A stretch of 56,389 bases of DNA from a virus (lineage: Duplodnaviria; Caudoviricetes), in the IMG/VR virus record IMGVR_UViG_3300035183_000021, positions 1 to 56,389 of that record, one strand, 5' to 3'. The stretch's first letter is position 1. Every line of letters begins with the position of its first letter. This document shows positions 1 to 56,389 of this stretch, piece by piece. Below the pieces are notes generated by a model. That model had not been told where the DNA came from and did not search any database. It saw only the letters and a program-made list of their open reading frames with translations. The position numbers and the translations under genes were made by a program.

Positions 1-126
1 CCATCCCCACTTCGCAGCCACCTGCGCTCCGTCACTTCGTCACTTCGTCACTTCGTCACTTCGTCACTTCGTCACTTCGTCACTTCGTCACTTCGTCACT
101 TCGTCACTTCGTCACTTCGTCACTTC
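1..126. repeat. Terminal direct overlap with 56240-56365 (circular closure or terminal redundancy)
   Basis: CCATCCCCACTTCGCAGCCACCTGCGCTCC followed by the GTCACTTC array occurs at 1 and again at 56240. Confidence 0.9.
31..126. repeat. Tandem repeat (GTCACTTC)x12
   Basis: Perfect 8-mer array counted directly (96 bp). Confidence 0.95.
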
Positions 127-470
127 ATCCCTTCACCCTTTCACCATCCCCCGTGGTTTGTCCACAAAACAAAACCCCCAGGCTCACACCTGGGGGTGGC
201 ACAGTTGCCCCAGGGTTCGGTATTCCCCGGATGGTGGGGTACTTACTGCCAGGGGCGGATGAGAATCTAATTTTAGCCTAGACCCCCCTTTCAGTCTACC
301 CTCTTGACGCCTCTGACCTCTATTGCTATATCTCTTTCATGTTCCATACACCATGGAGTGTTACAATGATCTACCCTTACTACGTTCCTTGTCCGCCCTA
401 TTCTTCTCCTGGCGTTAGTTGTTTTATCTCTGCTATTGGTACTAGTGGCTTTTAACGCCATATTCCCCTC

Positions 471-950
471 ATGGATACTCTACCCCTTAAACACACAAAG
501 TGGACCGACCGTCTGGCCTTTGATGTGGCCCTCATGCTGGAAAACAGCGGGGAGACCCTTCAGGAGGTGATGGAGCGGCACCATATCACAGCCGACGATA
601 TTCTGCGGTTCAACGCCGACCCGGTGTTTCTGAGGAAGGTAGGGGACTACCGCACGGAGATCAGGGACAAAGGACTGACGTTCCGTCTCAAGGCTCGCGC
701 GCAGGCGGAGGAATTACTCACGACTTCGTGGGTTCTCATCCATGATCCGGCAGTGTCCCCTGCTGTCAAAGCTGACTTGATCAAAAGCACGGTCCGATGG
801 GCCGGACTGGAGCCGAAGAATGACGTAACCACAGAACTTCCTGCTGGTGGTGTGAAAATCACTATTAACCTTGGTCCTAATCCCAGCGATGCCCGCACTA
901 TTGAAACCAACCCTGTTGAGATCGAAGATGCAACTCCCATCGAACATTGA
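471..950 (+). CDS. Probable terminase small subunit
   Basis: 159-aa helical ORF just upstream of the large terminase, with a C-terminal 'GGVKITINLG' beta-strand tail of the kind seen in TerS. Mostly positional inference. Confidence 0.5.
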   Translation: MDTLPLKHTKWTDRLAFDVALMLENSGETLQEVMERHHITADDILRFNADPVFLRKVGDYRTEIRDKGLTFRLKARAQAEELLTTSWVLIHDPAVSPAVKADLIKSTVRWAGLEPKNDVTTELPAGGVKITINLGPNPSDARTIETNPVEIEDATPIEH

Positions 951-1116
951 GGATTTGTTTACCCAGAATTACAACGGTTTTCGGTCAGTGAAATTGCGTA
1001 GCGCCAATGAGGCTATTACTGTGGAGAATGCTCTGCGTAAGGCCAACCTGTCGTTTCAGACCAAAATTACGCGCAGCAAAAAACGTGGGCGAGAGTTTGT
1101 GATCTATCTGGTTTAA
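928..1116 (+). CDS. Small hypothetical protein (62 aa, MQLPSNIEDL...)
   Basis: ATG at 928 is in frame with track ORF 871-1116 and fills the gap before terL. Confidence 0.55.
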   Translation: MQLPSNIEDLFTQNYNGFRSVKLRSANEAITVENALRKANLSFQTKITRSKKRGREFVIYLV

Positions 1117-1126
1117 GGCACGCCAG

Positions 1127-3382
1127 ATGCTGGAGATAAATTACACCCCTCCGCCGACTGTCAAAAGGTTCATGGCTTCAAACGCCAGAATGCGCGTTCT
1201 TATGGGGCCTGTTGGCTGTCTTGCGCCTGAAACGCTGGTGGTTACGGAATATGGGTTGATTCCCATCGCGCATATAGATCGGCCAATGCGCGTTCTATCG
1301 TGGAACGAGAAGACATGTCAATTCCAGCTTTCTTGGTGTGGCGGTGCGTTCCCAAAAGGTACGGACTATCTATACCGAGTTTCAACGCCGCGAGGAGAAT
1401 TTGCCGCAAACGAATATCACCTCGTTTACGACGGATCGCGTACATATCGACACGTTCGATCACTGCTCCCCGGTCAGACCGTTTCCCAATATTCCGGCGA
1501 CCTGCCTCTGACAGATTTGGTGAAAGTCCTCCTCGCGTCACAGCCAGATGCTCGCCATTCGAGGGGAAAAGCCGTAGATTATCTGGGTGATTATGCAGCG
1601 TCAGCCCGTCGATATGGTCTACAACTTCTGAGGGAAGAAGGTATCGACCTAGCTTACGTTCAAGAACCAGGCGATGTTCAAAGATTATCTTACCCTTCCG
1701 GTTCGGTCGCTGGCGGGCGTAGGGATGGTCGTCTGGAGCGGTCACTAGCACGTATCCGTCAAGGTCTATCCGCCGCCCTGACACGTATTGGTGGTTTCTT
1801 TCCCCCGGTTGCGCCCCTTCATTTAGCCGTGGCAGGTTCAACCGCAGCATCACTTTTCGGACATAGCGAGGAGTTAGACCCACAATTTCTGCGATTTCTA
1901 CAGACGATCGACGACCATCTGCCAATTGGGCAATCCGCTTCGTGTTTTCATTCATACGACTTAACCTCCATATCCGACGGGACCATCCTATCAGTGACTC
2001 GTGAGACTGTCAAACGGTCGTATTGGGATATGCAGGTACTTGACACCAATAATTACGTCACTGCCGATGGAACGATCCATCATAATTCAGGTAAATCCAC
2101 TGCTTGCTGTTTTGAGATAATCCGCCGTGCGGCTATGCAGGCTCCTAATTCCCGTGGTATTCGTAAAACCCGAGCAGTGGTTGTACGGGAAACGGCTAGG
2201 CAGTTGCAGGATACGACGATCAAGACATTCCTCGACTGGTTTCCGCCAGGGGCGTGTGGGGAGTTTATGCGCACGACCAAGACCTACTTTTTCAAAGTGG
2301 GTGATGTGGAGTGCGAGATTATGTTCCGCGCGCTGGATGACGCGGATGACGTGGCAAATCTGAACTCGTTGGAAGTGACTTTTGCGTGGTTCAACGAGTG
2401 CCGCGATATTCACCCTGATATTGTAGACGCCATGTCTAAACGTGTTGGGCGGTATCCGTCAGCTAAAGATGGGGGGCCGACGTGGTTTGGGATGTGGGGA
2501 GACACTAACCCGCCGACGATGGACACGTGGTGGTATTACCAGATGGAGCATCTTGACCCCAGGGATGGGGTGTCACCACTCGATAACGGTTGGGAGGTGT
2601 TCAAACAGCCGTCGGGGCGGAGTCCCTTTGCTGAGAATATCGAGAACCTGCCGGAAGGGTATTACGACACAACTGGACGGTCGGAGGAGTATATCCGTGT
2701 CTATATCGACGGCGAGTATGGGCTATCCTTGGCGGGGACGCCGGTCTATAAGTATTTCAGACCAGATTACCACATGGCTTCCTCTCCGTTACGACCGATT
2801 CTCAATGGGGTTCGGCCTATTGTCGTGGGGATGGATTTGGGGCTTACCCCGGCGGCGGTTATTGGGCAGCAGGACCCGCGCGGGCGGGCGCTGATTTTTG
2901 CAGAAGCGGTGTCGTTCGATATGGGTATCCAGCGGTTCATCCGTACCATGCTTAAGCCTCTGCTCTATGAACGCTTTCCGGGGGCTCCGGTGTTGGTGGT
3001 GACTGACCCGGCAGGGATGCAGCGGGCGCAGACGGATGAGCGCAGCGCGGTGGATATTATCAAAGCGGAGGGGTTAAAAGTCATTCCGGCTAAAACGAAT
3101 AGCCTGTCAGCGCGGATCAACGCGGTGGATGAATATCTCATGCGGCAGGTGGATGGTGATCCGGCGTTTCTCGTTGATCCTCGCTGCACGCAGCTAAAAG
3201 CCGCTATGATGGGAGGTTATCGCTATAAGCCTAAAGGTGACGGTGAGATCGACAAAAATAAGCACTCCCACGTAGCTGAAGCGCTTCAGTATTTGATGCT
3301 CCATATCAGTGGTGCTGCCGAGGGGCAGATGCTGCGTCAGCGGCGTGAAATAAAACACTTGTCAGCACTGGGTTGGACGTGA
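1127..3382 (+). CDS. terL: Terminase large subunit, intein-containing
   Basis: Removing residues 31-320 restores Walker A 'GPVGSGKST'. Also adenine-region 'YTPPPTVKRF', Walker B-like 'FAWFNE', coupling 'DTNPP', RNase H-like 'VGMDLG' and C-terminal 'SHVAEALQY'. Confidence 0.93.
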   Translation: MLEINYTPPPTVKRFMASNARMRVLMGPVGCLAPETLVVTEYGLIPIAHIDRPMRVLSWNEKTCQFQLSWCGGAFPKGTDYLYRVSTPRGEFAANEYHLVYDGSRTYRHVRSLLPGQTVSQYSGDLPLTDLVKVLLASQPDARHSRGKAVDYLGDYAASARRYGLQLLREEGIDLAYVQEPGDVQRLSYPSGSVAGGRRDGRLERSLARIRQGLSAALTRIGGFFPPVAPLHLAVAGSTAASLFGHSEELDPQFLRFLQTIDDHLPIGQSASCFHSYDLTSISDGTILSVTRETVKRSYWDMQVLDTNNYVTADGTIHHNSGKSTACCFEIIRRAAMQAPNSRGIRKTRAVVVRETARQLQDTTIKTFLDWFPPGACGEFMRTTKTYFFKVGDVECEIMFRALDDADDVANLNSLEVTFAWFNECRDIHPDIVDAMSKRVGRYPSAKDGGPTWFGMWGDTNPPTMDTWWYYQMEHLDPRDGVSPLDNGWEVFKQPSGRSPFAENIENLPEGYYDTTGRSEEYIRVYIDGEYGLSLAGTPVYKYFRPDYHMASSPLRPILNGVRPIVVGMDLGLTPAAVIGQQDPRGRALIFAEAVSFDMGIQRFIRTMLKPLLYERFPGAPVLVVTDPAGMQRAQTDERSAVDIIKAEGLKVIPAKTNSLSARINAVDEYLMRQVDGDPAFLVDPRCTQLKAAMMGGYRYKPKGDGEIDKNKHSHVAEALQYLMLHISGAAEGQMLRQRREIKHLSALGWT
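1242..1955 (-). CDS. HNH homing endonuclease with N-terminal HTH, antisense inside the intein
   Basis: 'EHRLVLERKLGRYLLPSEVVDHIDGLTLHNHPDNLRLF' is an HNH_3-type core, with 'GERNHQYVSGRRIDLDGYVLV' upstream and HTH-like 'SSVEIAEIVGLTPRYVRKVM'. SD GGAGGT lies 8 nt before the ATG. Confidence 0.88.
   Translation of the reverse strand: MNENTKRIAQLADGRRSSVEIAEIVGLTPRYVRKVMLRLNLPRLNEGAQPGERNHQYVSGRRIDLDGYVLVTAPDDHPYARQRPNRKGKIIFEHRLVLERKLGRYLLPSEVVDHIDGLTLHNHPDNLRLFPSNGEHLAVTRGGLSPNLSEAGRRNIGKRSDRGAVIERVDMYAIRRKRGDIRLRQILLAALKLGIDSPYLLGTHRHTKKAGIDMSSRSTIERALADLYARWESTHIP
1964..2013 (-). promoter_or_regulatory. Sigma70-type promoter and SD for the antisense HNH gene
   Basis: On the minus strand: TTGACA (2013-2008), 17 nt spacer, TAGGAT (1990-1985) with extended TGn, then GGAGGT (1969-1964). 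Confidence 0.8.
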
Positions 3383-3431
3383 TATGCTTCAATTGTCATC
3401 TCTTCCTCCTCCCTCTTGCCTCCGAGGGTTT

Positions 3432-3464
3432 GCCCCCGTAAGCTCTGCTACGGGGGCTTTTTTT
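3432..3464 (+). terminator. Rho-independent terminator after terL
   Basis: GCCCCCGTA / TACGGGGGC stem followed by T7. Confidence 0.8.
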
Positions 3465-3503
3465 GTACTTGACTGAAGAATTGGGATTTGCAATAGTAAG
3501 TAT

Positions 3504-5558
3504 ATGGCCGGACTAACTTTTTTGCGGGTTGTGTCGAATTCTGATCTCGCCAAACAAGAGCGAGAGGCGGCTGAACGTGCCTTGCAGGAACGCCAGAACC
3601 AGCCTGTTATTCTCGGGTTGGCAGCGTATTTGCGTCAGTGCTGGGATGCTGCGCGGCTTGCTAAGCGGCCAATCGAGGAGAAAATGCTTGCCGCGTTGCG
3701 GCAGCGCAATGGTGAATACGAGCCAGATAAATTACAACAAATCCGTGCGCAGGGTGGTTCGGAGGTCTATATGATGATCACCGAGGTTAAATGCCGAGCG
3801 GCGGAGAGCTGGCTGCGCGATATTCTGCTTGACAGTGGTTCCCCGCCGTGGGATTTGCAGGCGACGCCTATTCCGGATTTGAGTCCTGCGCAGGATAAAG
3901 AAATACAGGCGATGTTCGCTGAGCGGGTTCTGAAGATTGTTGAGGAATACGGCCAGGCTCCTACTGTCGAGGAGATGCACGAAATCAAGGAGATGGTGGC
4001 GCAGGATTATCGTTTCGCCCTCATGCAGGAGGCTCAGAATCGCGCGGATCGGATGAAGGCCAAAATTCAGGATCAGTTTAGTGAGGGTGGTTGGGAGACT
4101 GCGTTCAATGAGTTTATCTCTGATCTGGTCACCTATCCTGCGGCTTTCATTAAGGGGCCAATTGTGCGTCGTCAGCGGACGCTGGGTTGGAAAACAGATG
4201 CTACAGGGCGGACTGTTGTAGAGCCTATTGAGCGTTTGGCTCCTGAATTTGAGCGTGTTGACCCGTTCCGTATCTATCCTGAGCCTGGAATTAGCGACAT
4301 CGATGATGGCTATATTTTCGAGCTGCATCGTATGACCCGTTCTGAATTGGCGGATTTGATTGGTGTTCCGGGCTACGATGAGGATGCCATTAGGCGGGTT
4401 CTTGAGGAGGAGAGCAGTATTTCGCTGGCGAATGATGGCATAGAGCTCCAGAAAGCCGAAGGAGAGCGACGATACTATTCTCACATGCGCCCGACGGCTG
4501 AGTTCGACGTTCTGGAGTTCTGGGGTAAGGTTAGTGGGAAGATGTTGATTGAGTGGGGATTGTCAGAGGAAGAAGTCCCCGATCCTGCCCGTGAATATGA
4601 TGCCAATGTCTGGTTGGTGGGGAACTATGTCATCAAGGCGGTATTGAATTACGACCCCCTTGGTAAGAAGCCCTACGTCAAAACTTCGTTCATTAAGTGC
4701 CCTGGTGCGTTCTGGGGTAAGGGTATTCCAGAGATCATTGCGGATTTGCAGAGTGTGTGCAATGCAGCGGCACGGGCGCTCGTGAATAACATGGGTATCT
4801 CCTCTGGCCCACAGGTCGAGGTGAACATCGAACGCCTCCCGCCTAATGAAGACATCACTACTCTTGTACCGTGGAAGATTTGGCAAACTGTCAATGATCC
4901 TGTGGGGTCAAGCGCACCAGCTATCCGGTTCACACAGCCTGATTCCCGCGCCCATGAGTTGATGGCCGTGTATGAGACGTTTAGCCGTCTGGCTGATGAG
5001 CATTCTGGTATTCCGGCCTATGTCTACGGTGATCTCAATGTGCAGGGGGCCGGGCGCACGGCGTCTGGTTTGTCCATGCTCATGGGTGCGGCTGGTAAGG
5101 GTCTCCGGCAGGTGGTCATGCACATTGATGCCGATATAGTTAGACCCATTGTCGAGCGGCAGTTTATATACAATATGCGCTACGACGAGGACGAATCCAT
5201 TAAAGGGGATGTTCAGGTCATTGCTAAGGGCGCGATCAATCTTGCGATTAAGGAGACTGTCAATATCCGTCGTATCGAGTTCCTTAACGCAACCGCCAAT
5301 CCCGTTGATCTTGAGATTCTTGGGAAAGAAGGGCGTGCTACTATTCTGCGGGAGGTGGCGAAAGGATTGCAAATGCCTGTGGATGATATTATTCCATCTC
5401 GGGAGAAGGCTGATTTTCAGAGCCGCATGCAGGCTAAGGCGATGGCGCTTACCGCACAGGCGCAGCCGCAGCCACAGGCCCCGCAGGGTACGCCCACATT
5501 CCCTGACGGTACTCCCAAAGGTGGGCAAGATGCCAATACGGTTGGGGGGATTGCATGA
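3504..5558 (+). CDS. Portal protein
   Basis: 684 aa directly after terL. Podovirus portal-like features: 'ERVDPFRIYPEP', 'GAFWGKGIPE', 'GRTASGLSML' and a Q-rich C-terminus. Confidence 0.85.
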   Translation: MAGLTFLRVVSNSDLAKQEREAAERALQERQNQPVILGLAAYLRQCWDAARLAKRPIEEKMLAALRQRNGEYEPDKLQQIRAQGGSEVYMMITEVKCRAAESWLRDILLDSGSPPWDLQATPIPDLSPAQDKEIQAMFAERVLKIVEEYGQAPTVEEMHEIKEMVAQDYRFALMQEAQNRADRMKAKIQDQFSEGGWETAFNEFISDLVTYPAAFIKGPIVRRQRTLGWKTDATGRTVVEPIERLAPEFERVDPFRIYPEPGISDIDDGYIFELHRMTRSELADLIGVPGYDEDAIRRVLEEESSISLANDGIELQKAEGERRYYSHMRPTAEFDVLEFWGKVSGKMLIEWGLSEEEVPDPAREYDANVWLVGNYVIKAVLNYDPLGKKPYVKTSFIKCPGAFWGKGIPEIIADLQSVCNAAARALVNNMGISSGPQVEVNIERLPPNEDITTLVPWKIWQTVNDPVGSSAPAIRFTQPDSRAHELMAVYETFSRLADEHSGIPAYVYGDLNVQGAGRTASGLSMLMGAAGKGLRQVVMHIDADIVRPIVERQFIYNMRYDEDESIKGDVQVIAKGAINLAIKETVNIRRIEFLNATANPVDLEILGKEGRATILREVAKGLQMPVDDIIPSREKADFQSRMQAKAMALTAQAQPQPQAPQGTPTFPDGTPKGGQDANTVGGIA

Positions 5559-5770
5559 TTAAACCTGAGCCGCAGATCATCAAAGGATTGGCGCAGGCTG
5601 TCCGACAATATCCAGAGCTTTTGACCTGGATGGAGGGCGTGCTTGCGCATGAGATGAAGCGGCTTCCATACGCAGTAGAGAATCCGGCAGTTTTCCAGGG
5701 GCGCTGCCAGATGTTGACTGAACTCATTGAGTTCGCTAAAAAAGCCTCTGTTACAGCGGCAAAGTCATGA
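5555..5770 (+). CDS. Small hypothetical protein downstream of portal
   Basis: ATGA overlap with the portal stop; 'FQGRCQML' pattern typical of small post-portal proteins. Confidence 0.65.
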   Translation: MIKPEPQIIKGLAQAVRQYPELLTWMEGVLAHEMKRLPYAVENPAVFQGRCQMLTELIEFAKKASVTAAKS

Positions 5771-5814
5771 TGTGACTCGCCGTCTAATCACGCATACCGA
5801 TAGGAGCGTTCAAC

Positions 5815-6861
5815 ATGGCACTTCCAGAGCAAATTCGTAAGCAGACCGAGGCAGTTCAAGAGTTGTATAAACAACTCAATGCGGCGGACGAAAACACAGG
5901 CGCGGAGGAAACTCCCGCCAATGGTACCGATACGCCCGTTGAGGCTGTAGATACCCAGAATGCTGCCGACGAGACTTCTGCGGAGAATAATGCTGCTCCG
6001 TCGCCCGCGAGTGAGCATAAGTCGGGCGATGACAATGCGTCGGAAGAGACTCTTCTTCAAAAATACCGGACATTGCAAGGTATGTATAACGCTGAAGTCC
6101 CACGGCTGCATCAGCAGAATCGTGAATTGGCTCAGCGTGTACAGCAATTGGAACAGTTGCTCGCAACGCTGTCTGCGCAGCAATCAGCGCCTGCCGCAGC
6201 TCAACAACCTGTCGTTGATAAACTTATTACCGAGAAGGATGTTGAGGAATACGGTGAGTCGCTGGATGTGATGCGTAGGGTGTCTCGTGAAGAGTTGGCA
6301 CCGTTGGCGCAGCGGATTGCACAGATTGAGACTGTGTTGCGTCAAATGCAGACCAACATCGTTCCGCAAGTGCAGACTATCGCACAGCGCCAGCAGATGA
6401 GTGCAGAGCAGCAGTTCTGGGCCGACCTGGCCGCAGCCATACCGAATTTCCGTGAGATCAACGAGAATGAGGCGTTTCAGGCTTGGCTATTGGAGGCCGA
6501 TCCGCTGACGGGTATTACCCGCCAGACATACCTTGAAGATGCGCAGCGTAACCTCGATGCGCGCCGTGTAATCAATATCTTCCGCGCTTGGCTTGAGATT
6601 ACTGGACAAGCCACTGTTGCTCAATCCACTGGTCGCGCTGCTAATTCCGAGTTGGCGAAGCAGATTGCTCCTGGGCGTTCGAGAGGGTCCGGGACCCCTG
6701 CTGTTGCGAACAAAGCCAAGATATATACCCCGGCGGACATTGCTAAGTTCTTTAATGATGTCCGCGCTGGGAAGTATAAAGGCCGGGAACAGGAGCGTGA
6801 TCGTATCGAACGCGATATTTTCGCTGCTCAGCGAGAGAATCGCATCCAGTTCACTGCTTGA
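5815..6861 (+). CDS. Capsid scaffolding/assembly protein
   Basis: Acidic low-complexity N-terminus, coiled coil 'KYRTLQGMYNAE', position just before the capsid gene, SD GGAG. Confidence 0.7.
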   Translation: MALPEQIRKQTEAVQELYKQLNAADENTGAEETPANGTDTPVEAVDTQNAADETSAENNAAPSPASEHKSGDDNASEETLLQKYRTLQGMYNAEVPRLHQQNRELAQRVQQLEQLLATLSAQQSAPAAAQQPVVDKLITEKDVEEYGESLDVMRRVSREELAPLAQRIAQIETVLRQMQTNIVPQVQTIAQRQQMSAEQQFWADLAAAIPNFREINENEAFQAWLLEADPLTGITRQTYLEDAQRNLDARRVINIFRAWLEITGQATVAQSTGRAANSELAKQIAPGRSRGSGTPAVANKAKIYTPADIAKFFNDVRAGKYKGREQERDRIERDIFAAQRENRIQFTA

Positions 6862-6877
6862 TTAGAGGAGTTACATC

Positions 6878-7798
6878 ATGGCTTATGCTGTCTCGCCTGG
6901 CCGCCCGAATTATAGCGGCAATTTCATTCCCGAGATTTGGGCTGGTAAGCTGATCGAGAATTTCTACGACGCTACCGTGCTCGCAGCGATCTCGAACACT
7001 GACTATGAAGGTGAAATCCGTCAGTTCGGCGATACTGTGAATATCCGCACTACGCCGGAGATCACCATTCGTGACTACGTGAAGGGGCAAACCCTGACCG
7101 TGGAAAGCCCGGAAAAGCCCAAAATCCAGCTCGTGATCGACAAAGGCGAATACTTTGCCTGCGTCGAAGACGATGTGGATAAAATCCAGTCCGACATCAA
7201 CCTGATGGACGCTTGGTCGAAAGACGCTTCTGAGCGGATGAAGATCAAGATTGATACCCGTGTGTTGACGGACATTCTCCCTGATATTGCTTCTACCAAT
7301 AAGGGCGCTACTGCGGGTCGCATCTCTGGGTCGTTCAACCTCGGCACCACTGCTTCTCCGGTGTCTGTGACATCTACGAACGTCATCGACTTGCTGGTTG
7401 ATCTGGGTACTGTGCTGGATGAGGCCAACGCCCCTGAGCAAGATCGGTTTGTGGTCATTCCTGCCAAGATGGCTGGTTTGATCAAGAAATCCGATCTGAA
7501 GGATGCGTCGCTGTCTGGTGATAGCACGTCCATCTTGCGCAATGGTCGGCTTGGTATGATTGATCGCTTCACGGTGTATGTGAGCCACAATCTGTCCCGT
7601 TCCGGCACTGGTTCGGGTACCAAGTACAACATCATTGCGGGGCACAAGATGGGTCTGACGTTCGCGTCGCAGATGACGAACATGGAGACCATCCGCAGTG
7701 AGACCACCTTTGGTAGCATCGTGCGTGGGCTGCAAGTCTACGGCTACAAGGTCGTCAAGCCTGAGGCCCTGGCGACTGCGGTGATTACCATGCCCTAA
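6878..7798 (+). CDS. Major capsid protein
   Basis: 'NFIPEIWAGKL...TDYEGEI...GDTVNI' and C-terminal 'VRGLQVYGYKVVKPEAL' are typical of HK97-fold podovirus coat proteins. Strong SD GAGGAG. Confidence 0.88.
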   Translation: MAYAVSPGRPNYSGNFIPEIWAGKLIENFYDATVLAAISNTDYEGEIRQFGDTVNIRTTPEITIRDYVKGQTLTVESPEKPKIQLVIDKGEYFACVEDDVDKIQSDINLMDAWSKDASERMKIKIDTRVLTDILPDIASTNKGATAGRISGSFNLGTTASPVSVTSTNVIDLLVDLGTVLDEANAPEQDRFVVIPAKMAGLIKKSDLKDASLSGDSTSILRNGRLGMIDRFTVYVSHNLSRSGTGSGTKYNIIAGHKMGLTFASQMTNMETIRSETTFGSIVRGLQVYGYKVVKPEALATAVITMP

Positions 7799-7803
7799 TG
7801 GAT

Positions 7804-7823
7804 GGGGGCTTCGGCCCCCTTTT
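7804..7823 (+). terminator. Terminator-like hairpin after MCP
   Basis: GGGGGC-TTCG-GCCCCC followed by TTTT. Confidence 0.7.
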
Positions 7824-7849
7824 CAGTTTACAGTTGAAAGGAGTCCGAA

Positions 7850-8323
7850 ATGGCTACGTATACTGATTCGCTGGGTTTCAACAAAGGCTCTGCCGCTATT
7901 TCTGCGGACGGTGTTCATCGTTCGAGTGTTGTAGGTGTCACGCTCGATTTTCCCAAGATCATTGCTGCGCGTGCTGCTGCTGGCGCGCCTGCTTTGGCTG
8001 CTGGTGATGTGCTTGAGGTTCTGCCTATCCCGGCTGGTACTATTGTGCGTAATGTGGCTCTGGTGGTTACCACTACTGCTGCATCTGGCACGATTGCTAT
8101 CGGTGATAGTGCCTCTCCGTCCGGTTACCTGGCTGCGCAGTCTGTGGCGACCGCTGGTATTTTTGGTGGCGTGCCCACTCTCTCTGGTGGCGCTTTCTCT
8201 CCGGCGTTGAGTGGTGGGAAAGTGTATGCTACCCCCAGCGCTATTACCATCACGATTGGCACGGCCGTTCCTTCTACTGCTGTGGTTCGTGTTGTGGCAG
8301 AGTTGGTCAACCTCAATGCGTAA
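7850..8323 (+). CDS. Probable capsid decoration/cement protein
   Basis: 157-aa A/G/V/T-rich beta protein right after MCP with SD AAGGAG; positional inference. Confidence 0.6.
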   Translation: MATYTDSLGFNKGSAAISADGVHRSSVVGVTLDFPKIIAARAAAGAPALAAGDVLEVLPIPAGTIVRNVALVVTTTAASGTIAIGDSASPSGYLAAQSVATAGIFGGVPTLSGGAFSPALSGGKVYATPSAITITIGTAVPSTAVVRVVAELVNLNA

Positions 8324-8328
8324 GCAAG

Positions 8329-8350
8329 ACGGGGGCTTCGGCCCCCGTTT
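8329..8350 (+). terminator. Terminator-like hairpin
   Basis: ACGGGGGC-TTCG-GCCCCCGT followed by TT; same core as 7804. Confidence 0.65.
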
Positions 8351-8366
8351 CTCGAAGAGGTGATGT

Positions 8367-8642
8367 ATGAGTAAGTTGTATATCCGTGTTAAGAAAGACG
8401 GTTTCATTTACGACTACAACGAGATTCTGGCAAAGAACCCTGGCTGCGAAGTGGTTACTGAAGAAGTTGCCTTTCCAGAGCGATTTATTCCTGCGCATGC
8501 CAAAGAGCGGGTTGAGGAGTTCAAGAAGACTAAGGGGGCTCGTAAGAAGAGTACGTTGGATTTGACTACTGAGAATATTCCTGAGTCTCCTCCATACACT
8601 CCTCCTGAATTGGCCGAGGAAGCTGCGCGAGGGATGCCTTGA
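8367..8642 (+). CDS. Hypothetical protein
   Basis: SD GAGGTG; 91 aa; coupled to the next ORF. Confidence 0.65.
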   Translation: MSKLYIRVKKDGFIYDYNEILAKNPGCEVVTEEVAFPERFIPAHAKERVEEFKKTKGARKKSTLDLTTENIPESPPYTPPELAEEAARGMP

Positions 8643-9286
8643 TGAAGCCAAGCGAAGTCATCGACGAAGTTCGGCAGTTGATTCAAGATACTATAGCACC
8701 ACATCGCTATAGCAATCCGATGCTGCTGGGTTTTGTTAACCAGACGCTCAAGCGGATGGCGATGCTTCGTCCTGATCTGTTTGCGGTAGTAGCAGATTTC
8801 AATACTACGCCAGGAAGTGTGCTACAGAGCTGTCCTGCTGACTCCATGCGGCTTGTCGATATATTTCAGGTCAAAGGTGGTAACGCTATCACCGAAGTGA
8901 ATAGGCAGACGCTGGATCGTACTGTACCGGATTGGCAGAATGCGCCAGCAGGACAGCCAGTGAATTTCATGCGTCATGTGCATAACCCCAACAAGTTTTT
9001 CGTGTACCCGCGCCCTGTTGCTGGAGTGGTGCTTGTTGGTGAGTATGTGCAGACTCCGCCTGATTACGCACTCGACGATGAAATCATAAACCCGCCTGAC
9101 GCTTATTTTCCTGTTGTTGTAGATGGAACTGTGTTTCTGGCAGAGTCTATTGACAATGAGCATGTGAACTCGGGGCGGGCGAAATTGTTTCAAGAGGCAT
9201 TCCTTCAGGGGTTGGGGGTTAGCTTGCAATCCCGCGTGGTCACTGATACGCCTTCTGCGGGGCTTGATCCTAAACAGGTGGTCTGA
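8642..9286 (+). CDS. Probable head-tail adaptor protein
   Basis: Helical N-terminus 'LLGFVNQTLKRMAMLRPDLF', 'FFVYPRP' motif and position in the head-tail block. Confidence 0.6.
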   Translation: MKPSEVIDEVRQLIQDTIAPHRYSNPMLLGFVNQTLKRMAMLRPDLFAVVADFNTTPGSVLQSCPADSMRLVDIFQVKGGNAITEVNRQTLDRTVPDWQNAPAGQPVNFMRHVHNPNKFFVYPRPVAGVVLVGEYVQTPPDYALDDEIINPPDAYFPVVVDGTVFLAESIDNEHVNSGRAKLFQEAFLQGLGVSLQSRVVTDTPSAGLDPKQVV

Positions 9287-10062
9287 TGCCTGACCGTTCT
9301 TTTGAATCACTTGTTCCGCGTGTACAGGCTTCTGTGCCTGGTTGCCCGCATCCAACCATTGTGCAGTATATTCGTGACGCTGCGATCCGTACTTGCGAGC
9401 GCACACTGTATTGGCGGTACCAGCCACCGCTGTTCAATCTGTCACCCGGTGTTCACGAGTATTTCTACAACAAGCCTGAGAATACTGATGTCCACGCAGT
9501 ATTTGAGATGCTTGTTAATGATCGCCCGTTGAAACGGCTCACGTTGGAGAAAGCTATTGAGCTATACCCGCAATGGGCCGATCTCTACAGTGGCGAGAAT
9601 CCGTTTGTAGTATGGGGTATGTCCCCGCCATCTGGAACTTTCAATGCACCTGTGTATGATGGGGCTCAGTTCAATGATGGTGGTGCTATTGAATTACCAG
9701 ATTCAGCTTTGGCTAAGAGTGGTACTCCTCAAATCATTACTCAGATCAGCCCTGACAAATATATCATTCTCCCACTACCGGATGATAAATGCGTGTATCG
9801 GTGCCGGATGTTCTTGGCGCTTAAACCTAAGCACAATGCTTCTGGGATGGATAGCGCAATCTTCGATGAGCTGGAAGAAGTCATTATGCACGGAACGTTG
9901 CAACATCTTCTAGTGCTTCCTGGTCAACCTTGGACAGATCGTGAGCTTGCTGCGTACCATGCCAAACAGTATGTGTTTCAGACAGCCGAGCGCCGAGCGC
10001 GGGCTAATCTTGGTAACGTGCGCGGTATGATGCGGGTGCGGATGCAGCCTTTTGGGGTTTGA
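9286..10062 (+). CDS. Tail/adaptor-type structural protein
   Basis: 'RVQASVPGCPHPTIVQYIRDAAIRTCERT' and 'LLVLPGQPWTD' patterns; translationally coupled in the structural operon. Confidence 0.55.
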   Translation: MPDRSFESLVPRVQASVPGCPHPTIVQYIRDAAIRTCERTLYWRYQPPLFNLSPGVHEYFYNKPENTDVHAVFEMLVNDRPLKRLTLEKAIELYPQWADLYSGENPFVVWGMSPPSGTFNAPVYDGAQFNDGGAIELPDSALAKSGTPQIITQISPDKYIILPLPDDKCVYRCRMFLALKPKHNASGMDSAIFDELEEVIMHGTLQHLLVLPGQPWTDRELAAYHAKQYVFQTAERRARANLGNVRGMMRVRMQPFGV

Positions 10063-10064
10063 TC

Positions 10065-11444
10065 ATGCCTATCAAGCTCAAGAATAACGCTTTTGGGTAC
10101 CTTAATGTTTCTATTGGCCCTTCTGATACGGCTATTGTTCTTCAGAATGGTCATGGGGCGCGGTTTCCAGCACTTGGTACTGGTGATTATTTCTACGCTA
10201 CATTGATCAATACTTCGGGTGCTATTGAGATTGTTAAGGTTACCGCTCGTGTTGGGGATGTATTGACCGCCCAGCGCGGCGCAGAAGGTACAGCACCACA
10301 GTCTTTTCCTGCCGGGTCGCGCATTGAGTTGCGTATTACTGCTGCGAGCGTAGAAGAAAGCATCGATGCCGCGCTGAATGAGTTCGCTAGCACTGGTACT
10401 GTAGCGAATGCTATAAATGCTACGAACGCGGTGAACGCGGTAAATGCGGTGAATGTCACGAATGCCACGAACGCGACGAATGCAGTAAATGCAACGAATC
10501 TTACCGGTACTTCGACTTCTAATATTCAAACTTCTGCCCTTGGTAGTGGTACAGCAAATGCAACTACGTATCTGCGTGGGGATCGAACGTGGGCTACAGT
10601 ACCCTCTGCGGCCACTATGACTGCCACAAGTGGTGGCTTAGTGCCAACACCACCGAATGATGTAAACCAGGTACTTCGTGGCGATGGTACGTTTGGGGTT
10701 GCGACCAACGCGACGAATGCCACGAATGCGACGAACCTCACCGGCACTTCGACCTCCAACATCCCTACCTCAGCCCTCGGCAGCGGGACGGCGGATAGCA
10801 CGACGTTCTTGAGAGGGGATAGGACGTGGGCCGCTATCCCGTCCATTAGTGGTGTCGTTAACATTGTCCGCATTATGACACCCGGTAGCGGAACGTATAA
10901 CAAACCAGCAAATGTAACGAGACTGCTGATTCGAGCGGTTGGTGGCGGCGGTGGTGGTGGCGGTGGGTGGTATTATTTTGATGGCAATTCATGGCAAAAC
11001 GCACAGGGCGGTGGCGGTGGTGGTGGAGGGTATGCTGATGTGTTTATCACTAACCCGGCAGCGTCTTACTCATATACTGTTGGGGCTGGCGGGTCTGCTG
11101 GAGGTCCTAACGGAAACGGAGGTAATGGTGGAGCGACGACGATTGCCGGTATAACAGCCGGAGGCGGTATTGGTGGATATGGCGCCTTCAATTATACATC
11201 CTCTGCTGGTGCTGGCGGCAGCGGCAGCGGAGGAACTGTTAACGTGCGTGGTGATAGCGCATCTGGCTCGAACGGCGGCAATTCATTATTTGGTAGCGGT
11301 GGCAAATTCAACACATTAGCCGCAGGAGGAGCTGGCACGACTGGTGGAGGTGGAGGCGGTGGCGATGGAAATGCCCAATATTCAACTGGTTATAGCGGTG
11401 GCGCTGGCGGTGCCGGATTTATCGAAATTTGGGAGTTTATGTGA
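10065..11444 (+). CDS. Tail fibre 1 (NAT/NAV repeats, Gly-rich tip)
   Basis: N-terminal anchor shared with 11921-13096, 'TYLRGDRTW' fibre repeats, and a C-terminal glycine-rich domain 'RAVGGGGGGG'. Confidence 0.8.
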   Translation: MPIKLKNNAFGYLNVSIGPSDTAIVLQNGHGARFPALGTGDYFYATLINTSGAIEIVKVTARVGDVLTAQRGAEGTAPQSFPAGSRIELRITAASVEESIDAALNEFASTGTVANAINATNAVNAVNAVNVTNATNATNAVNATNLTGTSTSNIQTSALGSGTANATTYLRGDRTWATVPSAATMTATSGGLVPTPPNDVNQVLRGDGTFGVATNATNATNATNLTGTSTSNIPTSALGSGTADSTTFLRGDRTWAAIPSISGVVNIVRIMTPGSGTYNKPANVTRLLIRAVGGGGGGGGGWYYFDGNSWQNAQGGGGGGGGYADVFITNPAASYSYTVGAGGSAGGPNGNGGNGGATTIAGITAGGGIGGYGAFNYTSSAGAGGSGSGGTVNVRGDSASGSNGGNSLFGSGGKFNTLAAGGAGTTGGGGGGGDGNAQYSTGYSGGAGGAGFIEIWEFM

Positions 11445-11887
11445 TGAGAGCAGCGCGAATTGAAAATGGCGTCGTAGCCGATTTGTGGGAAGTCCCTTCT
11501 CTCGATTGCTACGGTGAACTTTACACGCTTGTCGAAGCGCCGGAGTGGGTGCAGCTTGGCGCGACGTGGGATGGGACGACGTTCGTCAACCCGCCGCCTC
11601 CGCCCAAAACGCAGGAGGAAATCGTCGCCGAGTTTACGGCAAAAGTCCAAGCGCGTCTTGACGCCTTCGCCCGCACCCGTGGCTACGATGGAATCCTTTC
11701 GGCCTGCACTTACGCCACGAGCACGAATCCCAAGTTCGCCGTCGAAGGGCAATATTGCGTGCAGGTGCGAGATGAAACATGGGCAAAGTGCTATGAGATT
11801 CTGAACGCCGTGCAAGCTGGAGAACGTCCAATTCCTACGTGGGAAGAGCTAGAAGCTGAGTTGCCGCCCCTGAAGTGGCAGAATTAA
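11444..11887 (+). CDS. Tail fibre assembly chaperone-like protein
   Basis: TGATG coupling to fibre 1; 'RAARIENGVV', 'GATWDGTTFVNP', 'LDAFARTRGYD' and terminal 'ELPPLKW' patterns. Confidence 0.7.
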   Translation: MRAARIENGVVADLWEVPSLDCYGELYTLVEAPEWVQLGATWDGTTFVNPPPPPKTQEEIVAEFTAKVQARLDAFARTRGYDGILSACTYATSTNPKFAVEGQYCVQVRDETWAKCYEILNAVQAGERPIPTWEELEAELPPLKWQN

Positions 11888-11920
11888 ATTGCTGCAAATG
11901 CAGGTTATGAGGAGCCGCTA

Positions 11921-13096
11921 ATGCCTATCAAGCTCAAAAACAATGCTTTTGGGTATCTTAGCGCATCCATTAGCGCAACTGATACGAACATAGTTCTTCA
12001 GAATGGGGAAGGGGATTTCTTTCCCGCGCTAGGTGTTGGGGATTATTTTTACGCCACGCTAATTAGCCCTGCTGGGGTTCAAGAGATTATTAAAGTCATC
12101 GCCCGCAGTGGTGATATATTGACTGCTCAGCGTGGTGCAGAAGGGACATCACCACAGTCTTTTCCTGCTGGGTCGCGTGTCGAACTTCGGATTACTGTTG
12201 CAAGCGTAGAGGATAGGATTGCTGCTGCACTGAGCGATTTTGCCAGCACTGGCACTGTAGCGAATGCTATAAATGCGACGAATGCTACGAATGCGACGAA
12301 CGCTACGAATGCGACTAATCTTATTGGTACATCAACTTCAAATATTCAAACCTCCGCCCTCGGTACTGGTGTAGCAGATGCAACTAAGTATTTGCGGGGA
12401 GATCGAGCGTGGGCTGTAATACCTACTATGACCGCCACAAATGGTGGCTTAGTGCCAACACCCCCGAATGATGTAAACCAGGTACTTCGCGGCGATGGTA
12501 CGTTTGGAGTTGCGACGACTGCTACGAATGCGACAAATGCTACGAATGCTACGAATGCCACTAATGCGACGAATGCTACTAATCTTACTGGTACGTCTAC
12601 GTCGAATATTCAAACGTCAGCGCTCGGTAATGGCGTGGCGGATAGCACAGTGTTTCTAAGAGGAGATAGAACATGGTCTGGGCTACCTATTGCTTCTACA
12701 GTAGAAGCGCAGGGAGGAACGGACAATACTAAAATGATGACGCCTGTCCGTGTAAGGGATGCGTTTAATGCGAGTGGTTCTGCCCCCGTATACGCATGTC
12801 GAGCGTGGGTGAATTTCGATGGGACGACATCGCCGCCAACAATCCGAGCAAGTGGAAATGTAAGTAGTGTAATAAAAAACGGAACTGGAGATTTTACGAT
12901 TAATTTTACAACTGCGCTTCAAGATAGTAATTATTGTGTGTCTGGAATGTCGAATCAAAGAACGTCGGATGGATATATTTCCATCATTACAGTTGTTCAA
13001 GGAGGCATAACTGCAAGTAGTGTTAGAATCAGAACATACACAACAAGTGGTGTGCTTGGAGATTGGCCAGTTAACTATGTCAGTATTTTTAGGTGA
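11921..13096 (+). CDS. Tail fibre 2 (paralogue of fibre 1 with a different tip)
   Basis: Same 'MPIKLKNNAFGYL' start, NAT repeats, and tip 'ACRAWVNFDG...NVSSV...GTGDFTINF'. Confidence 0.8.
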   Translation: MPIKLKNNAFGYLSASISATDTNIVLQNGEGDFFPALGVGDYFYATLISPAGVQEIIKVIARSGDILTAQRGAEGTSPQSFPAGSRVELRITVASVEDRIAAALSDFASTGTVANAINATNATNATNATNATNLIGTSTSNIQTSALGTGVADATKYLRGDRAWAVIPTMTATNGGLVPTPPNDVNQVLRGDGTFGVATTATNATNATNATNATNATNATNLTGTSTSNIQTSALGNGVADSTVFLRGDRTWSGLPIASTVEAQGGTDNTKMMTPVRVRDAFNASGSAPVYACRAWVNFDGTTSPPTIRASGNVSSVIKNGTGDFTINFTTALQDSNYCVSGMSNQRTSDGYISIITVVQGGITASSVRIRTYTTSGVLGDWPVNYVSIFR

Positions 13097-13293
13097 CGCT
13101 GGTGTTTGATTTTCATCCAAAAACAAAACTTGGAAAAATGCTTCTAGAATTGAGGCGTAGTTATTTGGCTTCTGGAGGTAGTCTACTTTCACCGGAAGCA
13201 TTAGATGAAGAATTGAGATTACGTCGTAGTGGAGTAATTTGTGATGACGAGTTGTCAGATAGGAGAGAACTAAATGGTAATGAGTTGAAATAG
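13093..13293 (+). CDS. Small hypothetical protein in AT-rich DNA
   Basis: GTGA overlap with the fibre 2 stop; 66 aa. Confidence 0.4.
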   Translation: MTLVFDFHPKTKLGKMLLELRRSYLASGGSLLSPEALDEELRLRRSGVICDDELSDRRELNGNELK

Positions 13294-13349
13294 CGGACAA
13301 ACAAAAGGGTGGGCTGCTGGTAAATATTGGCGCAGAGGAGCATTAAATC

Positions 13350-13604
13350 ATGGATTGGCACGACATCCACAAATATGTGCCTTATCTTGGCCTGATGATG
13401 TCTGATCAGAGCAGTCGGCCATATATCACAAGGTTGATTGAACAATCATTGCCAGGCATCGTTGTGGCGATGGTTGGCTTTTACGTTAGCGATGCCAAGC
13501 AGAGCGAACAGATAACGGCCATCAAACACGAGTTGGCACAGGTTCGTCAGGACTTGGTGGATATGCGGCGCGATTTGTATGTACCAAAGGCGGCGGTAAA
13601 ATGA
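13350..13604 (+). CDS. Membrane protein of the lysis region
   Basis: SD GAGGAG; one hydrophobic segment followed by a coiled coil. Confidence 0.6.
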   Translation: MDWHDIHKYVPYLGLMMSDQSSRPYITRLIEQSLPGIVVAMVGFYVSDAKQSEQITAIKHELAQVRQDLVDMRRDLYVPKAAVK

Positions 13605-13777
13605 TCCTCTGCGAGCGCTGCATTCACAATACGGCAACGGACGTGGACTTGGTAGTCGAAATCGATGCCAAGACCGGTCACGTGCTTATCCCGCCGCATT
13701 GTGAGTTTGGCATACCTGGATTTCCGAACGTGAGGGAATGCAACGCTTTTTACGAGGTGCCAATTGATGGGGATTGA
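13601..13777 (+). CDS. 58-aa Cys-rich protein (not in the ORF track)
   Basis: Hand-translated MILCERCIHNT...PPHCEFGIPGFPNVRECNAFYEVPIDGD; ATGA coupling with the upstream stop. Confidence 0.55.
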   Translation: MILCERCIHNTATDVDLVVEIDAKTGHVLIPPHCEFGIPGFPNVRECNAFYEVPIDGD

Positions 13778-13991
13778 ATTCAGACGCAAATTGCGCGGCC
13801 TCTGGCGCAGCCGCACCCATTGGGCTGGGGCATTGTTAGGTGTGCTGGTGGGTGCGACGCCGCAGATCGAGAGGCTGCTGCAAATCAAGCTGACGGCTGA
13901 CGACTACGCTGTGGCTGGGGTGGTGCTTTATGGCGTGATCAGCTTCCTGCGCTGGATCACCACCCAGCCGCTGGAGGACAAGGGTAAATGA
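13767..13991 (+). CDS. Holin (2 TM)
   Basis: Basic N-terminus 'LWRSRTHW', two hydrophobic segments, 'LRWITTQPL' end, immediately before the endolysin. Confidence 0.7.
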   Translation: MGIEFRRKLRGLWRSRTHWAGALLGVLVGATPQIERLLQIKLTADDYAVAGVVLYGVISFLRWITTQPLEDKGK

Positions 13992-14497
13992 CCGTTGACG
14001 ACATCATCGACGACATCATCCGCCGTGAGGGTGGTTATGGGGACCGCCCTGCGGATCGTGGCGGGCCGACGAAATACGGCATCACGCAGGCGACCCTATC
14101 GGTCTGGCGTGCCCGTCCGGTCACGGCAAAGGATGTGGAGGAGCTGACCGTCGAAGAAGCACGACGCATTTACCGGACGCTCTATATCGATAAGCCAGGT
14201 TTCGCCAGTTTGCCGGAGCCGTTGCGTGGTCTTGTGGTGGACACCGCCGTGCATAGCGGGGTCAAAACTGCCGTGCGACTTCTACAAAAAGCGCTTGGTG
14301 GGATTCTCGTGGATGGTGTTTTGGGACAGGAAACATTTGCCGCAGTGCAGGATGCTAATCTTTCCTGGCTATACCGCAAGATGCTGGCCGAACGCATCCG
14401 TTATCTTGGCGAGGTGATCACCGTGCGCCCGGCTAATGCGGAGTTCGCAAAGGGATGGATGGCACGTATCGCGGAGTTTGTGGAGACGGCACCATGA
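13988..14497 (+). CDS. Endolysin, glycoside hydrolase family 108 with PG-binding C-terminus
   Basis: 'EGGY...DRGGPTKYGIT' catalytic motif, 'VDGVLGQET' and 'FAKGWMAR'. Confidence 0.9.
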   Translation: MTVDDIIDDIIRREGGYGDRPADRGGPTKYGITQATLSVWRARPVTAKDVEELTVEEARRIYRTLYIDKPGFASLPEPLRGLVVDTAVHSGVKTAVRLLQKALGGILVDGVLGQETFAAVQDANLSWLYRKMLAERIRYLGEVITVRPANAEFAKGWMARIAEFVETAP

Positions 14498-15042
14498 AAC
14501 AACGTGGCATTGTTCAGATGTATCTGTTCGGCGCGGTAGCTGTTGCGGCGTTGATGGCGGCGGTGGTTATCGGTGCTTATCGTGCCGGGCAGAAAGCAGA
14601 ACGCGCCTACTGGCAGGCGCGCGAACTTCAGGCGATGGCCGCTGCCGACCAGGCATTGACACAGGCGCACGAGACCATCCGCGCGATGGAGCACAATGCC
14701 CAGGCCGCTATGGTGGCGGCCTCCGATGCTTACCAAAAGGAGATTTCCCATGTGCGTACCGAGAAAGACCGCGTTATCGCTGATCTGCGCGCTCGCACTG
14801 TCGTCCTGCGCGACCCCTGGTCCCCCTACATTGATGCGCACCCCATGCCCGGAACCGCCCCAGCCTCCTGCGGATGTGATGCAGGAGAGAAAGGCGAACT
14901 TTCTGAATCGACTGCTGAATTTCTTGTCGCCCTCGCCAGCGAAGCCGATGAAGTCGTCGCCCAGCTCGGGCGATGCCAGCAAGTAGTGAGAGCCTATCAG
15001 CAACTGACTATGAAAGGAGACGCAAATGGCCGCAATGACTGA
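14494..15042 (+). CDS. i-spanin (Rz-like)
   Basis: N-terminal TM, long coiled coil and C-terminal 'ADEVVAQLGRCQ'; ATGA coupled to the endolysin. Confidence 0.8.
   Translation: MKQRGIVQMYLFGAVAVAALMAAVVIGAYRAGQKAERAYWQARELQAMAAADQALTQAHETIRAMEHNAQAAMVAASDAYQKEISHVRTEKDRVIADLRARTVVLRDPWSPYIDAHPMPGTAPASCGCDAGEKGELSESTAEFLVALASEADEVVAQLGRCQQVVRAYQQLTMKGDANGRND
14750..14986 (+). CDS. o-spanin (Rz1-like lipoprotein) embedded in the i-spanin
   Basis: SD AAGGAG, then MCVPRKTALSLICALALSS-C lipobox and a Pro-rich mature part, in the +1 frame. Confidence 0.8.
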   Translation: MCVPRKTALSLICALALSSCATPGPPTLMRTPCPEPPQPPADVMQERKANFLNRLLNFLSPSPAKPMKSSPSSGDASK

Positions 15043-15466
15043 CTATCTGGAAAACAAGATCATCGACTGGCTGCTGCGCGGCCAGGCGTTCACCCCGCCC
15101 TCGACGGTGTACGTTGGGCTGTTCACGACTGCTCCCACCGACGCCGGTGGTGGCGTTGAAGTGTCCGGCGGCTCTTACGCCCGTGTGGCTGTCGCCTGCA
15201 CGCTTGCCAACTGGGCGGGTACGCAGGGCGCGGGTAGTACCACAGCGTCCACCGGATCGAGCGGGACGACGAGCAACAACGTCGCCATCACCTTCCCCGC
15301 TCCGACGGCGAACTGGGGCACGGTGACGGCCTTCGGTTTGTTCGACGCGGCGACCGGCGGCAATCTCTTGATCTACGGCAACTTGACCACGCCGAAGACC
15401 ATCAATAACGGGGACGCTGCGCCGAGCTTCGCGCCTGGGGCGCTTACCTTCCAGGACGACAACTGA
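15026..15466 (+). CDS. Virion structural (fibre-associated) protein
   Basis: 'TDYLENKIID...VYVGLFTTAP...EVSGGSYARVA...WGTVTAFGLFDAATGGNLL' is a widespread phage structural family pattern. Confidence 0.65.
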   Translation: MAAMTDYLENKIIDWLLRGQAFTPPSTVYVGLFTTAPTDAGGGVEVSGGSYARVAVACTLANWAGTQGAGSTTASTGSSGTTSNNVAITFPAPTANWGTVTAFGLFDAATGGNLLIYGNLTTPKTINNGDAAPSFAPGALTFQDDN

Positions 15467-15801
15467 TGTACGAGTACCGCGCTACGGTGATCCGTGTCGT
15501 CGATGGCGATACCATCGATTGCCGTGTGGACTTGGGCTTCGATGTGGGCGTGGATATGCGTTTGCGTCTGGCTGGCATCGATGCGCCGGAAATGAGCACG
15601 GAGGCCGGGAAAGCGGCCTCGCGCTGGCTTGCGGACAGACTGCACGCAGGCACGGAAATCATCATCAAGACGCAGAAGGATCGCCGCGAGAAGTTTGGCC
15701 GCTATCTTGCCGAGGTGTTTTTGCCTGGTGATGCCACCAGTGTCAACCAGATGATGGTCGATGCTGGGATGGCGAAACGTTATGATGGAGGTAAACGATG
15801 A
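15466..15801 (+). CDS. Thermonuclease (SNase-like) family protein
   Basis: 'RVVDGDT', 'RLAGIDAPE' and 'KFGRYLA' motifs. Confidence 0.88.
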   Translation: MYEYRATVIRVVDGDTIDCRVDLGFDVGVDMRLRLAGIDAPEMSTEAGKAASRWLADRLHAGTEIIIKTQKDRREKFGRYLAEVFLPGDATSVNQMMVDAGMAKRYDGGKR

Positions 15802-16034
15802 GACCGATATTGAACTTTCTCATTGGTCTCGACATCGCCATCAATGGGCTGTTTGGTGGAGAGCGTGGAGAGACCATCAGCGCTCGGTGGGGACGTAGCC
15901 GCACCAAGGTGTGGCTTTACTACTGGGGGTGCAGGTTGCTTGACCTGATACAGCCTCGTCACTGTGAGACTGCGGCGGAGTATTTCGCGCGCATTCGCGC
16001 CATTGAGGAAGAGCAAAATGCCGATCGTCAATAG
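15798..16034 (+). CDS. Hypothetical phage protein
   Basis: 'LIGLDIAINGLFGGERGETISARWG...HC' pattern; ATGA coupled. Confidence 0.65.
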   Translation: MRPILNFLIGLDIAINGLFGGERGETISARWGRSRTKVWLYYWGCRLLDLIQPRHCETAAEYFARIRAIEEEQNADRQ

Positions 16035-16049
16035 CACAGTGGAGTGATC

Positions 16050-16502
16050 ATGACAGACGAAGAACTTGCAGCGCTGGCCGCTGAGATCACAAGCAATCCG
16101 GCCTATGCCGACTGGATCGCCAACGGCAACGACCAGCAGATTGCCGACGCGCTCAACGCCATTACGAAGCCAGTAGTAGGCAAGTTGTCGCGGGCGCGGT
16201 TTTCGATGTGGTGTGGGATCACTGGTCTGCGGGCGGTCATCGCAGACCACGCAGCTAATCCGGCTTCGCCGCTTCGCTCAGTGGCGCTGACGGTGCAGGA
16301 CTTCCTGCTTGGTGGGGTGGCTGATGCGATTGATTTTGCCGATCCTGTCAATCAAGCCATGCTGCAAGCGTGGGTGCAAGCTGGGGCGATCACGCCAGAG
16401 CAGGTAAACGAACTTCTGGAGATGGCCACGACCCAGGAGCCAGTGTTTGGTACCGTAACAAATCTTGATGTGGCCCGCGCATTGGGTCGGATGGGGGTCT
16501 GA
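16050..16502 (+). CDS. Hypothetical protein
   Basis: SD GGAG; in-operon ORF. Confidence 0.6.
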   Translation: MTDEELAALAAEITSNPAYADWIANGNDQQIADALNAITKPVVGKLSRARFSMWCGITGLRAVIADHAANPASPLRSVALTVQDFLLGGVADAIDFADPVNQAMLQAWVQAGAITPEQVNELLEMATTQEPVFGTVTNLDVARALGRMGV

Positions 16503-16503
16503 T

Positions 16504-16956
16504 ATGCCGATCACAACCAATGACATGATTGTCAAATTTGGCACGACGAAGACGCTCGAAGCCAATGGAGCCAGCATCGCCAACAACACCATCGTGAAAG
16601 CGGATGATGCAACGTACAGCATCATCGCGGACGGCGACAACGCGCCGGACGCGGAATTCGTTCTTGCCTGCACGTTCTCGACAGCGCCGACGGTCAATAC
16701 CACCATCGATCTGTATGCCGCCGAGCAGGACATCGACGGCACCAATGACGCTGCCGACCCAACGACGACCTACAAGCCGCGTTACATCGGCAGTTTCGTG
16801 GTCAATAACGTTACGACTACGCAATATCTCAAAGTGGTCGCCAGCAATGTTCCGACCGTAGCCTATTACTTCCTCCACAATAACGGCACTGGCCAAACCG
16901 TCAATGCAGGCTGGACACTCAAAGTCACCCCGCGCACGGTAGGCCCGAAGGTCTAA
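16504..16956 (+). CDS. Hypothetical beta-rich (probably structural) protein
   Basis: T/A/N-rich ORF; ATG 1 nt after the previous stop. Confidence 0.6.
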   Translation: MPITTNDMIVKFGTTKTLEANGASIANNTIVKADDATYSIIADGDNAPDAEFVLACTFSTAPTVNTTIDLYAAEQDIDGTNDAADPTTTYKPRYIGSFVVNNVTTTQYLKVVASNVPTVAYYFLHNNGTGQTVNAGWTLKVTPRTVGPKV

Positions 16957-18489
16957 ATGGTGGCTAATCTGGTACTGTCAAAGGGGTTCCAAGAGCAGCC
17001 GACAGGGTTGCTCGAAATCTCCGCAGAGGCGCGCGCTAATGGTCTGCATGCCGCCTTGTTACCAGCGGCACAAGGTTGGCAAGATATAGCCGGTAAATTG
17101 CTGGTCACTGGCGGCAGTGGCACTCGGTCAACTAGCGGCAGCAGCCTGGGGAATACGAGGAAGCTGACAGCAGCGGCAGATTTTTTTCTAGACCCGACGG
17201 CTGGCGCGCCCGGTTCTTACATGTGGGTACTGCGCGGTCGTTTTTCTGGGCTAGCCACGTGGGCCGGGTTTTTCAGCCGCACGGCGGACAATGGTACAGG
17301 GCATGGCTGGGCGTGGCAACGAGAGTCGTCCAATGACAGGCTGCGCGTTTATCATGCGAATGATTCCAGTTATGTTGATCTCGGTACGGTAAATGACCTG
17401 CTGGATAACCTTCCGCATACACTCGTTGGTGTATATCATAACGGCCGGTTAGCGCTCTACAGAGACGGCGTACTAATACGTTCGGCTACGCTATCTGGCG
17501 CACCGGCATACGTTCCTGGTCAGGGTCAGGTCAAAATTGGGTCGTCCCGAGATGTAGCGGGTCTTTCGGCCGAGCTGTCGCTAGCCGCGCTATTCTATCC
17601 GCGAGGTGATCCGAATGCGTATGCACAGGCTCTGTCCATAAACCCGTGGCGAATCTTCAGGCCCGCCCGCCGCGTTCTGTATTTCGATGTTGGAGGAGGC
17701 GGTGGTGCTGCTGCCCTTAATGGCGCTGCTTATGCTGCCGCGTCAGCCTCTGCATCCCTCACCACCGCCATTCCGCTCGTCGGCGCGGCGGCGTCAATTG
17801 CTACGACATCGGGTGCGCTCTCGACTGCCATCAAACTGTCCGGGGACGCGACGGCCACCGCGACTGCAACAGGCGACCTTATCACCCAGATCGTTCTATC
17901 CGGCTCCGCGCTCGCCCAGGCCATAGCCTCGGCTGGGCTGTACACCGGTATCCCGTTATCTGGCGATGCCAAGGCTGTTGCTGCTGCGGTGGGTAGCATC
18001 ACCACGCAGATCACGCTGTCCGGCCAGGCGATTGCAGCCGCGATGGCGTCCGGCGCGCTCACCGCTCCAGGTGCGGGATTGTCCGGATCGGCGCAAGCTC
18101 AGACATCTGCCAGCGGCTCGCTCGTGACCGCCATCCCGCTTGTCGGGGATGCACGCGCCTATGCGACGGCAGACGGCGGCCTGACTACGCTGATCAAGCT
18201 GTCTGGCGTGGCTGCTTCGGTTTCAGCAGCAACTGGAAATCTGACAATCTCTACTACAATATCTGGTGCAGCGTTGGCTGCGGCGCTTGCGTCTAGCACT
18301 TTGACTACGCAGATCACGCTTTCCGGGGATGCACTTTCATTTGCTGTTGCTAGTGGTATGCTTGATGGTGGTACGGCAGCCATTGATTACAGATGGTCTA
18401 TTCGTCCACATGCTCGTCGGTATGCAGCAAAGCCATCCCGGTCATGGCGGGTCAAACCATTGCGTCGTCGATATATTGGGAGTAGATGA
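16957..18489 (+). CDS. LamG/ConA-like domain protein with Ala/Gly/Thr repeats
   Basis: 'PHTLVGVYHNGRLALYRDG' and 'VKIG' LamG-like core, followed by ~19-aa repeats 'LTTAIPLxGxAxA'. Confidence 0.6.
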   Translation: MVANLVLSKGFQEQPTGLLEISAEARANGLHAALLPAAQGWQDIAGKLLVTGGSGTRSTSGSSLGNTRKLTAAADFFLDPTAGAPGSYMWVLRGRFSGLATWAGFFSRTADNGTGHGWAWQRESSNDRLRVYHANDSSYVDLGTVNDLLDNLPHTLVGVYHNGRLALYRDGVLIRSATLSGAPAYVPGQGQVKIGSSRDVAGLSAELSLAALFYPRGDPNAYAQALSINPWRIFRPARRVLYFDVGGGGGAAALNGAAYAAASASASLTTAIPLVGAAASIATTSGALSTAIKLSGDATATATATGDLITQIVLSGSALAQAIASAGLYTGIPLSGDAKAVAAAVGSITTQITLSGQAIAAAMASGALTAPGAGLSGSAQAQTSASGSLVTAIPLVGDARAYATADGGLTTLIKLSGVAASVSAATGNLTISTTISGAALAAALASSTLTTQITLSGDALSFAVASGMLDGGTAAIDYRWSIRPHARRYAAKPSRSWRVKPLRRRYIGSR

Positions 18490-18800
18490 TGTTACCAGTC
18501 GTCGATCCGACAGAAATTGTCCCTCTGGAGTTTGATTTTTCTGGGCTTTTGAAAAGCTACCCGTCCGCGATTATCACTGGGCAGCGGATTGGCATTAGTG
18601 TTGTGAGTGGGGTCGATGACGATCCCGCCAGTCGGCTTTATGGTGCCCCTGTAGTTTCTGGTTTGCTGATTACGCAGTGGTTTCGTCCTCTTCCGGCTGG
18701 GGTCAAATATCGCATTACTTGTAATGTGGATGTGTCAAATACCAACTATAAGCCTACTATCGCTATTGAGCTCACTGTGGAAAATAGGGTAGATGCTTGA
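18486..18800 (+). CDS. Small Ig-like fibre/tail adaptor-type protein
   Basis: 'DPTEIVPLEFDFS...GVKYRITCNV' pattern. Confidence 0.55.
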   Translation: MMLPVVDPTEIVPLEFDFSGLLKSYPSAIITGQRIGISVVSGVDDDPASRLYGAPVVSGLLITQWFRPLPAGVKYRITCNVDVSNTNYKPTIAIELTVENRVDA

Positions 18801-18841
18801 TAGTGGTAAGGTGGCGAAATGGTATTTAGGATAGTGTAGCT

Positions 18842-21418
18842 ATGGCTAGTATAAAGATTGTTGGGTTCCTCGGCATCGCGCCGAAAATCTCGCCTGAGCT
18901 ACTTCCTGCTACGGCTGGGCAGGTTGCGAAGAATTGCAAGTTGTATTCGGGGGATTTGATTCCATATCCGCAACCTGTCGTTGTTGGGAACACTGGTCGT
19001 ACCGGTCCTATTAAGACGCTATTCGCGCTTCGTGATCCTGATACGGGGGCGAAGAAATGGCTTTCATGGGCGACAGATGTGGATATAGTGGTTGCGTCCA
19101 AGACTGACAAGAAAGAACAACGGTTTTATTACACAGGGGATGGTGCTCCTAAAGTCAGTAACTACAAATTAGCCACCTCTGGCGCTCCGCCTTATCCTGT
19201 AGGGTACTATGATCTCGGGTTGCCTATTCCTGAGAATAGCGCAAAATTGACCACGACTGCGGTTAAGTTCACCACGAAAACCACCGTAAGCTACGCCCGC
19301 GACAATTTCAATGTTGTAACGATTGTGACTAGCAAACCACACGGGTTGCGAACTGGTAATTATGTGTCAGTGTCAGGGTTCACTTACGTTAATGGCACAT
19401 ATAGCCAGTCTGGGACGACTATTACTGTTACAATCAATAATCATGGTCTATCGGACGGCGCGCAAGTTACATTGGATTTCACGTCTGGTTCTGCTCCAGA
19501 TGGGACCTATGTAATATCTAATGTTACCACTAATACGTTTGACGTTATTACATCGGTGTCTCAAACTACTAGTGGTAATGTTCGCTGGGATATTCGGAAT
19601 CTGAACGCTTTCAATGTCGAGTGTACGGTAATAGATAGCACTACTTTCACGTATTTCAGTCCTGGTCCGGCTATTGCCACTACGCCGAGTTCAGTGGGGA
19701 TGGTTGAGTTGGCCGGTCTCCCGCAAGCGCGGTCGTATGTGTTTACATGGTACACACCGTGGGATGAGGAGTCTATTGCGTCGAAGCCTTCTGACGATTT
19801 ATATATCAAAGAAGGTATTACTGTAGCCGTTTCCAATCTTCCGACAACCAAACCTGCTGGGAATAACTTCGTTCGTGGGGTACGGTTGTATCGCACCGTG
19901 GCGTCAGCGGCTGGGTCTGACTATTTCTTGTTGGATACTTTGTGGTTTCCTATAGAGATCACAAAAGTCGAACGGGATTCGTCTTCTGTTTCCACGATTA
20001 CTACGCTCTACCCTCATAATTTGAACGTAGATGACCGGTTTCTTATTGCGGGGCTCACAGGGGTAGCTGCTTCGTTTAACGTTCCTGGTACAGTAACTGA
20101 TGTCGTCGATGATTACACGTTCAAGTTCAGTCAATCTCCACTTGGTAGTGTTCCGCAGACTACTGTTACTGGTGGTTACGTCTATCATGACATTTCTGAA
20201 AACCCGCCCACGACTCCTCAGCGTTATTGGGGGTACACGTTAACTGGTACTTATAGTCAGACTGGTACGACGATTACTATCACGATCCCGAGCCATAATC
20301 TTACCGCAGGTTCAAAAGTATATTTGAAGTTCACTTCTGGCTCGGCCGTGAATGGTGTTTACACAATTGACAGCGTTACGACAAATACTTTTACGGTTAC
20401 TGCGGAAGCTGCTGCTACTACATCTGGTAACGTAACAGTTGATGGGTACGTTTTTATCGATGACTTCGATTCACGGGTTCTGCTTGATGTTCTTGGATCG
20501 GATAACTACGACCCGCCGCCGAAAGACCTCCAAGGATTGACAGTGATCCAGAACAATATCTTGTGTGGGTTTGTCGGTAACACGTTGTATTTTTCTGAGC
20601 CTGGACGCCCCCATGCTTGGCCTGCTTCTTATGCAGTGCATCTTGAGCACAATATTGTGGGTATTGCGGCAGTCGGTGGTTCCGCGTTGGTGGTAACAGA
20701 CTCGTATCCATATCTTGTATCAGGAGCTGACCCTGCTAATAGGATGTCTGTTGCACGGATTGACGCGCATATTCCGTGCCTAAGTAAAAGCAGCCTCGTG
20801 ACGATGGATTATGGGGCTGTGTATTCGACTCATGATGGACTAGCAGTATATTCACCAGCTAGTGGACCTGCTCTCGTTACTAAGTTGCTGTATAACTACG
20901 ACACATGGCGAGCCCACATTGACCCGTCTACAGTAGTTGCCGAGTATTATGGTGGTAGCTATTTCGCATCCCACTCGACTGGCGCATTTGTTTTTGAGCA
21001 AGATGCTAAGACTGGCGGGTTCTTTGTCGATCTAGATAATAGCTTCTCTGCTCCGTGGTATGACCCAATCGATGGTGCTGTATATTATGTAGCGGGTACC
21101 AATGGGGATGTTTATAAGTGGAATGATACGAACCAGCCGCCTATGACCCAGAGGTGGAAATCGAAAGTCCTCATTACCAAAGATATAGTCAATTTGGGAG
21201 CGGCTCGTATCATTGCAGACTATAATGGGGAAGATGGCGTAACATTTCGGTTGTGGGTTGATAAGCAGCTTCTGTTTGAGGTGACGGTGTATACCCCTGA
21301 AATTTTCCGGCTTCCTACGGGGTATCGTAGTGATACTTTTGAGGTAGAGGTAGAAAGTAGCATTCGCATTCGCGCTATTCACCTTGCCGAAACACCTTTA
21401 GGATTAGGGGAAATTTGA
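18842..21418 (+). CDS. Tail nozzle/stabilisation-type protein with inserted beta-domain repeats
   Basis: 'FLGIAPKISPELLP' N-terminus, 'RSYVFTWYTPWDEES', 'LYFSEPGRPHAWP' and 'FRLPTGY' C-terminus. Confidence 0.65.
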   Translation: MASIKIVGFLGIAPKISPELLPATAGQVAKNCKLYSGDLIPYPQPVVVGNTGRTGPIKTLFALRDPDTGAKKWLSWATDVDIVVASKTDKKEQRFYYTGDGAPKVSNYKLATSGAPPYPVGYYDLGLPIPENSAKLTTTAVKFTTKTTVSYARDNFNVVTIVTSKPHGLRTGNYVSVSGFTYVNGTYSQSGTTITVTINNHGLSDGAQVTLDFTSGSAPDGTYVISNVTTNTFDVITSVSQTTSGNVRWDIRNLNAFNVECTVIDSTTFTYFSPGPAIATTPSSVGMVELAGLPQARSYVFTWYTPWDEESIASKPSDDLYIKEGITVAVSNLPTTKPAGNNFVRGVRLYRTVASAAGSDYFLLDTLWFPIEITKVERDSSSVSTITTLYPHNLNVDDRFLIAGLTGVAASFNVPGTVTDVVDDYTFKFSQSPLGSVPQTTVTGGYVYHDISENPPTTPQRYWGYTLTGTYSQTGTTITITIPSHNLTAGSKVYLKFTSGSAVNGVYTIDSVTTNTFTVTAEAAATTSGNVTVDGYVFIDDFDSRVLLDVLGSDNYDPPPKDLQGLTVIQNNILCGFVGNTLYFSEPGRPHAWPASYAVHLEHNIVGIAAVGGSALVVTDSYPYLVSGADPANRMSVARIDAHIPCLSKSSLVTMDYGAVYSTHDGLAVYSPASGPALVTKLLYNYDTWRAHIDPSTVVAEYYGGSYFASHSTGAFVFEQDAKTGGFFVDLDNSFSAPWYDPIDGAVYYVAGTNGDVYKWNDTNQPPMTQRWKSKVLITKDIVNLGAARIIADYNGEDGVTFRLWVDKQLLFEVTVYTPEIFRLPTGYRSDTFEVEVESSIRIRAIHLAETPLGLGEI

Positions 21419-21774
21419 TGGCAACACGTGGCGCACGTTTTGCGGCGATTCCTAGCATCCCTCAAGGAGGGATAACTGACTGGCAGTTTAGCTTGTTAAC
21501 TGCCATGAAGGAGAACATTGAGCTCTTGACAGGTGCCCGTGGCTCGGATGATTCTGCTCGTGCTATCCTTAAAGGACAACTTACGGTAGCTAATCCGCCT
21601 CCCCAGACGATGGTGAGAGTGACGGCAGAAGGTACTGGATATATAATCAGTGGGGTGGCTGTACCAAGTATCGACGACTATAGCAAGTTGATCTTGGATG
21701 TCCAGCAATTGGCAAACGACGTGGCTAATTTACGAGCAACGTTGAATGCGTTGATCAACCAACTGAAGGGGTGA
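21418..21774 (+). CDS. Hypothetical tail protein
   Basis: 'AMKENIELLTGARG' and a C-terminal coiled coil; coupled to the nozzle gene. Confidence 0.6.
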   Translation: MATRGARFAAIPSIPQGGITDWQFSLLTAMKENIELLTGARGSDDSARAILKGQLTVANPPPQTMVRVTAEGTGYIISGVAVPSIDDYSKLILDVQQLANDVANLRATLNALINQLKG

Positions 21775-21776
21775 TC

Positions 21777-22223
21777 ATGAAAAATCTGGGTAATCCTGGT
21801 TTGAGTATGGGGAATATGCTCGGGCAGACGGGTGCTGGGCTTGCTCCGCAAGGGCAGATGCCGCATGGTGGGCTAACGCCCCAAATGCTAGAAATGCACC
21901 TCAATCAATTTGTTACTCAGCATCCGCAGCAGCTTGCCCAGCTTCGTGCTGCAATTATGGAACTAATGCAAACTGGTGAGCTGACTCCTCAAGAGCTGAA
22001 TATGATCATCCAGCTTGCTACTGTTGCAGCGCAGAATCCTGAACTATATCCCTATGTACGGCGCTTCGCTATTCAACAAGGTCTCGCCACTGAGCAGGAT
22101 TTGCCGGAGCAGTATGACCCAGGATTGGTCTTTGTGTTGCTTCTCGCTGCACGAGCTGTACAGGCCGACATTGGTGGGCAAAACATGTTGCAAGGTGGTT
22201 CGCCTACAATGGCAGGAGCTTGA
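21777..22223 (+). CDS. Hypothetical Q/M-rich protein
   Basis: In-operon ORF with SD-like GGGGTG. Confidence 0.55.
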   Translation: MKNLGNPGLSMGNMLGQTGAGLAPQGQMPHGGLTPQMLEMHLNQFVTQHPQQLAQLRAAIMELMQTGELTPQELNMIIQLATVAAQNPELYPYVRRFAIQQGLATEQDLPEQYDPGLVFVLLLAARAVQADIGGQNMLQGGSPTMAGA

Positions 22224-22233
22224 AACATAGGCT

Positions 22234-22683
22234 ATGAGCACTCTGTCTATCGAAATGCTGACCCCTGAACGGGTTACTGAATTGTGGCCGGTTTTGGAAC
22301 CTTATTTTGAGGCAGCATGTAAGGGTAACGAAATCGCCAAGGATGAGATGGATGCTAAAGACATCTATGTTTTGGCTGTTGTTGGAATGGTAGCAGTGTT
22401 TGTAGGATTTGAAAACGGCGAGCCAGCTTGTGTTCTGTGTATTCAGTTCAACGTCACGAATGGTCATAAAGGCGCAGACATCATGGCACTGGCGGGGCGG
22501 AATCTGATGAAATTCAAAGCAGCGTACTGGCGCACTATTCTTGACTGGCTCAAAGCTAACGGCGTAGAGTTTCTTGATGCGTATGTGCCCGAACGCCGCG
22601 CGAAGTTATATATGAATCGCTTCGGGTTTAATAAATCCTGTGCTTACATTAGGATGACCTTACAAGGAGAGAATCATGAGTAA
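22234..22683 (+). CDS. GNAT-fold-like protein
   Basis: About 150 aa, placed before the ejection proteins, with 'LYMNRFGF' near the C-terminus; inference. Confidence 0.45.
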   Translation: MSTLSIEMLTPERVTELWPVLEPYFEAACKGNEIAKDEMDAKDIYVLAVVGMVAVFVGFENGEPACVLCIQFNVTNGHKGADIMALAGRNLMKFKAAYWRTILDWLKANGVEFLDAYVPERRAKLYMNRFGFNKSCAYIRMTLQGENHE

Positions 22684-23935
22684 GGGCGCTAGTGCAGTTG
22701 TTAGTGTGGCCGCAGCTATCGCTATCCCTTTTGCTGCTCCTGTAATTGCTGAGACGATTGGGCTTTCCGCTGCTATTGGATCAGCGTTGGGTTCGGCTAC
22801 TGCTGGAAGCGTGCTTGGCGGCGCTCTTGTAGGAGCAACGCTTGGCGCAGCTAAAGGGGCTATATTTGGTGAGAATGTAGGAAAAAGCGCCTTGATGGGT
22901 GGCCTTAGCGGCGGCATTGGCGGATATGTGGCCGCACCGAGTGCTGCCACCGCAGCAGGAGCCTCTGGGGGTGCTGGGCATGGGATAGCTTCTTACTCTA
23001 TTAGCCCTCCTGCGGCTAGTCTCACGAGTACAATGGGCGGAGGTGTTGGCTTGACTTCACCTTCAGCGTTTAGTGGTGAGTTGGCGACTGGTCTGTCCGA
23101 TGCTGCGGCGTTTGGACCAGTAGATTACAGTCTTGCTGCGGGTACGGAATTCCCTACTGTTGGGGTAAAACCGCCCATGATGGGGGCTGGACTGAGTGTA
23201 CCTAGTTCAGGTTTTGCCAATGTTGCATCTTCTACTGCTGGTGCTGCGTCTTCTACGCCTACGACATTTGTAGAAGCCTTGAAACAGGTTCCTTCCCAGA
23301 TTGCGGCGAGGTTTTCTGATCCAAAAGCACTGGCTGATCTGACACTTCGTGCTGCCGGGCAACTTGCGGGTTCTGCTTTTGCAGGAGATGGACTTTCTCC
23401 CGAGGAGCGACAGTTGTTGAACGCACAGACAGCGGAATTGCAAAAACTGCAACAAACCAATCAAGACCTCTTTAACCAGCGTTTGCAGGCAGCGCAGCAG
23501 CTTATGGGGGAATCGCGGTATTTCGATCCTGAGTATTTCGGCTTGCAAAGCGCGCGGCGCGCCCAAATTGCCGACGCCCGTGCTAAACGTGCTGGATTGC
23601 GTGGTCTTGAAGACCCTGTTCGTCAAGCTGAGGCCCGTCGGTTTGATCTGGCAACTGCTCGTGACGCAGCGACTGCTTTTGATGTAGGCTATGGCACTGG
23701 AGTTCAGGGACGGTTGCATACTCTTACCGCAGGGATCAATGCGATGCCGACTGGGTTCCCATCTAGTATGATTGATTACACGAGTCTGCGAAATGCCTAC
23801 AGTGATGCTGCCGAGCGCGTTCGTAAGAAACAGGCAAGTATTGGAACGTTGTTCGGCTCGCTGACGGGGTATTATGAAACGCAGAAACCGCAGGGTCAGC
23901 AACAGCAGCAACAGCAGCAACAGCAATGGAGCTAG
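22676..23935 (+). CDS. Probable internal virion/DNA-ejection protein
   Basis: Hydrophobic G/A-rich N-terminus, helical Q-rich C-half, poly-Q tail; SD AAGGAG. Confidence 0.6.
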   Translation: MSKGASAVVSVAAAIAIPFAAPVIAETIGLSAAIGSALGSATAGSVLGGALVGATLGAAKGAIFGENVGKSALMGGLSGGIGGYVAAPSAATAAGASGGAGHGIASYSISPPAASLTSTMGGGVGLTSPSAFSGELATGLSDAAAFGPVDYSLAAGTEFPTVGVKPPMMGAGLSVPSSGFANVASSTAGAASSTPTTFVEALKQVPSQIAARFSDPKALADLTLRAAGQLAGSAFAGDGLSPEERQLLNAQTAELQKLQQTNQDLFNQRLQAAQQLMGESRYFDPEYFGLQSARRAQIADARAKRAGLRGLEDPVRQAEARRFDLATARDAATAFDVGYGTGVQGRLHTLTAGINAMPTGFPSSMIDYTSLRNAYSDAAERVRKKQASIGTLFGSLTGYYETQKPQGQQQQQQQQQQWS

Positions 23936-23965
23936 CGGTAAATCGCAGTAGCTAAGGAGTACATC

Positions 23966-26224
23966 ATGGATTTCGGGGATTTGCTTGCTGGTGCAGGAGT
24001 TGTCGGTCGAGCCTGGCGTGAAGAGGAAAATGCACAACGGCTTGCCCGCGAGCAAGAACTGCGGACTGCTGAGTTGAACCGATGGGAGCGTCTGAATCAA
24101 GTGGCGCTCAATAATACCACACCTGTGGAGGTACCACAGTTTCAGCTTGGCGCTTGGGTTGCTCCACCGGTGGCTGAAGTGCCTCCTGCGGCTCCCGCGA
24201 CTTCTGCGACTTCTGCGACTTCTGCGACTTCCACCGCTCCTGCTGCCCCTGCGGCTCCTGCTAAGACCGTTACTAGTGCTCGCTCCACTGTCTCTCCTGC
24301 TGCTCCCGCTGCTGCGCCTGTTGTCAAACCGCGCCCACTTGAGCAATTGAAAAACGTGCCTACTGAGCAGCTAACCACTGCGGAATGGCAATCACTTCCA
24401 CAAGCAGAAAAAGATCAGCGGTTGCAGATACTTAATAGGGAGCGTTTGGCCGCTATTGATCGTGCAGGACTACTTCAACTTCCTGCGGCTGCAATGGACT
24501 TCGTTGGTGGTCCTATTAACGCTCTTGCACATGGGTTAACTAAGTTAGGCAATGCAGTAAATTTCGCTAGAATTGGGCGGGCATTAGGTATTTATGGTCC
24601 TGAAGTGACTAGTGTTGAAGTACCTAAAGTAGGAACTGGTACTGCTACGCCGTATTTTGATACCTGGGTTCGTATACCTATACAAGAAAACCAGCCGCTA
24701 ACTGAAGCTCAATTACTTGAAAAACTAAAAGCCAACGACGCTGCCAAGAAGCAGGCGCAAAGCGAGGCTGCCAAGAAGCAGACGCAGAGTGCATCTGCTC
24801 TACAACTACCCGATCCTCAGCGTTTGCTCGCTGCTATGTCTCAAGTGGAGAGCGCGGGTAACCCTAATGCCGTCAGTGATAAGGGCGCAGTGGGGTTGAT
24901 GCAAGTGCTTGTTCCTACAGCTATGAAGCCTGGTTTTGGGCTGCCGAATGTGTTCGATTTCGCCGAGCAAATGGGCGTAAAAGTTGGGCAACGCAATGAA
25001 GATGAAGCCAAGCGTTTGTTGACCCGCAAGGATGTCGGGCCTGCGTATGGGCTGCTGTACATGAACGCCTTGTACCAGCGGTATAATGGCAATTTAGAGC
25101 ATGCTCTTGCTGCGTATAACGCAGGTTACACTACTGTTGATAAGTGGCTGCAAGCCGGTGCTGACCCTAACAAGCTCCCTAGCCGTGATTATGTCTCGAA
25201 GGTATTGGCTGCGTATGGCTCGCTGCCTGCTTCTAAGGGGGGTTCTACTACCTCTGCCGCCGCTACCTCTGCTGCTCCCGCTGCTCTTGCTGCGGTCGCT
25301 CCGACTGCTACCGCTCCCGCCGCTGCTGCTCCTACTGCGGCCACCCCCACTGCGGGGCTGACCATTCCTGGTATCTCCACAGCGCAGGCAGCTACGCTGC
25401 CAACTACGGCGGAGTCTCAGCGGCAGGAACCTCTTAGTCCTTCGCAGTTCTACCTTGCCAATCAGCAAGCCCTCTCTGTTGATATGCAGCGGGCAATGCA
25501 GCAACGTCAGGAACTTGCGCGGTTAGCAAGCATGTATCAGCAGGCGGGTCTAGGGCTTCAATATATGGCAGCTCGTGCTAAGCTGATGGAGTTTGATAAC
25601 AACTTGATTTATCTCCAAGGAATACAGGGACTACGGGAACTCACCCTTGCCAACGATCCTCGCCGTCTTGCCGCTGTGTTGTCGCAATACATGGGAACGC
25701 CGGTCGCTATTCAGCCTCGGACTGATGGCAAGTGGAATGTGCTTGTCAATGGGCAGAGCACTCGGACAGGGCTTACTACTCAAGAAGTTTCCGACCTGGC
25801 TCGTTCTACGTTTGACCAGGCTTACGTGCAGCAAAAAGCAGCGGCTTCGGCGGAGTACAACAAGAAGGCTTACGAGTCCATGCTCAAGATGCAGGAAGAA
25901 GCTGTTAAAGCTAACTTTGGAGCGCAAGCCGAGAACGCTAAACAGATGGCCCAGATGATCCGGGAGCTTGCGGTAGAACGCACGAAAGGAAATATGCAGC
26001 TTGCTACACAACTTGCTGTGGAGCAGCTTAAACAAAATGGTTGGAAGGTAACGGCTACTGGTGACGGTAGTGGTAACCTAGTTTTCGTGCCGCCACAAAA
26101 TTCTGGTATTCTCCCATTTGTGGTTGATTCAAGACAACTTCTGATGGGTAACCCAGCAGCTAAAAATTCACCAGTACCGCTAAGCCCATCGGTCTCTATC
26201 CCGATTCCTGCTCAAATGAGGTAA
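23966..26224 (+). CDS. Virion protein with lytic transglycosylase (SLT) domain
   Basis: 'QVESAGNPNAVSDKGAVGLMQV' and 'ALAAYNAG' motifs. Confidence 0.85.
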   Translation: MDFGDLLAGAGVVGRAWREEENAQRLAREQELRTAELNRWERLNQVALNNTTPVEVPQFQLGAWVAPPVAEVPPAAPATSATSATSATSTAPAAPAAPAKTVTSARSTVSPAAPAAAPVVKPRPLEQLKNVPTEQLTTAEWQSLPQAEKDQRLQILNRERLAAIDRAGLLQLPAAAMDFVGGPINALAHGLTKLGNAVNFARIGRALGIYGPEVTSVEVPKVGTGTATPYFDTWVRIPIQENQPLTEAQLLEKLKANDAAKKQAQSEAAKKQTQSASALQLPDPQRLLAAMSQVESAGNPNAVSDKGAVGLMQVLVPTAMKPGFGLPNVFDFAEQMGVKVGQRNEDEAKRLLTRKDVGPAYGLLYMNALYQRYNGNLEHALAAYNAGYTTVDKWLQAGADPNKLPSRDYVSKVLAAYGSLPASKGGSTTSAAATSAAPAALAAVAPTATAPAAAAPTAATPTAGLTIPGISTAQAATLPTTAESQRQEPLSPSQFYLANQQALSVDMQRAMQQRQELARLASMYQQAGLGLQYMAARAKLMEFDNNLIYLQGIQGLRELTLANDPRRLAAVLSQYMGTPVAIQPRTDGKWNVLVNGQSTRTGLTTQEVSDLARSTFDQAYVQQKAAASAEYNKKAYESMLKMQEEAVKANFGAQAENAKQMAQMIRELAVERTKGNMQLATQLAVEQLKQNGWKVTATGDGSGNLVFVPPQNSGILPFVVDSRQLLMGNPAAKNSPVPLSPSVSIPIPAQMR

Positions 26225-26227
26225 TTC

Positions 26228-29200
26228 ATGGCCAAGGCAGGACTTTCCTTCGCTAACCCTTTCATGGAAAAGATGAATGTGGGGGAGATGCCGAACCCCT
26301 ATGATTCATTTACTCCACTCACTCCTCCCGCGAATATCGGCCTAGGGAACCTAGGTCCTTCTCTTGCTGACATGGCGGCACTAGGGGAGGCGCTTACCAA
26401 GCAAAGCCAGTTCACTATGCCGGAGATGCGCCAGCCGACTGTTACTCCTAGTCCGGCTATTGCATACAGCCCGTCTCGCAATGAACTGTTTGTTCAAGGT
26501 GTTACATTCCCCGTTGATGATGCAGCAACGGCTCTAAAAACCGAAAGCCTACTGAACAACCCAAGCACTGGAATTCCAGCAGGGGGCGACTGGCAGCCAT
26601 TAGATGTAAACGCATATCGGCAGTGGCTAGGAACTATCCGCAATCCAAGTCTTGGAAACTTATTTGCTAAAAACTTCGGGCGTGGTGTTGATGAGCTACA
26701 GATGCTTGGTGGCCGCTTCCTCCAGTGGTTGGGAGCTGAAAACTTAGGCAGCCGCATTGTCAAGGCGCAAGAAGAAGACCTCGCCCGCACTGCGCCGTTT
26801 GATCGTCGGTTTGCCGATATTAACTCTGGTCGTGATGCTGTTGAGTGGTTCGTAGCCAACCTCGCCCAACAAGGACCTAACCTGCTTGAATCAATCGCCA
26901 CAGCTCTCGGTTCGTTTGCTATCGGTACGGCTGCGGGTGGTCCACTTGTAGGGGCAGGTGCCGCGTTGGCGGGGCTTGCAGGAAAGTCCGCGTTCAAGCA
27001 AGCCGTTACCGCTGCGGCGCGGAAATACGCGGCTGGCGAAACGCTCAACGCCGCCGAATATAAATTACTCCGTGAAGCTGCTGGGCTAGCAGGCGTAGCC
27101 GCTGGAATGACGGCGCATAACGTCGGTATAGGTATTGCCGATACCTATGGTGAATTACGAGAGCAAGGAGCCAGCGCTGACGATAATACCGCCCGTTTGA
27201 AGGCTCTCGCTTGGTCTATGCCCTACGGCGCGTTAGAACTCCTACCTGAGTTCGCACTGGCTGCACGTGTATTTGGTAATGTGCTAGCTCGCTCCGCGCT
27301 CCCTGCTGGTACCTCCCTCTTACGCCGTGGCGCTGAAATGGCGCGTCGTGCTGGTGTCGGGCTTACTGTGGGTGGTGCTGCTGAAGGTACTGTAGAACTA
27401 GGACAAGAAGCTATTCTGCTGAAGGCTTCGGACCAGGATTTCTCGTCACCCGAGAACATCAATCGTTTGGTTGAATCGTTTGCTGCGGGCTTCGGTGTGG
27501 GTGGCCCCATTGGTGCTGCTGCTCACTTGCGCAGTAACCATCCTACGAACTTGCTAAATCCTGCTCAATCGCCTGAGCCGCCTACTGGTCGTAATTTGAT
27601 CGTACCCCCAGGGAATAGCCCGACTCCGAGCGCAGGTCCTAGTACTGCGGTACAGCCGTACTATACCCCTGCGACCTCAATAGAGGTAATGCCTTCCCCT
27701 CCTGAACAACTGACTGGTCCTCTTACTGCCCCGCAGCTTCCGGCCCCTGTTTCGCCGGTGGAACCGATGGGCGGCCCACAGATTATGGTAACGCCAGAAG
27801 GCGTAGCTTATCCCGATCAAATGCTGCGCCAGCACGGCAACGTCCCTCCCAGCGCACCTGGTACCCAAGGTGTGCTCAACATCTTCGGTGGGCAGATTTC
27901 TGCGCAAGAACTAGCTTCGCGGATGCAACCAACTGTTTTTGAGAATCAATCTCCAACGTTAACTCAGACAGTGGTAACTGATCCGCGTCAAGGAGCGCTT
28001 CAGTTTTCGGAACCTGTATCTACTGAGCAATTCAACACTCAGCAAACGCAAATACAACAGCAGGTTCCCATTCAGCAACAACTTGACGTACTTGCACAGC
28101 AACAAGCGCTTGCGCCCCAGGAACAAGAAATAGACAGCGCTTCGATGCCGATGCGCCAAGTGGGGCCAACGCAGCCTGTGCAATTACCTCTATTCTCGCG
28201 CCGCCAGGCTCCTCGTCCGAGCCGTGCAGAAGGGTTGCGTCGTGGTATTGGTACGAGGCTGGTAGAACCCACTATCGAAACCCCGCAAACAGTGGTTTCG
28301 TCTCCTACGCAGCTTCCGCTGTTCACCCAAGAAGGTGAACCGTCTCTCCCCGCGCTTCGTGCTGCGGGGGTAAAAACCAAACTGCCGCCTACACCGCTTG
28401 CGCAACCGAGTACCAAACAACGTTCCAAGCGGGGGCTCAAAAAGCAGGCTGGTGTCGCTGAAGTCAATATTGTTCCGCAGGAGGTCCCCTATGCCATTCA
28501 AGAGCAAAGCCCAACGCCGATTCCTGCACGCCAAGTACCCGAAACTGGCAATGGAGTGGGAGCGGAAATACCCACCGAGCAAAAACCTGCCAGAAAGGGT
28601 GAGGCCCTCAAAACAAAAGCCAAAGAGCGGCAAGTAGCGCCCGAAGCTCCGCCTGCGGCGGTAGTGCTGAAGAAAGGTCAACCGACTGAGACGAAGCAAG
28701 CTGCGCCTGCGGCAGAAGCACTGAAGAAAGGTCAACCGACTGAGACGAAGCAAGCTGCGCCTGCGGCAGAAACACTGAGGAAAGGACGGCGTACTAGCAC
28801 AAAGCAGACTACGCCTAAGGCTGAGCCTTTGAAAAAAGGCCAATCCGCCACCATGACGAGGGAAGAGCAGCTTGCTGAGGCTGGCCGACAGTGGGAAGAG
28901 TACGCAGACCCCGACACTCAGCCGAAGTGGGCCGAACTCACCAATGAACAAAAAGAGCAGTGGCGGAAAATTGTTGTTGACGAGCGTAAGCCTACCATTG
29001 CTGCGGCTGAGGAAATCGCCCCGCCGAAGAAACCGGAAGCAGTAAGAACTACTGCACAGGCTGAACAGACTGCGGAAACGGTTTCTCCCAAAGAGGAATC
29101 TGAACCCACACCAGCCAAGATACTAGAGGATGAGATCGCCGCCGCAGAGGAAGCTACGGACATTCGCACGTTTAAGGATGCCATTCAGACTGTCATCCAC

Positions 29201-32200
29201 TACGCTTTCTTTGCTGGCGAAGACACCAATGTCAAGAAGTTGGCGGACAGGGCTCGTGCCTTCCTTAACAATACGCAGTTCTCCGATACGCAGCAAGCTG
29301 CGATGGATGAGGCATTCCTGGAGGCGGCGAACTATGAGACGCAGCTTGAGGCTGTGTACAAGGGCGGTTCTCGTAAAGGGCAGATGAAGCCTTGGTTCTC
29401 CTATGCTGTGTCTCGTGGGCTACTGCCTAGCATCAAGGCGCGCATTATCAATCTGCCTTCAGAATACAAGACGCAGATGGAAGCGAAGTCTGTGGCAAGC
29501 GAACAGGCTCCGACCAAATCTACTGAATCTAGCATTGAAAAAATAACGGAAACGCCTGAAGCATTATTGGGTGAACTGATCAACGACCTCATTACTCGTG
29601 TTCGTGAGTACGACAGCCTAAAGAAAAAAGTTGCTTTTCGTGGCAAAACTTATACCAACCTAGTGGCGCTTGCCAAAGAACTCTACGCTAAGACAAGCGA
29701 ACAAGGAAAGAACTACATCGTCCGTGGTCATAAGCTACGTGAGTACTTCAAAGCTGACGGCTCTCCGAAACTGCTCAAGTCCGACGAGCGGTATATCATC
29801 ACTACCCAAGAGCTAACTACTGAGCAACAGCGCGCGTTGGAGCGAGAACAGAAAGCTGAAGCAAAAGCGATAGCGGCAGAATATTTGATCGCTGAACGTG
29901 AACGCGCGCGTCTTGAACAGGAAGGATTTAAGGTCGAAGACGCTTGGGATGATCCCGACGGTATGTTCTATCGGGATAATGGGACTGAGATCAAATCTAC
30001 GATCCCCCCCGGTCGGGTGCGTTTGTTGGTCAAGAGCTTCCTAAACAAGCTACGTATCAAGCCTAACGTATACATCTACGCCAACGTCGCTGATCTCAAA
30101 CGCCGCAACCCTGACTTGTATCGCCGTGCCGCTACTGCCCGCAAAGAGGGGGACTTCGACACAACCAACGCAGTGGGCTATTCGTTCGGTCCCAACGTAA
30201 TCATCTTCACGGATTTCGTTCGTACCGAGCAGCAGCTCAAGTTCGTCCTGGCACATGAAACGTTAGGGCACTTCGGCTTTAGAAGCATCGTATCCAAGAA
30301 AGACCTAGACGCGGTGCTTAATCGCATCTACAACGCTGATCCAGATATACAGGCGGCAGTGGACGCGATGGTCACCAATCGCGGCATGTCCAAACTGGAA
30401 GCAATTGAAGAATATCTGGCCGACAATGCCGCTGACCTGGATACGTCCATCATTGCCCGTATCTGGAATGTAGTGAAGAACTTCCTCAACAAGCTAGGGT
30501 TCACGTTCCAGGACGACGAGGCTCGCTACTTTATCAATCTGGCGCGCAAGTACGTGCGCCGGGGCGATGTGGGGCACTTCGTCAATGCTCGGTCCATCGT
30601 TGGCGATCTCGAAGCACTCAGACAAGATCAGATCGCCGGTCGCTATGCTCGGGTCTCCGCTGGAGATATGGGGTCGCGGCTATTCGCCGCCGGGGCGCTC
30701 AACCGTCGCTTTAGGAATACGGGCGGCCTCTATGGCGCGATGGAAGCCTTCGCTAAGGGGGTGTTCGGTGCTCGTCATGATGTGCCCGGCGTTGTTGCGC
30801 GCCTCCTTGAACAGGTCCAAACGCTGGATCACAAGGCTCGTCGTAGCTACGGTCTGAACCAAATCTACCGTCTTCTCGAAAAACAACAACATTTTGCTCG
30901 GGCGCTGCTGTCCAAATACCAGCGAATGACCGCTTTCACCCACTCGGTTGACCTGGGCTTCCTGAAGAAAGGCGTGACCGAGGCTGAGAAAGAACGCGCT
31001 GGTGAACTGCTAGCTCGTGCTGCGTTACTCCGTTCCGCGCAGGCTACTGATGAACTGATCAAGTCCTTTGGTCCACTAGTCACTGTGGACGACATGGGTA
31101 ATGTGATTGTTGACCCAGCCGTCCGCGCAGCTATTGAGCGTGCTGGTTTCGTCACTGCCGAGGAATTCCGCAAGGGCTTCGATATTACTTACTCAGACGG
31201 TAGCACGGTCCACTTCCAATACGACGTGGATGAAAACAGCCCTGAGTGGAAGGTTTATCTCGAAATACGCAATGCCGTAAACGAAGCCGCCATCGACCTG
31301 ATGCTATCTAACTACGAAGCCGCACAGGCCGAAACTAAGCGCGTGCTCAATGACCTGAACGCTAAGCGCCGTGGTACCAACGTCTTTACGGCTGAAGACC
31401 TTGCCGCTATCCGCAAGGTTGCTGCGATGTACCAGGCCAAGCGCTATGCAGGCAGTAGCGTGGCGAATGCTGGTGTGGAAATTAAGAGACAGGCTGAGAA
31501 AGACTCCGAGGAATTCCTGATTGCCTTTGGTCGTGCCTTGTTTAACGACGATGTGTTTGCAGCATGGATGAAAGACCCCAATGCCAAGCCCGCCATCGTC
31601 AAGGACATGGAGGAATTTCTCAAAGCTGAATACGACGACATCCGCGCTCAACTCCCGAGCCTGCGGGCCAAGGTCAAGAGCGAAGAGCAGTCGTTCCAGA
31701 TACAGAAAGCTATCCGCGACATATTCCTGTTTGATCTTCAGTCCAAGAACGCTGACTACTACGCCAAACGCACAATCCTTGGTTCCTACGTGCCGTTCTC
31801 TCGCCGTGGGTTTGAGCAGGTAAAACTGGTAGCGGTCGATGCTCGCGGAAATCCGGTAGCGTTGGACCCCAATATTCGCTCCGCGTTGCCCTACTTCCAG
31901 TTCAACTCTCGCCGCGAGGCTATGGCTGTTGCGGAAGAATTGGACAAGATATTTGGTGGTGACAACGAGTTCGTTCTGCTAGATGAAAACGGTAGCGAGG
32001 TTACTGTTCGTCTGAAAGCTGAAGTATCGCGTACCCGCCAGTCGCCTGACCTGAGCGAGGCTGTGAACTTCAACGAGTTCGTGTATGTGCTCAATCGTTT
32101 GAATGTGAATCTCTCGCCAGAAGCGCGGGAGCGAATCATCACTACTCTGACAGCTCAGAACGCCCGTGCTCGCCACAATTTGCAGCGCTCCGGTACCGAA

Positions 32201-34198
32201 GGGTGGGACAAAGATGTCGTGCGTTCCGTGTCTGAGTATCTGGAAACTACGGCCCATGTCGCTGCCAAGAAGCTGTTCCGTCACCGTCTTGACGATATTC
32301 TGTTGAACGACAGCTATTGGTTGGGGGACGACCAAAAACTGGCTGATTTGAAGGCTGCCGTCGAAAATGCCCAGACGGATGGGGAACGCGCCCGCGCCCA
32401 GCGTGCGTATGATGAATACGCCTATATGTATCGCTACATGAAAGGCGCGGCTGGGGAAAACACTGTTGTAATCGACGGTAAGGAAGTACCTACTCTCGGT
32501 CGTGGTGAAGACTACCGGGAAGAAGCCAAGCAAGTGCTCCGCTGGTATAGCGAGACGACCAACATCGCTGACTCGACCGAAGACCTTTTGTCGGGTGAAG
32601 TCGGTTCCAGACTCAAGCTCTTGACAGTGTTGATGCAATTGGGTGGTTCAGTCGCCACAGCCGTGGTTAACCTCTCGTCGTTAGTTACCCATGCACTTCC
32701 CTATCTGGCGTACTACAACCCGACTCGTGGATTCGGTGGGGGCTATGGTGAAGCCAAAGCCGCAGCCGCTTTGTGGAAAGCGGCTAAGGATGTGAAGAAT
32801 TTCAAACTGGCTGACCCCGCGTTCCTCGAACAAATACTACGTAACGGCACTTACGAGCGTTATGGGTTAACTGAAGACGAGGCTCAGTTCCTACTCGCCC
32901 AGACCGAAGAAGGTACCCTGCAAGCGGCTCAGTTCAACGCCCTGGTGGGCACCGCGCGTGGTAAGGTGTTCAACAACAAAGCGCAGGCTGCCGTTCAGGC
33001 GTGGATGTCCATGTTCTCCTACACCGAGCAGTTCAACCGCCGTGTTACGGCACTGGCTGCATATCGGTTAGAGAAGGACCGTCTCCGTGCGCAGGGTGTG
33101 ACAGACGAACAGCAACTTATTGACGCAGCTACCGAAGCCGCGCGCGTGGCCGTAAACACCTCGCAGGGTGAATACGCCATGTACAACCGCCCAGAGATGG
33201 CGCGCGGTAATGTGTTGCAATACGTCTTCATGTACAAGCAGTTCGTCATAATCACGGTGCAGTTGCTGCGGTCACTACCGCCTAAAGGCCAATTGCTCAT
33301 GCTGGGCTTTCTACTGTTGACTTCGGGATTGCGCGGACTGCCCTTCGCCGAAGACATCTTCGACATCGTAGATACCATCGCCCAGAAGCTGGGCCTGAAG
33401 ATGGCAAGCGTGGAGAAGGAGATCACCGAATGGCTAGACGCCGTTGCCCCTGGAATGACACCGTATGTGATGCGCGGCCTGCTTGACCGGGTGACTAGCG
33501 CTACGATTTCCACCCGGATGGGTATGGGCGATTTGGTGCCGCTAACAGGGGCGTTCAAAGCAGGTGCCGATCCGGCGAAAGAAATGGCCAACTTCGCGGG
33601 TCCAGTATTCGGGGGTATCTCTGGGCTGATCGGTATGGCGGGTAGCCTTGCTAGGTATGGCGCTGAAGCGATTGGCCTCCGAGACGACGTAACCTCGTTT
33701 AGCAGCATCATGCGCAATTCGCCTATTGCGGCTGTGCAGGCTATTGCCGACGGGCTTGCGTATCTCGACAGTGGGATGATTACCAACAACCGTGGACAGG
33801 TCATCTCCCGCGAAGCTCCGTATCATGTCATTCTTGCCCGGATGTTGGGCTTCTACCCTGCCATTGCTACAGAGCAGAACGACATCGTGCGCCTCTCCAA
33901 AGACGTAGCGAACTACGCTAAGGCGATTAAAGCAGAATTCGTTTCTGCATACGTGCAAGCCTCGCTCAATGGGGATAATGAACGTATGCAGAAAATCATC
34001 GCCGCCGTCGATCAATGGAATCGAGACGCCGAAGGCACTGGTCTGGAAATCAGCACATTCGTGCGGTCAGCTAACCGGGCCGCGTTGGAAGCGTCCCGTC
34101 CTACGGCGTTGCGGTATCTTAAAGCTGCACCGAAGCACGTGCGTCCCGAGACAGAGGAGCTACTCCGAATCCACGGGCTCGCAGACGAGATCAATTAA
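26228..34198 (+). CDS. Giant (2656 aa) ejected/polyvalent protein with zincin-like motif
   Basis: 'VLAHETLGH...AIEEYLAD' metallopeptidase-like motif, 'YVPFSRRG' (PLxRFG-like) and a helical C-terminal region; last gene of the structural arm. Confidence 0.75.
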   Translation: MAKAGLSFANPFMEKMNVGEMPNPYDSFTPLTPPANIGLGNLGPSLADMAALGEALTKQSQFTMPEMRQPTVTPSPAIAYSPSRNELFVQGVTFPVDDAATALKTESLLNNPSTGIPAGGDWQPLDVNAYRQWLGTIRNPSLGNLFAKNFGRGVDELQMLGGRFLQWLGAENLGSRIVKAQEEDLARTAPFDRRFADINSGRDAVEWFVANLAQQGPNLLESIATALGSFAIGTAAGGPLVGAGAALAGLAGKSAFKQAVTAAARKYAAGETLNAAEYKLLREAAGLAGVAAGMTAHNVGIGIADTYGELREQGASADDNTARLKALAWSMPYGALELLPEFALAARVFGNVLARSALPAGTSLLRRGAEMARRAGVGLTVGGAAEGTVELGQEAILLKASDQDFSSPENINRLVESFAAGFGVGGPIGAAAHLRSNHPTNLLNPAQSPEPPTGRNLIVPPGNSPTPSAGPSTAVQPYYTPATSIEVMPSPPEQLTGPLTAPQLPAPVSPVEPMGGPQIMVTPEGVAYPDQMLRQHGNVPPSAPGTQGVLNIFGGQISAQELASRMQPTVFENQSPTLTQTVVTDPRQGALQFSEPVSTEQFNTQQTQIQQQVPIQQQLDVLAQQQALAPQEQEIDSASMPMRQVGPTQPVQLPLFSRRQAPRPSRAEGLRRGIGTRLVEPTIETPQTVVSSPTQLPLFTQEGEPSLPALRAAGVKTKLPPTPLAQPSTKQRSKRGLKKQAGVAEVNIVPQEVPYAIQEQSPTPIPARQVPETGNGVGAEIPTEQKPARKGEALKTKAKERQVAPEAPPAAVVLKKGQPTETKQAAPAAEALKKGQPTETKQAAPAAETLRKGRRTSTKQTTPKAEPLKKGQSATMTREEQLAEAGRQWEEYADPDTQPKWAELTNEQKEQWRKIVVDERKPTIAAAEEIAPPKKPEAVRTTAQAEQTAETVSPKEESEPTPAKILEDEIAAAEEATDIRTFKDAIQTVIHYAFFAGEDTNVKKLADRARAFLNNTQFSDTQQAAMDEAFLEAANYETQLEAVYKGGSRKGQMKPWFSYAVSRGLLPSIKARIINLPSEYKTQMEAKSVASEQAPTKSTESSIEKITETPEALLGELINDLITRVREYDSLKKKVAFRGKTYTNLVALAKELYAKTSEQGKNYIVRGHKLREYFKADGSPKLLKSDERYIITTQELTTEQQRALEREQKAEAKAIAAEYLIAERERARLEQEGFKVEDAWDDPDGMFYRDNGTEIKSTIPPGRVRLLVKSFLNKLRIKPNVYIYANVADLKRRNPDLYRRAATARKEGDFDTTNAVGYSFGPNVIIFTDFVRTEQQLKFVLAHETLGHFGFRSIVSKKDLDAVLNRIYNADPDIQAAVDAMVTNRGMSKLEAIEEYLADNAADLDTSIIARIWNVVKNFLNKLGFTFQDDEARYFINLARKYVRRGDVGHFVNARSIVGDLEALRQDQIAGRYARVSAGDMGSRLFAAGALNRRFRNTGGLYGAMEAFAKGVFGARHDVPGVVARLLEQVQTLDHKARRSYGLNQIYRLLEKQQHFARALLSKYQRMTAFTHSVDLGFLKKGVTEAEKERAGELLARAALLRSAQATDELIKSFGPLVTVDDMGNVIVDPAVRAAIERAGFVTAEEFRKGFDITYSDGSTVHFQYDVDENSPEWKVYLEIRNAVNEAAIDLMLSNYEAAQAETKRVLNDLNAKRRGTNVFTAEDLAAIRKVAAMYQAKRYAGSSVANAGVEIKRQAEKDSEEFLIAFGRALFNDDVFAAWMKDPNAKPAIVKDMEEFLKAEYDDIRAQLPSLRAKVKSEEQSFQIQKAIRDIFLFDLQSKNADYYAKRTILGSYVPFSRRGFEQVKLVAVDARGNPVALDPNIRSALPYFQFNSRREAMAVAEELDKIFGGDNEFVLLDENGSEVTVRLKAEVSRTRQSPDLSEAVNFNEFVYVLNRLNVNLSPEARERIITTLTAQNARARHNLQRSGTEGWDKDVVRSVSEYLETTAHVAAKKLFRHRLDDILLNDSYWLGDDQKLADLKAAVENAQTDGERARAQRAYDEYAYMYRYMKGAAGENTVVIDGKEVPTLGRGEDYREEAKQVLRWYSETTNIADSTEDLLSGEVGSRLKLLTVLMQLGGSVATAVVNLSSLVTHALPYLAYYNPTRGFGGGYGEAKAAAALWKAAKDVKNFKLADPAFLEQILRNGTYERYGLTEDEAQFLLAQTEEGTLQAAQFNALVGTARGKVFNNKAQAAVQAWMSMFSYTEQFNRRVTALAAYRLEKDRLRAQGVTDEQQLIDAATEAARVAVNTSQGEYAMYNRPEMARGNVLQYVFMYKQFVIITVQLLRSLPPKGQLLMLGFLLLTSGLRGLPFAEDIFDIVDTIAQKLGLKMASVEKEITEWLDAVAPGMTPYVMRGLLDRVTSATISTRMGMGDLVPLTGAFKAGADPAKEMANFAGPVFGGISGLIGMAGSLARYGAEAIGLRDDVTSFSSIMRNSPIAAVQAIADGLAYLDSGMITNNRGQVISREAPYHVILARMLGFYPAIATEQNDIVRLSKDVANYAKAIKAEFVSAYVQASLNGDNERMQKIIAAVDQWNRDAEGTGLEISTFVRSANRAALEASRPTALRYLKAAPKHVRPETEELLRIHGLADEIN
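28491..28637 (+). CDS. 48-aa basic protein overprinted in the +1 frame of the giant gene
   Basis: AGGAGGT 5 nt before the ATG; MPFKSKAQRRFLHAKYPKLAMEWERKYPPSKNLPERV resembles a small phage protein family I recall. Confidence 0.65.
   Translation: MPFKSKAQRRFLHAKYPKLAMEWERKYPPSKNLPERVRPSKQKPKSGK
28667..28771 (+). repeat. 54-bp in-frame tandem duplication (LKKGQPTETKQAAPAAE x2)
   Basis: Identical DNA starting at 28667 and 28721. Confidence 0.9.
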
Positions 34199-37026
34199 AC
34201 CGCCTTCAACTGCCCATAGGCAAGGTTATCCAGAGCTTCGTCTGCGTCAGACAGTATCCCCTGCAAGCGCGGGTGGTTGAGGTTCAGACCAAGCACATAA
34301 GACTGACCGAGTTTGATTGGGGTATCCTTCGCCAGATAAGCCTTGTTTGATTTAGGCGTAGCGATGATACCCTCGCTAGCAAACTCATTGACGAATGTCT
34401 TATAGTCCGCGCCGCGCATCGCCAGCCAGCGCCGAAGGTGGGTACGGTCCAGCATGACAGTACCGTGCGTAATCGGATCAGCACTGGATTTGCGGTAGAA
34501 ATCGAAGCGCACCCGAACTTCTCCACGAGGTATGCGATTGTAGTCCATCGTGGGTTTCTGCGTGCCCGTGTGGAATATCTGCACCTGCATATCAGCAGTC
34601 TCGTTAAGGTATTCGGTCAATAGATCGAACGCATCCAGCTTGAACTCAGCCACGGTGCGACGGATCGCGCCTATTTGCGCCAGCACCCATTCAATACCCG
34701 GCTTGTGGTCATAGGCGATCAAACCCCATTCCCGTGCCAGTTTGCCAGCCAAATCTGCGAGGATGATAGCCTGTTCCCAATATCGTTCTTCACCCGAGAA
34801 GTGCGCCCTATATTCCCTGTGGAAGGTCTCAGTAGCTTGGGCAATGGTCGCACGGATACCGGTTTCACCTAACTCCAATAGCTTGGCGATGAAAGCTCGC
34901 CCGGCGAATCCGTAGTTACTGGTGATGAACTCGTAAATCTTACGTCCAGCAGTACTATCACGAGTGAAGATTGGACTAGGCGGAACAGAAACTTCAAGAA
35001 TCCGGGCCATCTGGGCGTCGGTATCCAGCCCACTCGCAATTAGCTTGGAGTTCAGAGATTTGTTGGTAGATACAATAACTGGCATCGCCCATGTCTTAGC
35101 GTCTCGCTCTTCGGCATTGCGGTTCAGCCGTGCTTTGTCTCTGCCTTGGCTCACCCAATAAGCGAAGTCACCCACTTCCTTGTCGTCCATCATGGTCACT
35201 TCGTCGATAGTCATGGGCATGTGGCAATATAACCCCATGCGGCTAAACAGCGTGTTCTGCGTGAACTTTGCCGCGAAGTGCAGCTTTTCTGGGTTGCCGT
35301 AAATGGACTGTATCCACATCTGCGCAAGCGTCTTCCCGCCGCCAGTGGGGCCGTAGAGCGAGACTATTAGTCCCTTCAGGCCGGTGAACGCATATAGTGG
35401 TGCAGAGAACCCAACTGTCAGTGCGAACATGTGGGCACGAAGATCGGCCTTTTCGAGCAGGGAAGTGAATTTCACCCAGGCATCAAGAGACCCTGCTGTA
35501 GTCCAGAGCTCGTTACCCAACCGTGCTGAGTTAGCAGCAAGGTTTATTGATTCTTCACTGGCAGTTCCATCAATATTGCGGCGCAGGATCGCATCACCAA
35601 TGACGAACTGTGAGAAGTTCTCCTTCCACCCCATCGTGGCGTACAGATTCGTCATGGCGCGTCTCTGCCGCAACTCTTCCATGTACGCGCGCAACATAGC
35701 TTGAAAATACCCCGTCTGTGTACGATTACTAAGTAGAATCCCTTGGTCGGCAATTACTATCGGGAAATCCCGATTCCCTTCAGCAAGAGTAGCTTGCCGC
35801 ATGACAAGTTCCTGCCAGCCGACATGTGGTCGATTCCAACAAAAGCGCACCGTCTCATACCCCAAACTTTCGTCTTTACCATACGACACAGGGTAGATGT
35901 CGAACTTGCACACATCAATGTCCGTTTCGTCGATGGTTATTTTGATACCATCGGTGGTGCGCTTGAATGGCTTCGGTAGGGGGATGCTTGTATCTACGGC
36001 TGGAGGAACACTTGAAGCAGGCGCAACTTCTAGATATTGCACTCCTAGCCGCGCTGGAGTACCCACTTTGTCTTTGAACTTGCAACCCCTACACCCGCCT
36101 GGGCGGAGTTCTTCAAATTTCCTACAGGTTGTTGGGCCTGTCGTCGCCTGTTTCCATTGTGCCAATTTGCGTAGCGTCTCATTGGCGTTGTGTCTAGGAT
36201 ACTGTTCCGACCATGCAATAGCGGTTGCCTCCGGGTCTTGACAATACGCCGCCACACCAAGCAGCGCATACCAGAAAGGTTCTTCTACTTCGCTCTGATT
36301 CTTCACGCCCCAATCAATCTGTTGGCACTTGGTAGCGACGACAACCGGGTTAGCTGGGGGGAAATCATGCTGCACCCGCAACGCTTGTGCCAGCCCACTG
36401 CTGGGCCGTTCCACGGGTTGGGTTGATATATACGCCGATAGGCTCGCCACCATCTGTTCGACAGGTATAGGCGGCGCGTCAATGAGCAGCTTTACCTTGG
36501 TACCACTTTTAGGATTGGTGGTACCCACAGGGCGCAGTACTCGGGCACTGTCCGCAGGAACAGCCGGGTCGATCTCGAATCCTTTGTCCTTGGCTGCTGC
36601 TTTCATCGCCTCAGCCAGCGGCTTCCATCGGGGTGGCTCCAGTTCTTCAGCCAACACCCAATAGACATGCAGCCCGTTGCCGGAGTGGACTACCATCGGC
36701 TTGGGTAGCCCCATCTGTTGAACGAACTTGCCTAGGGCCTGTAGCCCCTCTTTCCATGTAGGGAAGGGTTTGTTGTCCCCACAATCTACATCTAACGCAA
36801 TGACTTTCGTAGCACGAACGTTTTCCTGTTTCCGGCTTCCTTTTTCAATAAATGCTGAAATAGCGAAATAGGTGTTGTTGCCACGCTGGTCTAATGCGAC
36901 TATCGCTTTTGCGAGTTCTTCTACCGTAGCAAAGAATCCCTGTCGCCTACCGTCCGGGTTAATGACTGTGGTGACATAGAAACCTGTTGATGGTAGAACC
37001 CGCTGAAGGAAATTCAACGTGTCCAT
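34195..37026 (-). CDS. Primase-helicase (AEP/RepB-like primase with DUF927-type helicase)
   Basis: 'ALDVD', 'VHSGNGLHVYW', 'ARVLRPVGT', a Cys cluster, Walker A 'GPTGGGKT' and Walker B 'IDE'. Confidence 0.85.
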   Translation of the reverse strand: MDTLNFLQRVLPSTGFYVTTVINPDGRRQGFFATVEELAKAIVALDQRGNNTYFAISAFIEKGSRKQENVRATKVIALDVDCGDNKPFPTWKEGLQALGKFVQQMGLPKPMVVHSGNGLHVYWVLAEELEPPRWKPLAEAMKAAAKDKGFEIDPAVPADSARVLRPVGTTNPKSGTKVKLLIDAPPIPVEQMVASLSAYISTQPVERPSSGLAQALRVQHDFPPANPVVVATKCQQIDWGVKNQSEVEEPFWYALLGVAAYCQDPEATAIAWSEQYPRHNANETLRKLAQWKQATTGPTTCRKFEELRPGGCRGCKFKDKVGTPARLGVQYLEVAPASSVPPAVDTSIPLPKPFKRTTDGIKITIDETDIDVCKFDIYPVSYGKDESLGYETVRFCWNRPHVGWQELVMRQATLAEGNRDFPIVIADQGILLSNRTQTGYFQAMLRAYMEELRQRRAMTNLYATMGWKENFSQFVIGDAILRRNIDGTASEESINLAANSARLGNELWTTAGSLDAWVKFTSLLEKADLRAHMFALTVGFSAPLYAFTGLKGLIVSLYGPTGGGKTLAQMWIQSIYGNPEKLHFAAKFTQNTLFSRMGLYCHMPMTIDEVTMMDDKEVGDFAYWVSQGRDKARLNRNAEERDAKTWAMPVIVSTNKSLNSKLIASGLDTDAQMARILEVSVPPSPIFTRDSTAGRKIYEFITSNYGFAGRAFIAKLLELGETGIRATIAQATETFHREYRAHFSGEERYWEQAIILADLAGKLAREWGLIAYDHKPGIEWVLAQIGAIRRTVAEFKLDAFDLLTEYLNETADMQVQIFHTGTQKPTMDYNRIPRGEVRVRFDFYRKSSADPITHGTVMLDRTHLRRWLAMRGADYKTFVNEFASEGIIATPKSNKAYLAKDTPIKLGQSYVLGLNLNHPRLQGILSDADEALDNLAYGQLKAV

Positions 37027-37042
37027 TGTGCCCCTGCATTTA

Positions 37043-37064
37043 GCGGGGAGGGTTGCCCCTCCCC
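37043..37064. promoter_or_regulatory. Strong GC hairpin in the primase leader
   Basis: CGGGGAGGG / CCCTCCCCG inverted repeat; role unknown. Confidence 0.4.
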
Positions 37065-37077
37065 GTTATCCTGTTAT

Positions 37078-37365
37078 TTATTCAACAGTTTTCAGTAGCT
37101 CAAGCAGATACTGCTTACGTTGTTTCTGGTTTGCTGCAATTGCTTCAGGCGTAGGCCATCCGTACTTCGTCACTACTGCCAGCATTCGCTTGAGCATCGC
37201 CCGTGCTGCGTTTTCATTAGACCTACGGATGGGCCTCCCTTTCACCCATCCATAATACGTCACACGGGACACTCCAAGCAACTCGGCCATGTCCGCAGTA
37301 GTGAGAAGCATGTGCTTACGAAGGGCCTCGACCTTGGTGAAATCAATAGGTTTAGGCGTCATCAT
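37078..37365 (-). CDS. XRE/Cro-like HTH regulator
   Basis: 'LTTADMAELLGVSRVTYYGWVKG'. Confidence 0.85.
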   Translation of the reverse strand: MMTPKPIDFTKVEALRKHMLLTTADMAELLGVSRVTYYGWVKGRPIRRSNENAARAMLKRMLAVVTKYGWPTPEAIAANQKQRKQYLLELLKTVE

Positions 37366-38359
37366 CTGCACCTACCTCCCCAATGAGCGCGGCAATCTCA
37401 TCTGCCAACGACGACGCAGCATCAACAGCCGAGACAGGGGTAGCCTTGGCCGCCGGAGCCGGGGCAGCTTTAACCGCCTTGGCAGGGGCCGCAGCCGGTG
37501 CCGGAGCAGCCGCTTTAGGTGCGCCAAAACCACGCCTAGGAGCAACAGTCTGCGCAGGTGCAGGGGCGGGCTCCTCCGTTACTGCTGCTACTTTGACAGC
37601 GGGTTTCGGCGCAACGGGTGCCGGAGCAGCGACTTCAGGAACAGGCACAGGCCGCCGGGGTACTTCCCCGGTGATTTCCTTGACTCGCTCGCTACCGAAC
37701 AACTCGTCCACGATCTTCTGCGTCTCCTCATCGAGGAACCCAGCGAAGGTGAACTTCAGCTTGGGGAACGACGCATCAGTATCGAAAGAGACACGAGTCT
37801 TCACGATCTCTGGCGGGATGCCCCGCATGGACAGCTCCTTCTGGTATTGATTCAGATTCTTGAGAGCAGCCGGAGTAACTTGCAACAGATAGATCGGACC
37901 GCTGGGGTCATCCGCAGCGACAACCGCCAGTCGCTTCTGGTCTGCACAAGCCTTGATCTGCTGCCCTTGCGGAGTCACTTTAGAACCCCATGCGTTCTGC
38001 GGGCAGGAAGCGCACAGATCACTTTGCGGGTCGGTGGCTTCAGGATCAGGGCTGATGCCATCCAGCGAGAAACAATCAGGCGCTTGCGGTTCCGAATCCG
38101 GCGTCCACGGTTTGGCATACCAGGTTTTCGACAGTCGCGGGTTAGCACCCACAATCACGACATCCAGCGCCGTGGCATCCAGCACAGTCTCAGTATCACC
38201 CTCGACGATGCGGAAACGTGCGCCCTTGATACTGATACGCGGGTACGTGGCCCCAGACGACAGACCACCGACCAGCGAAGCCGCCAGAGGCGACGGAGCG
38301 CCGATACGAGAAGCAAGGTGGGCGGGAACTTGGATGTTTGCAGGAATGATGTTGCTCAT
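37352..38359 (-). CDS. Probable ssDNA-binding/replication protein
   Basis: 'PRISIKGARFR' start, Cys motifs 'CASCPQN...KAC', A/P-rich linker and an acidic C-terminal tail. Confidence 0.55.
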   Translation of the reverse strand: MSNIIPANIQVPAHLASRIGAPSPLAASLVGGLSSGATYPRISIKGARFRIVEGDTETVLDATALDVVIVGANPRLSKTWYAKPWTPDSEPQAPDCFSLDGISPDPEATDPQSDLCASCPQNAWGSKVTPQGQQIKACADQKRLAVVAADDPSGPIYLLQVTPAALKNLNQYQKELSMRGIPPEIVKTRVSFDTDASFPKLKFTFAGFLDEETQKIVDELFGSERVKEITGEVPRRPVPVPEVAAPAPVAPKPAVKVAAVTEEPAPAPAQTVAPRRGFGAPKAAAPAPAAAPAKAVKAAPAPAAKATPVSAVDAASSLADEIAALIGEVGADDDA

Positions 38360-38381
38360 TTTAGGCTCCTATAAGTTGGGG

Positions 38382-38789
38382 TTAGTCTTCGACTTTGGCA
38401 CCAGGTTTGCGAACGTTCACCTCCAGCTTGGTGCCATAATTGATACCGGGGGGAACAGCCTTCATCCGCTCGATATAGCCACGCACAGCAATTTTGCTAA
38501 CGCGCTTCTCAAGCAGATCGTATGCTTCATTCTCACGAATGAAGTTCAACACAGCGTCCCAATCAGCCACGTTCGCGTAGTCCGTGGTAGTCAGAAACGC
38601 AGTGCCATACTCGGACTTGAAACTGGTTAGGCCCTGCGCATCCATTTGCGTTTTGAGATACGCCTCCAGTTTCTCCATCTTGACTTTGATCGCGGCCACT
38701 TGGTCCTTTAGTTGAGCCTCGATAGCCGCTTTCTGGTCGCGCAGTTTCATGTAGGTGCGGATCACGTCACCTATACTTACATTGCTCAT
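38382..38789 (-). CDS. Hypothetical coiled-coil replication-module protein
   Basis: 'YMKLRDQK...VADWDAV...LLEKRVS...VPPG' pattern; SD GAGGTG. Confidence 0.65.
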   Translation of the reverse strand: MSNVSIGDVIRTYMKLRDQKAAIEAQLKDQVAAIKVKMEKLEAYLKTQMDAQGLTSFKSEYGTAFLTTTDYANVADWDAVLNFIRENEAYDLLEKRVSKIAVRGYIERMKAVPPGINYGTKLEVNVRKPGAKVED

Positions 38790-38794
38790 GCTTG

Positions 38795-40348
38795 TCACCT
38801 CTTCGTTTGTTGCTGGATCATCTCAAGCAGCAGCCCTTGGAGCTTCTGCTTATTTTTCAGTCGTTCATACATCCTGCGTTCAAGGTCTGTACCCTCGATG
38901 TGGATGATGTTCGACACACGCTTTTTACCGATACGCTCGATTCGCCCATTGGCCTGTACATAGACCTCATTACTCGTGACCGGCCCATACCAGATGATTG
39001 TTGAAGCAGCGGTCAAGGTTAGACCATGCGCCATCGTACCTGGGTGGGCGATCAGAACATGTGGGTCTTTCTCATACTGGAACCCATGGAAAATGCTGTT
39101 GCGCTGACTGGCAGACACCTCACCGTTGACTACACCAACAGACCAGTGTTTGCTCAGTTCCTTCTCCAGCATGCGAAGCGTACCGGTTAGTGGGACAAAT
39201 ACGATTACCTTTTCTCCCGCCTCTTCGATCACCTCCTTCACTAAGTTCACACGTGGGGAACAATCCAGTTCGATGGTCTGACCATCGTCACCATAGGCCA
39301 CACCACAAGCAATCTGGACTAGCTTCTGAATCTTCACAGCTTCGTTGACCGCAGTGATGGTACCTTCCTGCGCAGCTTCAGTCACGAAGTGCTTCAGCAT
39401 TTGTGTGTAGTGCTTCTTCTGCTCAGGGGTTAGCTCTACTTGCCGAGTCTGAATAATCGTCTCAGGCAGATCAAAGCATTCGTCACGGGTATACCGCACA
39501 GCAGGTTGTAATACATGCTTCACGATTTCCACGGCCTCGGGGCGGGGGACGTATTTCCATTGCCCAACCTTCATCATTACCTGCTCACGAAACGCCGTGA
39601 ACGTCTTAGTCAAGTAGGGCGATCCCACCAGCTTCGCCAGTGCCCACGCATCAGTCGGGGCGTTCGGTGTCGGTGTGCCAGTCATCAACCACAACCGCGT
39701 ATTGGGGTTCTGCTCCATCCACTTACGGAAAATCTTGAACCTGCGGGTTGACGGATTACGCAGCACAGCCGCTTCGTCCACGATCACCAGGTCGAACATA
39801 CCGCTTGCCGCGTCCGCAATGATAGGAAAACCGTCGTGGTTGATAATGTAAAAGTCTGCATGCGTCTTCAACAACTTGAGTCTGCGTTCAGCGGTGCCGT
39901 GCAGCACAACAAATTTGCGGTGTACTAAATTGGTGAAGATCGCGTCTCCCCAGACCCGTTCCAGTGTAGAAAGCGGGGATATGATCAGCACTCTTTTGAC
40001 CTTCTTGGTCTTGATCAAATAATCCGCTGCCCACAATGCTGCTAGCGATTTGCCGGTCCCGATCTCGTTCAACACCAATCCTCGATGATGTAGCGTCAGG
40101 AACGCTGCGGTCAGCTTTTGGTGCTCGAACGGACGATATTGACCGGGCCAGTCGTAGTAATACAGGATCGGCGACGGAGCCTTGATACCCATATTGTTGA
40201 GCACCTTGACTTCATCGAGCCGATGCGGGGTTACTACGATGGGTATATCCTGTGCGTAAAGCAGCTTCGCCGTTGGAATACTCGCAAGCACCCGACCAGG
40301 GTTATTCAGTTTCAGTGCAAGCGCCTTCGCTTTTTCTACTACCAACAT
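38795..40348 (-). CDS. SNF2-family helicase
   Basis: 'EIGTGKS', 'IVDEA', 'MTGTP', 'HGLTLT' and 'QANGRIERIG'. Confidence 0.9.
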   Translation of the reverse strand: MLVVEKAKALALKLNNPGRVLASIPTAKLLYAQDIPIVVTPHRLDEVKVLNNMGIKAPSPILYYYDWPGQYRPFEHQKLTAAFLTLHHRGLVLNEIGTGKSLAALWAADYLIKTKKVKRVLIISPLSTLERVWGDAIFTNLVHRKFVVLHGTAERRLKLLKTHADFYIINHDGFPIIADAASGMFDLVIVDEAAVLRNPSTRRFKIFRKWMEQNPNTRLWLMTGTPTPNAPTDAWALAKLVGSPYLTKTFTAFREQVMMKVGQWKYVPRPEAVEIVKHVLQPAVRYTRDECFDLPETIIQTRQVELTPEQKKHYTQMLKHFVTEAAQEGTITAVNEAVKIQKLVQIACGVAYGDDGQTIELDCSPRVNLVKEVIEEAGEKVIVFVPLTGTLRMLEKELSKHWSVGVVNGEVSASQRNSIFHGFQYEKDPHVLIAHPGTMAHGLTLTAASTIIWYGPVTSNEVYVQANGRIERIGKKRVSNIIHIEGTDLERRMYERLKNKQKLQGLLLEMIQQQTKR

Positions 40349-40352
40349 ACTG

Positions 40353-40661
40353 TCACCTATTCCTCTGTGCTCGAATCCACTTTTCTACCTCTGCAATGGA
40401 GAAGTCGTCATAGACAAGAAACCAGTAGCCACCCGCATCCTGAATCTGCCTCCCGCACGCAAGTTGAAGCGCAGTGGGTTTCTTGGTTTTGTCGGCCTTG
40501 CACTCGATGCCTACAAACTTACCCTCCACGATGCAGACCACATCAGGGATTCCAGCTCTTCCCATACCATTGGCGGCAGGAAAGAAGTACCAGATTTTTT
40601 CATGTCTTAACATTGCTGTCAACTTTTGTTTGATTCGCCCCTCTGGTGTTGTTGCTCCCAT
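40353..40661 (-). CDS. VRR-NUC / Holliday-junction resolvase-like nuclease
   Basis: 'TPEGRIK', 'GIPD', 'GIECKA' and 'PTALQ'. Confidence 0.85.
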   Translation of the reverse strand: MGATTPEGRIKQKLTAMLRHEKIWYFFPAANGMGRAGIPDVVCIVEGKFVGIECKADKTKKPTALQLACGRQIQDAGGYWFLVYDDFSIAEVEKWIRAQRNR

Positions 40662-40690
40662 TATACACTCCTTTACGTCGATGTCAAGTA

Positions 40691-41347
40691 TCAAACCAAC
40701 GCGAACTCGCAGTCATGGCGGCACGGGCAGTAGCGGCACAACCCAGAAGGTCGGGCGGGCCAGTTGTCGTGTTCGTAAGCATCGTAGATACGCCGGATAC
40801 GCCGCATGATCTCAGCCCAGATGGTGTTAACTTCACTACGTTCGTAGGTATTGGTGTCCATCTCCATTGTCTTAAGCCACACAAGGACGGTCTTCACCCG
40901 CTGTACTTCTGGGAAGTGCTTGAACACCTGCGCCGCAAACAACTGCATTTGGAACTGGTCGGTTCTGCGTTTGCCCGTCTTCCAGTCCATCACCACCGCC
41001 TCGTCGCCAGTAACCACAAGTATGTCAAGTTTGCTACGCAGCCACGCATCAGGGTCACGCCAATTTGTTGGTGTAAGGTTTTCAGTTAGCGCCAGTTCGT
41101 GCTCGATGAACAATTGTCCTTGGCTAGCCAGCTTCTCTACCGCCGCGCACAAGGGTTCGTACTGCGCCACTTCCGGGTCTATGTCCGCGCCTTTTAACCT
41201 GGCTTCGAGAAGCGCGTGGATGCGCTCGCCGTACTTTGAGACCTCAGTGCCTTCGTCAGCGACCTCTTTTGTAATGCGCTGGCGGTAATATCGCAGCGGG
41301 CAGCTCTCGAATAGCTTGATCGAAGAATAGGAATGCGTTAAGCGCAT
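40691..41347 (-). CDS. PD-(D/E)XK (Cas4/RecB-like) exonuclease
   Basis: 'SYSSIKLFESCP', 'KLD', 'MDWKTGK' and C-terminal 'LCRYCPCRHDC'. Confidence 0.85.
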   Translation of the reverse strand: MRLTHSYSSIKLFESCPLRYYRQRITKEVADEGTEVSKYGERIHALLEARLKGADIDPEVAQYEPLCAAVEKLASQGQLFIEHELALTENLTPTNWRDPDAWLRSKLDILVVTGDEAVVMDWKTGKRRTDQFQMQLFAAQVFKHFPEVQRVKTVLVWLKTMEMDTNTYERSEVNTIWAEIMRRIRRIYDAYEHDNWPARPSGLCRYCPCRHDCEFALV

Positions 41348-43212
41348 CAAGCGTCTCCATAGTTATCAGCCACACCAGCTTCACAAGCCACAGGCAGCCC
41401 CGGTGCCCACTTGGGCGGGGTAGACATGACTTCTACCAGTTTTGCCTTGGCTTCTTCGGCTTCTGCCTCAGGTGCGGTAATGATGATTTCGTCGTGGACT
41501 TGGAACACTACGTGGTAGTACTGCCCAATAGCCGCCATCTGTTCTCGAATGACAAGCGCGGCAAGGGCCTGTGTAATGTTTTCCGCAACTTTACCTGAGT
41601 ATATCCGCGTCCACGCCGAGTCGTCAATTTCCTCACCGTCCATCATCTTACGATACGCGCGAGGGTCATTGACATACACGAACCCACTAGGTGTAGACCG
41701 CAGCGCAGGATATTGAATCTTGAACCCGCTGGGTAAGGTGATACCTGTACTGTCATACGGCAATACATTATGTAAATTGCCACTTCGGCCTTGAACCATA
41801 TCCGTCAATGCGTTAGCACATTTTTGCCAGAACTGCGCAATGCGGAAGTTCTTAGTCCGATAGAGGCGCACGATGCGCTCCGCCTCGTTCAGATCGACCC
41901 TTACACTGATCCCACCTTGCCCAAGCTCTAGCGTGCGTTGAAGTTTGGCAGCACCAAGCCCATAGCCCAATCCGAGAACGCATACCTTACCTACAAATCG
42001 TTCCACCTTGTCAGCCTTGGTGATCTTACGCCCGTAAATTTCAGTAGCGAATTCAGAGTACACGTCCCGCTTATCACGAAACGCCTCAACCAGATCATCT
42101 TGCCCTGCGATGTAGGCCACCAATCGGGCTTCGATTTGCGACGAGTCGGCAACAATCAGCACATGCCCAGGGGGTGCCTTAAGTGCCCGTCTGATGGTGT
42201 TATCCCCACGGCTAGGAAGGTTTTGAAGGTTAAGTTTGTCACCACCACTGAAGCGCCCGGTATGTGCGCCGTAGTAGTTCAACATAATGGGCAGCCGCCC
42301 GCGTTCCGCTACCCCAAGCAGGGCCTCAGTGCGCGTCTCCTCTAGTGTGGACTTTACACCAAGCCGGGCAGCTACAGCCGCTTGCACCCGTTCATCAGGG
42401 TGTTCCAGTAAATCAGTCATGCCCTTGTCGGTTTTAGAGAACGCCCATGTTGTCTTTCCTGTTCGAGGGCTGATCTTAGTGGGCGGCTCCACACCTAGGG
42501 ATTTGAGATAGCTGGCAAACTTCTCGTTGGACATGAGCACATCTTGCGCAGCTTCTTCGCCGCCCATGCTCTGCGCCAGTTCTGCCGTCAACTCCCGCTT
42601 GTGGGCACGGACCTTTTCAAGGTGTTCCTCCAGTAACGGCACGTCCAGTTCGATTGTTGGTTCAGTATACATCCGGATCGTCTGGTCAATCACCAACAAC
42701 TCGGTGATTGGGAACCCCACCTTGAGCTTATCGAACAACTTCTTTGTCAGCTCTACATCATTGATGCAATACTGTCCGTAGCGGGCGAGCTCTTCTTCGG
42801 TAAAGTCGGCCCTACGCTTGCCCATCGCAGCCACGACCTCGGTGCCCTTCTTGCCCAGCCCATAGTACTCTGCGAGCTTCGCCAACGACCCGCCTACTGT
42901 CATACCGTGAAGCGGGCGAGACATGCTCAAAGTGTCCAACCAAAACCGGGGGCGAATACCAAAGTGCCACGACAGGATGGCCCCATCAAACGCTGCGTTA
43001 TGGCAGAGGATCGCCTTATCGCTGTAATCAAGTGACTTAAGGAACTTGCCGGGGTTATCGCCGGAGTACCAGTCAGCCGGATAATTGTTAACTTTTACGC
43101 CAACGCCGATGATCTCGAACCGTGGGTCCCGGATATACGCCTCCGTGGTCATCTTCGACAGGCTGTAGTCTTTGTCGTAATAAGTTTCGATGTCGATTGT
43201 AACAATGTCCAT
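41347..43212 (-). CDS. polA: DNA polymerase family A with 3'-5' exonuclease
   Basis: ExoI 'DIET', ExoII 'HNAAFD', ExoIII 'YCIND', 'HTGRFSG', motif A 'DSSQIE', motif B 'RFVGKVCVLGLGYG' and motif C 'VHDE'. Confidence 0.92.
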   Translation of the reverse strand: MDIVTIDIETYYDKDYSLSKMTTEAYIRDPRFEIIGVGVKVNNYPADWYSGDNPGKFLKSLDYSDKAILCHNAAFDGAILSWHFGIRPRFWLDTLSMSRPLHGMTVGGSLAKLAEYYGLGKKGTEVVAAMGKRRADFTEEELARYGQYCINDVELTKKLFDKLKVGFPITELLVIDQTIRMYTEPTIELDVPLLEEHLEKVRAHKRELTAELAQSMGGEEAAQDVLMSNEKFASYLKSLGVEPPTKISPRTGKTTWAFSKTDKGMTDLLEHPDERVQAAVAARLGVKSTLEETRTEALLGVAERGRLPIMLNYYGAHTGRFSGGDKLNLQNLPSRGDNTIRRALKAPPGHVLIVADSSQIEARLVAYIAGQDDLVEAFRDKRDVYSEFATEIYGRKITKADKVERFVGKVCVLGLGYGLGAAKLQRTLELGQGGISVRVDLNEAERIVRLYRTKNFRIAQFWQKCANALTDMVQGRSGNLHNVLPYDSTGITLPSGFKIQYPALRSTPSGFVYVNDPRAYRKMMDGEEIDDSAWTRIYSGKVAENITQALAALVIREQMAAIGQYYHVVFQVHDEIIITAPEAEAEEAKAKLVEVMSTPPKWAPGLPVACEAGVADNYGDA

Positions 43213-43508
43213 TAGTCTTCCTCTTCTTGTAGCACTTCCAGCAGCTTCTGAATATAGTGCTGGCACTTGGCAGCCTCAATGGCAGCTTCATCTTTGCGCC
43301 CCATCCGCATGAGATATTTTAGGGCGTTCCCACGGTAATACCCAACACGTTGTTCGTAGGGCCATGTGTCCACCACGTCCCAGGGTTCAACGCCCATCTC
43401 TTTGTAATGGTCTCCGCCGACTTGACGGTTTCTTGCACGTTCACGGCTTCCACTCCCCCCGCCGCCAAATAATTTGACTTCGATATGGTCGAATTTGGAT
43501 TTAGTCAT
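43212..43508 (-). CDS. DUF3310-like protein
   Basis: 'QVGGDHYK' and 'GNALKYLMRMGRK'; SD AAGGAG. Confidence 0.8.
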   Translation of the reverse strand: MTKSKFDHIEVKLFGGGGSGSRERARNRQVGGDHYKEMGVEPWDVVDTWPYEQRVGYYRGNALKYLMRMGRKDEAAIEAAKCQHYIQKLLEVLQEEED

Positions 43509-43572
43509 GATGACTCCTTTCAAAAGCGTGATATACTCCCTTAGCCCCGCCGGAGATAGCATCTCCGGCCCG

Positions 43573-43602
43573 ACGCCCTCCCCGTGAGGGCGTTTCTTTT
43601 TT
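43573..43602 (+). terminator. Plus-strand intrinsic terminator inside the minus-strand arm
   Basis: ACGCCCTC / GAGGGCGT stem followed by TTCTTTTTT. Confidence 0.6.
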
Positions 43603-43811
43603 CAGAACAGCCTCAACAACAGCCGCCGCCACCACGTATCGGCACGCACTAAACGCCATCCCTGCTCTTGGGCGGCCCAGCTTGGATGGAATACCCCCGT
43701 AGCTATGTCAAGTACGGCGTGATGACCCGGCAAAACTGCACAACGCATATCATGAAACGCCACTGGTCCGTAATATTGAATGGTTGGTTCACGTGGTTTA
43801 TCATTAGACAT
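43602..43811 (-). CDS. Hypothetical protein
   Basis: SD AAGGAGGT; 69 aa. Confidence 0.65.
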   Translation of the reverse strand: MSNDKPREPTIQYYGPVAFHDMRCAVLPGHHAVLDIATGVFHPSWAAQEQGWRLVRADTWWRRLLLRLF

Positions 43812-43831
43812 GATACCTCCTTAGAGAAGAG

Positions 43832-43905
43832 TGGGCCTGGTAGGGCTCGAACCTACGACCAAAGGATTATGAGTCCTCCGCTCTAACCGACTGAGCTACA
43901 GGCCC
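43832..43905 (-). tRNA. tRNA with CAT anticodon, most likely tRNA-Ile2 (lysidine type); no encoded CCA
   Basis: Cloverleaf GGGCCTG-TAGCTCAGTCGGTTAGAGC-GGAGGA-CTCATAA-TCCT-TTGGTC-GTAGG-TTCGAGC-CCTAC-CAGGCCC-A. C4/C5 in the acceptor stem as in Ile2; lacks initiator features. Confidence 0.88.
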
Positions 43906-43920
43906 GATGATGTAATTCAA

Positions 43921-44175
43921 TTACTCCGGTGCCGATGGCGTAAGTGGAGCCCAATGTGTCGGGTTGGGATCGGTAGAGAATACAGCATCGACAATCCACT
44001 TCTCACCGTCCCAGAACACATAGCACTCAGCCCACCTCCATCCCTCGACCCAGGGTCCATCTTCTTCAAACACCTCCACCCGGAGACCAATGAAAACCCG
44101 GCCTTTCTCAAAAAGCCATACAGGTTCCTCAGTCGCCGGAAGGCGTATTTTGGTTTGGGTCCATATAGTCACCAC
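43921..44175 (-). CDS. DUF551-like Trp-rich protein
   Basis: 'WTQTKIRLP...PTHWAPL' pattern. Confidence 0.6.
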   Translation of the reverse strand: MVTIWTQTKIRLPATEEPVWLFEKGRVFIGLRVEVFEEDGPWVEGWRWAECYVFWDGEKWIVDAVFSTDPNPTHWAPLTPSAPE

Positions 44176-44375
44176 TTACTCCTTTCGTTCTCGCCATACA
44201 TCCATGCCAGAATCAGTCGTGCAATTTCAGGCAACTCATGTTTTGCAGCCACCCCACCGCCGGGAAGTGCGTACACACCATGCACCGGTTCAAACGTACC
44301 CCTCCTGCGTACCATCAATGGCATGAATCGAATCCCATGCAAGCTCACGCTACCATCTTTGTTTTCCAGCATCAT
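44169..44375 (-). CDS. Hypothetical protein
   Basis: Overlap-coupled small ORF. Confidence 0.5.
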   Translation of the reverse strand: MMLENKDGSVSLHGIRFMPLMVRRRGTFEPVHGVYALPGGGVAAKHELPEIARLILAWMYGENERSKW

Positions 44376-44532
44376 TTTTTACTCCCCCAAAATCTCGCGG
44401 CTCTGTCACACTAGTAACAGTTCCACAAATGTCACACTTCCCAATATGCCAACAGGCCACACCACAAGGGCGGCGACCATATTTCTCCCCGCAAGAAGCA
44501 CAGACCCATTCAATTAGTTTTTCACGTCTCAT
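44350..44532 (-). CDS. Small Zn-finger-like protein
   Basis: CASCG...CDICG and 'VTEPRDFG'. Confidence 0.6.
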   Translation of the reverse strand: MRREKLIEWVCASCGEKYGRRPCGVACWHIGKCDICGTVTSVTEPRDFGGVKNDAGKQRW

Positions 44533-44753
44533 TCGCTCCTATTCCTCCTATTGTTCCTACTCCACCTGAAATTCGTCAGAGTCTCCACAATGCGGTTACA
44601 CTCCGCTGCTGTAATTGCAAACGCAGCGCCCGATTCGTTAAGCATTTTGAATAGCTTGCTAAAATGCTCGATACCGAAGTCAATCTCCGTATCGCTGAGC
44701 GGCTCACCGGCAACGACTTTTCCGTAAATCATGGCAGGGGAAATCTTTTCCAT
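44529..44753 (-). CDS. Hypothetical protein
   Basis: SD GGAGGT; coupled. Confidence 0.6.
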   Translation of the reverse strand: MEKISPAMIYGKVVAGEPLSDTEIDFGIEHFSKLFKMLNESGAAFAITAAECNRIVETLTNFRWSRNNRRNRSE

Positions 44754-44765
44754 TTTGACCTCCGT

Positions 44766-45128
44766 TTATTTGTTAACCCAATACGTTGGCACCCAACCCA
44801 TTGTTGCGGCGAACTCCAGCGCATCCTTGCCGAGTATCGCTTCGGCCCGTTCCTTAGCGTATGCCGTCGCCCGCTCACCGCCAATACCGGCAAGCATGAA
44901 ACACTCAGCAAGTTCCGCACGCTGTAGCTGCATCGCGGCATCGATTGCCTGTTGCAGCCCATCGCTTAGCATTTTCTCTACCGGGTTGACTTTCCATTCC
45001 GAAGACCTGTCAGCGGCGCGAACCCCACTATCGCGCAGTCGGATGAGCATGTTAAGGTATCCGTCCCAAAATTTAGCGCGTTCAATAACACGCTGCTCAA
45101 GTTCTTTGATAGCATCTGCTTTACTCAT
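44766..45128 (-). CDS. Hypothetical protein
   Basis: SD AGGAG; coupled. Confidence 0.6.
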   Translation of the reverse strand: MSKADAIKELEQRVIERAKFWDGYLNMLIRLRDSGVRAADRSSEWKVNPVEKMLSDGLQQAIDAAMQLQRAELAECFMLAGIGGERATAYAKERAEAILGKDALEFAATMGWVPTYWVNK

Positions 45129-45340
45129 GGCCTGTCTCCTTTTTCCAATTCAGCAACCAATTGTTCAGCATAGCGGACCGCTTCCTCCAAAGTGTCGAAA
45201 TCTGCCTCACACTGCCATTCGTCTTCATCGCAGCGAAGGTACACACTGAAAAAATCAGGGGCGCTGTCGTCCACTTCGCAAATCATGCCGGGATATTCAC
45301 GCACCCCACAAACTTGCACAACATCAGATATTTTAATCAT
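45125..45340 (-). CDS. Acidic hypothetical protein
   Basis: 'FFSVYLR...CEADF' small early-protein pattern. Confidence 0.55.
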   Translation of the reverse strand: MIKISDVVQVCGVREYPGMICEVDDSAPDFFSVYLRCDEDEWQCEADFDTLEEAVRYAEQLVAELEKGDRP

Positions 45341-45341
45341 C

Positions 45342-45821
45342 TCAAACCCCCGTGCTTCCAAAACCATTTACCCCACGATCTGTTTCTGACAGATCATCTA
45401 CCTCCTCAAATTGCACCCGTGGGACTTCGCAGATATACGCCTGCGCGATTCGGTCGCCGGGTTTTATAAGCATTGAATGATACCCGCCCACAGACGGCCA
45501 GCAGTTCAGCAGCACCTTAACTTCCCCACGGAAGTCTGAATCAATGACGCCGGGGAACACTTCAATATTATGCTTAAAAGCAAGGCCACTGCGGGACGCA
45601 ATCCGCATCATGTACCCATGCGGAATCTCAAACGCCAGACCAGTGCCGACAATGATCTGTTTTCCTGGGTATAGCAGCCCCCCGGCTCGCGCCTCATCAA
45701 CGACAGTCGCCGCATACAGGTCAAAACATGCGGCACCATCTGTCGCATAGGTCGGCATAATCGCATCGGGATGCAGCCGTTTCACTTTGATTTTCAGCAG
45801 TTTTTTCACTTCGGTTTGCAT
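45342..45821 (-). CDS. dut: Trimeric dUTPase
   Basis: Motifs 'AACFDL', 'SRSGLA', 'GVIDSDFRGE', 'GDRIAQ' and 'RGVNGFGSTG'. Confidence 0.95.
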   Translation of the reverse strand: MQTEVKKLLKIKVKRLHPDAIMPTYATDGAACFDLYAATVVDEARAGGLLYPGKQIIVGTGLAFEIPHGYMMRIASRSGLAFKHNIEVFPGVIDSDFRGEVKVLLNCWPSVGGYHSMLIKPGDRIAQAYICEVPRVQFEEVDDLSETDRGVNGFGSTGV

Positions 45822-45836
45822 GTCAACTCCTCCTAA

Positions 45837-46109
45837 TTAAGATTCAATTGCATACACTTTTACTCGTCGAGCTTGCGCTAGAGCATCTTGTAATTCTTCA
45901 AGATGTGCTTTGACAATCTTCTTATGGGTCTCTTCGTAGCTTTTTACCCACTCGACATACCGTGCAATAGCCGCACGAGCTTTCTTGCCAGTAAGAACAC
46001 CATATAGCACCCCGTCGTCTGTAATAAGACACATAAACGTGACCTCTGTCGGAGTCTGCCAAAGCTCAAAATGTTTACCATCAAGAACGCAACGCAAATG
46101 ATATTTCAT
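45837..46109 (-). CDS. Hypothetical protein
   Basis: SD GGAGGTG; 'FELWQTPT'. Confidence 0.6.
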   Translation of the reverse strand: MKYHLRCVLDGKHFELWQTPTEVTFMCLITDDGVLYGVLTGKKARAAIARYVEWVKSYEETHKKIVKAHLEELQDALAQARRVKVYAIES

Positions 46110-46489
46110 TACTCACCTCCTACAAACACACCAAACTTTTCCCGGAGCGGCCTACTCAACCGCCTGCACACATCATCCACCGCCTCAAGAGTTTTTTCCA
46201 CCGTGGGCTGTCTGGTAGGAGCCAGAAACGTCACCTCTGCGGTTTTGGCAAATGCCTCCAGCAGCTCAGGCGGATATTCATTGTTTTTGATGCAGTGATA
46301 CAGGAACGTAACCCACTTGTCGTGTTCCCAATGGGGGGCGTCCCATTCTTGTTTGCCTCTACGCTGAGCCGCGACCTTATCGCAGACAGTCTGTAGTACC
46401 CCGAGTTTAGCCCGGACTTTCATACCATACTTGAACTGCCGCAGTGCGCGTAGCCATTCACGACGTTTAGCCTTGTCGATTTTGGGCAT
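46109..46489 (-). CDS. Hypothetical protein
   Basis: 126-aa coupled ORF. Confidence 0.6.
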   Translation of the reverse strand: MPKIDKAKRREWLRALRQFKYGMKVRAKLGVLQTVCDKVAAQRRGKQEWDAPHWEHDKWVTFLYHCIKNNEYPPELLEAFAKTAEVTFLAPTRQPTVEKTLEAVDDVCRRLSRPLREKFGVFVGGE

Positions 46490-46490
46490 A

Positions 46491-47135
46491 TCACACCCCC
46501 AGCTTGGCAGCGGTAAGCATTGCGGTTAGCATGTCCATATCAACATCTGGGCGCACCTTGAGTCTGATCCTACCTGTAGAGGAGTCGAGTTGTTCTCTTA
46601 TATTTCTAGGTACCAATTCCCGTAAAGGCGGCCATGCTTCGCACGCTTGATTAAGCGTAGTGTAAGTATCGAGGATTGCCCTTACCGACGAAACAAACTT
46701 CCTTTGCCGAGCAATTGCTTCCTCAACTCGCTTTTGTTTGACGGATACTTCAGCAAATAACTCGTCCCATGCCGGGTGGCTTTTAAGGCGTATCGTAGTT
46801 CCGGTCCAAACTGTCAGCTTTACATGTTCACTAGCCAACTCAGTGTCAGGAAACTGATGTGGCCATGGTTGCGGTGTCGTGAAGGAAAACGGCAAATTAC
46901 AATCTAAATCTCCAATCCTCCGAACAGTAAAATCCCGCACCGTTATAGACCACCCAACAGGAAGCTGATCAACAAGCGGTCGAATACTGCCAAACAACGT
47001 ATCGTAAATACGCTGCCCCCATGAGTTATCCACTTTTGCCATTTCCTTTGCCGCTGCTACAGCGGGAGCCATTCGCTCATAGGCTGCGTCAGTTATACGA
47101 GTCTTCAAATCTCTTGAAAGACGAATTGTTGCCAT
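46491..47135 (-). CDS. Nmad5-like protein
   Basis: Start MATIRLSRDLK with SD GGAGG; 'LDTYTTLNQACEAWPPLRELVP' resembles the Nmad5 family as I recall it. Confidence 0.55.
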   Translation of the reverse strand: MATIRLSRDLKTRITDAAYERMAPAVAAAKEMAKVDNSWGQRIYDTLFGSIRPLVDQLPVGWSITVRDFTVRRIGDLDCNLPFSFTTPQPWPHQFPDTELASEHVKLTVWTGTTIRLKSHPAWDELFAEVSVKQKRVEEAIARQRKFVSSVRAILDTYTTLNQACEAWPPLRELVPRNIREQLDSSTGRIRLKVRPDVDMDMLTAMLTAAKLGV

Positions 47136-47556
47136 ACTTCCTCCAAATTTCGTTGACGATGCAACTGACTTTTTTAACCGCACGTTGCCTGATTTCTTTG
47201 GCGCTGTATTTCGACAGTGCGATGAGTAATACCTCATCCTTGAATACATCGCCGGTGCCACACCGAGATAAGAAATGCCTCCTACCTTGCTCTGGTAAAT
47301 CAAATTTGAAGTTAGTTACCAAAACTTCCCTAGTCCAGATCGTCATTTGCAAAGCGCAGTAATTTGCCCTCGTATATGCGAATAGCGCCGCATCTTCTCC
47401 ATCAGGGTCATATCCCAGATTACGCAAGAATACTTCCCAAGGTCGGACGTAAGCCTCAATATACGAAGAGATTTTGTCTGGCTGGTAACATACCATTCCA
47501 ATTTCTCTTAAAGACGCCTGAATTTCCCGGACAACGCCGGGGTCAAGTGTTCCCAT
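47089..47556 (-). CDS. Hypothetical protein
   Basis: SD GAGGAGG; 155 aa. Confidence 0.6.
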   Translation of the reverse strand: MGTLDPGVVREIQASLREIGMVCYQPDKISSYIEAYVRPWEVFLRNLGYDPDGEDAALFAYTRANYCALQMTIWTREVLVTNFKFDLPEQGRRHFLSRCGTGDVFKDEVLLIALSKYSAKEIRQRAVKKVSCIVNEIWRKYGNNSSFKRFEDSYN

Positions 47557-47565
47557 ACTTCCTCC

Positions 47566-48669
47566 TCAATCCATCTTCACCACTTCCCCGAAGGGCACTT
47601 CGCCATTTTCCGTTGTGACCCACAACACCGGGACGTTCGGCTCCTCGCCAAACGAGCTACACTCCAGGTCGGTAAGGAACACGATAGCCACCGGTTCGAT
47701 GTTCTGTTCCGCGATCCACTTGAACACGGGAGCAAAATCAGTCCCACCACCACCGTGAAGCTGAAGGTTAAGGTTATCGTGCTGTTCGTAGCTCTCAGTA
47801 TGGCAGACTTCGCTATCGAAGTACACCACGTGAATGCGGGACGGCATCAGGTCTTCCTTGACCCGCTTAATCTCAGCCGCGAATTGATTGAGTGTATGCT
47901 GGTCAATGGAGCCGGAACAGTCGATGGCGAATACGATCTCGCCCATTGTCTCGCCACTGACACTAGGCAGGTACAGCCCCTGCGAGACAAACCGGCGGTT
48001 GAACCGGGCAAAGGATCGCTCGTCGTTACGGCACTTGACAAGGAACCGATACAGCACGTCCCGCCAGTCAACCCTGGGTTGTAACACCTCATCCACAAAC
48101 CGGCGCAAGCCAGCGGATAGCTTGCCCATCATCTTGGCCGCCTGCGCAGCCTGGGCCACCTTCACTTTCCACTCTGCCATGGCCTGCGCCTGTTCAGCGG
48201 GACTGCCTTCACCATCCTCGCAATTATCCAGCAGCCCATCGGTACCAGCGGCTTCGTTTTGTTCCGGCAGGATGTCGTAGATACCCTCACTAGTCCCACC
48301 CCCAGCGGCGTAGATGTTGGGATCATACAACCCCACCTTGGGCATCTTGCCGATGCCCTCGTCTATCAACAACTTGTTGATTACGTAATCCGCCGCCATG
48401 TTCCACCGCCTAACCTGCCTACTACCACGGCGATAGTTATGCTCCAGCATGGGGTGGAAACACTCGTGGGCCACGAGGAACTTGAGCTCTTCGTCGGTTA
48501 GTTCCTCAACAAACTTGGGATTGAACTTGACCCGTTTGCCATTCGTCGCCGCTGTCGGAATGCTGTCATCGAACTCGAACGGCATGGACAGGGCGATAGA
48601 CCCCACAAAGGGGTGCTCAAGGATCAGGGCGGTTTTGGCTTTTGCCAGTTTGATTTCCAGCTTGTTCAT
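47566..48669 (-). CDS. DUF2201-type metallopeptidase + VWA domain protein
   Basis: 'TAATNG', 'AHECFH', 'WNMAADYVIN', MIDAS 'DCSGS', 'GGGGTDF' and 'FLTD'. Confidence 0.88.
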   Translation of the reverse strand: MNKLEIKLAKAKTALILEHPFVGSIALSMPFEFDDSIPTAATNGKRVKFNPKFVEELTDEELKFLVAHECFHPMLEHNYRRGSRQVRRWNMAADYVINKLLIDEGIGKMPKVGLYDPNIYAAGGGTSEGIYDILPEQNEAAGTDGLLDNCEDGEGSPAEQAQAMAEWKVKVAQAAQAAKMMGKLSAGLRRFVDEVLQPRVDWRDVLYRFLVKCRNDERSFARFNRRFVSQGLYLPSVSGETMGEIVFAIDCSGSIDQHTLNQFAAEIKRVKEDLMPSRIHVVYFDSEVCHTESYEQHDNLNLQLHGGGGTDFAPVFKWIAEQNIEPVAIVFLTDLECSSFGEEPNVPVLWVTTENGEVPFGEVVKMD

Positions 48670-48686
48670 CTCTTCCTCCTTGTAGC

Positions 48687-48980
48687 TTAATTTTTCGGCC
48701 ACACCGTGATCACATATTGGGTGATCTCAGCATCGTCATCCAGCTCATACCCCAAGGCACGTGTTCGCTGTATCACCTCTGGACTACCCGCCTTGGAATT
48801 CCGCAGTTCCTTGGCCGTCACCGTTAGTGCGCCTTGGAGACCACCGCGCCACATAATGCGGTACCCATTGTCCCGAAGGGCGCGGATGGCGGCTATCTTT
48901 GAGTCCCGCTCCAAAGGGAGCGGGGGTGCAGGTTCGCTCCAGTCATACCCCGTTAGGATGGGATACACGATTGCTTTCAT
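48687..48980 (-). CDS. Hypothetical protein
   Basis: SD GAGGAGGTG. Confidence 0.6.
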   Translation of the reverse strand: MKAIVYPILTGYDWSEPAPPLPLERDSKIAAIRALRDNGYRIMWRGGLQGALTVTAKELRNSKAGSPEVIQRTRALGYELDDDAEITQYVITVWPKN

Positions 48981-48990
48981 ACCCACCTCC

Positions 48991-49839
48991 TCACAAGTTA
49001 CCCATGAACGCGCCCATCGCGTCCATAATCCGCTTAGCTTCCTCAGCCGTATTCCGCCGCAGGTCGGGATCGCTCCGCAGTGCGTCAGGCTGTTTGATCA
49101 GGGATGCCTCCACCTGTTGCCGCATCGCTTCCAAATGCGGGTCGTCGGCGAAGTTCAGCCGGGGCAGCAAGGCGCAGAGCTCTTTGGCATTCTCAATCAT
49201 CGAGTCACGGAAAATCGCCTCAGGATCAGACAGCTTTTCGGCGATATGCTTCACCCGCTCATACAGCCGCTGCCATATATCCCGCAACGCCGCTTGTTCC
49301 GCTTCCTTCACCCGCCTCTCAACATCCTGTTGAATGCGGGTCAGCTCATCGGACGCGATACTCACCCTGAAGTCTGACGTGGGTACAGGGAACACGGCCA
49401 GATCAATCTTGAACTTCCGCTCCAGCTCTGCCACGGTGGGGTAATCCGCCGGGTCATACAGCCCACCCAGAACCCGCTGCGCATCCAGGCGCATCTGGTC
49501 GTAGCTGTTGAGGAAATCCTGCACCAATTGCTCCCATTCAGCTTTCTCCTTGCGGAAATCCGTCATGAAGGCAAGGTAGTTTGCCGTAGGCAGCATCATG
49601 GTACCGTCCAGTCCCCACGGGAGGGTGTTTTGGTAATACTTGGTGCGGATGTAGGTCGTCTTCTTGTGAATCCGGTCCAGCTTGTCGTTCATTGGCAAGA
49701 GGGCCTTGTTAAACCGGCCAGCAGCCGACGTTGCCCCATGGGCAGACACCACCTCCTGCGAAGCCCGTTTGTCATACTTGCGGGCGGTCCACTGAGAGAT
49801 ATGCAGTTGAACGAGAAGCGCGCGGTCGTTGAGATTCAT
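48991..49839 (-). CDS. DUF3150-like helical protein
   Basis: Start MNLNDRALLVQLHISQWTARK (SD AAGGAG); 'NTLPW' and 'YDPADYP' patterns; located next to the AAA ATPase. Confidence 0.6.
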   Translation of the reverse strand: MNLNDRALLVQLHISQWTARKYDKRASQEVVSAHGATSAAGRFNKALLPMNDKLDRIHKKTTYIRTKYYQNTLPWGLDGTMMLPTANYLAFMTDFRKEKAEWEQLVQDFLNSYDQMRLDAQRVLGGLYDPADYPTVAELERKFKIDLAVFPVPTSDFRVSIASDELTRIQQDVERRVKEAEQAALRDIWQRLYERVKHIAEKLSDPEAIFRDSMIENAKELCALLPRLNFADDPHLEAMRQQVEASLIKQPDALRSDPDLRRNTAEEAKRIMDAMGAFMGNL

Positions 49840-49852
49840 GGTAGTCTCCTTG

Positions 49853-50842
49853 TTAAAACAGAACATTTTGGTGATTGATCGCCCACCGGGTGAATGCCTG
49901 GGTATTCGCCAAGGCCGGGTCCCGTCTGGCTGCATGGCTGATGGTGAGTACTGAGAACTCCGGGGGCATCCGCTCGGCGTACTGCACCACCCGCTCAAAG
50001 TTACTCTCAGTTGCCCTGCTTGCCAAGGCCCCTGACAGAGCGTAGAGCGTAGCGGGATCGGTGGGAACCTCCGCCGTGGCCGGGTTGAGCAGGATGGCAT
50101 CCGGGTTGGGCAGCTTCCGGTAAATCCGCAGGAACCCCACGAACTCCGCCGCCGCGCCTTCCCCAACGGCTCCCTTGAAACACTCGAACTCCGCCTCGGC
50201 AGGGACGGTGCCGAGCACGGCGCTCACGCCTTCAACCCACGAACGTGGGGTGGGATTCTGATCCCGTTGGGGGTCGAAGTCATGAAGCAAATTGGGCCGG
50301 AAGCGGATGAAGCTGATCACCTCAGGCTTGACGTTGTGCTCGATGGCCCATGCTGTCCAGTCGTCGATGTGGGTTTCGAGCTCCAGGACAGTCTCACGAT
50401 TGCGAAGGTGGGACAGAATCCGATTAGCCCCGGCGCGGTCAGACTGCCGGTTGCCCGTTGAGACCACCATCCATCCGTCGGGCATGGGGGTACCATGCAG
50501 TGTACGAGCTTGGCAAATGTTAGCCAAAACTTTCTGCAAATCAGGCCCTGCCTGATTTCTGTCATCGAACAGGAGGATACCCCGCTCAGGGGCCTTACCC
50601 TTGACCGGGAACCAGTCGGGGAGCTTGTAGTGGAGCATGTCATCGTCCCCCTTCGGGAACAAAATCCCGAAGTCCTCCACAAGCATCGTCGGCATGTGCC
50701 GCTCGATGCAGGGAACGCCAAGTTCCTCCGCCACCTCGTGGACGATGGTGGTCTTCCCCCCACCGGGCGCGCCTTCGATGCAGACAGTGCGGGTGATGGG
50801 AAAGAGAGACTTCAAGGTTTCCTTGAGAAGCGCAGCGCGCAT
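49853..50842 (-). CDS. MoxR-like AAA+ ATPase
   Basis: Walker A 'GAPGGGKT', Walker B 'LLFDD', 'STGNR', 'LRNR' and 'PTPRSW'. Confidence 0.88.
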   Translation of the reverse strand: MRAALLKETLKSLFPITRTVCIEGAPGGGKTTIVHEVAEELGVPCIERHMPTMLVEDFGILFPKGDDDMLHYKLPDWFPVKGKAPERGILLFDDRNQAGPDLQKVLANICQARTLHGTPMPDGWMVVSTGNRQSDRAGANRILSHLRNRETVLELETHIDDWTAWAIEHNVKPEVISFIRFRPNLLHDFDPQRDQNPTPRSWVEGVSAVLGTVPAEAEFECFKGAVGEGAAAEFVGFLRIYRKLPNPDAILLNPATAEVPTDPATLYALSGALASRATESNFERVVQYAERMPPEFSVLTISHAARRDPALANTQAFTRWAINHQNVLF

Positions 50843-50863
50843 GATTGCCTCCTTGGGTTGAAA

Positions 50864-51010
50864 TTACTTGACAAAAACGCACTCATACGAGTGCCGGACC
50901 CCCATAGCATCGGTGTAGGTTTCCCCACACCCCACGGCCCACTCCACCATCAGGATCGCCACGAATGTGGCGAACAGGGCGATAGCAATGACTTCCAGTA
51001 AGACTTTCAT
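50864..51010 (-). CDS. 48-aa membrane protein (not in the ORF track)
   Basis: Hand-translated MKVLLEVIAIALFATFVAILMVEWAVGCGETYTDAMGVRHSYECVFVK; SD AAGGAGGT. Confidence 0.6.
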   Translation of the reverse strand: MKVLLEVIAIALFATFVAILMVEWAVGCGETYTDAMGVRHSYECVFVK

Positions 51011-51462
51011 TCGATGACCTCCTTGCAGTATTCGTTAAGTTGTTTGTCCACGATCTTTATGAACTCCTCCCTGAAGTTGATGTGTGAAAACTGTCGCAAC
51101 ACCTCCACCCAGGCCCTAGCCCGGACCTCATCCTTGTAGGGGTTGAAATACCCCACGAATGTTGTGGGATCAGAGTGTTCCCCAGGCATCGGCAGGTATG
51201 AGTGATAATCTACCGTAGGACGCCCAATTGGACCAGTGCGGGTGATCTTGAATGACCAAAACCTCCGGGCATGGGCAATTAACACGGGATTGTCGTACCC
51301 CACCGACGGGAGGAACTTCGCCCAATCGCTTACCCAACCAAACACACTTAGGGAATTACCCTCCAATGGCATGACGGAGACATAAACCCCATTCGGTAGG
51401 AATTTATTCGATGGCTTCAAGGGTGATTTCCTCCTCTTCCAATTCCTCCACGTCCAAGCCAT
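51007..51462 (-). CDS. Diverged paralogue of 51404-52015 (start uncertain)
   Basis: Colinear similarity with the neighbouring gene. Confidence 0.55.
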   Translation of the reverse strand: MAWTWRNWKRRKSPLKPSNKFLPNGVYVSVMPLEGNSLSVFGWVSDWAKFLPSVGYDNPVLIAHARRFWSFKITRTGPIGRPTVDYHSYLPMPGEHSDPTTFVGYFNPYKDEVRARAWVEVLRQFSHINFREEFIKIVDKQLNEYCKEVIE

Positions 51463-52015
51463 TGGCTACGATGGCCTCCCAGACGGCTTCTTCGCTTGTC
51501 AAGTATTCATACTCCTTTTCCAAGCGACTGTAGAGCTCCCGCATGTGATCGCGGAACACCTCTTTGAAGTCTTCTGCGAAGTTGTAGTCAACATACTGAC
51601 TGATCACCGCGAACCATGCGCGGCTTTTGAGCTCGTCCTCGTAAGGAGAGTAGAACTCGATGAAGTCCTCGTCGTCAGTGCGGCTGTCGGGCATTGGGAA
51701 GCTGTAGTCGAAGACTGTACAGTACTCATCGTAGTAACTACCACGATGTTTGCACGAAAAGTACCAGTGATTAAAAGCATGATCCACCAGAGGGGCATCG
51801 GTGTATCCCACCGATGCAAGGAACTTGTCCCAATCCTGGACATAACCCTCAAAACAGGCCCCATCGCCTTGGGACCAGAAACCGCTGAAATAAACATTGT
51901 CCACCTCGATACCGATAGCGGCCATGTCCGTTTTGAACTGGTCAACGACCGGTTCCCACCAGCCGTCGTAAAGGTTGATTTCCCAATGTTTTTCAAGCAA
52001 TTGTTGCTTCGTCAT
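51404..52015 (-). CDS. Acidic hypothetical protein ('YFSGFWSQGDGACF' family)
   Basis: Recurrent phage/plasmid motif plus 'LEKEYEYLTSEEA'. Confidence 0.7.
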   Translation of the reverse strand: MTKQQLLEKHWEINLYDGWWEPVVDQFKTDMAAIGIEVDNVYFSGFWSQGDGACFEGYVQDWDKFLASVGYTDAPLVDHAFNHWYFSCKHRGSYYDEYCTVFDYSFPMPDSRTDDEDFIEFYSPYEDELKSRAWFAVISQYVDYNFAEDFKEVFRDHMRELYSRLEKEYEYLTSEEAVWEAIVANGLDVEELEEEEITLEAIE

Positions 52016-52335
52016 ACCGTCACTCCCTCAAGAACGCGAGCTTTGATGAGCTCGACGATGCCACCACGAATCACCCTGTGCATCCACTCAGTGGACAGTG
52101 ACCGCCTCGGGGCGGAGGGGCAGCATTGCGTCATGTGCCGGGACGTTGACCGGCTGTATTTGTCCTCGTTTCGGAACCATTGGCCGTCAACGTAGGCCAG
52201 GAGGGGGAAGTGGTAGCCGTAGGAATAGACGGCATAGACCCCGCTTGGGGCGTATTCTGCGAAGAGATTGGAACCCTTGAACGGTTCCAGCCGTTCGACG
52301 TACTCGCGGGCTTGATGATTGGCAATGCGCTTCAT
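52012..52335 (-). CDS. Hypothetical early protein
   Basis: Start MKRIANHQ with SD AAGGAGG; 'YAVYSYG...KYSRSTSRH' pattern. Confidence 0.65.
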   Translation of the reverse strand: MKRIANHQAREYVERLEPFKGSNLFAEYAPSGVYAVYSYGYHFPLLAYVDGQWFRNEDKYSRSTSRHMTQCCPSAPRRSLSTEWMHRVIRGGIVELIKARVLEGVTV

Positions 52336-52354
52336 ACTTCCTCCTTGTGGGTTG

Positions 52355-52603
52355 TTAAGAGTGAATGCCGTAGTGGTCATCATGCCACACGGCCCCCAAT
52401 GCGTAGCCAAACTTGCCATCAGCCCGGTAATAACGGGCCAGCAGGTCAGTCTCGCCATCCCGCTCGATGAGTACCTTCGGGTAAACATCGAGATTCCAAG
52501 ACATGAGGTAGCCGATGGCGTTGAGAAGCTCCCTCCGGTCGCCGGTGGCTTCGGCGATGTCGGAGAAGTCGTCTTGAGAGAGGGAAAGTTCGATAATGCG
52601 CAT
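52355..52603 (-). CDS. Hypothetical early protein
   Basis: SD AAGGAGG. Confidence 0.65.
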   Translation of the reverse strand: MRIIELSLSQDDFSDIAEATGDRRELLNAIGYLMSWNLDVYPKVLIERDGETDLLARYYRADGKFGYALGAVWHDDHYGIHS

Positions 52604-52618
52604 GTTTGCCTCCTTGGG

Positions 52619-52891
52619 TCAGTGAATCCTGCGAAGCTCGCAGATTGGGTTCCCCTTACGGTCAGTGGCGTAGAGGGTGTAGTCCTCATCGCCATCCCAC
52701 GTGAGACCCCGCGCCCCAATGGCGCGGTTAATCTGGCGGTCAGTAAGGCGGTAGATACCAGTGGCCGGGTCAAGACGGGCCACCACCTCGACGGTTCCCT
52801 GCGGGAACACGTCGTTGACCATCAGACCGCCTTCTCCGTCGGCCCAAAGGTCGTAGATGTAGAGGGTAAAGCGGAATTTCTTGGTTTTCAT
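52619..52891 (-). CDS. Hypothetical early protein
   Basis: SD GGAGG; 'DLWADGEGGLMVND'. Confidence 0.65.
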   Translation of the reverse strand: MKTKKFRFTLYIYDLWADGEGGLMVNDVFPQGTVEVVARLDPATGIYRLTDRQINRAIGARGLTWDGDEDYTLYATDRKGNPICELRRIH

Positions 52892-52946
52892 CGCTGCCTC
52901 CAAGGGTTGGATTACCACGCCGGGTATATCCGGCGTGGCGCATGGG

Positions 52947-53162
52947 TTAGTACCAGGGGGCTGTAGGCTTTGGAGGACAATTCTCCATCACCCCGGCGTA
53001 AAAGCCGAGGTAACCCACAAAATACTCAGTGGCTTCATCGAGCTCCTCCTTTGAGGAGACTTTTACTGGAAACCATCCAGTAACCCCGTTAGGGGCTTCA
53101 ACACGAATCACATGGTACCCCGCGAGATCACCACGGGTACGGTACTCGATGTCAACTTTCAT
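52947..53162 (-). CDS. Hypothetical protein, first gene of the leftward early operon
   Basis: SD AAGGAG. Confidence 0.6.
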   Translation of the reverse strand: MKVDIEYRTRGDLAGYHVIRVEAPNGVTGWFPVKVSSKEELDEATEYFVGYLGFYAGVMENCPPKPTAPWY

Positions 53163-53212
53163 GACAGTCTCCTTGTAAAGGCGAAGGGAGAGCCGCCGCG
53201 CGGCTCGGGATC

Positions 53213-53241
53213 AGGCTACCGCGACGCGCGCCGCGCGTCAA
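53213..53241 (-). promoter_or_regulatory. Sigma70-type promoter of the leftward operon
   Basis: TTGACG-N17-TAGCCT on the minus strand. Confidence 0.55.
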
Positions 53242-53272
53242 GTTTGCCGCTGCTTTCCCAGGGAAAGCAATG

Positions 53273-53392
53273 GGTTTACATGTTTAGTTTTTATTTACAG
53301 GTTTACATGTTTAGTTTTCGAGATGAATTTACACGTTCAGTTTTTATTTACAGGTTTACATGTTTAGTTTTTGGTATTTTATACGTTCAGTT
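53273..53392. repeat. Iteron-like direct repeats at the edge of an AT-rich non-coding tract
   Basis: GGTTTACATGTTTAGTTTT x3 (53273, 53300, 53353) interleaved with TAyACGTTCAGTT x2. Confidence 0.75.
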
Positions 53393-54240
53393 AGTAAATT
53401 TACCACGGGGCGGGGGTTTGATCTAAACTTGACATGTTAAAAATCTAGGGTTTTGGGGGGTTGTAGATCGCGCGTAGATCGCAGGAAGTGCTTGATTTAT
53501 AAAGGAAAAATCGGTTACGATCTAAATAATCTACGATTTTGGAAATAATGTGGCGCTAAAAAATTGTGAGCTATTAGTTTACATGTGTATACTATACCCA
53601 TAAGTAAAGTAGGGTTTTTCAAAAATTCTGAGTGAACCTATTCGCAAAAATCCTATATTTTCTATATCATCTAACTCATTATATATCCCAGCGCGCCCGT
53701 GGCTCTTTGGCAAGTGGTTGATTTCAAACGATTTTCCAAAACTTAACATTAAAAATGTGTAAAATTACCTACTATAGCCAGCTAAAAAGCGCAATAGATT
53801 ATTTCTTACACTTTGTCAAGTTAGCGTAGATCGTGCGTAAGTAGTTGTTTTTGCGCTGTTTTTTCTGAGCGCGCCTGGAAAAAATTATGCCGCTGACATT
53901 TTTCGCCCGTTTCGCGCGCCTCGGTTATGCTTTACACGCAGTAAGTATTTGATTCGCAAAGAAAAATTTAGGAAAAAATTCGTGTCAAGTATGTATCGCG
54001 GTTGCCGATAGCATAAATTGCGTAGGAAGATGTTGTGCGAAGTGACGAAGCGGCGGCGCATGGGAAGATGTTGTGGAGCGAAGCTGGCGAAGCGGCGGGG
54101 CTGGCGTGGTGATTGGGGCGGCTTGAAAGGGCGTGCGTGCGCGAGCCACGACCCCCCGACGTATAGTCAAAACCCCCCTCAAGCAAAGACCCTCCACAAC
54201 GCGGCCAAGACCCTCCTTGGTGCTGGTGCTTGTGGTGCGA

Positions 54241-54404
54241 TAGCGTAGGGAAGGTAGCAGCGTAGGGAAGGCAGCAGCGTAGGGAAGGCGGTAGCGTAGG
54301 GAAGGCGGTAGCGTAGGGAAGGCGGTAGCGTAGGGAAGGCGGTAGCGTAGGGGTGGCAGCAGCGTAGGGAAGGCGGTAGCGAAGGGACGGCGGTAGCGTA
54401 GGGG
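54241..54404. repeat. Degenerate 17-mer tandem repeat (GGCGGTAGCGTAGGGAA), about 9-10 units
   Basis: Read directly. Confidence 0.9.
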
Positions 54405-54405
54405 C

Positions 54406-54434
54406 AAAAAATAAACCCGCCTTTCGGCGGGTTT
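54406..54434 (-). terminator. Intrinsic terminator
   Basis: On the minus strand: AAACCCGCC-GAAA-GGCGGGTTT followed by ATTTTTT. Confidence 0.75.
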
Positions 54435-54438
54435 CTCG

Positions 54439-54618
54439 TTACCGGGTCATTATGACCCGGACGTTTTCGGGTGGAATACCTTCTTTTTCGATAAGGTATT
54501 CCTGGAAGTCACAAGCGGCACGGTCCCGCTTGTAGGCGCGAAAGCGCATGGTATCGTTTTCTATCCACTTCACGATGAAGCGGATATTTTCCTGTTTCCT
54601 GGGTTTTCTTTGCTTCAT
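54439..54618 (-). CDS. 59-aa basic protein (not in the ORF track)
   Basis: Hand-translated MKQRKPRKQENIRFIVKW...; SD GAGGTG; ends just before the terminator. Confidence 0.6.
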   Translation of the reverse strand: MKQRKPRKQENIRFIVKWIENDTMRFRAYKRDRAACDFQEYLIEKEGIPPENVRVIMTR

Positions 54619-54634
54619 AGGTCACCTCTTTGGG

Positions 54635-54661
54635 AAAATGGCAGAGGCTTTCGCCTCTGCC
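54635..54661 (-). terminator. Terminator-like hairpin
   Basis: On the minus strand: GGCAGAGGC-GAAA-GCCTCTGCC followed by ATTTT. Confidence 0.55.
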
Positions 54662-54670
54662 GATTGGGGG

Positions 54671-54970
54671 TTAGGCGAGCTTCTCGACTCGCCGGGCGTG
54701 GCCTTGTGCCCCATCCTGGCGCTTGGGAAGCAACCCGATGTACGGGTTTCCGTAACGGTTGGCGAGCAATACCGGTTCGCCGTTTTTGTCGGCGATGAAC
54801 AAGGAATACTTGTTCACCGATGCTTTCCGCGCCTTCGCCAGTTTGAGCATCGTTTCGTAGCATTCGCGGGCATTTTCGGCCGAGAATCGGCCGTCAGGAT
54901 CGCGCTTGAGCGCGATTTCCCCGCGAGTGTTCAAAACGATGCTGACGCGCCCTTCAAACACTTTGCTCAT
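54671..54970 (-). CDS. Hypothetical early protein (99 aa, MSKVFEGRV...)
   Basis: SD GGGAG; downstream of the promoter at about 55078. Confidence 0.65.
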   Translation of the reverse strand: MSKVFEGRVSIVLNTRGEIALKRDPDGRFSAENARECYETMLKLAKARKASVNKYSLFIADKNGEPVLLANRYGNPYIGLLPKRQDGAQGHARRVEKLA

Positions 54971-55049
54971 AGTGTTTCTCCCATAAGTTAGATTGTCAAA
55001 GAACGTGGGCCTTTCGGCCCATCGATGCGCCCATCGCATCGACAGTTTC

Positions 55050-55081
55050 AGACTTGCATAACTTTACGTTTGTGTCAAGTT
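55050..55081 (-). promoter_or_regulatory. Promoter/operator copy 1 (leftward)
   Basis: On the minus strand: AACTTGACA-CAAA-CGTAAAGTT-ATGC. Confidence 0.6.
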
Positions 55082-55089
55082 ATGGGCGG

Positions 55090-55150
55090 ATTCCGTGCAT
55101 TCCGTGCATTCCGTGCATTCCGTGCATTCCGTGCATTCCGTGCATTCCGT
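55090..55150. repeat. Tandem repeat (ATTCCGTGC), six full units plus a partial one
   Basis: Read directly. Confidence 0.95.
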
Positions 55151-55296
55151 CAGCCCACAAGCGCCGACACGCGACCCCCCGACTTGGTAGGGTTTCTGAC
55201 TCATCAACCCCCCACTAACCCCACAATTTGTTGGTGAGCTTCGCTTGGGAGCGCGTGATGGTGATTTAGTTTCCGCTTCTAGTAGGGTCTTCGTTG

Positions 55297-55340
55297 AATT
55301 TGACATTTATGTAAAGTTATGTAACTATTACGTCATGCGC
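55297..55340 (+). promoter_or_regulatory. Promoter/operator copy 2
   Basis: AATTTGACA-TTTA-TGTAAAGTT-ATGTAACTATTACGTCATGCGC. Confidence 0.65.
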
Positions 55341-55393
55341 GGCATGGTGTCGCGTGGCCATACCCCAAGGCGGATTGGGGAAGGAGAGAAAAG

Positions 55394-55678
55394 ATGCCTT
55401 TCTATCTTGAATTTAAAACTGGTGGGTGCCCGAATTGCGGCCATCAGGCGGCCGTCCAATTGGACAGTCACCCGGCAGATACGTACTTCGTGTATGCATG
55501 CGAAGCATGCGATGCATGCTTCGCATTTGAGCACGGCGCGCCCGTGCTCATGACCGATAACGATTGGGCGGCGATTCGCGCCGCCCGGCAGGAGTATGAC
55601 TTAGAAATGGCCCAATATTGGGCCGAGGATGCCGCAATAATTGCGGCGGCTCGTGAAATCTACGAGGCGGATGAATAA
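55394..55678 (+). CDS. Small Zn-ribbon protein
   Basis: CPNCG...CEAC; SD AAGGAG. Confidence 0.65.
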   Translation: MPFYLEFKTGGCPNCGHQAAVQLDSHPADTYFVYACEACDACFAFEHGAPVLMTDNDWAAIRAARQEYDLEMAQYWAEDAAIIAAAREIYEADE

Positions 55679-55689
55679 TTTTCGCCTCA

Positions 55690-55715
55690 AGCCCTGCCGA
55701 AAGGCGGGGTTTTTT
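55690..55715 (+). terminator. Intrinsic terminator
   Basis: CCCTGCC-GAAA-GGCGGGG followed by T6. Confidence 0.75.
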
Positions 55716-55719
55716 GTTG

Positions 55720-55763
55720 AACTTGACACAAATGTAAAGTTATGCGACTATTACGTCATGCGC
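55720..55763 (+). promoter_or_regulatory. Promoter/operator copy 3
   Basis: AACTTGACA-CAAA-TGTAAAGTT-ATGCGACTATTACGTCATGCGC. Confidence 0.65.
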
Positions 55764-55815
55764 AGCATTCCGCTGCAACCCGCGCCTCGGGGGAGTTCAG
55801 GGGCAGGAGGAAGAA

Positions 55816-56079
55816 ATGGATAGCATGCTTAAGCATCAAGCCGAAGTTATTAAGGGTTTTTTTGGCGCGTTCGAGCTGCCCATTCATTGGGCTGTTGATC
55901 TTGAATCGAAGCCGCAACCCATGTTGATGGCGGCATTTTCCGATGGCGTTGTTAGGTGGGCTACGCTTTCACCAGAGAAACGTTTCTTGGCCTATTTCGA
56001 GAATATGAACACACAAGAATTTCGGAGGCGGTATAATTTCTGGCGCGGCACTCCGTGGTGGCGGTTCCCACAAAACTAG
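55816..56079 (+). CDS. Hypothetical early protein
   Basis: SD AGGAGG; 87 aa. Confidence 0.65.
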   Translation: MDSMLKHQAEVIKGFFGAFELPIHWAVDLESKPQPMLMAAFSDGVVRWATLSPEKRFLAYFENMNTQEFRRRYNFWRGTPWWRFPQN

Positions 56080-56096
56080 TTTCTGTCTCCGCCTCA

Positions 56097-56125
56097 AGCC
56101 CCGCCGAAAGGCGGGGTTTCTTTTT
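56097..56125 (+). terminator. Intrinsic terminator
   Basis: CCCCGCC-GAAA-GGCGGGG followed by TTTCTTTTT. Confidence 0.75.
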
Positions 56126-56269
56126 GTCCGTCCTTACGGGGGGCGGACATGGCTTTTCAAAACTGACCCCCCGCCGCAATCCCAAACCTCTCACAACACA
56201 ACCCCCAAAAACCTCGTGTAAAGTTAGCCTCTTGACTCCCCATCCCCACTTCGCAGCCACCTGCGCTCC

Positions 56270-56389
56270 GTCACTTCGTCACTTCGTCACTTCGTCACTT
56301 CGTCACTTCGTCACTTCGTCACTTCGTCACTTCGTCACTTCGTCACTTCGTCACTTCGTCACTTCGTCACTTCGTCACTTCGTCACTTC
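56270..56389. repeat. Tandem repeat (GTCACTTC)x15, running off the window end
   Basis: 120 bp perfect array. Confidence 0.95.

What the first reader, a model, noticed from the sequence alone, without database searches (positions are those of the whole stretch)
28479..28637. Hidden 48-aa gene overprinted inside the giant virion protein
Seen: a perfect SD (AGGAGGT) 5 nt before an ATG opens MPFKSKAQRRFLHAKYPKLAMEWERKYPPSKNLPERVRPSKQKPKSGK in the +1 frame, within the disordered linker of the 2656-aa ORF. From memory (unverified), 'MPFKSKAQRR...W....P...LPE.V' is a recurrent stand-alone small phage protein. Inference: a real nested gene that gene callers would miss. The host-frame 'YAIQEQS' would be its shadow. 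It is the third overlapping-gene arrangement in this genome, after the antisense HNH and Rz1.
Basis: partly seen in the sequence, partly recalled or inferred. Interest (0 to 1): 0.7.

Follow-up and report, generated by a model that had tools for sequence, protein, structure and literature searches.

The report
Swappable hidden gene inside giant gene
A real gene for a 48-residue, strongly basic protein is encoded in a second reading frame inside a phage's giant virion-protein gene, at a spot where related phages carry this gene, a different small gene or nothing, and gene finders miss it.

Summary
AGGAGGT (28479-28485) lies 5 nt before an ATG (28491). This opens a 48-aa ORF ending at 28637, in the +1 frame of the 2656-aa ORF 26228-34198.

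The peptide belongs to a very large family of small basic phage proteins that begin MPFKSxAQRR. A profile search found 4617 clusters, with the module always at the N-terminus.

I examined 81 giant-gene records (the window plus 80 relatives). At the same position and in the same +1 frame:
- 31 carry this gene (type A).
- 22 carry an unrelated small basic gene (type B, phrog_2423).
- 12 carry nothing.
- 16 are cut short and cannot be scored.

Codon-position variation shows purifying selection on the nested frame. The host frame is also kept open: free-standing copies have 1-8 stops in that frame.

On a tree of the giant genes the slot state changes at least 20 times, even between near-identical genes. 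It therefore behaves as an exchangeable alternate-frame cassette.

The same small gene is also nested in a scaffold-position gene of AT-rich phages, and it sits free between portal and scaffold genes elsewhere.

Eight of 8 nested copies are missing from a collection of 15 billion predicted proteins. Two of 2 free-standing copies are present.

The function is untested. My best guess is a head-associated protein that binds nucleic acid. "Overprinting" as the origin is not supported.

The parts
28479..28485 (+). Shine-Dalgarno sequence AGGAGGT of the nested gene, 5 nt before its ATG
   Evidence: Many real genes of this genome use GGAG-type SDs. An SD-like core (GGAG/GAGG/AGGA) lies upstream of 25 of 30 nested type A copies and 20 of 22 type B copies.
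28491..28637 (+). Nested gene, type A: a 48-aa basic protein (net charge +12, pI 10.9) in the +1 frame of the giant ORF; the stop TAG is included
   Evidence: The AlphaFold2 model has mean pLDDT 81, helices at 6-15 and 17-26, and an extended basic tail.
26228..34198 (+). Host gene: a 2656-aa giant protein, the last gene of the virion/internal-protein block
   Evidence: phrog_11358 matches at E 5e-50 over residues 2126-2608. The two upstream genes match internal virion proteins. 101 relatives were confirmed in IMG/VR.
28484..28870 (+). Variable linker segment of the host frame that the near relative L088 lacks. It holds the nested gene and the repeats after it. The left edge follows the conserved host motif IVP(Q/K)E.
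   Evidence: Host-frame alignment; coordinates.
28644..28816 (+). 54-nt tandem repeat, 2.6-2.8 copies, just after the nested stop. It encodes 18-aa repeats (LKKGQPTETKQAAPAAEA) in the host frame.

Best explanation
Shown:
- 28491-28637 is a genuine protein-coding gene embedded out of frame (+1) in the giant virion-protein gene.
- Both frames are under selection. The nested frame carries the amino-acid constraint, and the host frame is kept free of stops.
- The gene occupies a defined slot in a low-complexity linker, about residue 750-1000 of the giant protein. In related phages this slot holds type A, an unrelated small basic gene (type B) or nothing. The slot state has changed many times between closely related giant genes.

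Inferred:
- Ribosomes start independently at the internal SD and start codon on the late structural mRNA.
- Cassettes are exchanged by recombination. The left junction is at the shared SD/start/'MP(F/L)K' sequence.
- The small gene was captured by, or engulfed in, the host gene rather than born there.

Guess (about 0.35):
- The product is a two-helix hairpin with a Lys/Arg/Pro tail and a net charge of +12.
- It binds nucleic acid or acidic head proteins. It acts in head assembly or as an internal protein that travels with the DNA.
- The basis for this guess is that free-standing and nested copies all sit among portal, scaffold, capsid and internal-protein genes.
For: Homology
- 10 stand-alone proteins match at E down to 2.4e-8.
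- A profile search found 4617 clusters at E <= 1e-3 and 994 at E <= 1e-10. In 150 of 150 listed hits the module lies at or within about 55 residues of the N-terminus.

Conserved position
- Of 81 records, 31 carry type A, 22 type B, none both, 12 neither, and 16 are cut.
- Every hit is on the + strand and in frame +1. Every hit lies inside the giant ORF, except L109, whose start is cut by the locus end.

Selection on the nested frame
- Type A, 29 sequences: pairwise nucleotide differences at nested codon positions 1/2/3 are 0.42/0.31/0.54.
- Amino-acid identity is 0.48 in the nested frame against 0.28 in the host frame. Nested exceeds host in 404 of 406 pairs.
- Type B, 14 sequences: nested exceeds host in 91 of 91 pairs.
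- Control on the conserved HExxH block shows the opposite pattern. Host positions 1/2/3 give 0.30/0.18/0.59, and host exceeds +1 in 231 of 231 pairs.

Host frame kept open
- The host frame has no stop across any of the 52 nested cassettes that could be scored; L109 is cut at the locus end.
- 14 of 14 free-standing copies have 1-8 stops in the equivalent frame.

SD and start codons
- Type A starts: ATG 14, GTG 14, TTG 2 of 30; SD-like core in 25 of 30.

Cassette exchange
- The tree needs at least 20 state changes on 63 tips. None of 200 label shuffles gave so few, so the label is clustered yet far from a single origin.
- L081, L085 and L089 have flanks 80-95% identical around an unalignable block of about 250 nt.
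- L094 (A) and L158/L159 (B) share the identical 18 nt upstream plus GTG.
- The empty slot in L088 joins IVPKE directly to AALKK.

Other hosts and contexts
- Type A is nested in a ~390-420-aa acidic gene between the portal gene and a virion structural protein gene.
- It is free between portal and scaffold genes in L052.

Missed by gene callers
- 8 of 8 nested copies are absent from the predicted-protein collection; 2 of 2 free-standing copies are present.

Charge
- Types A and B both average +12.8.
Against: - There is no expression, ribosome-profiling or proteomic evidence. All relatives are uncultured contigs.
- The two nearest full-length relatives lack type A: L091 has type B and L088 is empty.
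- One copy, L136, has an internal stop.
- 5 of 30 type A copies lack a canonical SD core.
- The frame test used an alignment built on the nested frame, which favours it somewhat. The first 31 columns are gap-free from the start codon.
- The tree is a quick search on one 420-residue block and warns of long branches. Larger mosaic exchanges could inflate the number of changes.
- Nothing tests the function. There is no Pfam family, no solved relative and no structural match.
- The direction of origin, capture versus escape, is not resolved.
Confidence: 0.85

Rival explanations
1. The nested gene is real, but it is an accessory factor rather than an assembly or structural one. It would be a small basic protein packaged and injected with the DNA to counter host defences, in the manner recalled for T4 internal proteins.
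For: - Presence, absence and type change often between near-identical phages, as is typical of accessory genes.
- Two unrelated families with the same size and charge fill the same slot.
- A weak relative of the host gene's C-terminal part is annotated 'DarB-like antirestriction protein' at 25% identity.
- One fused form carries a C-terminal match to 'minor head protein and DNA pilot' at E 3e-5.
Against: - Both families are very widespread and well conserved, with thousands of clusters. Most known narrow-range counter-defence genes are not like this (recalled).
- No PADLOC or anti-defence search was run.
- Nothing tests packaging or injection.
Confidence: 0.3
2. The 48 codons are read through a programmed +1 frameshift from the giant frame. 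This would give a truncated giant protein with a new tail, not a separate protein.
For: In the window the +1 frame is open for 31 codons upstream of the ATG (TTG ORF 28398-28637).
Against: - Conservation begins exactly at the start codon, which has an SD before it.
- In several relatives a +1-frame stop lies 1-5 codons upstream of the start: L001-L004 and L060.
- The family exists as free-standing genes starting at the same Met.
- The local RNA fold is ordinary, z = -0.35.
Confidence: 0.03
3. This is a chance ORF, and its similarity to small proteins is a by-product of constraint on the giant protein or of base composition.
For: Alternate-frame ORFs of this size are common here, and the SD heptamer is not significantly enriched.
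Against: - The host frame is the less conserved one over the cassette, and host third positions vary least there (against the control).
- Homologues occur outside any host gene and inside an unrelated host gene.
- E-values reach 2e-8 for a single sequence and 2e-22 for a profile.
Confidence: 0.02
4. The giant ORF is not read through here. There would be two genes with a small gene between them, and the open host frame would be accidental.
For: The cassette lies in an indel-rich linker between conserved N- and C-terminal parts. In L021 and L015 the small gene lies just downstream of a giant gene.
Against: - The host frame stays open over the cassette in every scorable record, across hosts down to about 30% identity.
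- 14 of 14 free-standing copies have stops in that frame.
- Giants with an empty slot are continuous.
Confidence: 0.02

Closest known systems
Rz1 embedded in Rz (lambda-type spanin genes; recalled, not tested here)
   Same: A small phage gene lies wholly inside a larger gene on the same strand, in the +1 frame, with its own start. Gene callers often miss it.
   Different: Rz1 is a lipoprotein that works with its host gene's product in lysis. Here the product is a soluble, strongly basic protein. The host is a giant virion protein, or a scaffold-position gene. The slot holds alternative, unrelated cassettes or none.
Overprinted genes of phiX174-type phages (E in D, K, B in A). I saw them named only in the introduction of 10.1101/2024.11.07.622342 and the reference list of PMC8227390 (passages).
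   Same: Two proteins are read from two frames of one stretch of DNA, with constraint on both.
   Different: Those genes are regarded as born in place. This small gene has thousands of relatives outside any overlap. It is present, absent or replaced among close relatives of the host gene.
OAFI, engineered 'overlapping, alternate-frame insertion' (bioRxiv 10.1101/2024.11.07.622342; abstract and search passages read)
   Same: [quoted passage not shown] This is the same architecture.
   Different: OAFI is a laboratory design. The passages I read cite no natural case of this kind. Here it appears to be natural, recurrent and exchangeable.
PHROG families phrog_1375 (70 aa, unknown function) and phrog_2423 (52 aa, unknown function)
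   Same: Type B copies match phrog_2423 at E 6e-8 to 4e-19. Long type A relatives match phrog_1375 at E 8e-6 to 7e-4.
   Different: The window's own peptide reaches only E 0.33 against phrog_1375. Neither family has a known function or a recorded nested arrangement.
Small basic virion proteins such as Microviridae protein J or T4 internal proteins (recalled; analogy of properties only)
   Same: Small size, high positive charge, and genes placed among head genes.
   Different: No sequence or fold relation was found. Virion location is untested.

Membership tests
Type A small basic phage protein family (unnamed; MPFKSxAQRR... module) | Module at the extreme N-terminus, starting Met-Pro, with S5, Q8, P17 and L33-P34 invariant and K4, A7 and A20 nearly so | tested here: met
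   Alignment A3 of 72 sequences. The window's peptide has all of these residues. The profile search places the module at or near the N-terminus in all 150 listed hits.
Type A small basic phage protein family (unnamed; MPFKSxAQRR... module) | Significant sequence similarity to members | tested here: met
   phmmer E 2.4e-8 in 5.8 billion sequences. HMM E 2e-22 within the loci set.
Type A small basic phage protein family (unnamed; MPFKSxAQRR... module) | Two-helix core followed by a basic tail, with net positive charge | tested here: met
   AlphaFold2 mean pLDDT 81, helices at 6-15 and 17-26. Net charge +12; family mean +12.8.
phrog_1375 | Significant match to the family HMM | tested here: inconclusive
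   P0001 scores E 0.33. Longer relatives score E 5e-5 to 8e-6 over profile positions 17-46.
Pfam DUF3008 (PF11450), suggested by the protein atlas at score 0.85 | Match to the Pfam HMM | tested here: not met
   0 of 72 members of A3 match at E <= 0.1. P0001 has no Pfam hit at E <= 1.
Fully nested out-of-frame phage genes (the Rz1/Rz kind of arrangement) | Same strand, different frame, wholly inside a longer coding ORF, with its own start signal | tested here: met
Fully nested out-of-frame phage genes (the Rz1/Rz kind of arrangement) | Both frames under selection | tested here: met
   Nested frame. Host frame kept open against 1-8 stops in 14 of 14 free-standing copies.
Genes born by overprinting | The nested frame is younger than, and confined to, the lineage of its host gene | tested here: not met
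   The family occurs free-standing and in unrelated host genes and in 4617 clusters. The slot is empty in 12 relatives and holds type B in 22.
Expressed protein | Evidence of translation, or the peptide itself | not testable with these tools
   No ribosome-profiling or proteomic data are available for this uncultured virus.

The most novel reading that the evidence does not exclude
Small basic-protein genes act as exchangeable alternate-frame cassettes. They live in the +1 frame of permissive linkers of essential virion genes: the giant ejection or internal protein gene, and the scaffold-position gene. Their codons have been chosen so that the host frame stays open. They move between phages by recombination at a shared SD/start junction. 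This would be a natural counterpart of engineered alternate-frame insertion. Embedding would tie the cassette's fate and timing to an essential late gene. Their products would be packaged with the DNA. If so, a whole layer of phage genes is invisible to current annotation.
Probability: 0.4. Interest if true: 0.85.

Novelty: new variant of a known kind. Interest (0 to 1): 0.75.

Why it matters
Out-of-frame nested genes in phages are known from only a handful of cases. Here one is recurrent in dozens of uncultured phages, lies in at least two unrelated host genes, and is interchangeable with a second gene family at the same site.

This finding has three consequences.

1. Standard gene calling has a systematic blind spot. 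Eight of 8 nested copies are absent from a collection of 15 billion predicted proteins.

2. An overlap can arise or spread by capture and exchange of an existing gene, not only by overprinting.

3. It offers a natural system for studying dual-frame coding constraints and internal translation starts. Codon choice here removes the 1-8 stops that free-standing copies carry in the host frame.

It also flags two very large families of small basic phage proteins that have no known function.

Tried and rejected
Searches that gave nothing useful
- Pfam on the peptide and the giant protein: no family.
- Pfam on all 72 type A members: no common family, and DUF3008 matched 0 of 72.
- Pfam on type B and on the ~400-aa hosts: nothing significant.
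- blastn of 27500-29500 against cultured phages: no match.
- tblastn of the peptide against cultured phages: 8 weak partial hits only, E 7e-3 to 8e-2.
- tblastn of the giant C-terminal part: 2 weak hits.
- Sequence search of solved structures with profiles A3 and A4: only spurious hits.
- Foldseek against PDB for both models: best E 5.8 and 2.1.
- VIA-align wide for type A: best Z 2.3.
- BFVD: only uncharacterised members of the same family.
- Protein atlas: unnamed viral clusters.
- 'Longer' protein search: 14 fused forms without annotation. Their C-terminal parts are diverse. DUF5661 reaches Pfam's cutoff in 2 of 10, with a third weaker match below cutoff, and one weak P-loop match.
- Earlier findings of this scan: none.

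Ideas tested and not supported
- Homology between types A and B: hhalign probability 17%, so not shown.
- RNA structure around the start: z = -0.35.
- A third cassette type in the 12 'empty' relatives: none evident.
- L012/L013: the apparent nesting in a 701-aa frame is probably only open frame upstream of a terminase start.

Literature
- No paper contains the N-terminal motif.
- No paper mentions DUF6496 or DUF5661.
- No paper on such nesting turned up in three topic searches.
- Supplementary files were not consulted.

Not run
- Complex prediction, because I make no binding claim.
- Sequencing-run tools, because RNA coverage of a gene inside a transcribed gene would not show translation.
- PADLOC.
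Full report
**1. The observation**

One search shows AGGAGGT at 28479-28485, a 5-nt spacer, ATG at 28491 and TAG at 28635-28637. The ORF lies in the +1 frame of the 2656-aa ORF 26228-34198, starting at host residue 755.

The host frame there reads IVPQEVPYAIQEQS. It sits in a Pro/Ala/Gln/Thr/Glu-rich stretch.

On its own this is not remarkable. The heptamer occurs 9 times against 5.0 expected, and 8 of 100 shuffles do as well. Alternate-frame ORFs of this size are frequent. However, this genome does use GGAG-type Shine-Dalgarno (SD) sequences. Nearly all places where a strong SD precedes an ATG and an ORF of at least 40 aa are real gene starts.

**2. Setting**

The window is a complete 56,389-base virus record. 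The genes before the giant ORF match internal virion proteins, one of them with a transglycosylase part. A replication block lies on the other strand.

The giant protein has no Pfam family. Its C-terminal part matches phrog_11358. No close cultured relative was found.

**3. The peptide belongs to a large family**

- Ten stand-alone proteins of 42-62 aa match at E 2.4e-8 to 4.6e-4. All share M1-R10, P17, A20 and L33-P34.
Of these, 389 were confirmed and 80 loci were kept.
- A profile of 72 members finds 4617 clusters at E <= 1e-3 and 994 at E <= 1e-10 among 1.84 billion representatives.
- In all 150 listed hits the module lies at or close to the N-terminus of proteins 45-575 aa long.
- Longer forms carry varied, mostly unannotated C-terminal parts.
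- No Pfam family covers the module; DUF3008 matched 0 of 72. No solved structure or fold match was found.
- The model is a two-helix hairpin (residues 6-15 and 17-26, mean pLDDT 81) with an extended basic tail. The net charge is +12.
- In species-representative genomes only 68 loci were found, all in metagenome-assembled records.

**4. Do relatives of the giant gene keep it?**

I aligned the giant protein with two homologous host ORFs. With that alignment I fetched 80 of 101 confirmed relatives, at 29-83% identity. HMM searches in six frames over the window plus these 80 records gave:

| Slot state | Records |
|---|---|
| Type A | 31 |
| Type B (second small ORF) | 22 |
| Both | 0 |
| Neither, although the N-terminal part of the giant gene is present | 12 |
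| Cut short, no hit | 16 |

Every hit is on the + strand and in frame +1. Every hit lies inside the giant ORF at about residue 690-1165 in records with the N-terminus in the locus. The one exception is L109, whose start is cut by the locus end.

No free-standing copy was seen in these loci.

Type B (MPLKKGSSNKVVS...KQAVAxxLS, 48-61 aa) was found by listing +1 ORFs in the records without type A. It matches phrog_2423 at E down to 4e-19. It has more than 5000 relatives, some in bacterial metagenome bins. One of the 120 listed carries PF20106. It models as another two-helix hairpin. Homology to type A is not shown. Both types average +12.8 net charge.

Start codons and SD-like cores:

| Type | ATG | GTG | TTG | Copies | SD-like core |
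|---|---|---|---|---|---|
| A | 14 | 14 | 2 | 30 | 25 |
| B | 10 | 12 | 0 | 22 | 20 |

One type A copy, in L136, has an internal stop.

**5. Which frame is selected?**

I used 29 type A copies. Near-duplicates, the cut copy and the stop-bearing copy were left out.

- Mean pairwise nucleotide difference at nested codon positions 1/2/3 is 0.42/0.31/0.54. So the host's third position varies least.
- Amino-acid identity is 0.48 in the nested frame against 0.28 in the host frame. Nested is higher in 404 of 406 pairs.
- For 14 of the 22 type B copies the figures are 0.29/0.22/0.47, 0.70 against 0.42, and 91 of 91 pairs.
- A control on the conserved HExxH block of the same giants gives the normal pattern: 0.30/0.18/0.59 at host positions 1/2/3, with host identity higher in 231 of 231 pairs.

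The host frame is also constrained. It has no stop across any scorable nested cassette, whereas 14 of 14 free-standing copies have 1-8 stops in the equivalent frame. So both frames are read, and nested copies use codons that avoid stops in the host frame.

**6. The slot behaves as a cassette**

In the host-frame alignment the near relative L088 joins IVPKE directly to AALKK. The window (type A) and L091 (type B) carry their cassettes at exactly that point.

I built a quick maximum-likelihood tree of a 420-residue block for 63 of the 65 scorable giants. Two lacked the block.

- The window's nearest neighbours are L091 (type B, 81% identity) and L088 (empty).
- The three states need at least 20 changes.
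- Strongly supported branches alone force at least 10 changes for type A.
- The program warns of long branches.

L081 (A), L085 (B) and L089 (empty) have flanks 80-95% identical around an unalignable stretch of about 250 nt that begins at the shared SD. L094 (A) and L158/L159 (B) have the identical 18 nt upstream plus GTG.

**7. Other contexts of type A**

In 63 of the 80 first-scan loci I could locate the motif:

| Context | Loci |
|---|---|
| Nested in same-strand ORFs of at least 1248 aa | 8 |
| Nested in ORFs of 383-423 aa | 13 |
| Within open frame upstream of a terminase | 2 |
| N-termini of 192-198-aa proteins | 3 |
| No overlapping ORF of at least 100 aa | 12 |
| Overlapping only short or doubtful frames | 25 |

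I examined 8 of the 13 loci with ~400-aa hosts. They have 32-37% GC. The host ATG lies about 25-55 codons upstream of the nested ATG. The host N-terminus is conserved, and the host frame over the cassette reads (D/N)AVQEQST(D/E), the same shadow as in the window.

In L020 this host gene lies between the portal gene and a virion structural protein gene, which is the position of a scaffold gene. In L052 the small gene is free between portal and scaffold genes, followed by the major head gene. In L021 and L015 it follows a giant gene directly.

Among the 68 genome-bin loci, 4 copies lie in ORFs of at least 1000 aa, 9 in ORFs of 300-999 aa, and 34 are free.

**8. Annotation blind spot**

An exact look-up in about 15 billion predicted proteins finds none of 8 nested copies, including the window's. 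It finds both of 2 free-standing copies.

**9. Interpretation**

The nested gene is real and selected. The arrangement is a dual-coding cassette in a permissive linker, exchanged among phages.

Overprinting as the origin is unlikely, for three reasons:
- the small family is much wider than its hosts;
- the slot can be empty;
- the host reading is the weakly conserved one.

Whether the family was captured by the host genes or escaped from them is open.

Function is inferred only from size, charge and neighbourhood. My guess is a head-associated protein that binds nucleic acid or acidic proteins (about 0.35). An injected accessory protein is a live alternative. I judge a frameshift product, a chance ORF and a split host gene unlikely (see Rival explanations).

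**10. Literature**

No paper holds the motif. No paper mentions DUF6496 or DUF5661. No paper describes this nesting.

The nearest concept is the engineered 'overlapping, alternate-frame insertion' (10.1101/2024.11.07.622342; abstract and passages read). A term search of a review of viral overlapping genes found no occurrence of 'insertion' (PMC8227390, find only). Supplements were not seen.

Noticed in passing
window 28644-28816: A 54-nt tandem repeat (2.6-2.8 copies, 86-92% matches) lies directly after the nested stop. It encodes 18-aa repeats in the giant protein's linker. The near relatives L088 and L091 lack it.
   Followed up: partly
window 30248-30271: The giant protein carries a conserved LAHETLGH (HExxH) motif, present in all 22 relatives examined and invariant in the three-way alignment. 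This suggests a zincin-like metallopeptidase domain in an otherwise unannotated giant protein.
   Followed up: partly
L091:12297-12473 and 21 other loci: A second nested gene family, type B (phrog_2423; one relative flagged PF20106/DUF6496), occupies the same +1 slot in 22 relatives. It has more than 5000 relatives, including some in bacterial metagenome bins.
   Followed up: yes
L020:6001-6123 inside L020:5877-7061: In AT-rich phages, type A is nested in the 5' part of a ~394-aa acidic gene lying between the portal gene and a virion structural protein gene, which is the scaffold position.
   Followed up: partly
L136:8694 onward: This nested type A copy has an in-frame stop after residue 20, while the near-identical L139 copy is intact. 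It could be a decaying copy or a sequencing error.
   Followed up: no
P0118, P0142, P0072, P0064, P0045: The type A module is fused at the N-terminus to varied C-terminal parts. These include DUF5661, a weak P-loop match, and a stretch matching 'minor head protein and DNA pilot'.
   Followed up: partly
L093:10001-19489: The tblastn match to the giant protein starts about 3.8 kb before the longest ORF (1897 aa). The giant gene may be split or interrupted in this relative.
   Followed up: no
L117, giant residues about 800-1100: This relative has an empty slot. It carries a long in-frame insertion with its own HExxH-like motif (VAHEIAH) in the linker region.
   Followed up: no
   Followed up: no
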